Positions 1 through 33,149 of a stretch of DNA of 33,149 nucleotides are shown in pieces; the first letter of the stretch is position 1; each line of letters begins with the position of its first letter. The notes beneath the pieces are model-generated. The model made no database searches, was not told the DNA's origin, and saw only the letters and a program-made list of their open reading frames with translations. This stretch comes from Clostridia bacterium (GTDB lineage: Bacteria; Bacillota; Clostridia; Oscillospirales; CAG-272). The DNA is taken from positions 1 to 33,149 of the forward strand of contig JAFTIJ010000093.1 of assembly GCA_017456965.1 (NCBI GenBank), read 5' to 3'. The translations under genes and the position numbers were made by a program.

Positions 1-159
1 GTGGAAGGAGCCTGCGTGCAATAAAGGTAACGGCTGAATTTATGAGATGCGTATATACGATAGGCACGGTTTCCCAATATAATATTCAGCCCGTAAGATA
101 TCATGCACGCGCTCTCCCTCACCCGACCTCCGTCGGGAGCTCCCTCCCAGAGGGAGCCT
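1..159. repeat. REP-like inverted doublet (family A), left arm truncated by the window start
   Basis: gtggaaggagcctgcgtgca (1-20) is an imperfect inverse of tgcacgcgctctccctcac (104-122). The right arm ends in agctccctcccagagggagcct, the same architecture as at 2041-2127 and 14815-14863. Inner IR ggctgaat/attcagcc. Confidence 0.6.
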
Positions 160-215
160 AACAGCAACCTTCGCTTTTGTTATCAATCACATTGCGCCGT
201 GCACTCCCTGTGTTT

Positions 216-238
216 CGTTCGAGGATGACAGCACAGAG
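216..238. repeat. Half copy of palindromic repeat family B (cgttcgaggatgaca)
   Basis: The 15-mer cgttcgaggatgaca is identical to 29944-29958, followed by gcacagag here and agcgcagag there. Confidence 0.55.
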
Positions 239-369
239 GAGGTATCTGCAAAAGTGAAGTTTTAAATGTTACAAGATACTACGAGGATGATTTTCTATCG
301 GTAGGTAAAACCTGCTTTATGGAAGGCACCCCTTCAGCGGTCCTTTTTTGGTAATATGTAATCGGTTTC

Positions 370-963
370 TTACTTTCTCTTTTTGTAATTCAGGAGTCTG
401 ACGATCACGGGGCCGAGAACGACGTTGAGACCAAGCTCAAACAGGAAATTGAAGCCGACGAGACCGAAGAACATATAGGCGACGACGTTATCGTAGCCAA
501 AGCTCTTGCCCCACTCCGTAAGCGTATCGAGGAAGAAGATCCAGCCGCCGAGAAGGAAAATGCCCGTATTGACGAGGGGACAAACGACGGCAGAGGCAAT
601 GACCGCCACAACGCGGTTGAGCTTCTCCAAAAGCTTATACACAAGACCTGCCACAAGGCCTGCCAGCGTACCCTTCAGGAGCACGACGAGAACCGTGCCG
701 AGCACGTCAACGGTAAGAAAGGCCGCGGCGTCACCGCTGAGCAGAACCGTCACGCCGAAAATGAAGCCGAGCCACGCGCCCATACCGGCACCGCAGGTTG
801 CCGCACCGATGACGATCGGGATCAAAACCAGAGAGACGGAGAAAAGGCCGAGACGGACCAGAGCCGCCGCGATGAACTGCAGGACCACGACCAGCGCGGT
901 CAGGATCGCTCCGAGCGCTAAGGTCTCGGTCGACATTCTTTTGGTTTGGTTTTTGAATTTCAT
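370..963 (-). CDS. panT: ECF transporter S component, probably pantothenate-specific (PanT-like)
   Basis: About 197 aa with roughly 6 hydrophobic helices. Motifs include AILTALVVVLQ, IPIVIGA..G...GAWLGFIFG and VNTGIFL. RBS AGGAGG precedes the ATG at 963. Adjacent to coaX, with a pan-like hairpin in the leader. Confidence 0.75.
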   Translation of the reverse strand: MKFKNQTKRMSTETLALGAILTALVVVLQFIAAALVRLGLFSVSLVLIPIVIGAATCGAGMGAWLGFIFGVTVLLSGDAAAFLTVDVLGTVLVVLLKGTLAGLVAGLVYKLLEKLNRVVAVIASAVVCPLVNTGIFLLGGWIFFLDTLTEWGKSFGYDNVVAYMFFGLVGFNFLFELGLNVVLGPVIVRLLNYKKRK

Positions 964-979
964 GATAAAAATCCTCCTG

Positions 980-1010
980 TGCTGTCGTCCGCCGATGGCG
1001 GTACAACGCA
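980..1010 (-). ncRNA. pan RNA motif-like stem-loop with two bulged adenosines
   Basis: The minus strand reads UGC-GUUGU-A-CCGCC-AUC-GGCGG-ACGAC-A-GCA: one stem with a bulged A on each side, 2 nt before the RBS of the panT-like gene. Confidence 0.65.
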
Positions 1011-1061
1011 AATTTTATTTTTATATTATCTCCCAAGAGGAGCAATATACGGGGAAAAAGA

Positions 1062-1835
1062 TCACTTTTCGTTATTCTTTTTATAGATGATATATAAGCC
1101 CTTTAAAACGAGGTGCTCATCCACGCGGATACGGTGTCGGCAATACCCGATGACCATGGGGGCAAAGCCACCCGTCGCGTAAACGGGGATCTCCTCACCG
1201 AGCTCCTCGCGGATACGGTCGATCATGCCGTCCACAAGGCTGGCGTTGCCGAAAACCACGCCCGATTTCATACAGTCGGCAGTATTTTTGCCGATCACGG
1301 AGCGCGGCGCCTCCAAGCTGACCTTGGGGAGCTGTGCGGTCTTCTCGACCAGCGCATCCAGACCCGTCTGCACGCCGGGGATGATCGAGACGCCGACAAA
1401 CGCACCGTTTCGGCTCATAACCATCATCTTTGTCGCCGTACCCATATCGATCACAAGCGACGGACTGCCGTAAAGCGTATGCGCCGCGACGCACGCGCAG
1501 ATGATATCCGCACCGACGGAGGACGGAATATCGCAATGGATATTGATGCCCGTACGGATGCCCGGCCCTACAATCAGCGCCTCGATCCCGCAGAGAAACG
1601 CGACGGCCTTTCTGACCACGGTATTTAACGGAGGCACAACGGACGCAATGATCGCGCCGCGGATCCGATCCCGCTCGACGCCGTAGAGCGACAGCACGCC
1701 AAGCAATAGCGTCGCATACTCATCCTCCGTGCGGTTGATGTCCGCAGAGAGACTTGTGCGAAAGACCAGCCGATCCCGCTCAAAGCCGCCGATCACGATA
1801 TTGGTATTCCCGATATCCATGGCGAGAATCATCAT
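1062..1835 (-). CDS. coaX: Type III pantothenate kinase
   Basis: MILAMDIGNTN, ASVVP, VGAD, VIDMGTATK, IIPG and ATGG motifs. AGGA RBS. Confidence 0.95.
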   Translation of the reverse strand: MMILAMDIGNTNIVIGGFERDRLVFRTSLSADINRTEDEYATLLLGVLSLYGVERDRIRGAIIASVVPPLNTVVRKAVAFLCGIEALIVGPGIRTGINIHCDIPSSVGADIICACVAAHTLYGSPSLVIDMGTATKMMVMSRNGAFVGVSIIPGVQTGLDALVEKTAQLPKVSLEAPRSVIGKNTADCMKSGVVFGNASLVDGMIDRIREELGEEIPVYATGGFAPMVIGYCRHRIRVDEHLVLKGLYIIYKKNNEK

Positions 1836-1866
1836 TTCACATCCTTTTCGGTACAATATTAAAATA

Positions 1867-1895
1867 ATTATATCACTTTTTTGCCCGAAACGCAA
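1867..1895 (-). promoter_or_regulatory. Sigma-A promoter of coaX
   Basis: TTGCGT-17 bp-TATAAT with an extended TG. Confidence 0.7.
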
Positions 1896-2040
1896 GTGTA
1901 TGCGAGAAGTTTTTGCTTGGGGACGCCTTCTTTTCTTTGGTTTCAAAGAAAAGAAGCAAAAGAAAAAACGAACGCAACGGCGTTCGATCCGTAGAAGGGG
2001 CAGAAAGGCAATATCATTTCGTTACGCTTTCGCAGTTCCC

Positions 2041-2127
2041 TCCCTCAGTCACCTTTGGTGACAGCACGGGGTCCCCAAGCCGCCGTGCGCGGTTTGGGGT
2101 TCTCGGTATCCCTCGTCAGAGGGAGCC
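2041..2127. repeat. REP family A copy interrupted by a 43-bp hairpin insert
   Basis: tccctcagtcacctttggtgacagc[2066-2108]tccctcgtcagagggagcc, compared with the uninterrupted tccctcagtcgctatcgcgccagctccctttgcacaagggagcc at 14819-14862. Confidence 0.6.
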
Positions 2128-2198
2128 GATCGGCCTTTCGCTTTCACGTATATTCAGCCATAGATCGGGCTGTCTTCACCAAAGCACGCCTTTGTGAC

Positions 2199-2235
2199 AA
2201 AACGCCCCCGACAGATCGGTGTCTCTGTCGGGGGC
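2199..2235 (-). terminator. Intrinsic terminator of topA
   Basis: 12-bp IR gcccccgacaga/tctgtcgggggc followed by GTTTT on the minus strand, about 20 nt after the topA stop. Confidence 0.75.
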
Positions 2236-2256
2236 TTACGGTTTCGGTCGGGGGGC

Positions 2257-4530
2257 TTATGCCTCGGGCTTCTCCTCGGGGAGGTTCTCTTTATAGGAGC
2301 ACTCCTTATTCATGCAAACGAGCACGCTCTTGCCCTTCTTGACGGCGAGCATACCGCCGCAGGTGGGACAGGTCTTATCCGTCGGCAGATCCCAGCTTGA
2401 GAAATCACAGGTGGGATACGAGGAGCAGCTATAGAATACGGTGTGATTCTTACCGAAGCCCTTGACGACGGGAGCACCGCACTTGGGGCACGCCACGCCG
2501 ATCTCCTCGCGGATGGGCTTGGTATACTTACACTTGGGGAAGTTACTGCACGCGTAGAACTTACCGTAGCGGCTCTTGCGGATCACGATATCACCGCCGC
2601 AGAGCTCACACTTCAGATCGGTCTTCTCGGGCTCCTCCTTCTCCTTTTTGGACTTGCCCGACGCGTCGAGCGGCTTCGTATTCTTACACTCGGGGTAGCC
2701 GGGGCAGGCGGCAAACTTGCCGAAGCGTCCGCTCTTGATGATCATGCGCTTACCGCACTTCTCGCAGATGATATCGGACTCCTCGACGGGAAGCTCGACC
2801 TTATTCTCGCCGATCTTCTCCTGCGCCTTTGCCAGCGTCTTTTCAAAATCGCCGTAGAATGCGCCGAGAACGTGCTCCAGCGTATCGTTGCCGCGCGCGA
2901 TCTCGTCGAGGTCGTCCTCCATATTGGCGGTAAACTTATAATCGACGATCTTCGGGAAATTCTTTTTCATCAGCTCAACGGTCGCAACGCCGAGGGGCGT
3001 TGCCTTCAGAAGCTTTTTGTCTCGCTCGATATAGCCGCGCTCCAGAATGGTCGTGATGGTAGGCGCGTAGGTACTCGGACGGCCAACGCCCTTCTCCTTC
3101 ATAAACTTGATGAGCGATGCCTCATCATAATGTGCGGGCGGCTCGGTGAAGTTCTGCGTGGCGAGGATCTCGCCGATGCCGAGCACGTCACCCTCCTTGA
3201 GCCCTCTGAGCTTGGAGGTCTTATCAAACACCTCGTCGTCATCGGAGTAGGCGAGCTTATAGCCCTTGAAGGAGAGCACGCTCTCGCTGAGCTTATAGAT
3301 ATAGCCTGCGGAGATGAAGTCCACCTCGACGGCGTCGTACTCCGCATTTTTCATCTGGCTCGCAACGAAGCGATCCCAGATCAGCTTATAAAGACGGTAC
3401 TGATCCGAGGAGAGGAAGGGACGGATATCCTCGGGGGTAAAGTCCATGCTCGCGGGGCGGATCGCCTCGTGCGCGTCCTGTGCCGCCGCCTTGGACTTAT
3501 AGACCTTGCGCTTGCTCGGGTAGTACGCATCGCCGTACTTCGCACGGATCAGCGCCTCTGCCGCGGCCGCCGCCTCGTCGGAGATACGGAGCGAGTCCGT
3601 TCTCATATAGGTGATCAGACCGTGTACACCGCCGTTTGCCGCACCGAGGTCCACGCCCTCGTACAGCTCCTGTGCGACCTTCATCGTTCTCTTGGAGTGG
3701 AAGCCGAAGCGACGGGACGCCACCTGCTGGAGGCTGGAGGTCTCAAACGGAGGCTCGGGGCTCTTGCTCTTTTTGGAGATCTTGAGATTTTTTACGCTGA
3801 ATTCGCTGTCGCGGCAGGCATCCACGATCTTCTGAGCCTCCTCACCGCAATCCAGCTCGATCTTGCCGTTTTCGTCACCGAAAAACTTTGCCTTGATCTT
3901 CTGATTTTTGCCAAGACCAAGAATAGCCTCGATGGTCCAGAACTCCTTGGGGACGAACTTCTCGATCTCCGCATCTCTCTCCACGATGATGCGCGTTGCC
4001 ACAGACTGTACGCGACCTGCGGAGAGACCGCTCTTGACGGTCTTCCAGAGATAGGGGCTGATCTTATAGCCGACGATGCGGTCGAGGATTCTGCGCGCCT
4101 GCTGAGAGTTGACCAGATTCATGTCGATCGGATGGGGCGCGTCGATGCCGCTCTGCACGGTCTTTTTGGTGATCTCGTTGAAGGCTACGCGCAGGGCCTG
4201 CTCGGGCTCGATGCCGAGCACCGTCGCCAGATGCCACGCGATCGCCTCACCCTCACGGTCAGGGTCCGTTGCGATATAGACCTTGTCCGCGCTCTTCGCC
4301 TCCTTTTTCAGCTCCGTGATCAGAGCGCTTTTGCCCTGAATATTGATATATTTTACCTTAAAATCATTCTCGGTATCCACGCCGAGACGGCTCTTCGGGA
4401 GGTCTCTGACGTGACCCTTGCAAGAGATGACCTTGTAGCCGCTGCCAAGGTACGAGTTGACCGTGGCAACCTTACCGGGGGACTCCAAAATAACCAGATT
4501 GATATGTTTCTTACTTTCCGGCATATCCAA
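2257..4530 (-). CDS. topA: DNA topoisomerase I with C-terminal zinc ribbons
   Basis: Toprim LVILESPGK, GHVRDLP, ATDPDREGE, SAGRVQS, catalytic LITYMRTD and four CxxC ribbon repeats. TTG start 7 nt after GGAG (ATG at 4524 is an alternative). Confidence 0.98.
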   Translation of the reverse strand: MDMPESKKHINLVILESPGKVATVNSYLGSGYKVISCKGHVRDLPKSRLGVDTENDFKVKYINIQGKSALITELKKEAKSADKVYIATDPDREGEAIAWHLATVLGIEPEQALRVAFNEITKKTVQSGIDAPHPIDMNLVNSQQARRILDRIVGYKISPYLWKTVKSGLSAGRVQSVATRIIVERDAEIEKFVPKEFWTIEAILGLGKNQKIKAKFFGDENGKIELDCGEEAQKIVDACRDSEFSVKNLKISKKSKSPEPPFETSSLQQVASRRFGFHSKRTMKVAQELYEGVDLGAANGGVHGLITYMRTDSLRISDEAAAAAEALIRAKYGDAYYPSKRKVYKSKAAAQDAHEAIRPASMDFTPEDIRPFLSSDQYRLYKLIWDRFVASQMKNAEYDAVEVDFISAGYIYKLSESVLSFKGYKLAYSDDDEVFDKTSKLRGLKEGDVLGIGEILATQNFTEPPAHYDEASLIKFMKEKGVGRPSTYAPTITTILERGYIERDKKLLKATPLGVATVELMKKNFPKIVDYKFTANMEDDLDEIARGNDTLEHVLGAFYGDFEKTLAKAQEKIGENKVELPVEESDIICEKCGKRMIIKSGRFGKFAACPGYPECKNTKPLDASGKSKKEKEEPEKTDLKCELCGGDIVIRKSRYGKFYACSNFPKCKYTKPIREEIGVACPKCGAPVVKGFGKNHTVFYSCSSYPTCDFSSWDLPTDKTCPTCGGMLAVKKGKSVLVCMNKECSYKENLPEEKPEA

Positions 4531-4575
4531 AAACGCACTCCTTTATCTTCACATTACAAATTCACAGTAAATACT

Positions 4576-4605
4576 ATTATATATCCAAACCGAACGATTT
4601 GTCAA
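4576..4605 (-). promoter_or_regulatory. Sigma-A promoter of topA (18-bp spacer)
   Basis: TTGACA-18 bp-TATAAT. Confidence 0.75.
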
Positions 4606-4613
4606 GCATTAAT

Positions 4614-5918
4614 TTACAAACTGCGGCCACTGCCTTCATTGCGGGCGCGGTAGACGCCGCCGGGGAGTGCCTCGGCAAAGCCGCCCATCTCTAACATCGT
4701 AAGCGTACCGAGCAGCGTCGCAACGTCTGCCCTCTTGCCCGTTTTTCTTGCATAAAGCACGGCGAGCTCCTCACAGGACATCGGGCGGTCAAGCAAAGCG
4801 AGCACCTCGCGCTCCGGCTCGGATAGACCGTCAGGCTTCCATCCGGGCGCCGCGTGGGGCGTCTCTTCTTTTCGGGGGGGCTTTTGTACCGTTTTCGCCT
4901 TTGGCGCCTTGGTGCGCTCACGTGTCACGGTGCTCTCCGCCATCTTGGGCGGCGGCGGGAGAGGCGCCGCGTGCGAAAACGCCGCAAGCGCGCGCGTGCG
5001 GTGCTCCTCGCACCCCCCCAGCCGCTCCGTAAATATCGTATGCGGATACGTAAGCTCATATTCACGTAAAATATCGTATGCGGAGGTCGTGAGCGTCGCG
5101 CCGTTTCGGATCAGCGAATTCGTCCCCGCAGAGAGGCGGTCCGCCGCGCCCCCGGGGTACGCAAACAGGTCGCGCCCCTGACGCAGAGCGCATCTTGCCG
5201 TGATCAGCGAGCCGCTTCTCAGATCCGCCTCCACAACGGCGGTCGCCTGTGAGAGCCCCGAGATAATGCGATTACGGATCGGAAAGTTTCTGGCGTTCGG
5301 CGCCGTTCCGGGCGCAAACTCCGTCACCAGCGTCCCGCGCCTTGCAATATCGCGCATCAGCGGTCGGTTCTCGGGCGGATACACGTGGTCAAGCCCACAG
5401 CCGAGCACCGCGACGGTATGCCCTCCTGCGGCGAGCGCACCCGCGTGTGCCGCGGTATCAATGCCGCGCGCCAGCCCCGACACCACCACCGCGCCGCAAG
5501 CGGCAAGGTCGTAGCCGAGGAGAAAGGCGTTGTCGCGTCCGCCGTGACTGCAGGTCCGCGTGCCGACGCAGGCGATCGAGAGTCGACGACCGAAATCGGG
5601 GAGCGCACCGAGATAATACAAAACCAGCGGCTTTGCGTGGATGGCGCGAAGCCGCGAGGGGTAGGCATCGCTGTCGGGCGTCAGGATACCGATCTTCATT
5701 TTTTCGCAATAAGCGACGATCATGCGCTCCCGCTCCAGCGACTTATCGCAAAGCGCGTGAAAGAGCCTGTCGTCGATCCCACCGATCGCGCCGAGCGTCC
5801 TCGCATCCGTCTCGTGCACCGCCCGCGGAGAGCCGAAAAGCGAGAGCAGAAGCGTCCCGCTCTCGCTGCCCGCACCGCAACGCAGTGCGAGCCATATCCA
5901 ATAAATCAACGATTCCAT
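4614..5918 (-). CDS. dprA: DNA-processing protein DprA
   Basis: VGTR, VVSGLARGIDTAAH, FPIRNRIISGLS, VVEA..SGSLITA and a C-terminal winged-helix-like LTMLEMGG. Typical dprA-topA order. The start could instead be 5930 (ATGA overlap). Confidence 0.95.
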   Translation of the reverse strand: MESLIYWIWLALRCGAGSESGTLLLSLFGSPRAVHETDARTLGAIGGIDDRLFHALCDKSLERERMIVAYCEKMKIGILTPDSDAYPSRLRAIHAKPLVLYYLGALPDFGRRLSIACVGTRTCSHGGRDNAFLLGYDLAACGAVVVSGLARGIDTAAHAGALAAGGHTVAVLGCGLDHVYPPENRPLMRDIARRGTLVTEFAPGTAPNARNFPIRNRIISGLSQATAVVEADLRSGSLITARCALRQGRDLFAYPGGAADRLSAGTNSLIRNGATLTTSAYDILREYELTYPHTIFTERLGGCEEHRTRALAAFSHAAPLPPPPKMAESTVTRERTKAPKAKTVQKPPRKEETPHAAPGWKPDGLSEPEREVLALLDRPMSCEELAVLYARKTGKRADVATLLGTLTMLEMGGFAEALPGGVYRARNEGSGRSL

Positions 5919-5926
5919 CGCGCGCC

Positions 5927-6703
5927 TCATTTCAGACGTACGCGCGCCGCTTCCCACATGACGACGCCCGAGGCGACGGCGGCGTTGAGCGACTCGGGGC
6001 CCTCACGCATCGGGATGATGACCGAGCCCGTGCAGGCGTCGAGCGTCTCACGGGAAACGCCGTGGCCCTCGTTACCGATCACGAAGCCGATCTTCCCTAC
6101 CATATCCACGTCGCGGATATCGTAAGAGTCGGTATCCAGCGCGGTCGCGTAAATGCGGAAGCCCTCTGCCCGTAAGCGTGCGATCTCGTCGGCGAGGCTC
6201 TCCGTATGGCAAAGCGCCACGCGAAAAAGCGAGCCCATGCAGGCACGCACGGTCTTGGGATTGTAGCGGTCGGCACAGCCCGCGCCCGTGTAGATCTTAT
6301 CTACGCCGAAGGCATCTGCCGAGCGCATGACCGCACCGAAGTTACCGGGATCGGCAACGCCGTCCAGTAAGAGCACAAAGCCATGCTCCTCTCTTGCCTT
6401 GGGCGTAAAATACGCACAGACGCAAAACACGCCCTGCGGTGCGCTCTCAAAGGAGAGCTTGCCGTAGACCGCATCGCTGACGATATGGAGTACGTCCCCC
6501 GCACCGTCAAGCTCCTCACGGTATTTCTCATAGGCGCTCTCCGTTGCAAACACGGAGACAAGCTCCGCGCCCGCCGCTCTCGCCTCACGGAAAAGCTTGA
6601 TGCCCTCAAAGGCAAACGTGCGCGTACGCTCTCTGTGCTTTTTATCCGAGAGCTTTGCCGCCGCGACGACGGCGCCGTTGGATTTGCTGGTGATAAGTTC
6701 CAT
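5927..6703 (-). CDS. TrmH/SpoU-family RNA 2'-O-methyltransferase
   Basis: DPGNFGAVMRSADAFG, IGNEGHGVS and ESLNAAVA SPOUT motifs. RBS AAGGAG. Confidence 0.93.
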   Translation of the reverse strand: MELITSKSNGAVVAAAKLSDKKHRERTRTFAFEGIKLFREARAAGAELVSVFATESAYEKYREELDGAGDVLHIVSDAVYGKLSFESAPQGVFCVCAYFTPKAREEHGFVLLLDGVADPGNFGAVMRSADAFGVDKIYTGAGCADRYNPKTVRACMGSLFRVALCHTESLADEIARLRAEGFRIYATALDTDSYDIRDVDMVGKIGFVIGNEGHGVSRETLDACTGSVIIPMREGPESLNAAVASGVVMWEAARVRLK

Positions 6704-6753
6704 GATCGCTCCTTTTCTCATGCTCTATACGCTGAAAGTAGCGTATAGAACGC

Positions 6754-6785
6754 AAAAACCAAAGCATGGATGCTTTGGTTTTTTT
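6754..6785. terminator. Terminator after rplT (potentially bidirectional)
   Basis: 14-bp IR aaaaaccaaagcat/atgctttggttttt. Confidence 0.75.
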
Positions 6786-6829
6786 GTTTATCGTATGAAC
6801 TGTCTGTGGAAGCCGTGGCGGGCGTCACA

Positions 6830-7183
6830 TTAAAGTGCGCTCTTTGCGGTTTCGCAGAGAGCTGCGAAAGCTTCCTTGTCGCTTACTGCGAGCTCAGCGA
6901 GCATCTTGCGGTTGAGGTTGATGCCGCTTCTCTTGAGACCGCACATAAACTTGGAGTAGTTGAGACCGTTAACCTTTGCCTGAGCAGAGATTCTGGTGAT
7001 CCAGAGAGAACGGAAATCTCTCTTCTTCATCTTACGGCCTGCGAAAGCGTAGTTGCCGCTCTTCATGACGGCCTGCTTAGCCATCTTGAAGTGCTTGCTC
7101 TTTGCGCCCCAGTAGCCCTTTGCGAGCTTAAGAACTTTATTTCTTCTCTTGCGCGTCATCATCGCGCCCTTAACTCTTGCCAT
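6830..7183 (-). CDS. rplT: 50S ribosomal protein L20
   Basis: [28 protein letters not shown] and [11 protein letters not shown]. Confidence 0.99.
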
Positions 7184-7210
7184 TTTCTTATTCCTCCTTG
7201 ATGCCTTGAA

Positions 7211-7408
7211 TTATTTGTTGGGGATGAGGGACTTAACGGTTGCCTCGAAGGATGCGCTGAGGTAAGCGTTGCGACGAAGCTGTCTCTTGCGCTTAGGGGT
7301 CTTGATACCGAGCTTGTGGCGGCGGTTCGAGGAATTCATTTTTACCTTACCGGTCTTGGTGATAGAAAATCTTTTGGCTGTAGCCTTATGAGTCTTGATT
7401 TTTGCCAT
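7211..7408 (-). CDS. rpmI: 50S ribosomal protein L35
   Basis: MAKIKTHKATAKRFSITKTGK; lies between infC and rplT. Confidence 0.98.
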   Translation of the reverse strand: MAKIKTHKATAKRFSITKTGKVKMNSSNRRHKLGIKTPKRKRQLRRNAYLSASFEATVKSLIPNK

Positions 7409-7450
7409 TTTGGGATTCTTCCTTTCAAAATATTTGTTACCCGAGCAGCA

Positions 7451-7966
7451 TTACTGCTTGATGGGGGATAAAAACAACGTGAGGTTGCGTCCTTCGAGAA
7501 CGGGTTTTTTATCGATCTGCGCACATTCGGATGCGGCCTCAGCGAAGCGCATGACAATGTCCATGCCAAGTTCCGTGTGGCGCATTTCACGACCCTTAAA
7601 TCTTACGCAGACCTTGACCTTATTGCCATCTTTCAAGAAACGGAAAGCGTGGTTGAGCTTGGTCTGGAAGTCGTGTTCACCAATGCTGCAAGAGAGCTGG
7701 ATCTCCTTTACCTCAACGACCTGCTGCTTCTTCTTTGCTTCCTTCTCGCGTTTTTCCTGTTCAAAGCGGAATTTGCCGTAGTCCATGATGCGGCACACCG
7801 GGGGCTCTGCCTTCGGCGCGATCATTACGAGATCGAGACCCTTCTCGATGGAAAGATTCTGTGCGACATCAATGGAAACGATACCGAGCTGTTCGCCCTC
7901 CTCGCCCACAAGTCTTACCTGGGGGACGGTAATTTCCTCATTGATCAAATGTTCCTGCTTGCTGAT
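7451..7966 (-). CDS. infC: Translation initiation factor IF-3 (non-canonical ATC start)
   Basis: INEEI, GLDLV, PPVCRIMDYGKFRFE and FKGRE. A strong GGAGGT RBS lies 7 nt before an in-frame ATC at 7966; the only upstream in-frame ATG is in the leader terminator. Confidence 0.95.
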   Translation of the reverse strand: MSKQEHLINEEITVPQVRLVGEEGEQLGIVSIDVAQNLSIEKGLDLVMIAPKAEPPVCRIMDYGKFRFEQEKREKEAKKKQQVVEVKEIQLSCSIGEHDFQTKLNHAFRFLKDGNKVKVCVRFKGREMRHTELGMDIVMRFAEAASECAQIDKKPVLEGRNLTLFLSPIKQ

Positions 7967-7992
7967 ATGCGGCACCTCCAATATTGGAAAAT

Positions 7993-8130
7993 AAATAATG
8001 CGGAAAACCGAGCCGGTTCTCCGCATAAATATCCCATAGCAAAGGCATTGTCTGCCTATGTGAGCTACCTATTGACCCGAGCGCCCATTGCACTGCAAGG
8101 TGAGAACGGAGAACGTTCTGCTTTGTTTTA
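7993..8130 (-). ncRNA. Ribosomal protein L20 leader (transcription attenuator)
   Basis: The 5' end AAAGCAGAA..CCGUUCUCACC resembles the Firmicute L20 leader. Terminator at 7998-8026; antiterminator GUUCUCCG (8107-8114) is complementary to the terminator 5' arm CGGAGAAC. Confidence 0.85.
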
Positions 8131-8137
8131 CCGCACT

Positions 8138-8166
8138 ATTATAGCACAACGTGAACCGTCTGTCAA
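8138..8166 (-). promoter_or_regulatory. Consensus sigma-A promoter of the infC operon
   Basis: TTGACA-17 bp-TATAAT with TG extension. Confidence 0.9.
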
Positions 8167-8176
8167 GGGCTTTTTC

Positions 8177-9154
8177 TTATTTTTTCAAAAAATCCTCACA
8201 GAAGTCGATCGCCTCGGGCGTAAGGGAAAAGCTCTTGCCTTTAAGGTAATCCAGCCTTGAAGCCTCGTCCTCCTCAAAGCGGAGCTTATAGGAGCAAAGC
8301 GCCTGTCTGTATTTGCCAACCGCTCTGTCCGCGCGGTTCTCGGCGTATTTGCCGTCGCCGACCAAGGGGTGTCCGATGCTCGCCATATGCGCACGGATCT
8401 GGTGGGTACGTCCCGTGACCAGCTCCACCTCCAAAAGCGCCTCGTTTGCAAGCGTCCCGATCACGCGGTACTTCGTTACGATATGCTTCCACTCCTCGCC
8501 TGCACGCTTGCCGCGCGGGAGTGTGCGTACGACCTCGACCTTATTGTCTGCACTGTCCTTATGCAAATAGCCCTCCAGCGTCGCCTCCTTTTTCTCGGGG
8601 ACGCCGTGGACACGGCAGAGATAGAATTTGGAGACCGTTCTCTTTTTGATCTTCTCGTTCATGATGCGCAGGGTCTCGGCATTCTTTGCCGCGATCACGA
8701 TGCCGCGCGTGTTGCGGTCGATGCGGTTGCAGAGCGCGGGGGCAAAGGACATCTCGTCCTCGGGGCGGTACTCGCCCCGCTGCCAAAGATACGCCTTGAC
8801 GTGCTCGATGAGTGTATTCTTTTCGCCCGCCTCATCGCTGTGCGAGAGCATACCCACGGGCTTATCGCAAAGCAAGAGGTTCTCGTCCTCGTAGACGATG
8901 CCAAAGGCGGGGCGGATCTTCTGATAGAGGGAATCCGACTGCTCTCTTTCCAGGAAATCGGGCGGGAGAAAGAGCTCCACGGTGTCGCCCTCACAGAGCA
9001 TCTGCCCGATCTCCGCGCGCTTGCGGTTTACCTTGATCTTTTTGGTTCTGATAAATTTATACATCTGCGATTTCGGCAGATTGCGAAAGGTCTTGGTCAG
9101 GAACTTGTCCAGACGCTGACCTGCGTCGTTTGTGCCTACGGTTACCTTCTCCAT
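8177..9154 (-). CDS. RluA-family (RluC/RluD-like) 23S rRNA pseudouridine synthase with S4 domain
   Basis: GQRLDKFL S4 domain, [14 protein letters not shown] (catalytic Asp), TGRTHQIR and GDGKY. Confidence 0.95.
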
Positions 9155-9169
9155 ATGAGCCTCCCGTAT

Positions 9170-10480
9170 TTATTCGTCGATGACGGCGATCATACGCGCG
9201 CCGTCGTAATCCGTCAGACGGACGCGGAGGATCTGCCCCTGCAGATGCTCGTCCGTCTTCATTTTGACCTCCAGCATATCCTCGGCGTGACCGAAGAAAT
9301 ACTCGCCCTCACGGGACTCGAAGAGCACCGTGCGCGTCTGTCCGATCGCGCGCTCGTACCGTGCGCGGGCGAGCTCGCGTCCGACCTCCTCCAGACGGTG
9401 TGCGCGCTCACGCTTCACGTCCTCGGGGATCTGCCCCTTCATCGTCGCCGCAGGCGTCCCCTCTCTCGGTGAGAAGGGGAAAATATGCATATGCAGAAAG
9501 TCGATCCTTCGCGCAATATCCACGGTATCGAGGAAGTCCTCCTCGCTCTCCCCGGGGAAGCCGACGATGATATCGCACGTAAAGGTCACACCGGGGATCA
9601 CACGCTTCATATACGCCACGTTCCCAAGCACCTGTTCGCGGTTATACTTCCGCTTCATTGCCGCAAGGACCGCGTTACTGCCGCTCTGCAGAGAAAGGTG
9701 GAAGCTTGGCATGATCTTTTTCTCTGCGGCAAGCTCGTCGCAGAAGGCGGGCTTCATCACGGAGGGCTCAAGCGAGCCTGCGCGTACGCGCTCGATGCCG
9801 TCGATCTTCGCCGCCTCCACCATCAGGCGCGAGAGCGGATAGCCGCCGAGATCCTTGCCGTATGCCGCCGCCTCGATGCCCGTCAGCACGACCTCGTGAC
9901 AGCCGCCCGCCGCGATCGTCGCGACCTCGCCGAGCACCTCCTCGGGCGGGCGGGAGACGACGTTACCCCTCGCCTTTTTGATGATGCAATAGGTGCAATG
10001 ATTGTCACAGCCGTCCTCGACCTTGATATACGAGCGGTCGCGGTAGGCGTGGGGGATGCTCATTTTCTCAAGCGGCGCGTGCTCCACGTCGCGCACCTCG
10101 GCGCTTGCCGCCGCACGCTTCCCCTCGCGCAAGAGCTTCACCGCCATCTCCGCGACGGAGAGCTTGTTGCGATTGCCGCAGACGTAGTCCACGCCCTCCA
10201 TGCGCGAGACCGCCTCCGCCTTGATCTGGGAGAAGCATCCCATGACGAGGACGATGGCGTCGGGCTTTGTCGCGCGGGCGCGTCGGATGATCTGGCGGGA
10301 TTTACGCTCAGATTCCGCCGTGACCGCACAGGTATTGATGATATAAACGTCCGCCTCGGCGGAGAATGGAACGATGGCAAAGCCGAGGCTCTCCAGCTCC
10401 GCCTCCACCGCATCGGACTCGTATTGATTGACGCGGCAGCCGAGCGTATAGACAGCCGCGCGCGGCATATTCTGATTCAT
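9170..10480 (-). CDS. mtaB: tRNA t6A37 methylthiotransferase
   Basis: TLGCRVNQYES, INTCAVT, radical SAM CDNHCTYC, HLSLQSG, HIFPFSPREGT and a C-terminal TRAM-like domain. Confidence 0.93.
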   Translation of the reverse strand: MNQNMPRAAVYTLGCRVNQYESDAVEAELESLGFAIVPFSAEADVYIINTCAVTAESERKSRQIIRRARATKPDAIVLVMGCFSQIKAEAVSRMEGVDYVCGNRNKLSVAEMAVKLLREGKRAAASAEVRDVEHAPLEKMSIPHAYRDRSYIKVEDGCDNHCTYCIIKKARGNVVSRPPEEVLGEVATIAAGGCHEVVLTGIEAAAYGKDLGGYPLSRLMVEAAKIDGIERVRAGSLEPSVMKPAFCDELAAEKKIMPSFHLSLQSGSNAVLAAMKRKYNREQVLGNVAYMKRVIPGVTFTCDIIVGFPGESEEDFLDTVDIARRIDFLHMHIFPFSPREGTPAATMKGQIPEDVKRERAHRLEEVGRELARARYERAIGQTRTVLFESREGEYFFGHAEDMLEVKMKTDEHLQGQILRVRLTDYDGARMIAVIDE

Positions 10481-10525
10481 CCTTTGGACTTCCTTTCGAT
10501 ATCGAAAATTTTTGCTTTTCATTAT

Positions 10526-10554
10526 ATTATATCATTGACAGATGCAAAAAGCAA
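10526..10554 (-). promoter_or_regulatory. Sigma-A promoter of mtaB
   Basis: TTGCTT-17 bp-TATAAT with TG extension. Confidence 0.7.
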
Positions 10555-10556
10555 GA

Positions 10557-11708
10557 TTATTTCTCCCAACACATCAAAAACCACGAAAAAAGACGGGAGA
10601 AAAGCGTACCGAAGTCGAGCCGCTCCACGGCCTCCCCCGCAAGGATATCCGCGTGTCCGATCTCCCGCCCGTCGGAGAGATAGGTCACCGTGCCGAGCTT
10701 CTGCCCCATGGCAATGGGCGCCTCCAAGCGCTCGGGCAGATCGATGAGGGGCACCACGTTTTGCGCAAGCGCCTTGTCAACCGTGGTCTCAAAGGGCTCC
10801 TTTACCGCCGTGACCGTGCGGGTAACGCCGCCCGTCACACGGATCTCGCCCACCGTCTCACGGGGTGCCGAGAAGGTGGCGTAGCCCGCGAAGCCGTAGT
10901 CGAAGAGCGAGGCGGCAAGCGCGTTGCGCGCCTCCTTGGTCGAGGAGCCCATGATGACCGCGATCAGCGAGAGCCCATTTCGCTTCGCCGTCGCGGAAAT
11001 GCAGAATTTCGCCTTGGCGGTCGAGCCCGTTTTCAGCCCCGTCGCGCCGTCGTAGAAGCGGATCAGGCGATTGGTATTGCTGAGGCCGAACGTACCGCCG
11101 CGGATGGTATCCATCCAGATCGAGCTATACGTCAGCACCCGCTCGTGCTTTAAGAGTTCTCGTGTCGCGATGGCAATATCCCTTGCGCTGATCACGTGGT
11201 TCTCCGTCGTGTCGTCGAGGCCGTTGGTATTCTCAAAATGCGTATTCTTCATGCCGAGCGCCGCCGCGCGCTCGTTCATACGCGCGACGAAGGTTGCCTC
11301 GCTTCCCGCGACCGCCTCCGCAAGCGCGACTGCCGCGTCGTTGCCCGAGGCGACGATCAGCCCCTTGAGCAGATCGTCCACCGACATTTTTTCGCCCGGC
11401 GCAAGGAAGATCTGCGAGCCGCCCATCGATGCGGCGTTCTCACTCACCGAGATCATATCGTCGTAGGAGAGCACCCCCGCGTCGATCGCCTCAAAGACGA
11501 GCAGCATCGTCATGACCTTGGTCACGGACGCGGGCGGGAGCGCCTCGTCCGCATTCTTCTCAAACAAAACCCTTCCCGTTTTCGCGTCCATCAGGATGCA
11601 CGCACGCGCGTCCACCTCCCCCGAAAACGGTGCCGCCGCATTCACGCGGTACGGCACAAATATCGTGAGCGCCAGAATACATAGCGCCGAAATTACTCTT
11701 CTCATCAT
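10557..11708 (-). CDS. dacF: D-alanyl-D-alanine carboxypeptidase (DacF-like, sporulation PBP)
   Basis: Signal peptide, SxxK (ASVTK), SGN, KTG and MGGSQIFL. The exact start among ATGs at 11705/11708/11717 is uncertain. Confidence 0.85.
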   Translation of the reverse strand: MMRRVISALCILALTIFVPYRVNAAAPFSGEVDARACILMDAKTGRVLFEKNADEALPPASVTKVMTMLLVFEAIDAGVLSYDDMISVSENAASMGGSQIFLAPGEKMSVDDLLKGLIVASGNDAAVALAEAVAGSEATFVARMNERAAALGMKNTHFENTNGLDDTTENHVISARDIAIATRELLKHERVLTYSSIWMDTIRGGTFGLSNTNRLIRFYDGATGLKTGSTAKAKFCISATAKRNGLSLIAVIMGSSTKEARNALAASLFDYGFAGYATFSAPRETVGEIRVTGGVTRTVTAVKEPFETTVDKALAQNVVPLIDLPERLEAPIAMGQKLGTVTYLSDGREIGHADILAGEAVERLDFGTLFSRLFSWFLMCWEK

Positions 11709-11738
11709 CGTATCCATCCCCCTCAAGGCTTTTCTTCA

Positions 11739-11767
11739 TATGTATGAATACGAAAGCGACTTTATGC
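11739..11767 (-). promoter_or_regulatory. Sporulation sigma (E/G-like) promoter of dacF
   Basis: GCATAAA-14 bp-CATACATA. Confidence 0.6.
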
Positions 11768-11791
11768 CGCACAAGTGCCTGCGGCATAAAC

Positions 11792-11897
11792 AAAAAAGCG
11801 GGCAACGCCCGCAGGAAGGTGCTCGCCTATCGTAGCTTTCCGCGCAGACAAGCACGGCATAACGGCGAGGTCTGTTTTGCGCAATTTCCTATAGGGC
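11792..11897 (-). repeat. 95-bp structured repeat family C, copy 1 (core 11798-11892)
   Basis: gcgggcNNNgcccgc-N8-gctcgcctatcgtagctttccgcgcagacaagcacggcataacggcgaggt-N9-gcaatttcctat, aligning to four other copies without gaps. Confidence 0.95.
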
Positions 11898-11929
11898 AAA
11901 AAATATGCCCTCCCGTACGGGAGGGCATA
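11898..11929 (-). terminator. Intrinsic terminator of the HPr-like gene
   Basis: 12-bp IR tatgccctcccg/cgggagggcata followed by TTTTTT on the minus strand. Confidence 0.85.
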
Positions 11930-11949
11930 GATTTCAGAAATACGAATTA

Positions 11950-12186
11950 TCAGTCAACGATGTAAGCTTTGATTTCTTCCATGAGCTTGTCGCAGCTTTC
12001 AGCGTATGCAGTCAGAGTGATGGGGCTCATGAGATCAAGGCTGAAGATACCCATAATAGACTTTGCATCAACAACGTATCTGCCGCTGGCAAGGTCGATG
12101 TCACCCTCAAACTGACGAACGATTTCTACGAAATTCTGAACGTCCTTGATAGTGCTGAGACGGATTTTTACAGTTACAGAGTTCAT
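11950..12186 (-). CDS. HPr-family phosphocarrier-like protein lacking His15
   Basis: 78 aa with VDAKSIMGIFSL (Ser46 motif). There is no GLHARP motif and no His in the protein. Confidence 0.9.
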   Translation of the reverse strand: MNSVTVKIRLSTIKDVQNFVEIVRQFEGDIDLASGRYVVDAKSIMGIFSLDLMSPITLTAYAESCDKLMEEIKAYIVD

Positions 12187-12238
12187 TTTACTATCCCCTT
12201 TCATAATTTAGCGGACATAATTGTCCTATCATGATTAT

Positions 12239-12267
12239 ATGATACCAATTTTCGCATGAAAAGTCAA
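12239..12267 (-). promoter_or_regulatory. Sigma-A promoter of the HPr-like gene
   Basis: TTGACT-17 bp-TATCAT with TG extension. Confidence 0.7.
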
Positions 12268-12305
12268 TAGATATCATCAAAGTTTCTAAAATTTTCCTAT
12301 TATGT

Positions 12306-12830
12306 CTAAAAAAATGCAAGAAGCAATACCGTAAAATAGAGAAGATATACGACCCAGAGCGCGAAGAGGACGAGCGCGGCGGCGCAAAGGAGACTGATGC
12401 GATGCACGAAAAGCAAGAGCACCGCGACCCCGAGCAGGATCACCCCGCATAAAAGAGCACCGAGCAAGAAGCTCCCTGCCTTGCAGACAACGGGCGTCCA
12501 CGCGTAGCACAGAACGAGCAGACAGGAAAAGAGCACCAGCGCCCAGCGCTTCTGCATATGGAGCGCTCTCGTGTTCTCTCCGTAAAACGGCATCCCGAGT
12601 AAAATACCGAATGCCGCACCGAAGAGCGCGTAGGCGATAAATTGGAGCAACACCCCGAGAAACGACGGCAGAGCGGCGTTTGGAAGCAGAACGCAAGAGG
12701 GCTTACCGACGAGACTGACGGCGAAGATCGCGCCGAGGAGAACGCACACGCCCGCCGAAACGCCGAGCGTCACGGGTCGGATACAGGCAAGCTCCGTCTG
12801 AACGCGCCTTTTGATTTCACAGAATTTCAT
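12306..12830 (-). CDS. Five-helix membrane protein, TspO/MBR-like
   Basis: Five hydrophobic segments, an LP..ALP loop before helix 2, YALFGAA, WTPV and a C-terminal W..Y..YF pattern. Confidence 0.6.
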   Translation of the reverse strand: MKFCEIKRRVQTELACIRPVTLGVSAGVCVLLGAIFAVSLVGKPSCVLLPNAALPSFLGVLLQFIAYALFGAAFGILLGMPFYGENTRALHMQKRWALVLFSCLLVLCYAWTPVVCKAGSFLLGALLCGVILLGVAVLLLFVHRISLLCAAALVLFALWVVYLLYFTVLLLAFF

Positions 12831-12859
12831 GGCAAATATCCTTTCAGAAAAACTGAGAA

Positions 12860-12888
12860 AGTATATGCACACCGTCTGGAAATCATGC
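12860..12888 (-). promoter_or_regulatory. Sigma-E-like promoter upstream of the TspO-like gene
   Basis: GCATGAT-14 bp-CATATACT in the 62-bp gap after spoVFB. Confidence 0.5.
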
Positions 12889-12892
12889 CACC

Positions 12893-13450
12893 CTAAAAGA
12901 TCGGCATCAGCTGCTTACCCGCAAAGGCATCCATCATGGTCTTTTTTAAGAGGTCAAAGTCCGAGACCAGCGAGTACGGCTTCTTCTCGGGATCGTCCTG
13001 CCGCATGGGGACGAAATAAATATTTTTACGGTTCAGAAGCTGACCGATATTTTTGAGATTGGACGAGAGCGCGTCGTTGCTGGCGAGCGCGATCACGACG
13101 GGACGGTTGCAACGAAGCTGGGCCTTTGCCGCCATGGTCACGGGGCTATCCGTGATTCCCGAGGCGAGCTTGGCGAGCGTGTTGCCCGTACAGGGGGCGA
13201 TAACCAACATATCGAGCACGACCGAGGGACCGATGGGCTCGGTTTCCACAATGGTGTGCAAAACCCTGTTGCCGCAGAGCTCCTCCACCGTGCGCACGGT
13301 ATCCGCCGCCGCACCGAATCTGGTGTCGGTCGTGTAAACGCTCTCGTTCATGATCGGCAATATCCGGTTGCCCTCGGCAACGAGCGTGCGAAGCACCTTT
13401 ATGGATCGGGAAACGGTACAAAACGAACCGCAAAAGCAATAACCTATCAT
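12893..13450 (-). CDS. spoVFB: Dipicolinate synthase subunit B
   Basis: GSFCT, EPIGP, IAPCTGNTLAKLA.GITDSPVTMAAKA and QDDP.KKP.SL. Confidence 0.96.
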   Translation of the reverse strand: MIGYCFCGSFCTVSRSIKVLRTLVAEGNRILPIMNESVYTTDTRFGAAADTVRTVEELCGNRVLHTIVETEPIGPSVVLDMLVIAPCTGNTLAKLASGITDSPVTMAAKAQLRCNRPVVIALASNDALSSNLKNIGQLLNRKNIYFVPMRQDDPEKKPYSLVSDFDLLKKTMMDAFAGKQLMPIF

Positions 13451-13476
13451 AATTTCACTCCGATATTTATTTGTAT

Positions 13477-14325
13477 TTAAAAGGACAGACCCGACTCACA
13501 GAGCATCGTGAGCACCGTATGCGCAATGGCATAGCCCGCCGTCTCGGGCGAGAATCTGCCTGGCAGGGCGCGGGCAAGCACCGCCTGCACGCCAAAGGTC
13601 CGTGCCGCCTCAAAGTCCACGCCGTACGGCTCAGAGGCAAGCTCCAGAACGAGCGCACTCGGCGTCATCACGCAGAGGGGCTCGTGCCCGATCACAGGCG
13701 AGGGCACCGTATTGATAAGACACGTGAGCTCCCTTGCGCGGTGACAGAGCTCGGAGAGGGGAGCGGCACAGTAGCCGAGCACAGACGCCACGGCGCAGAC
13801 CTCCGTGCGTCTGGCAAAGACCGTCACGCGTGCACCCGCCGCACGGAAGAGCGCCGCGACCGCCTTCCCCACCCTGCCGAAGCCGACCACGCCCACGCGG
13901 GCGCCGCTTACCGTACAGGATAGCTTCTGCATCGCAAGCAGGAGCGCACCCTCTGCTGTCGGGATCGCGTTTGCCTGCGCGAAGTCGGGGCGCGAGGCAT
14001 AATCGAAAAAGCGCGCGTCGTCAAGCTCACCGCCGCCGAAGATCCGTGCGTGGCTCGGCGTGTGTGCAAGGATATCGGAAAGAGTTGGCGGCGAGGAGAG
14101 GGCGGGTGCCCACAGCGTACGGCCGTCCCGACTGAGCGGCACGGGCAAGAGCACCAGATCGCACGCATCCAGTGCCGCCGTAACCGAGGCACACGCGCTG
14201 ACCCCCTCGCCGCTCTCTCCCATCACACCGAAGCTCCTTACAAAAAAGCCGGACGAGGCAAGCCGACGCCCCGCATACGGCATCCGCTCATCACCGCCCA
14301 GCACCGCAACCGTATATTTTGCCAT
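13477..14325 (-). CDS. spoVFA: Dipicolinate synthase subunit A
   Basis: VLGGDER, NAIPTAEGA, GFGRVG, INTVPS, LAS.P.GVDF and LPG..SP.TAG. Confidence 0.93.
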   Translation of the reverse strand: MAKYTVAVLGGDERMPYAGRRLASSGFFVRSFGVMGESGEGVSACASVTAALDACDLVLLPVPLSRDGRTLWAPALSSPPTLSDILAHTPSHARIFGGGELDDARFFDYASRPDFAQANAIPTAEGALLLAMQKLSCTVSGARVGVVGFGRVGKAVAALFRAAGARVTVFARRTEVCAVASVLGYCAAPLSELCHRARELTCLINTVPSPVIGHEPLCVMTPSALVLELASEPYGVDFEAARTFGVQAVLARALPGRFSPETAGYAIAHTVLTMLCESGLSF

Positions 14326-14434
14326 AAAAACCCCCTTGCCGTAGCATCGCAATATTCTGTTCCGAGCCCATAAACCTCGGACGACACAAAAGCCAACATA
14401 TGCGTCACCCCGTGATTTCATGCACGGATATTTT

Positions 14435-14463
14435 CATTTTATGCCAAAACCTCATTCCGTGTC
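14435..14463 (-). promoter_or_regulatory. Sigma-K-like promoter of spoVFAB
   Basis: GACA-16 bp-CATAAAATG fits AC-N16/17-CATAnnnT(A/G); spoVF is sigma-K dependent in Bacillus subtilis. Confidence 0.6.
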
Positions 14464-14477
14464 ACGCACTTCTTTCG

Positions 14478-14701
14478 GCAATTTCCTATGATAAAAAAGC
14501 GGGCAGTGCCCGCCTCCATGTGCTCGCCTATCTCAGCTTTCCGCGCAGACAAGCACGGCATAACGGCGAGGTTGATTTCGAGCAATTTCCTATGGCGCAA
14601 AAAGCGGGCAACGCCCGCAGGAGGGTGCTCGCCTATCGTAGCTTTCCGCGCAGACAAGCACGGCAAAACGGCGAGGTTGATTTCGAGCAATTTCCTATGG
14701 T
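14478..14701 (-). repeat. Repeat family C: tandem copies 2 and 3 (cores 14499-14593 and 14604-14698) plus a 12-bp partial unit at 14478-14489
   Basis: 105-bp period; gcaatttcctatg occurs at 14478, 14582 and 14687. Confidence 0.95.
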
Positions 14702-14708
14702 AAAAAAA

Positions 14709-14910
14709 GGGGCTGTCTCACTAACGAAAATTGCAAAAAAAGCCTCCCCTGTGTAAGGGGAGGTGCCGCGGAACGCGGCGGAGGGGTTGTAAATAACATA
14801 AATCTTGCAGACAAACAATCCCTCAGTCGCTATCGCGCCAGCTCCCTTTGCACAAGGGAGCCTTTCTTTTTATTTACTTTTTGCAAATTATCCTTGAATG
14901 AGACAGACCC
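14709..14910. mobile_element. Nested palindromic/MITE-like structure containing a REP family A inverted doublet
   Basis: Outer IR ggggctgtctca/tgagacagaccc; middle IR ttgcaaaaa (14731)/tttttgcaa (14878); inner imperfect ~50-bp IR pair at 14741-14790 and 14815-14863. Confidence 0.6.
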
Positions 14911-14978
14911 GAATGCTTTTATGCTGTTTTTACACGATGCCGTTTACCGTGCTCTGATACACGGAGGGCATGGTCTGC

Positions 14979-17192
14979 TTACGCCATTTTGGACATCTCT
15001 CTTTGTGCCATGACGAGATTATAATAGATGCCCTGCTTCTCGATCAGCTCCTCATGGGTGCCGATCTCCGCGATCTTGCCGCGGTCGAGCACGACGAGGC
15101 GGGTCGCGTTGCGAAGCGTGGAGAGACGGTGTGCGATGGCGATGGTCGTGCGCTCATGGGAGAGCGCCGCCAGAGAATCCTGAATCTGCTTCTCGGTCTC
15201 GGTATCCAGCGATGCCGTTGCCTCGTCGAGGATCAAGATCTTGGGGTTGTGAAGCAGTGCGCGCGCGATGGCGATACGCTGCTTCTCACCGCCCGAGAGC
15301 GTACAGCCCTTCTCACCGACCCACGTATCGTATCCGTCGGTCAGCTTGACGATGAAGCTGTGTGCGCCCGCGATCTTTGCCGCACGGATGACGTCCTCAC
15401 GGCTGGCGTCGGGCTTGGCGTAGGCGATATTCTGGAAGATCGAGCCGTTGAAGAGGAAGGTCTCCTGCAAGACGACACCGATCTGAGAGCGCAGAGACTG
15501 CTGAGAGATATTGCGGATATCCACACCGTCGATCTTCAGCGTGCCCTCGTCCACGTCGTACATACGCATGATGAGATTGATCAGCGTGGATTTACCCGTA
15601 CCGGATTTACCGACGAGACCGATAAACTCACCCGGCTTGATCTGCAGATTGATATGTCGCAGAACGTCTACGGCCTCGTCGTAGCCGAAGGAGACGTTCT
15701 CAAGCTCGATACTGCCCTCCACCTTCAGATCCACAGCGTCCTTGGCGTCCGCGATATCCTCGGGCTCGTCGATGATCTCAAAGACCTTGGTCACAGAGGT
15801 CATCGCCATCATGAACTGACGGGGGAAGCCCGCGAGGAACTGAAGCGGTGCGTAGATCATGGTGGAGTAGGTCGAGAACTTCGCCATTTCACCGAGGGTC
15901 ATCGTGCCGCCTAAAATCGCGTTGCCCGCGTAGAAAAGGAGGAAGAACTCACCGAAGCCCATCAAGAAGTGCAGAATCGGGTTGATATACGCCCATTTGG
16001 TCTCGATCTTGAGCTGGGTATCCTTCTCCGCGGCGGCAAAGGACTCAAAGCGCTTTGCCTCACGGTGCTCCATGCCGTAGGATTTTACGACGCGGATACC
16101 CGAGAAGATATCGTGCAAAACGGTATTGGACTGAGAGGAACGCTCCCAGCTTCTGCGGAAGAGCTGACCCATCATTCTGCGGAAGAGCGAGAATGCAACG
16201 AAGATCAGCGGCATCGGCAGGATGATCAGAAGCGCCAGACGGTAGTCGTACAGGAAAAGCACGGTACCGACCGCGATAAAGAGCATGACCTGCTCCAAAA
16301 GCCGCGCCATTTCGTTGACCACGAACATACGGATACGGCCCGTATCCGAGGAGACGCGGTTCATCAGCTCACCGGCCGTGCGCTTGGAGATGCGCGAGAT
16401 CGAGAGACGCTGGATCTTTTCAAAGACGATATTTCTGAGATTGTGTACGACCTTATTGCCCGCGATCAGCAGAAAATACTTCTGGATCGAGGAGAACGCC
16501 CGCTGCAGAAGCTGCATCAGCAAAATCTGCCCAAGCACGAGCAAAAAGCCCGTGAGAAGCACCGACTCGGGGTTCTCGTTCAGAATATAGTTGTCGGTCA
16601 GGTTCTGGCTGATCTGCGGCGCGATCAGGCTCACGGCAGAGGTCAGGACGAAGACCAGAATGGATGCGAAGATATACCACTTGTAGGGACTCGCCACACC
16701 CCAGAGTCGCTTGATCATCTTGCGCTTGCTGAAGCAGGAGAGGCAGGTCTGAGAGCCTGCGCGGTACGCGCGTCCGCAACGGGGGCATACCAGCTCCTGC
16801 GGCGCGTGCTTATGAAAGGCGTGCTCGTCGTAGCGCATGAAGCCGTTGACCGCCTTGACGGCGGAGGCGAGCTTATTCTTGTGGTGGCAGTCTGCGCGGG
16901 AGATCAAACGGCTCTCGCCGTTTTTCCGCGTATACTCCACAAAGACACAGCCCACACCCGCAAAGAAGCGGAACTCCTGCACGTCGGAGAGCGATACGGC
17001 GTGCGTCTCCTTGCCCTCCTCGTATACCGTACAGGTATGACCGTCCACGATCACGAAGCCGTCACGGGTGTTATCGTTCGTTTCGAGGTCGAGGTTATAC
17101 TCCCAGAGCGCGACGACGTCGTCCTCTGTGAGCGTAGGGCAAAGAGCCCTTGCGCGTTCATACAGACGCTTGTTCGTTTCCGTCAATGTCAT
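14979..17192 (-). CDS. Type IV ABC exporter half-transporter (TMD+NBD) with ~160-aa N-terminal extension and Zn ribbon
   Basis: Walker A GKSGTGKST, LSGGEKQR, ILILDEAT and IAHRLSTL. CPRC..CLSC lies before the TMD. Confidence 0.93.
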   Translation of the reverse strand: MTLTETNKRLYERARALCPTLTEDDVVALWEYNLDLETNDNTRDGFVIVDGHTCTVYEEGKETHAVSLSDVQEFRFFAGVGCVFVEYTRKNGESRLISRADCHHKNKLASAVKAVNGFMRYDEHAFHKHAPQELVCPRCGRAYRAGSQTCLSCFSKRKMIKRLWGVASPYKWYIFASILVFVLTSAVSLIAPQISQNLTDNYILNENPESVLLTGFLLVLGQILLMQLLQRAFSSIQKYFLLIAGNKVVHNLRNIVFEKIQRLSISRISKRTAGELMNRVSSDTGRIRMFVVNEMARLLEQVMLFIAVGTVLFLYDYRLALLIILPMPLIFVAFSLFRRMMGQLFRRSWERSSQSNTVLHDIFSGIRVVKSYGMEHREAKRFESFAAAEKDTQLKIETKWAYINPILHFLMGFGEFFLLFYAGNAILGGTMTLGEMAKFSTYSTMIYAPLQFLAGFPRQFMMAMTSVTKVFEIIDEPEDIADAKDAVDLKVEGSIELENVSFGYDEAVDVLRHINLQIKPGEFIGLVGKSGTGKSTLINLIMRMYDVDEGTLKIDGVDIRNISQQSLRSQIGVVLQETFLFNGSIFQNIAYAKPDASREDVIRAAKIAGAHSFIVKLTDGYDTWVGEKGCTLSGGEKQRIAIARALLHNPKILILDEATASLDTETEKQIQDSLAALSHERTTIAIAHRLSTLRNATRLVVLDRGKIAEIGTHEELIEKQGIYYNLVMAQREMSKMA

Positions 17193-17200
17193 CACCCCGC

Positions 17201-17782
17201 TCAGAGATAGATTTCGATGCGCTTACGGCTCTTTCGGTCGAGCGTATCCACGTCCTCGATCACGAAGCGGTTACCGTCCACGTCGAAGAAAAAGAGCTTA
17301 TTCTCCCCTGCGCGCACGATACTCTTGAAGGTATCCTGCAGGGTAAAGGTCAATCTGCCGCCCGAGGTCTCTACGTCCCAGTAGGAGAAGCCGAAGCGGT
17401 CCTTGACGGAGAGGATCCTTGAGATCGCGGGAGAGTAATATTTGCGCTCCAGCTCGCGGACGAGAAGCGCCTTCATTTCTTCATCGAAGAGTGCGACGTC
17501 GCGGATGGTCGCAAGCTCATAGTTGCTCATATCGAGCACGGATATGTACTCCCAAAGGAAGGTAAACGGGAAGTTTCTGTGCAGATTCACACGCACAGGC
17601 TCCGCGTCCTTGGGGCACTGCATATAAAGGAAGCCGTTTTTCATGGAGAAGGTCGCGTTCTCCGCGCTGATCGCGGGCGCGTTGGGGTTCTCTCTGGAGC
17701 CTTTTCTCTTACCTTCGCCGGGGCCGCCGGGGCCGCCCATTCCTCGCGGTCCGCCGGGACCGCCCATCATTCTCGGTGCCAT
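17201..17782 (-). CDS. DUF1854-family protein with Gly/Pro-rich N-terminus
   Basis: R.FPF....EYISV.D, EL..I.D...D, L..EL.R.Y..P.I.RI.SV, W.VET..G...F and D.DGNRF.I.D...LD.KS pattern; flanked by ABC transporters. RBS AGGAG. Confidence 0.85.
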   Translation of the reverse strand: MAPRMMGGPGGPRGMGGPGGPGEGKRKGSRENPNAPAISAENATFSMKNGFLYMQCPKDAEPVRVNLHRNFPFTFLWEYISVLDMSNYELATIRDVALFDEEMKALLVRELERKYYSPAISRILSVKDRFGFSYWDVETSGGRLTFTLQDTFKSIVRAGENKLFFFDVDGNRFVIEDVDTLDRKSRKRIEIYL

Positions 17783-17815
17783 AGTATTTCCTCCTGTTCG
17801 TTCACGTTCGTATCG

Positions 17816-20083
17816 TTACTCTGCAATGCCGGCGTTCTTGAGCGCCTCGATCTGCAGGCTGTAAAGTCTGTGGTAAACACCCTCTGCCGCCATCAGCTCC
17901 TCGTGCGTGCCGCTCTCAGCGACCTTGCCGCCCTCGATGACGATCAGCTTATCCGCATCGCGCAGAGTCGAGAGTCTGTGCGCGATCATAATGGTGGTCT
18001 TGCCCTTGACGAGCTCCGTGAGCGCCGTCTGGATCTTGCGCTCGGTCTCGGTATCCATGGCCGCCGTCGCCTCGTCGAGGATCAGGATCCTCGGGTTGCG
18101 CAAAATCGCGCGCGCAATGGAGAGGCGCTGACGCTCACCGCCGGAGAGATCCTTGTAGCCGAAGCCGATCTTGGTCTCGTACGCGTCGGGGAGCTTCACG
18201 ATAAAGTCGTGCGCGCCCGCGGCCTTTGCCGCCTCAATGACGGCCTCGTAGCTTGCGTCGGGGCAGGCGTAGCGGATATTCTCAAGGATCGTACCCATAA
18301 AGAGGTAGGTCTCCTGAGATACGACGGCGATATTGCGATGGAGGTCCTCAAAGGAGAGCTTCTTGACATCCATGCCGTCGATGGTGATCACACCGCTCTC
18401 GGGATCGTACAGACGGATCAAGAGATTGGCAAGCGTGCTCTTGCCCGCGCCCGTGTGACCGACGATGCCGAGGGTCTGTCCCGCCTCGATATCGAAGCTG
18501 ACGCGGTCAATGACGCGGTGATTCTTGATGTAGGAGAAGGTGACGTCGTCAAAGCGGACGTGACCGTCAAAGCTATCGACGCGGATGGGGTTCTCCGCCT
18601 CGCGCACCTCAGTCTGGGAGTCCATGATCTCAAAGAGTCTCTGCAGAGAGTTTGAGCAGTCTGCCGTGATATCCGACATCTCGCTGAAGAACTGCAGGGG
18701 CGCGTAGATCATGCCGATGTACGCGATGAAGAGCGTCAGCGACGGGTAATCGAGCTGACCCTTGATAACAAGCCAGCCGCCAAGGCCCAACGTGACGAGA
18801 TTGCCGATCGAGTGGAGCAGAAAGCCCGAGATCGGAGAGATAAACGTATTGAAGATACCGCGGCGCACGTCAGCGTCGGCAAGACGCGCGGAACGGATAT
18901 TGAAGCGACCGATCTCCTCGTTCTCCTTGGAGAACGCCTTGACCACGCGCATACCCGAGAGCTCGTCGGAGAGGAACGAGGTCATGGCACGCTGGCTGGA
19001 GAAGCGGCGTGCGTGGAGCTTACGGTTCTTGGCAAAGCTCAGTCTCATGACCGTGAGCGACACGGGGATAACGAGCAGAGCACAGAGTGCAAGCCACGGA
19101 TTGATCAAGAAAAGCAATACGACCAGCACGACGACCTTGGCAACGTTGACAAGGAAGTGCGGCAGGATATTGCAGAAGAAGTCGTAGATGGTATTGGCGT
19201 CGTTGTTGACCTGCGTCATCAAGCCACCCGTCTGACGGCTCGTGAAGAAGCCGAGCGAGAGACGCTCGATCGCGCCGAAGATCGTTTTCTTCAGATCGAA
19301 GTTGACCTTGGCGGCAATGATAGAGGTCATATAGTTGTTGACGATCGTCGCACCCATCGTCAAGAGCTTGGTCGCAAGGATCATCATGAGCACGCGGATG
19401 ACCATGCCGTAGTAGGGGCTGGCGGTATCCGTCAGTACGTTTTTGATGAAGAAGCGCGACGAGAGATTTGCCGCCCAGATGCTGAGCGCCGTCATGCCGA
19501 TAAGCGACAGCAAGGACAAAACGAGATAGAGCTTGTAATTTAAGAAGAAGCTTGCGATACGCGTAAAGAGCTTGCCCTTCTCCATGCAACGCGGGCAGAT
19601 CTTACGGTTTTTCTCGGGGTAACGCTGACCGCACTTGGGGCAGTGGTTCGACTTGGGATCATCGTCGGGATCGACCGTAACGGCGCCCGTCCTCTTGATC
19701 TGACCGAGATATTTCTGGAAGACGATCATGGACGTACGGCAGAAGTTCGTCATCGCCGTGATGAAAACGGGCTCTCCCTCGTCGTTCACGGCAGTAAAGC
19801 GCGCACTGGAGAGCAGCTCCTCGATGCGGAAGCGGTCGAGCTTCGCAAGAGAATATACCCTGTAGTCGTGCTCCGTCCACGGGGACGCCCCGCCACCTTC
19901 TGCGGACGCAAACGTACCCGTCAGGACCGCAAGCTCCGTTGCCGTCGCAAACAGAAAGACGCTCGCGGGGGCATGATCGCGATCGCGGTCACATTTTGCC
20001 GCAAGGAGAATCTCATCCTCACGGACGCCCTTGGCATCCATGAGAGCATAGACCTCGCGCGGTATTTTATCAATTTCAAACAA
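17816..20083 (-). CDS. Type IV ABC exporter half-transporter with ~170-aa N-terminal extension and Zn ribbon
   Basis: GHTGAGKST, LSGGERQR, ILILDEAT, IAHRLSTL and CPKC..CPRC. TTG start after AAGGAGG. Confidence 0.93.
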   Translation of the reverse strand: MFEIDKIPREVYALMDAKGVREDEILLAAKCDRDRDHAPASVFLFATATELAVLTGTFASAEGGGASPWTEHDYRVYSLAKLDRFRIEELLSSARFTAVNDEGEPVFITAMTNFCRTSMIVFQKYLGQIKRTGAVTVDPDDDPKSNHCPKCGQRYPEKNRKICPRCMEKGKLFTRIASFFLNYKLYLVLSLLSLIGMTALSIWAANLSSRFFIKNVLTDTASPYYGMVIRVLMMILATKLLTMGATIVNNYMTSIIAAKVNFDLKKTIFGAIERLSLGFFTSRQTGGLMTQVNNDANTIYDFFCNILPHFLVNVAKVVVLVVLLFLINPWLALCALLVIPVSLTVMRLSFAKNRKLHARRFSSQRAMTSFLSDELSGMRVVKAFSKENEEIGRFNIRSARLADADVRRGIFNTFISPISGFLLHSIGNLVTLGLGGWLVIKGQLDYPSLTLFIAYIGMIYAPLQFFSEMSDITADCSNSLQRLFEIMDSQTEVREAENPIRVDSFDGHVRFDDVTFSYIKNHRVIDRVSFDIEAGQTLGIVGHTGAGKSTLANLLIRLYDPESGVITIDGMDVKKLSFEDLHRNIAVVSQETYLFMGTILENIRYACPDASYEAVIEAAKAAGAHDFIVKLPDAYETKIGFGYKDLSGGERQRLSIARAILRNPRILILDEATAAMDTETERKIQTALTELVKGKTTIMIAHRLSTLRDADKLIVIEGGKVAESGTHEELMAAEGVYHRLYSLQIEALKNAGIAE

Positions 20084-20120
20084 TGCAGAATGCCTCCTTT
20101 ACCTGCCAATTCTATTTAAA

Positions 20121-20149
20121 ATTATACCATACGGAAAAAATGGTGTCAA
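20121..20149 (-). promoter_or_regulatory. Consensus sigma-A promoter of the ABC-DUF1854-ABC operon
   Basis: TTGACA-17 bp-TATAAT with TG extension. Confidence 0.85.
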
Positions 20150-20150
20150 C

Positions 20151-20180
20151 AAAAAAAGGAGAACCGCGACGCAATTCTCC
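20151..20180 (-). terminator. Intrinsic terminator immediately upstream of the ABC promoter
   Basis: The minus strand reads GGAGAAUUGC-GUC-GCGGUUCUCC-UUUUUUU (two G-U pairs). Confidence 0.7.
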
Positions 20181-20203
20181 ATTGACAAGTTTTTTCAAAA
20201 AAC

Positions 20204-20412
20204 AAAGCGGGCTGTGCCCGCATCCCCCGGCTCGCCTACCGTGGCTTTCCGTGCAGACAAGCACGGCATAACGGCGAGGTCGATTCTGAGCAATTTCCTA
20301 TGGTATAAAAAAGCGGGCTGTGCCCGCGGCCCCCGGCTCGCCTATCGTAGCTTGCCTTGTAGACAAGCACGGCATAACGGCGAGGTCTGGTTTGCGCAAT
20401 TTCCTATAGGTC
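20204..20412 (-). repeat. Repeat family C: tandem copies 4 and 5 (cores 20207-20301 and 20313-20407)
   Basis: 106-bp period; ungapped alignment to copies 1-3. Confidence 0.95.
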
Positions 20413-20446
20413 AAAAAAAGGACAGAGAATGGAAATTCTCTGTCCT
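20413..20446 (-). terminator. Intrinsic terminator of the LRR lipoprotein gene
   Basis: 12-bp IR aggacagagaat/attctctgtcct followed by a T-run on the minus strand. Confidence 0.85.
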
Positions 20447-20463
20447 CGTTTTGACAATCGGTA

Positions 20464-21192
20464 TCAGTTGTAGTTAATGACGAGATCCTCAGAGCAGCCG
20501 CTGAAAATGTTGTCAACCTGATCTGCAAAGCGTGCAGGGAGGGTTACGGTCTTCAGCGCGGTGCAGTTGGCAAACGCGTAGTTACCGATCTCGGTAACGG
20601 TGGAGGGGATCACGATCTCGGTGATCGCGTCGCAATGCCAGAATGCCATTCTGCCGATGGTGGTCAGACCCTCGGGCAGAGAAACGGACTGCAGATTGGT
20701 GCACTGAGCAAATGCCGTGTTGCCGATCTTAACAACGCCCGTGGGAATCGTGAGCGTCTCGATCTCGTTCTGGAAGCTGATAACGCCCTGACCTACGCCA
20801 ACCTGGATAACGGGGTAGGTAGCAACGGCGCCGGTGGTCTTGTCCTTAACGACGTACTCGGGCTCGATGACGAGATCGGCAGCCTTAGAGTCGTTCTTCC
20901 AGCCGTGAACGGCAAAGCCGAGGATTTCGTTATTCTCACCGCGAAGGATCTTGCAGTAATAGCCGTAATCGATGTTGTCAACCATGTCGCCGTCAAAGAA
21001 AACGAGAGCCTGCTTCTCGGTAGTGGTCTCTACGATAGCAGCGGTCGTGGTGGTGGTAACCTCACCGCCCGTGGTCGTAACGGCGGGATTCTGGTTATCG
21101 GTGGTCGTGGTGGCGGGGGTGTCCTCGTTACAAGCGGTAAAAACAAGTGTCGTCATGCCAAGTGCGAGAACGGTAGCAAGTACTTTTTTCAT
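20464..21192 (-). CDS. Surface lipoprotein with Thr-rich linker and BspA/TpLRR-type leucine-rich repeats
   Basis: MKK+hydrophobic+VFTAC lipobox, TTTTT linker, and 23-aa repeats (LQSVSLPEGLTTIGRMAFWHC, ITEIVIPSTVTEIGNYAFANC). Confidence 0.9.
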   Translation of the reverse strand: MKKVLATVLALGMTTLVFTACNEDTPATTTTDNQNPAVTTTGGEVTTTTTAAIVETTTEKQALVFFDGDMVDNIDYGYYCKILRGENNEILGFAVHGWKNDSKAADLVIEPEYVVKDKTTGAVATYPVIQVGVGQGVISFQNEIETLTIPTGVVKIGNTAFAQCTNLQSVSLPEGLTTIGRMAFWHCDAITEIVIPSTVTEIGNYAFANCTALKTVTLPARFADQVDNIFSGCSEDLVINYN

Positions 21193-21299
21193 AATAAAAC
21201 TCCAATCATAATAATAAAAATATGGTCGGGTTTGCGAAACCAACGCAAATGACCGAGTGGACGAGACGGATGAACGCCTCCTCGACGCATCCGGTTGCA

Positions 21300-21328
21300 G
21301 AATAAATCCGTAAATTCATGCATACAAT
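21300..21328 (+). promoter_or_regulatory. Sigma-E-like promoter of ytvI
   Basis: GAATAAA-14 bp-CATACAAT; ytvI belongs to the sigma-E regulon in B. subtilis. Confidence 0.7.
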
Positions 21329-21330
21329 AC

Positions 21331-21359
21331 ATTATATCATGCAGTTCAATATTTGTCAA
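21331..21359 (-). promoter_or_regulatory. Consensus sigma-A promoter of the LRR lipoprotein
   Basis: TTGACA-17 bp-TATAAT with TG extension. Confidence 0.85.
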
Positions 21360-21397
21360 GACATACAAAACCTTTTTCGTAAAAAAACGGAGGAACC

Positions 21398-22510
21398 ATG
21401 CGTTTTTTCATGAAAGGCGGGGCGAAGCCGTCACAGATGCTGATCCGCATCCCGATCATCGCCGTCGTGTCTCTTCTCGCCGCACGTTTTTTGCTCCCCG
21501 CCCTCTTTCCCTTCCTCATCGCGCTTGCCATCGCCGCGCTTTTGCGCCGCCCGACGCTTGCCGTCGCGAAGCGGACGCGCGCACCGCGACGCCTTGTTGC
21601 CGCGCTGACGGCGGTGCTCGCGGCGTCTCTGCTCTTTACCGCGATCGCCGCCGTCGTCCGCATCCTCTTGCACGAGCTCGGGGATCTCGCGCAAAGGGTG
21701 CTCAGCGGAGAGAACGCCCTGATCGAGAATCTCGGGCGGCTCATCCGACGCGTGTGCGAGCTCCTTTCACGCATTCCGCTCCTCGGTGACACAGAGGAGA
21801 TCCGCACGCTCGTCTCGGATACGCTCGTCGATGCCGTGAAGAGCACGGTCGCCGCCATCGGGGCGGGACTGCCCGAGGTCGCCGCGCGCCTGGCCGCCGC
21901 CGTGCCGCAGGCGCTCGTCTTCTGCACCGTAACGCTGATCTCCTGCGTCTATCTCTGTATGGACTACGACAGCGTCGTGATCCCCGCAAAAAAGAAGCTC
22001 GGTGCACGCCTTACGTGGATCGCGCCGCCGTATCGGGACGCCGTCAAAAAGACGCTCTCGGGCTTTCTCCGCTCGCTCTCTCTGCTCTTTTTCCTCACCT
22101 TTTTCATGCTCCTTACGGGCTTTCTCATTTTAAGAGAGCCTTATGCGCTTTTGCTTGCACTGCTTACCGCATTGATCGACAGTCTGCCTGTATTCGGTAT
22201 CGGCGCCGTTCTTTTGCCAATGTCGCTTTACCGATTTTTTATCGGCAACACGCAGGCCGCCGTCGGTCTCTGCATTCTCTTTGCGCTTGTCACCGTCATC
22301 CGTCAGCTCCTGGAGCCAAGGCTACTCGGCGCAAGGCTCGGATTGCATCCGCTCCTGACGCTGATCGCGACGTACGCGGGGCTGAAGCTTTTCGGCATCG
22401 CAGGCATGATCCTCCTACCGCCCACCGTCGTCATTGCCAAGAATATTCTGGAGATCGCACGCGCCAAGGAGCGCGTACCGTCATCTCACGATACCAAAGG
22501 AACCCCATGA
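21398..22510 (+). CDS. ytvI: Sporulation integral membrane protein YtvI (AI-2E family)
   Basis: PFLIAL.IA, D.LPVFGIGAVLLP, IRQLLEPRLLG..LGLHPLLTL and G.KLFGIAGMI. RBS GGAGG. Confidence 0.92.
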   Translation: MRFFMKGGAKPSQMLIRIPIIAVVSLLAARFLLPALFPFLIALAIAALLRRPTLAVAKRTRAPRRLVAALTAVLAASLLFTAIAAVVRILLHELGDLAQRVLSGENALIENLGRLIRRVCELLSRIPLLGDTEEIRTLVSDTLVDAVKSTVAAIGAGLPEVAARLAAAVPQALVFCTVTLISCVYLCMDYDSVVIPAKKKLGARLTWIAPPYRDAVKKTLSGFLRSLSLLFFLTFFMLLTGFLILREPYALLLALLTALIDSLPVFGIGAVLLPMSLYRFFIGNTQAAVGLCILFALVTVIRQLLEPRLLGARLGLHPLLTLIATYAGLKLFGIAGMILLPPTVVIAKNILEIARAKERVPSSHDTKGTP

Positions 22511-23094
22511 ACCCAAAGCATCTGCGTCTCCCGCGTCTCGGCGTCCATCCGTTTGCCGCCGCGGGGCTGTTTTTTCTCTTTTGTGCGACGCCGCGTGCGT
22601 ATGCCTTTGCCGTCCTCTCCTCCGTGATCCTGCACGAGGCGGGGCATCTTATCGCGTCGCTTCTCTTCGGCAGAGCACCGCAGAGCATCCGTCTGATGCC
22701 CGCGGGGATCAGCATCACCCTCCCACCGCCGCGCTCCTACAAGGAGGAGCTGACCGTCGCTGCCGCAGGTCCCGCCGTCAGCCTCCTCTGGTACGCCGTG
22801 ACGCGATATCTCCCGTCTGTGGCAAGCGAAGAGACAGCGGGGATCACGCTGATCCTCGCCGTTTTGAATCTGCTCCCGATCACGGGCTTTGATGGGGGCA
22901 GGATCTGCCACGCCCTGATATCCTTTACGGCATCCGAGGCGCTTGCCGACCGTCTGCTTGCAACGACGACCGCCCTCTCGCTCTCGGTGCTCTGGACGCT
23001 CTCACTCTACGTTCTCTTCTACAGCGGCGTCAACGTCGCTCTGCTTTTCTTCTGTGCCTGTCTTTTTTTCGCTCTCATTGCAAAAAAACTGTAA
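22507..23094 (+). CDS. M50 intramembrane metalloprotease (SpoIVFB-like, no CBS domain)
   Basis: HEAGH, AAAGP and NLLPITGFDGG motifs; ATGA overlap with the ytvI stop. Confidence 0.85.
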   Translation: MNPKHLRLPRLGVHPFAAAGLFFLFCATPRAYAFAVLSSVILHEAGHLIASLLFGRAPQSIRLMPAGISITLPPPRSYKEELTVAAAGPAVSLLWYAVTRYLPSVASEETAGITLILAVLNLLPITGFDGGRICHALISFTASEALADRLLATTTALSLSVLWTLSLYVLFYSGVNVALLFFCACLFFALIAKKL

Positions 23095-23100
23095 AAGGGC

Positions 23101-23129
23101 TTGCCTTGTCTCTCGGAATATGCTAAAAT
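23101..23129 (+). promoter_or_regulatory. Sigma-A promoter of the cyclophilin gene
   Basis: TTGCCT-17 bp-TAAAAT with TG extension. Confidence 0.65.
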
Positions 23130-23169
23130 AGGATGGCAATATTTTTGAAAAGAAAGAAGGAAACCACCA

Positions 23170-23655
23170 ATGACCAAAGCCATCATCGAAATGGAAAACG
23201 GCGGCACCATGACGCTGGAGCTCTATCCCGAGACCGCGCCCATCACCGTCGATAACTTTGTGAAGCTCGCCAAGAAGGGCTTCTATAACGGACTGATCTT
23301 CCACCGCGTCATCGCGGGCTTTATGATCCAGGGCGGCGACCCGACGGGTACGGGTATGGGCGGCCCCGGCTATCAGATCAAGGGTGAATTCGCCGCAAAC
23401 AACGTCAAAAACCCTCTGAAGCACACGCGCGGCGTGATCTCCATGGCACGCTCCATGATGCCCGACTCCGCAGGCTCTCAGTTCTTCATCATGCATCGGG
23501 ATGCTCCCCACCTTGACGGTCAGTACGCCGCCTTCGGCAAGCTCACCGACGGCTTCGACGTTCTCGACCGCATCGCAGGCGTACGCACCAACTTCAGAAA
23601 CGACAAGCCTCTGACCGAGCAGAAAATGAAATCCGTCACCATCGTCGAGGACTAA
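23170..23655 (+). CDS. ppiB: Cyclophilin-type peptidyl-prolyl isomerase
   Basis: FHRVIAGFMIQGGDP, ISMARS, SAGSQFFI and HLDGQYAAFG. Confidence 0.95.
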   Translation: MTKAIIEMENGGTMTLELYPETAPITVDNFVKLAKKGFYNGLIFHRVIAGFMIQGGDPTGTGMGGPGYQIKGEFAANNVKNPLKHTRGVISMARSMMPDSAGSQFFIMHRDAPHLDGQYAAFGKLTDGFDVLDRIAGVRTNFRNDKPLTEQKMKSVTIVED

Positions 23656-23743
23656 TGCGGGCAGTGCCCGCCTACCGTAGCACTCCGCATATCGGGACGC
23701 GGCAAAACGGCAAAGACGGGATATGCAATCGCCCAACAACATG

Positions 23744-23782
23744 AAAAATCGCGACAGCCATATTCGCTGTCGCGATTTTTTT
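23744..23782. terminator. Bidirectional terminator between convergent genes
   Basis: 15-bp IR aaaaatcgcgacagc/gctgtcgcgattttt. Confidence 0.8.
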
Positions 23783-23853
23783 CTGAGAGGAGACTACCCG
23801 ATGCCCCCGCCGTCTCACCGTGTCCGGGGAAACGCCAATTCATTGCGATACCC

Positions 23854-23875
23854 GTAGGAGCAAACTGCATTCGCC
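23854..23875 (+). repeat. Degenerate GTAG-type REP
   Basis: gtaggagcaaactgcattcgcc: a GTAG tetranucleotide plus an imperfect palindrome; single copy in the window. Confidence 0.35.
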
Positions 23876-23878
23876 TGC

Positions 23879-24406
23879 CTACGACGGAGATTTGATGAAA
23901 TCATCGGTTCCTCGGGACGGGCATTCCGACAGGAATCGCTCCGCCTCTGCCCTGTCATGCAGGATCACGATCTCTCGCCCCTCGCCGTACGCCGAGAGGA
24001 GCGCAAGGATGCGCGGGCGCACCGTATCCGAAAAGGTGCGGATATACGAGAGAAACTCCTCGTCGTCCTCCGTTTCGATCCACGGCATATCCTCGCGCAC
24101 ACGCCCGCGGCGTGCGTAGATCCCCGCAAGGCAGACGTCCGTCCCGTAGTCGAGGAGGATCACGGTATCGCACGCCTCCATGCGCATCGGCATGGTCGAG
24201 ATATAGTTGCCGTCAAGGATCCAGCGCTCCCGCGCCGTCACCTCCGCAAGCCTCTCGCGAAAGATAGCGGAGCCGACCATCGTCTTGTCCGCGTTCCAAT
24301 ACATCCTGTCTAAATAGTAGAGCGGCAGACCCGTTTTCTCCCGAAGTGCGCGGGCAAACGTGCTTTTCCCCGCCCCGGGACAGCCGATCACGATCACTTT
24401 TTGCAT
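23879..24406 (-). CDS. P-loop adenylate-kinase-like / topology modulation (FlaR-like) protein
   Basis: IVIGCPGAGKST, LD..YW and WILDGNY. RBS AAGGAG. Confidence 0.88.
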   Translation of the reverse strand: MQKVIVIGCPGAGKSTFARALREKTGLPLYYLDRMYWNADKTMVGSAIFRERLAEVTARERWILDGNYISTMPMRMEACDTVILLDYGTDVCLAGIYARRGRVREDMPWIETEDDEEFLSYIRTFSDTVRPRILALLSAYGEGREIVILHDRAEAERFLSECPSRGTDDFIKSPS

Positions 24407-24497
24407 CGTATGCTCCTTTCTTGTCACTATGATTCCAAATTATATCATAAAACACGCACAAATATAAGAAAAAAACAAAAAATTTTGCAAAAAGGCA

Positions 24498-24526
24498 TTC
24501 ATTTTTTGTGATTTTTCCTATATAAT
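24498..24526 (+). promoter_or_regulatory. Possible sigma-A promoter of the glpK cluster
   Basis: TTCATT-17 bp-TATAAT with an A-rich upstream tract; a second TATAAT lies at 24532. Confidence 0.5.
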
Positions 24527-24579
24527 AGTATTATAATAGGAGTAAAATCCAATTTCTCGTCCATACGGAGGACAAGCTC

Positions 24580-26064
24580 ATGAAGCAGTATATTCTTGCC
24601 CTCGATGAGGGTACGACAAGCGCACGCGCGATCTTATTTGACAGGGAAGGCAGAATCGTCGCCAAGGCGCAGAAGGAATTCACACAGTATTATCCCGCAC
24701 AGGGCTACGTAGAGCACGACGCCACGGAGATCTACGCCTCGCAGTATGCAACCATGACGGAGGCGGTGATCACGGCGGGTATCTCCCCCGAGGAGATCGC
24801 CGCCGTTGGCATCACCAACCAGCGCGAGACCACCGTCGTATGGAACAAAACGACGGGCAAGCCGATCTGCCGCGCCATTGTATGGCAATGCCGCCGCACG
24901 GCATCGCTCTGCGAGGAGCTGCGCGCGGGCGGTCACGCCGACACGATCCGCAGGATCTGCGGTCTGCCCATCGACGCCTACTTCTCGGGCACGAAGCTTG
25001 CGTGGATCCTCGACCACGTGGAGGGCGCAAGAGAGATGGCGGAGGCAGGCGAGCTTCTTTTCGGCACGATCGACACGTGGCTGATCTGGAAGCTGACGGA
25101 CGGCAAGGTACACGCCACCGACCTCACCAACGCCTCGCGCACGATGCTCTTCAATATCCATACGCTTGATTGGGACGACACCATGCTCACTCTTTTGAGG
25201 ATACCGCGCTCCATGCTCCCCGAGGTCAAATACAGCGCCGACGACTACGGCACGCTGAATCTGCTCGGGCATGAGATCCCGATCCGAGGTGTCGCAGGTG
25301 ACCAGCAGGCGGCGCTCTTCGGGCAGACCTGCTTTGAAAAGGGCGACGCGAAAAACACCTACGGCACGGGATGCTTTCTCCTGATGAATACGGGCGAGAC
25401 CCCCTACGTTGACGAGACGCTCGTCACCACGCTTGCCGCAACGGAAAAGGGGCACGCCGTACAGTACGCCCTTGAGGGAAGCGTATTCGTCGGCGGTGCC
25501 GTGATCGGATGGCTGAGAGACGAGCTCGGTCTGATCCGTGACGCCGCAGACTCCGCCTATTTTGCGGAGAAGCTTACCGACAACGGCGGCGTCTACGTCG
25601 TACCCGCCTTCACGGGTCTCGGCGCACCCTATTGGGATATGTACGCGCGCGGTGCGATCCTCGGGCTCACCAGAGGTAGCGGCCGAAATCATATCATCCG
25701 CGCGGCACTGGAGTCCATCGCCTATCAGACCGAGGATATCCTCTCCGTGATGAAAACAGCCTCCGAGACGCCCATCACGTCCCTACGCGTGGACGGCGGC
25801 GCCTCCAGAAACCGATTCCTGATGCAATTCCAGGCCGATATCTCCGACACGACCGTCAAACGCGCCACGCAAACGGAGGCGACGGCGCTCGGCGCCGCCT
25901 ACCTCGCGGGGCTCTCCGTCGGTCTCTGGCAGAGCCGTGACGAGCTCCGCTCGTCGCAGGACGGCGCTACCTTCGCACCCACCATGAGCGCCGACGAGAG
26001 AGCGCTCTTGCTTGACGGCTGGCACCGCGCCGTCGAACGGGCATCGGCATGGGAAATGAAATGA
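24580..26064 (+). CDS. glpK: Glycerol kinase
   Basis: [57 protein letters not shown] and LRVDGG. Confidence 0.97.
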
Positions 26065-26077
26065 AAGGAGACCACCT

Positions 26078-27025
26078 ATGCAGATCATAAAAAAAGAAGT
26101 CATCTCCAACGACGGCGAGCACACCCTGCGCGGCGTGCTGTACCTGCCGAGCGGTAAGATCCGAGGCGCGCTGCAGATCGCGCACGGCATGAAGGAGCAT
26201 ATCGGCAGATATCATCACTTCATGCTCACCGTTGCCGACGCGGGCTTTGCCGTCTTCGGTCACGATCACCTCGGGCACGGTATGACGATCGAATCCGACG
26301 ACGACGTCGGCTTCTTCGCAGAGGAGGACGGCTGGCGTACCGTATCGCACGACATCTACACCTTCGCAAGAGAGATCATGTCCTCGCTCCCCGCAAAGAC
26401 CCCGCTGATCCTCCTCGGACACAGCATGGGCTCCTTCCTCGCCCGCGCGGCGGTCGTTATGCACCCCGATTACTACGACGCACTCGTCATTATGGGTACG
26501 GGCGGTCCCAATCCCGCCTCCTCGGCAGGGCTGATGCTCACGAGCGCCCTCATCAAAAAATACGGCGAGCACTACATCTCGGATCTTGCAAGCAATCTGA
26601 TCTTCTCGGGCTATAACAAGCGCACGGGCAGTGACAAGGAGTACGCGTGGCTCACGCACGACGAGGAGATGCTCGCGCGTCACGACAGCGATCCGCTCTG
26701 CCTCTTCCCCTTCACGGTATCCGCCATCCACGACCTGATCGCCGTACAGAAGGCGGTCAACAAGGAGGAGTGGTTCCGCCTGATCGACCACAAGCTCCCC
26801 ATCCTGATCGTATCGGGCGAGCAGGACCCCGTAGGCGCCTACGGCAAGGGCGTCAAGGCGGTATACGAGGGTCTGCGCCGTCACGGCTCGATCCACGTCG
26901 CCATGAAGCTTTACGCCAATATGCGTCACGAGATCTTAAACGAGGTCGGCCGTGAGATCGTATATCTGGATATCACGGAATTTCTCAACATGGTTGCCGA
27001 CGGATTTTTCCGCGAAGAAAAATAA
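26078..27025 (+). CDS. Alpha/beta hydrolase, lysophospholipase/monoacylglycerol-lipase type
   Basis: HGMKEH..RY, DHLGHG, GHSMG nucleophile elbow, SGEQDPVG and RHEILNE. Confidence 0.9.
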   Translation: MQIIKKEVISNDGEHTLRGVLYLPSGKIRGALQIAHGMKEHIGRYHHFMLTVADAGFAVFGHDHLGHGMTIESDDDVGFFAEEDGWRTVSHDIYTFAREIMSSLPAKTPLILLGHSMGSFLARAAVVMHPDYYDALVIMGTGGPNPASSAGLMLTSALIKKYGEHYISDLASNLIFSGYNKRTGSDKEYAWLTHDEEMLARHDSDPLCLFPFTVSAIHDLIAVQKAVNKEEWFRLIDHKLPILIVSGEQDPVGAYGKGVKAVYEGLRRHGSIHVAMKLYANMRHEILNEVGREIVYLDITEFLNMVADGFFREEK

Positions 27026-27108
27026 TTCCTTAAAAATTTTGATTTTTTTGTCCCCTTTTGCTTTTCTGATTCGTTATACATATAAGAAATATCAGGAGAT
27101 TACGATTT

Positions 27109-28092
27109 ATGAACAGTTATAAAATCATCACCGACTTTTGCTCCGACCTGACTCCCGAGCTTGCGGAAAAACTCGACGTTGAAGTGATCCCCATGGAGGT
27201 CGTTCTCGAAGGCGAGGAGCCTCGTCCCGGAAACGAGATCGACGTCTCCGAGTTTTACGCAAAGCTGCGCGCCAAGAAAAGCGCACAGACCTCCGCCGCC
27301 AATCTCGACGCATTTTTAAATACGTTTGAAAAATATCTCGCCGCAGGCGAGGACATCGTCTATATCGGTATCTCCGCAGGCCTCAGCTGCACCTTCGCCT
27401 CCGCGAAGCTTGCCGCACAGGAGCTGTGCGAAAAGTACCGCGGCAGAAAGATCTATCTCATCAACTCCCGAAGCGGCTCGATCGGTGAGGGTCTCGCCGT
27501 TTATCTCGCAGTCGAAAAGAAGCGGGAGGGCTGCACCGCGCAGGAGACCTACGCGTATCTCAAGGATATCTGTCGACGCCTGCACTCCGAGTTCACGCTC
27601 AACGACCTCTTCTTCTTAAAGCGCGGCGGCAGACTCAGCACGGCGACCGCCGTCATCGGCTCCATGCTCGCACTCAAGCCCCTCATCGGTGTAAACGAAA
27701 AGGATAAGCTGGAAGTCCTCGGCAAAGCAAGAGGACGCAAAAACGCACTGCTCTCTCTCGTAGCCTCCCTTGAAAAATATGTGGACGACCCCACGGACAG
27801 CACCATTGCCATCGGTCACAGCGACTGTCTGGAGGACGCCATCAACCTCGAAATGATGATCCGCGCCAAATGGGACGTCAAGGAGATCCTCGTCGCCGAC
27901 ATCGGTCCCGCCATGGGCGCGCACTGCGGTCCCGACACCGTAGCGATCTTCTTTGTAAAATCCAAGCGTGACGACCTGCCCGAGGAAACCCCCTCCGAGG
28001 AGATCATCTTCGATAGCCCCGAGCTCGAACTCGACACGGACGACACCGTAAATACCGAGGAACCCGCGTCCACGGACACTACAGAAATCTAA
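27109..28092 (+). CDS. fakB: DegV-family fatty-acid-binding protein (FakB) with acidic C-terminal tail
   Basis: IITD..DL, TSA, ISAGLSCT, LKRGGRLS, LKPLI, ARG and AHCGP. Confidence 0.92.
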   Translation: MNSYKIITDFCSDLTPELAEKLDVEVIPMEVVLEGEEPRPGNEIDVSEFYAKLRAKKSAQTSAANLDAFLNTFEKYLAAGEDIVYIGISAGLSCTFASAKLAAQELCEKYRGRKIYLINSRSGSIGEGLAVYLAVEKKREGCTAQETYAYLKDICRRLHSEFTLNDLFFLKRGGRLSTATAVIGSMLALKPLIGVNEKDKLEVLGKARGRKNALLSLVASLEKYVDDPTDSTIAIGHSDCLEDAINLEMMIRAKWDVKEILVADIGPAMGAHCGPDTVAIFFVKSKRDDLPEETPSEEIIFDSPELELDTDDTVNTEEPASTDTTEI

Positions 28093-28133
28093 CGCACATT
28101 CATTGAACTTATTTTGAAAGGATTCTCGTTGTT

Positions 28134-29777
28134 ATGACAGAAATTGCGAATCTCGGCGGAAAAGCCCTCCATGAAGTGCTGATCTCCGCGGCCAACAGCC
28201 TTGAAAACAATAAAACAAAAATCAACGATCTGAACGTGTTCCCTGTTCCCGACGGCGACACGGGCACCAATATGGGTCTCACCATCGGCGCAGTCCGCGA
28301 GGTCAAGCTTGCAGACGAGACCGTTTCCGACTGCGCGTCGAAGGCGGCAAGCGCCATCCTCCGCTCCGCAAGAGGCAACTCCGGTGCGATCCTCGCGCTC
28401 TTCTTCCGTGGCTTCTCCAAGGCCGTCAAGGGCATGGAGACCGCTGACGTCGACGCGCTCGTCAACGCCTTCGCACTGGGCAAGGAGGAGGCTTACAAGG
28501 CAGTTATGAATCCTGCCGAGGGCACGATCCTCACCGTTATCCGCAGATGTGCGGAGGACGCTCCCGCCCACAAAGACGAATGTGGCGGCGACCTTGTCAA
28601 ATTCTTTACCAAGATCCTGAGTACTGCGGAAAAGACGCTGGAGCAGACCCCCGAGATGCTCCCCATCCTCAAGGAGGCACACGTCGTCGACGCAGGCGGC
28701 GCGGGCTTTGTCATGATCCTGCGCGGCATCCTCGCGGCACTTCGCGGTACGCCCGTCGAGTCTGCGGAGCAGACCGAGGTCATCGAGGAAAAGGCGGAAT
28801 TCTCCGACTTCGACACCGAGGATATCAAGTTCAGCTACTGCACCGAGTTCATCGTTGAAAAGAGCGAGAAATATCTCGGTGAGGACACGGCGTCCGCTCT
28901 CTATGAGAGAATCGCCGATATCGGCGACAGCATCGTATTCGTTGACGCCGAGGACATCGTCAAGGTCCACATCCATACCAATCACCCCGGCGCGGTTCTC
29001 GAAGCCGCTCTGCTCTTCGGTATGTTTGCCATGGTCAAGATCGAGAATATGAAGAAGCAGCACTCCTCTCTCACCACCGAGACCAAGGAGGAGGAGCCCG
29101 AGGTCAAGATCGCCGAGCCCACCAAAAGGTACGGCTTTGTTTCCGTCTGCATGGGCGACGGCATCCGCGATATGTTCCGCGACTTTAACGTTGACGAGAT
29201 CGTATTCGGCGGTCAGACCATGAACCCCAGCATGCAGGATATCCTGGACGCTGTCAACAAAACCCCCGCAGAGACCGTCTACGTTCTGCCGAATAACAAG
29301 AACATCGACATGGTTGCCATGCAGGCAGCCGAGGTCTCCACTGAAAAGAATGTCATCGTCATTCACACGAAGAGCGTACCCGAAGGGATCTCCGCGCTTC
29401 TGAGTTTCGACGAAAATGTTACTCCCGACGAAAATACTGAGGCAATGTCTGAGGCCATCAGTCTCGTCAAATCCCTCTCCGTCACCCACGCGGTAAGAGA
29501 TGCCTGCATTGATGGCATCGCCGTCCGCTCCGGTCAGGCGATGGGTATGCTCGGCGGCAAGATCCGTACGGTAGGCAATACCTCCGAGGAAGCTGTCCGC
29601 AAGATGCTCCCCATCATGAAGGATGCATCCTACATTACCATCTTCTACGGCGAAGAGGTATCCGAGTGGGAAGCAGGAAAAGTGGAGAACATGATCACCG
29701 AAGCCGCGACTGACGCCGAAGTGGTTCTCGCCCGCGGCGGTCAGCCTCTCTACGATTACATCATTTCCGTAGAATGA
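28134..29777 (+). CDS. fakA: DAK2-domain fatty acid kinase subunit A
   Basis: INDLNVFPVPDGDTGTNM, ARGNSG, EGTILTV, YCTEF, KVHIHTNHPG, GGQTMNPS and GGQPLY.YIISVE. Confidence 0.96.
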   Translation: MTEIANLGGKALHEVLISAANSLENNKTKINDLNVFPVPDGDTGTNMGLTIGAVREVKLADETVSDCASKAASAILRSARGNSGAILALFFRGFSKAVKGMETADVDALVNAFALGKEEAYKAVMNPAEGTILTVIRRCAEDAPAHKDECGGDLVKFFTKILSTAEKTLEQTPEMLPILKEAHVVDAGGAGFVMILRGILAALRGTPVESAEQTEVIEEKAEFSDFDTEDIKFSYCTEFIVEKSEKYLGEDTASALYERIADIGDSIVFVDAEDIVKVHIHTNHPGAVLEAALLFGMFAMVKIENMKKQHSSLTTETKEEEPEVKIAEPTKRYGFVSVCMGDGIRDMFRDFNVDEIVFGGQTMNPSMQDILDAVNKTPAETVYVLPNNKNIDMVAMQAAEVSTEKNVIVIHTKSVPEGISALLSFDENVTPDENTEAMSEAISLVKSLSVTHAVRDACIDGIAVRSGQAMGMLGGKIRTVGNTSEEAVRKMLPIMKDASYITIFYGEEVSEWEAGKVENMITEAATDAEVVLARGGQPLYDYIISVE

Positions 29778-29800
29778 CGACATAATCTCCCCATAATATG

Positions 29801-29844
29801 AAAATATCGCACGGGTTTCCTCCTTTCCCGTGCGATATTTTTTT
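29801..29844 (+). terminator. Intrinsic terminator of fakA
   Basis: IR aaaatatcgcacggg/cccgtgcgatatttt followed by a T-run. Confidence 0.85.
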
Positions 29845-29905
29845 GCTTTCATTTACTCCTGTTATCAAAACTCACCGTCAAAGCCCACGTTCTCACCCCG
29901 CGCCA

Positions 29906-29958
29906 TCATCCTCGAACGAAGCGCAAGCGAAGTGAAGGCACTGCGTTCGAGGATGACA
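29906..29958. repeat. Palindromic repeat family B (collapsed doublet)
   Basis: 13-bp perfect IR tcatcctcgaacg/cgttcgaggatga around aagcgcaagcgaagtgaaggcactg; the right arm recurs at 216-230. Confidence 0.6.
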
Positions 29959-30008
29959 AGCGCAGAGCGTGTGCGGCGGTAGAAGGCTTACGGGCATTTC
30001 CGCCGCGC

Positions 30009-30929
30009 TCAAACGTCCCCAAGATATTTTGCCGCCGCTCGCGCGAGCTTCGGACGATAACGGTCGCCGTACAGGATCACGTGACCGATCCACTGATTGA
30101 TCTCCCAGAGATCTGCCCGCTCCTCAAAGCCGTCCTCTATGGGCAGTACCTCCCGATACGCGTCAAAGAAATAATCGGGGACGGGACAGAAAAAGTCCAC
30201 CGTCGTGAGGTCGATCTCCCGATTGCCGTAATACAGACTGCAGTCGATCAGCACGAGCTCCCGCCCGTCATACAGCAAATTCCCCACCCACGGGTCACCG
30301 TGCAGAAGCGAGAAGGTCTTTGGCTCGGGGCAGACCTCGGGCAAGCGCGCGATCAGCCTCTCGATCAGATCGCAATCCTTCTCCGTCAGCTTTCCCCATG
30401 AGAGCCCGATCTTCATCGTATCGCGCAGACGGCACTCACCGTAGAACGCACGCCATGTCTGCCGCCTGCTGTTATCCTGACGGAATATCCCCAGATATGT
30501 GGAAAAGTCAAAGCCGCAGGCATCGCTCGTCACGCCGTGAAGCGCGGCAAGCCCCTGCCCCATCCTCGCCCAGTCCTCCTTGGACGTGGGCTTTTTTGCA
30601 TCTATGACCTCCAGGATCAGAAGCGCCGTCTCCTGCTCGTATAAGACACCGATCACACGGGGCGACCTCACGGGAGAGTGCACGCGGATATAGTCGAGTC
30701 CCCTCGCCTCCGCGCGGAACTGCTCCTCGGAAAAGGGATTCGTTCCCGCCTTCACAAATACGCAAAACGGCGTCTGCAAAAGCCCCAGCGTCCCCTCGTA
30801 GAACGCCGCCTCGTGCATTGCGCTCTCCGTATTTTTTCGGATATTCGTCACCGTAAAGCGCTCACCCGTATACGCCGTGACCGCGCGCGCCACCGCCGCG
30901 TCAAAACGCCCTCTCGTCAAAACCTCCAT
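30009..30929 (-). CDS. Fructosamine kinase family protein
   Basis: FVK, F.AEA.GL, G.GLAALH, GFD..TY.G...Q.N, SLLHGDPW.GN and Y.GNREIDL. RBS AAGGAG. Confidence 0.9.
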   Translation of the reverse strand: MEVLTRGRFDAAVARAVTAYTGERFTVTNIRKNTESAMHEAAFYEGTLGLLQTPFCVFVKAGTNPFSEEQFRAEARGLDYIRVHSPVRSPRVIGVLYEQETALLILEVIDAKKPTSKEDWARMGQGLAALHGVTSDACGFDFSTYLGIFRQDNSRRQTWRAFYGECRLRDTMKIGLSWGKLTEKDCDLIERLIARLPEVCPEPKTFSLLHGDPWVGNLLYDGRELVLIDCSLYYGNREIDLTTVDFFCPVPDYFFDAYREVLPIEDGFEERADLWEINQWIGHVILYGDRYRPKLARAAAKYLGDV

Positions 30930-30960
30930 ACCGTCTCTCCTTTGATGCTTTTTTACATAC

Positions 30961-30989
30961 AGTATAGCCTCTCCGCGGCAAAAAGTCAA
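30961..30989 (-). promoter_or_regulatory. Sigma-A promoter of the fructosamine kinase gene
   Basis: TTGACT-17 bp-TATACT. Confidence 0.75.
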
Positions 30990-31049
30990 GACAGTACCCA
31001 TCGAGTGCAGGGCAACACTTGCTTTTGTTATCGCGTCTTCATAAAACGA

Positions 31050-32357
31050 TCACCCAACGCGTGTGGTCTCTGCGGCGGGCATCACGTACACGCGCTCGGT
31101 CGTTTCCTCCACGGTGCCGCCCGGCACGATCGGGCGTACGGCATCCGAGGTGCTCGGCACCGTCTCGGTGGGGCGGTGCGGCGGCTTTGCCGTCGAGGTC
31201 TCAGTGGGGCGGTACGGTGCGGCGGCGGTCGTCTCGGGGCGCTCCGTCTCCGTCCCAAGCTCGGGGCTACCGACGGGCTCGGTCTCGGGCGGCTCCTCAA
31301 AAAACGGCGCATCCGCGTCGTAGATCACGATCTGTCCATCCTCCCCCGCCACGCGGGTCGCCGCCTCGATGATGCTCTGTGCCGACGCCTCCCCGATCTC
31401 AAAGAAGCGCAGGGCGCCGCCAATATTCGTCATGAGATATCCATCCCTAAAAACGCGAATGCCCTGTGAGGGGAAACGGATCAGTCTGCCGTGAGAGGCA
31501 TTGATGCCGATACCCTCCAAGCTCTCACAGCGCTGTGCAAACGCCTCGTAAGTGAGGCTCGGGCCGTCAGCCTGAAGAATGCGGTATTTCACTGTATCGG
31601 TAACGGGATGCATCTGCTGCAAAGTCTCGCTCTTATCCGCATAAGAGTAGTTTACTATGATTCCACCCCCGACATAGAGCTGCTCCTCCAGAGAATACGC
31701 CTCTCTAAACGCGGCAAAGCTCTCAAACCTCACATCGGGATTGATATAGAGAACGTAGCTTCCCTTCCCGTCGCCGTACTCCACACACACGGCACACGCA
31801 GGATCGACGTCCTTGATCGCATACAGGGATGCATCCACGGTATTTCCCTCCTCATCTGCCATAGAAACGTCGGAAATAAAATCTCCGACGTGTGTGAGCG
31901 ACACACCGACGCCTTGCAGACGAACGTAAGTCTCGTAGCAGCCTGTCGCGTAGGGATACAGACTGTAATGCGTGAGCTTCACGTCCGTATCCGTCGACGT
32001 CCCGTACGGATAATATATCTCCTGATGTGTGCGGCCGTCATTGCTCGCGGCATTGCCTGCCCCCGAGGAGGTCGTCGTGGCCGATATCGCATCCGATCTC
32101 AGCACAAAGAGCCCACACGCCTTATCCCAGACGTAAAGCTCCTGCTCCGGGGCAAACGTCGGCGGCAGAACGGGATCGCTCCCACCGAAATCGCCAAACG
32201 CCATCGTCACGATACCGACAGCCAGCGCGAGGCTTGCCGCGATCGCCATGACGCGCTTTGCAAGGCGCGGGCGGAAGCAAGCGGTCTCCGCCTCCTCCAG
32301 AAAGCGCTCGTCGAGCGCATCCATCATTTCCAATGCTTTTTTATTCTTCTTCAACAT
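31050..32357 (-). CDS. Single-pass membrane protein, probable anti-sigma factor
   Basis: N-terminal MDALDERFLEEA, one TM (IAASLALAVGIV), a large external domain and a P/T/E-rich tail. Overlaps the ECF sigma stop; RBS AGGAGG. Confidence 0.7.
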   Translation of the reverse strand: MLKKNKKALEMMDALDERFLEEAETACFRPRLAKRVMAIAASLALAVGIVTMAFGDFGGSDPVLPPTFAPEQELYVWDKACGLFVLRSDAISATTTSSGAGNAASNDGRTHQEIYYPYGTSTDTDVKLTHYSLYPYATGCYETYVRLQGVGVSLTHVGDFISDVSMADEEGNTVDASLYAIKDVDPACAVCVEYGDGKGSYVLYINPDVRFESFAAFREAYSLEEQLYVGGGIIVNYSYADKSETLQQMHPVTDTVKYRILQADGPSLTYEAFAQRCESLEGIGINASHGRLIRFPSQGIRVFRDGYLMTNIGGALRFFEIGEASAQSIIEAATRVAGEDGQIVIYDADAPFFEEPPETEPVGSPELGTETERPETTAAAPYRPTETSTAKPPHRPTETVPSTSDAVRPIVPGGTVEETTERVYVMPAAETTRVG

Positions 32358-32913
32358 AAGCTCCTCCTAATCCTTCTGCTCTCAGATAAGCGGCAAGTCT
32401 TTTGCGCATACGGAACAGCGCAGAGCGCACCGCGCCCTCCTGCATATGCACGCGCCCTGCGATCTCCGCCATCGAGTCGCAGTAGAAATACCGCCTCACG
32501 AAGATCACGCGCGTGCGCGTCCGCTCCCGTGCCAAAAAGCGATTGATCGCGCGCATCAGCGTGCCGTCCTCAAAGCGCTCCTCGGGGATACCGTCGGCGA
32601 GGACCTCAGAGAGCTCCTCCAGCGCAAGGTCTGCGCTCCCATTCCGACACGCCGCCGTATTGTAATCAAAACGATTCATGGCAATATTGCGCGCCACTCT
32701 GCCAATAAAGGCACGGAGCGACTGCGGTTGCTCGGGCGGGATGCGGTTCCACACCGCAAGATAGGTGTCGTTGACACACTCCTTGGCATCCTCGTCGTTG
32801 CCGAGGATATTTTTTGCGATGCGAAAGCAAAGCGCACCGTATTTTTCCTGTGTTTTTCCGATTGCCTCTTCCGCGCGGTCAAAATACAATCGGATCATGT
32901 CCTTGTCATCCAT
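32341..32913 (-). CDS. ECF-type RNA polymerase sigma-70 factor
   Basis: DAKECVNDTYL.VWN.IPP (region 2), RNIA, and IFVRRYFY..S..EIA...VRS.L.R.RKRL (region 4). Confidence 0.95.
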   Translation of the reverse strand: MDDKDMIRLYFDRAEEAIGKTQEKYGALCFRIAKNILGNDEDAKECVNDTYLAVWNRIPPEQPQSLRAFIGRVARNIAMNRFDYNTAACRNGSADLALEELSEVLADGIPEERFEDGTLMRAINRFLARERTRTRVIFVRRYFYCDSMAEIAGRVHMQEGAVRSALFRMRKRLAAYLRAEGLGGAYVEEE

Positions 32914-32957
32914 CGCCGTTTCCTTTCTCTTGATTTAAAAGATCTTTCACCCTTACA

Positions 32958-32984
32958 GTAGGATTTCAGCGGAGGTTTGTTTCA
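32958..32984 (-). promoter_or_regulatory. Possible ECF-type autoregulatory promoter
   Basis: TGAAAC-16 bp-CCTAC(TG); an AAC-containing -35 is typical of ECF promoters. Confidence 0.45.
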
Positions 32985-33037
32985 ATCTTTCCAAAAAATA
33001 TTGCTCTTATATAAAAAAGTGGCTAACGCCACATCAA

Positions 33038-33149
33038 CACCCCTGCCCCTCAATCATGAGGGGTTGAGGGTGCTTTTCTTTTGTGATATAATTGTAATAT
33101 GACGATCATACAACAAATTTTTCAAGACCATTTTTACGATTTAGCAGCA
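33038..33149 (+). mobile_element. Probable left end of an IS91-like element: hairpin, promoter and partial ORF 33099->33149
   Basis: Hairpin caccc..cccctca-atca-tgagggg..gggtg; TTGAGG-17-TATAAT. An ATG 6 nt later opens MTIIQQIFQDHFYDLAA, which runs off the window and resembles, from memory, the M.ILQ.IF.DH start of clostridial IS91-family transposases. Confidence 0.5.

Follow-up and report, generated by a model that had tools for sequence, protein, structure and literature searches.

Five similar cores of 95 bp recur at three places in one orientation within the window (the whole 33,149-nucleotide stretch of DNA analysed here), and the question they raise is what kind of element they are. A preliminary description had proposed a small-RNA cassette, a protein-binding scaffold or a non-autonomous element; the non-autonomous element held up, while the structured non-coding RNA folding on the minus strand did not. 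The repeat is a small mobile-type element of a familiar kind, not a guide-carrying RNA gene and not a new kind of system. It is probably a high-copy, lineage-restricted, non-coding unit of about 106 nt whose behaviour is that of a non-autonomous mobile element with intrinsic terminators as its target.

Five units at three loci

The five cores lie, all in the same orientation, at 11798-11892, 14499-14593, 14604-14698, 20207-20301 and 20313-20407, as first described, and the variants reported for their loop, 8-nt slot and 9-nt slot read as given. A repeat search of the window returned a single family of five copies of 110 nt with identities of 80-100% and spacings of 2701, 105, 5603 and 106, a similarity far above chance. 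The complete units occupy three loci on one strand with a period of 105-106 bp, and all five were called terminator-like (hairpin plus T-run). Unit 1 (106 nt, 11792..11897; minus strand, like all features below unless stated; repeat search and nhmmer) consists, in order, of a 5-nt linker, the conserved head ATAGGAAATTGC, a variable 9-nt stretch, conserved core arms flanking a 30-nt variable segment, a variable 8-nt stretch, a GC hairpin and a T-run. Its head directly adjoins the intrinsic terminator native to an HPr-like gene (11898..11929; hairpin 11904-11929 with 11 pairs, 7 of them GC, and T-run 11898-11903).

The second locus is a tandem pair in which unit 3 (105 nt, 14599..14703; repeat search) comes first, with its head adjoining a T-run beside the end of a 202-bp repeat, and unit 2 (106 nt, 14493..14598; repeat search and nhmmer) comes second, with a promoter-like site from the sigma-70 scan (14436..14465), preceding a dpaA-like gene, further downstream. 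An orphan head fragment, linker plus ATAGGAAATTGC, follows the last unit of this array (14478..14492; repeat search), and similar orphan heads also trail other arrays. The 202-bp repeat (14709..14910, no strand assigned) belongs to a separate family and is a true MITE with terminal inverted repeats (TIRs) and two opposed terminator-like hairpins. At the third locus, the head of unit 5 (106 nt, 20307..20412), the first of its pair, adjoins the native terminator of an LRR_5 gene (20413..20447; hairpin 20418-20447 with 13 pairs, T-run 20413-20419), and unit 4 (106 nt, 20201..20306) is second, both found by repeat search and nhmmer. Units 4 and 5 sit between this terminator and a promoter-like site of consensus form, TTGACA-17-TATAAT, that belongs to an ABC-transporter gene and lies downstream of them (20121..20149; sigma-70 scan).

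Copy number and insertion behind intrinsic terminators

A genome-wide count, as the preliminary description had advised, gave about 400 copies, far beyond the five of the window: nhmmer found 401 matches to the 106-nt repeat in the 2.16-Mb Oscillospiraceae-type MAG (completeness 75%), together 38.9 kb or 1.8% of the assembly. By the gene calls of a crude caller made for this analysis, on which the counts relative to genes depend, nearly all matches are intergenic, and in 14 of 401 the overlap with a called gene exceeds 20 nt. The matches group into 300 arrays of one to four units (217 single, 67 double, 14 triple and 2 quadruple) that run head to tail, adjacent units on opposite strands accounting for six pairs among the 401 matches. 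The median identity of a copy to its nearest relative is 93%, so the copies cannot be called very young. Neighbouring units resemble each other more than random pairs do (identity 0.849 versus 0.778), and an identity of 97% or more is reached in 7 of 52 neighbouring pairs, which points to tandem duplication, rather than re-insertion, as part of the origin of the stacking.

Arrays are more frequent between convergent (59) than divergent (19) genes, and the gene upstream is co-oriented with the array in 133 cases versus 76; between co-directional genes (n = 93), sense (49) and antisense (44) arrays are equally common. A stable hairpin, defined by a minimum free energy of -10 kcal/mol or lower within 40 nt, adjoins the head in 146 of 200 arrays, compared with 13% and 17% in two control windows, and this proportion reaches 90% among the 108 arrays with a co-oriented upstream gene. 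The terminator rule is not absolute, as no hairpin lies upstream in 27% of arrays, and for some heads a gene on the opposite strand has its start codon 15-35 nt away.

Empty and filled sites define the point of insertion. The HPr terminator site carries a unit in this MAG and is empty in all 15 other species of the genus, where the terminator hairpin is conserved at the orthologous empty sites. Among 13 listed paralogues of the 202-bp MITE, six are empty and seven are filled, the latter carrying an exact segment of 106-107 nt between TTTTT and ATTTAC, that is, 3' of the T-run of the plus-strand hairpin; the same site is empty in the copy at 14709-14910. A unit thus inserts in one orientation directly 3' of a T-tract behind a GC hairpin. 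The only sequence common to empty and filled sites on the two sides is TTTTT(AT), which could be the unit's own T-run, and no target-site duplication (TSD) beyond the T-run was found at the sites compared. Terminal inverted repeats were likewise not detected when the first 35 nt were aligned with the reverse complement of the last 35 (score 6; shuffles 5.4 ± 1.2).

The distribution across lineages is patchy. Of the 15 other species of the genus, 9 carry the 106-nt repeat, and among 151 genomes sampled family-wide from 97 genera, five genomes of four genera do so, this MAG included; phage and plasmid collections gave no match, and a full-text literature search returned no paper on this repeat family. 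Copy number, the empty and filled sites and this patchy distribution together bear out the non-autonomous element.

The check proposed earlier for copies flanking a transposase or reverse transcriptase yielded one IS110 gene, the only one in this MAG, beside a partial copy and nothing more; a partner enzyme was not found. Y1_Tnp (PF01797) and RVT_1 gave no hits in this 75%-complete MAG, and across the genus hits to Y1_Tnp, RVT_1 and true IS110 showed no co-occurrence with the repeat, PF01797 being found in 5 of the 15 other species without tracking it. Nor did this MAG, at the same completeness, contain a head-gene-tail arrangement of the kind expected of a parent IS, and pairing of 5'-partial with 3'-partial matches produced a single pair with a gap of 154 nt. 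An ORF of about 1430 aa with a weak hit to the IS110 model occurs in 9 of 10 repeat-positive and 0 of 6 repeat-negative genomes; it was rejected as a partner transposase, as it encodes a CoA-enzyme-activase-type protein (BcrAD_BadFG/DUF2229) and is a clade marker. An IS200-like element adjoining a unit in one relative was also rejected, its ends not being linked to those of the unit.

Constraint, folding and alternative functions

In 77 distinct sequences, which come from at least 15 MAG species, the unit's final GC hairpin is 99.4% paired. Double changes number 43 and 36 in two of its pairs, and its covariation score (0.244 versus 0.100 in shuffles) was matched in 0 of 500 shuffles. The covariation analysis suggested at the outset therefore had a positive outcome in this hairpin, which is the sole covarying stem. 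On the element strand, G.U and A.C cells stand at 26:5 in the final hairpin, compared with 130:113 for the outer and inner stems together (Fisher p 0.0017). In addition, nearest-neighbour copies differ by 0.02-0.06 per site in the conserved blocks and by 0.10-0.21 in the variable ones, in line with the original claim of non-neutral constraint; the conserved blocks change 3-8 times more slowly, indicating that the copies are held under constraint at their sites by something more than pure parasitism.

These observations could also be read as a terminator or insulator cassette, or a 3'-end stabiliser, that is kept by the host, in which the unit's hairpin would back up leaky native terminators or protect upstream mRNA 3' ends and mobility would account for the origin only. 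Genuine covariation in the hairpin, a sense strand that tolerates G.U and not A.C there, the slow conserved blocks and the excess of co-oriented upstream genes all suit such a role, as does the position of each window array between a native terminator and the same-strand promoter of the next gene. However, the invariant head and core arms lie outside the hairpin, where a terminator role does not explain them, the 44 antisense arrays among the 93 between co-directional genes are wrongly oriented for it, and other species do not keep the sites (0 of 15 for the HPr terminator), so that we consider host maintenance an unlikely main explanation.

The core consists of two mutually complementary, invariant 6-nt arms, CCTCGCCGTT... 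and ...GATAGGCGAG, which are kept 28-31 nt apart across species with free sequence between them, although the apparent invariance is inflated because the arms served as the fetch pattern for most cross-species copies. A second repeat family has the same core with a different head and tail. Both the spacing of the arms and their occurrence in two families would fit a DNA-level scaffold as in REP/BIME, in which the invariant half-sites would be bound by a host DNA protein with a part in supercoiling or nucleoid structure. Yet nothing in the analysis points to a binding protein, the strand-specific G.U pattern and target suggest reading as a single strand rather than as a duplex site, and the arms' invariance is overstated for the reason given, which makes this scaffold quite improbable.

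The slots had been regarded as guide- or spacer-like, a view that the genome-wide copies contradict: each slot takes a few discrete states that are common to many copies and assort independently of the head variant. Three 9-mers recur 24, 22 and 16 times, the CCTTCCT slot is tied to the loop GTT in 50 of 50 copies, and head, core and tail variants assort independently of one another. The variable slots mark recombining subfamilies, not guides. CsrA-like GGA motifs and anti-Shine-Dalgarno strings were considered as a slot function and dropped, since three slot classes of similar size exist. The slots were also said never to vary in length, which is correct inside the window; genome-wide, 175 of 211 near-full copies have the model length and 36 carry indels.

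The proposed minus-strand fold did not survive comparison across copies. Its outer stem is invariant in sequence and hence uninformative on pairing, and its inner stem, 54.7% paired in the cross-species comparison, lacks covariation within this genome. The G/A variation of the inner stem, thought to keep U-G/U-A pairing on the minus strand only, appears genome-wide as TG 70, CG 61, TA 43 and CA 33, counts expected from two columns varying independently, and over the whole inner stem G.U-type and A.C-type cells on the element strand number 121 and 105. The top mutual-information pairs are neighbouring columns and thus reflect subfamily linkage, not base pairs, and single-sequence folds of the copies are only mildly better than shuffles (z -0.75 to -2.77). 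A comparison with Rfam, also recommended earlier, gave no described family matching the repeat: the window has 0 matches at the gathering threshold, the best sub-threshold one being SorX (18.1 bits versus 46.6).

A simple sigma-70 scan of the window detected no promoter in or just upstream of the units, whose heads adjoin the T-run of the upstream terminator and so leave no room for one. An outward promoter on the antisense strand of the head was considered and discarded, as none passed the window scan and the most conserved letters fall in the would-be spacer. In assembled contigs of one metatranscriptome and three DNA runs, depth peaks at the repeats reflect copy number, and the joints are repeat-to-repeat chimeras. 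A multicopy small-RNA gene family, with a minus-strand RNA of about 100 nt per unit and the slots as seeds or guides, could call on the terminator at the end of each unit, on slots that by eye resemble anti-Shine-Dalgarno (CCUUCCU) or hold GGA motifs, and on the copies that fold better than shuffles, but without promoter-like sites in the window, covariation outside the terminator or an Rfam match, and with few, reassorting slot states and about 400 copies at empty or filled sites as in a mobile repeat, it deserves very little credence.

Proposed mode of movement and relation to known repeats

For the mobile element aimed at terminators, a mechanism can be outlined. Having inserted one way round immediately 3' of the T-tract after a GC hairpin, a unit would rebuild the target with its own covarying GC hairpin and T-run; further units could then be added head to tail, with some tandem duplication contributing, and insertions behind genes would be nearly harmless. 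The head ATAGGAAATTGC and the core arms may be recognition sites for an enzyme acting in trans or for a protein of the host. In 167 of 259 arrays, the element strand coincides with the locally G-rich one (by contig 57 versus 29, p 0.003), and gene orientation does not track skew (r -0.03). This bias and the strand-specific target use suggest a single-stranded intermediate. Going further, we tentatively raise the possibility, on balance a rather unlikely one, that the element moves as RNA or ssDNA and recognises 'hairpin plus T-tract' on a single strand, either as a SINE-like bacterial retroposon primed on the T/A-tract or as a mini-element served by an unrecognised single-strand enzyme, with the core common to the second family as the enzyme's handle. 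If true, this would give small repeats a new way to colonise terminators and to renew their target.

On the best reading, the repeat appears functionally closest to SPRITE and BOX of pneumococci. SPRITE, as portrayed in a 2011 account (PMC3049150), is a small non-coding interspersed repeat of about 30 copies with a terminator-like hairpin of 18-bp stem, a T/U-rich tract and an AT-rich body, has just AAAA/TTTT in place of a real TIR, lacks a demonstrable TSD, is strongly enriched near gene 3' ends and is thought to be a parasitic mobile repeat that possibly serves as a terminator. As far as that account goes, the 106-nt repeat shares the hairpin with T-tract, the lack of TIRs and the 3'-end enrichment (convergent 59 versus divergent 19; 146/200), whereas its copies number about 400, its GC stem has 6 bp and its hairpin is preceded by a long invariant head and core; it also stacks head to tail, and it has empty and filled sites that define the insertion point, which by the same account was impossible for SPRITE. 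The hosts differ at phylum level, and the likeness is to SPRITE's description, not its sequence. BOX (boxA-boxB(n)-boxC, streptococci), in the portrayals given by PMC3049150 and Delihas 2011 (PMC3184786), has a modular build like the reassorting head, core and tail here, a modularity also seen in the second family with the same core and another head and in a 28-nt tail module found in tandem runs; as described there, BOX differs in having TIRs, making TSDs and not being bound to terminators, and this likeness too is one of description rather than sequence.

With MITEs in the strict sense (Delihas 2011, PMC3184786) the repeat has in common that it is short, non-coding, multicopy, intergenic and polymorphic for presence or absence, with a predicted stem-loop, but it has no TIRs and no parent IS with matching ends was found; the true MITE with TIRs next to the units at 14709-14910 stands as a contrast. 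REP/BIME (REPIN) repeats with their RAYT partner (PMC3184786) are likewise high-copy GC hairpin repeats that lie behind genes and break assemblies, yet a REP is a palindrome of some 35 nt and frequently occurs in an inverted pair, while the 106-nt units are direct (6 adjacent opposite-strand pairs/401) and this MAG has no Y1_Tnp hit. In PMC1702495, PMC5027513 and PMC6006769, group IIC introns are placed behind terminator motifs, each made of an inverted repeat and the Ts after it, and IS200/IS605 elements are described as having no TIR or TSD, using subterminal hairpins, inserting beside a short target and targeting the lagging-strand template. So described, both would fit the strand-specific target and G-rich-strand bias of the repeat, a likeness of working only: at 106 nt it is far too small for a group IIC intron, no ribozyme or Rfam intron model matched in the window, the MAG gave neither RVT_1 nor TnpA, and membership of either group is not claimed.

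Altogether the repeat makes up about 2% of the whole genome of its host, one of the abundant, uncultured Clostridia of animal guts, and about 9% of the non-coding part. At 97 of 380 contig ends a copy is found no more than 300 bp away, so that the repeat probably fragments these assemblies, and it may mislead screens for non-coding RNA. It offers a clean natural example of an element that, with no TIRs and apparently no TSDs, chooses intrinsic terminators strand-specifically and apparently rebuilds its target, and it opens two testable questions, namely how small repeats come to select safe places to land and whether they are recruited by their hosts as additional terminators.

Insertion of the repeat at intrinsic terminators

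The ~106-nt repeat, each unit of which runs from a 5-nt linker and a head through core arms surrounding a 30-nt inner segment to an 8-nt slot, a GC hairpin and a T-run, is an insertion. In G000, the MAG of which the window is one whole contig (C74), the terminator of the HPr-like gene is filled by unit 1, whereas in 15 out of 15 other congeneric species the HPr hairpin and T-run continue straight into the shared downstream sequence. A cleaner insertion test than the HPr site is given by the paralogues of a 202-bp MITE: out of 13 printed, six are empty and seven contain exactly one 106-107-nt unit, which follows the MITE's own hairpin and has TTTTT on one side and ATTTAC on the other. The non-autonomous element that the preliminary description had offered as one of its options was the right one. 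The T-run (TTTTTAT) is the sole overlap between the two unit junctions, and the two unit ends are not inverted repeats. Furthermore, the seven filled paralogues agree in their head variant while inner segment, slot and loop vary among them, and the copies are therefore mosaics. The 202-bp repeat, found in the window at 14709-14910, has imperfect ~30-nt TIRs (starting GGGGCTGTCTCA) as well as a pair of opposed terminator-like hairpins. It is by its sequence a true MITE and is predicted to act as a two-way terminator cassette; it has ~30 copies of 96-99% identity in G000, many of them at contig ends.

Investigating the flanks of 200 arrays (runs of one to four head-to-tail units), we observed that the first unit almost always begins directly after a unique GC hairpin with T-run. 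The 40 nt abutting the head folded at ≤ -10 kcal/mol in 146 of these arrays, compared to 13% when shifted by 30 nt and 17% in the 40 nt past the last unit, and the share with an abutting hairpin amounted to 90% of the 108 arrays whose upstream gene is co-oriented. Overall, the upstream gene was co-oriented in 133 and opposed in 76 cases, and 59 arrays in G000 lie at convergent gene ends versus 19 at divergent ones, while between co-directional genes sense (49) and antisense (44) arrays are equal in number.

In the window, every array has a native terminator, i.e. the host gene's own hairpin and T-run, on one side and the next gene's promoter-like site on the other. Re-reading the sequence placed the five cores at 11798-11892, 14499-14593, 14604-14698, 20207-20301 and 20313-20407, each exactly 95 bp and in a single orientation, with the loop and slot variants previously listed, and a repeat search returned one repeat family there, with five 110-nt copies of 80-100% identity spaced by 2701, 105, 5603 and 106 nt. 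The minus strand carries the units and all genes from ~8 kb to 21 kb; genes near the units encode LRR_5, dpaA/dpaB-like, TspO and HPr-like proteins, a D-Ala-D-Ala carboxypeptidase and two ABC transporters flanking a DUF1854 gene. These transporter genes (14979-17195 and 17816-20083, minus strand), with fused membrane and ATPase domains, are paralogous, showing 71-74% identity over the aligned stretches at an offset of 2849 nt.

Copy number, distribution and related repeats

The preliminary description had suggested counting copies across the genome and in relatives. An iterated nhmmer profile (E ≤ 1e-3) found 401 matches in G000 (2.16 Mb in 190 contigs, 75% complete, GC 55.5%), totalling 38.9 kb or 1.8% of the assembly and ~9% of the DNA left non-coding by a crude gene caller, with just 14 matches sharing more than 20 nt with a called gene. 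The invariant length read from the window holds for 175 of the 211 near-full-length copies, which have exactly the model length; the remainder differ. The copies are grouped in 300 arrays, of which 217 are single, 67 double, 14 triple and two quadruple. Since 97 out of 380 contig ends have a copy no more than 300 bp away, the repeat is probably a cause of assembly breaks. Neighbouring units resemble each other more than randomly paired ones do (mean identity 0.849 versus 0.778), yet just 7 out of 52 adjacent pairs reach 97% identity, so that stacking is partly tandem duplication and partly juxtaposition of different variants. The latter would arise if new units insert behind the hairpin and T-run of an existing unit, and the juxtaposed variants fit such renewed insertion.

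By BLAST, 9 of the 15 other species in the genus carry the repeat, and none of 25 genomes of other genera does; a covariance-model survey across the family (151 genomes, 97 genera), in which up to 25 candidates per genome were scored under strict filters, detected it in at least five genomes of at least four genera, G000 included. Public contigs carrying it are titled as uncultured Oscillospiraceae, Eubacteriales or Clostridia MAGs from goat, sheep, deer and other gut samples, while three more pattern matches in unrelated phyla equal the chance-level expectation for the fetch pattern. Nothing similar was found in phage and plasmid collections.

G000 harbors further repeats. A second family (C126:56-252, C43:624-810, C151:5736, C44:55 and others) has model columns ~26-105, i.e. 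core and hairpin, in common with the unit, has a different, longer head, and often carries tandem 28-nt tail modules (slot and hairpin) replacing the T-run. The Gut-1 RNA motif (RF01706), listed as 'human gut only' from environmental sequences only (Weinberg 2010, PMC2864571), has 18 matches (C42:3137-3207, C99:2674-2759, C168:31-101, C170:31-101 and 14 more), five of them over the gathering score; it appears to belong to a longer interspersed repeat with several hairpins, and at least three copies come directly after a 106-nt unit's head and first core arm. Additionally, an intergenic string …GATCCTTCACT…CGTTCGAGGATGACAG… recurs near several arrays (C4 ~18600-18700, C101 ~15380, C143 ~20150).

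RNA structure, sequence constraint and variable slots

A cross-species alignment (80 sequences, 77 of them distinct, drawn from the window and no fewer than 15 MAG species) showed the terminal hairpin to be 99.4% paired, with both-side changes at two pairs (43 and 36, four to five pair types each). Covariation of the whole structure was 0.244, compared to 0.100 in shuffles, 0 out of 500 of which reached it, and at most 0.064 with partners slid. The outer stem is 99.1% paired yet nearly invariant and was also the fetch pattern of the public-contig copies, which makes it uninformative either way. For the inner stem, pairing is 54.7%. The inner segment keeps a length of 30 nt, with a range of 28-31 among species; folded alone, it shows structure in G000 (mean z -1.9) but none in the cross-species set (mean z -0.66). 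Of the minus-strand fold initially proposed, the covarying terminal hairpin stands, and the two other stems do not gain such support. The G/A variation regarded as diagnostic for this strand did not hold up either, as the two sides vary independently in G000 (TG 70, CG 61, TA 43, CA 33). Tallied over sequences rather than independent events, G.U-type cells outnumber A.C-type cells by 26:5 in the terminal hairpin, compared to 121:105 for the inner and 9:8 for the outer stem (Fisher p 0.0017, hairpin versus the other two), and the element-strand reading is limited to the hairpin. No Rfam family matched the repeat at threshold, and a promoter scan of the window found no promoter-like site within or just ahead of the units. 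The reading as a structured ncRNA is not supported.

The sequence constraint inferred from the window is real: among nearest-neighbour pairs (n=168), per-site differences amount to 0.02-0.06 in the head, core arms and hairpin stems, compared to 0.10-0.21 in the variable stretches, with a median nearest-copy identity of 93%. The variable slots, earlier considered guide- or spacer-like, are subfamily markers shuffled by recombination and not guides. The 9-nt stretch ahead of the hairpin has 71 variants in 211 copies, with the top three 9-mers in 24, 22 and 16 copies; the CCTTCCT slot class pairs with loop GTT in 50 out of 50 cases and slot class is independent of head-linker class (26/30/40 versus 22/33/41), while the top mutual information lies between adjacent columns.

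Strand bias and mobilisation

With all copies masked, the locally G-rich strand is the element strand in 167 out of 259 arrays (64%; by contig 57 versus 29, 25 being tied, p 0.003), and this bias grows with the size of the skew. It is not due to the target genes, because coding-sense skew averages about zero and genes are oriented irrespective of GC skew (r -0.03, 328 windows of 5 kb in G000, crude gene caller). Gene orientation independent of skew is unusual for a Firmicute. A bias of this kind is reported for single-strand elements that use the lagging-strand template (PMC5027513 and PMC6006769); if G-richness marks leading-strand sequence in this fragmented MAG, the repeat would show the same bias.

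The preliminary description had suggested looking for a transposase, reverse transcriptase or nuclease gene beside the copies. Y1_Tnp and RVT_1 gave no match in G000 (75% complete), none of Y1_Tnp, RVT_1 and IS110 tracks the presence of the repeat in the genus, and no head-gene-tail arrangement was found in G000. Its only IS110-family (DEDD) transposase gene, a 419-aa open frame at C4:17079-18249 (minus strand), lies ~200 nt upstream of a headless partial copy, and this IS may have inserted into a unit or next to one. Elsewhere, in a relative (L013, G015:C168, 1184-1340), the right-end hairpin of an IS200-like element with a strong Y1_Tnp match (154-aa frame) leads at once into a repeat unit with no T-run between. 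A 1436-aa BcrAD_BadFG and DUF2229 protein of the CoA-enzyme-activase type (C124:1350-5660, minus strand) matched the repeat phyletically, occurring in 9 of 10 positive and 0 of 6 negative genomes, and was rejected as mobiliser, its match to the IS110 model being weak and spurious; it is a clade marker, so that the species with the repeat probably form a single clade.

Among known systems, the pneumococcal SPRITE, likened here by description, appears closest in its working: as PMC3049150 outlines it, SPRITE has a terminator-like hairpin with U-tract, 'TIRs' of A/T runs only, no demonstrable TSD and a location near 3' gene ends, and the repeat shares the terminator-like hairpin with T-run, the lack of true TIRs and the location. 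It also resembles BOX elements in being modular (from the accounts in PMC3049150 and PMC3184786), whereas it departs from the MITE definition, as worded in PMC3184786, in lacking TIRs. Group IIC introns are reported to have the same target (PMC1702495), but the repeat has none of the intron parts. A full-text literature search found no publication on the repeat family. Taken together, it is a non-autonomous bacterial interspersed repeat of familiar type, and its point of interest is how it is mobilised.
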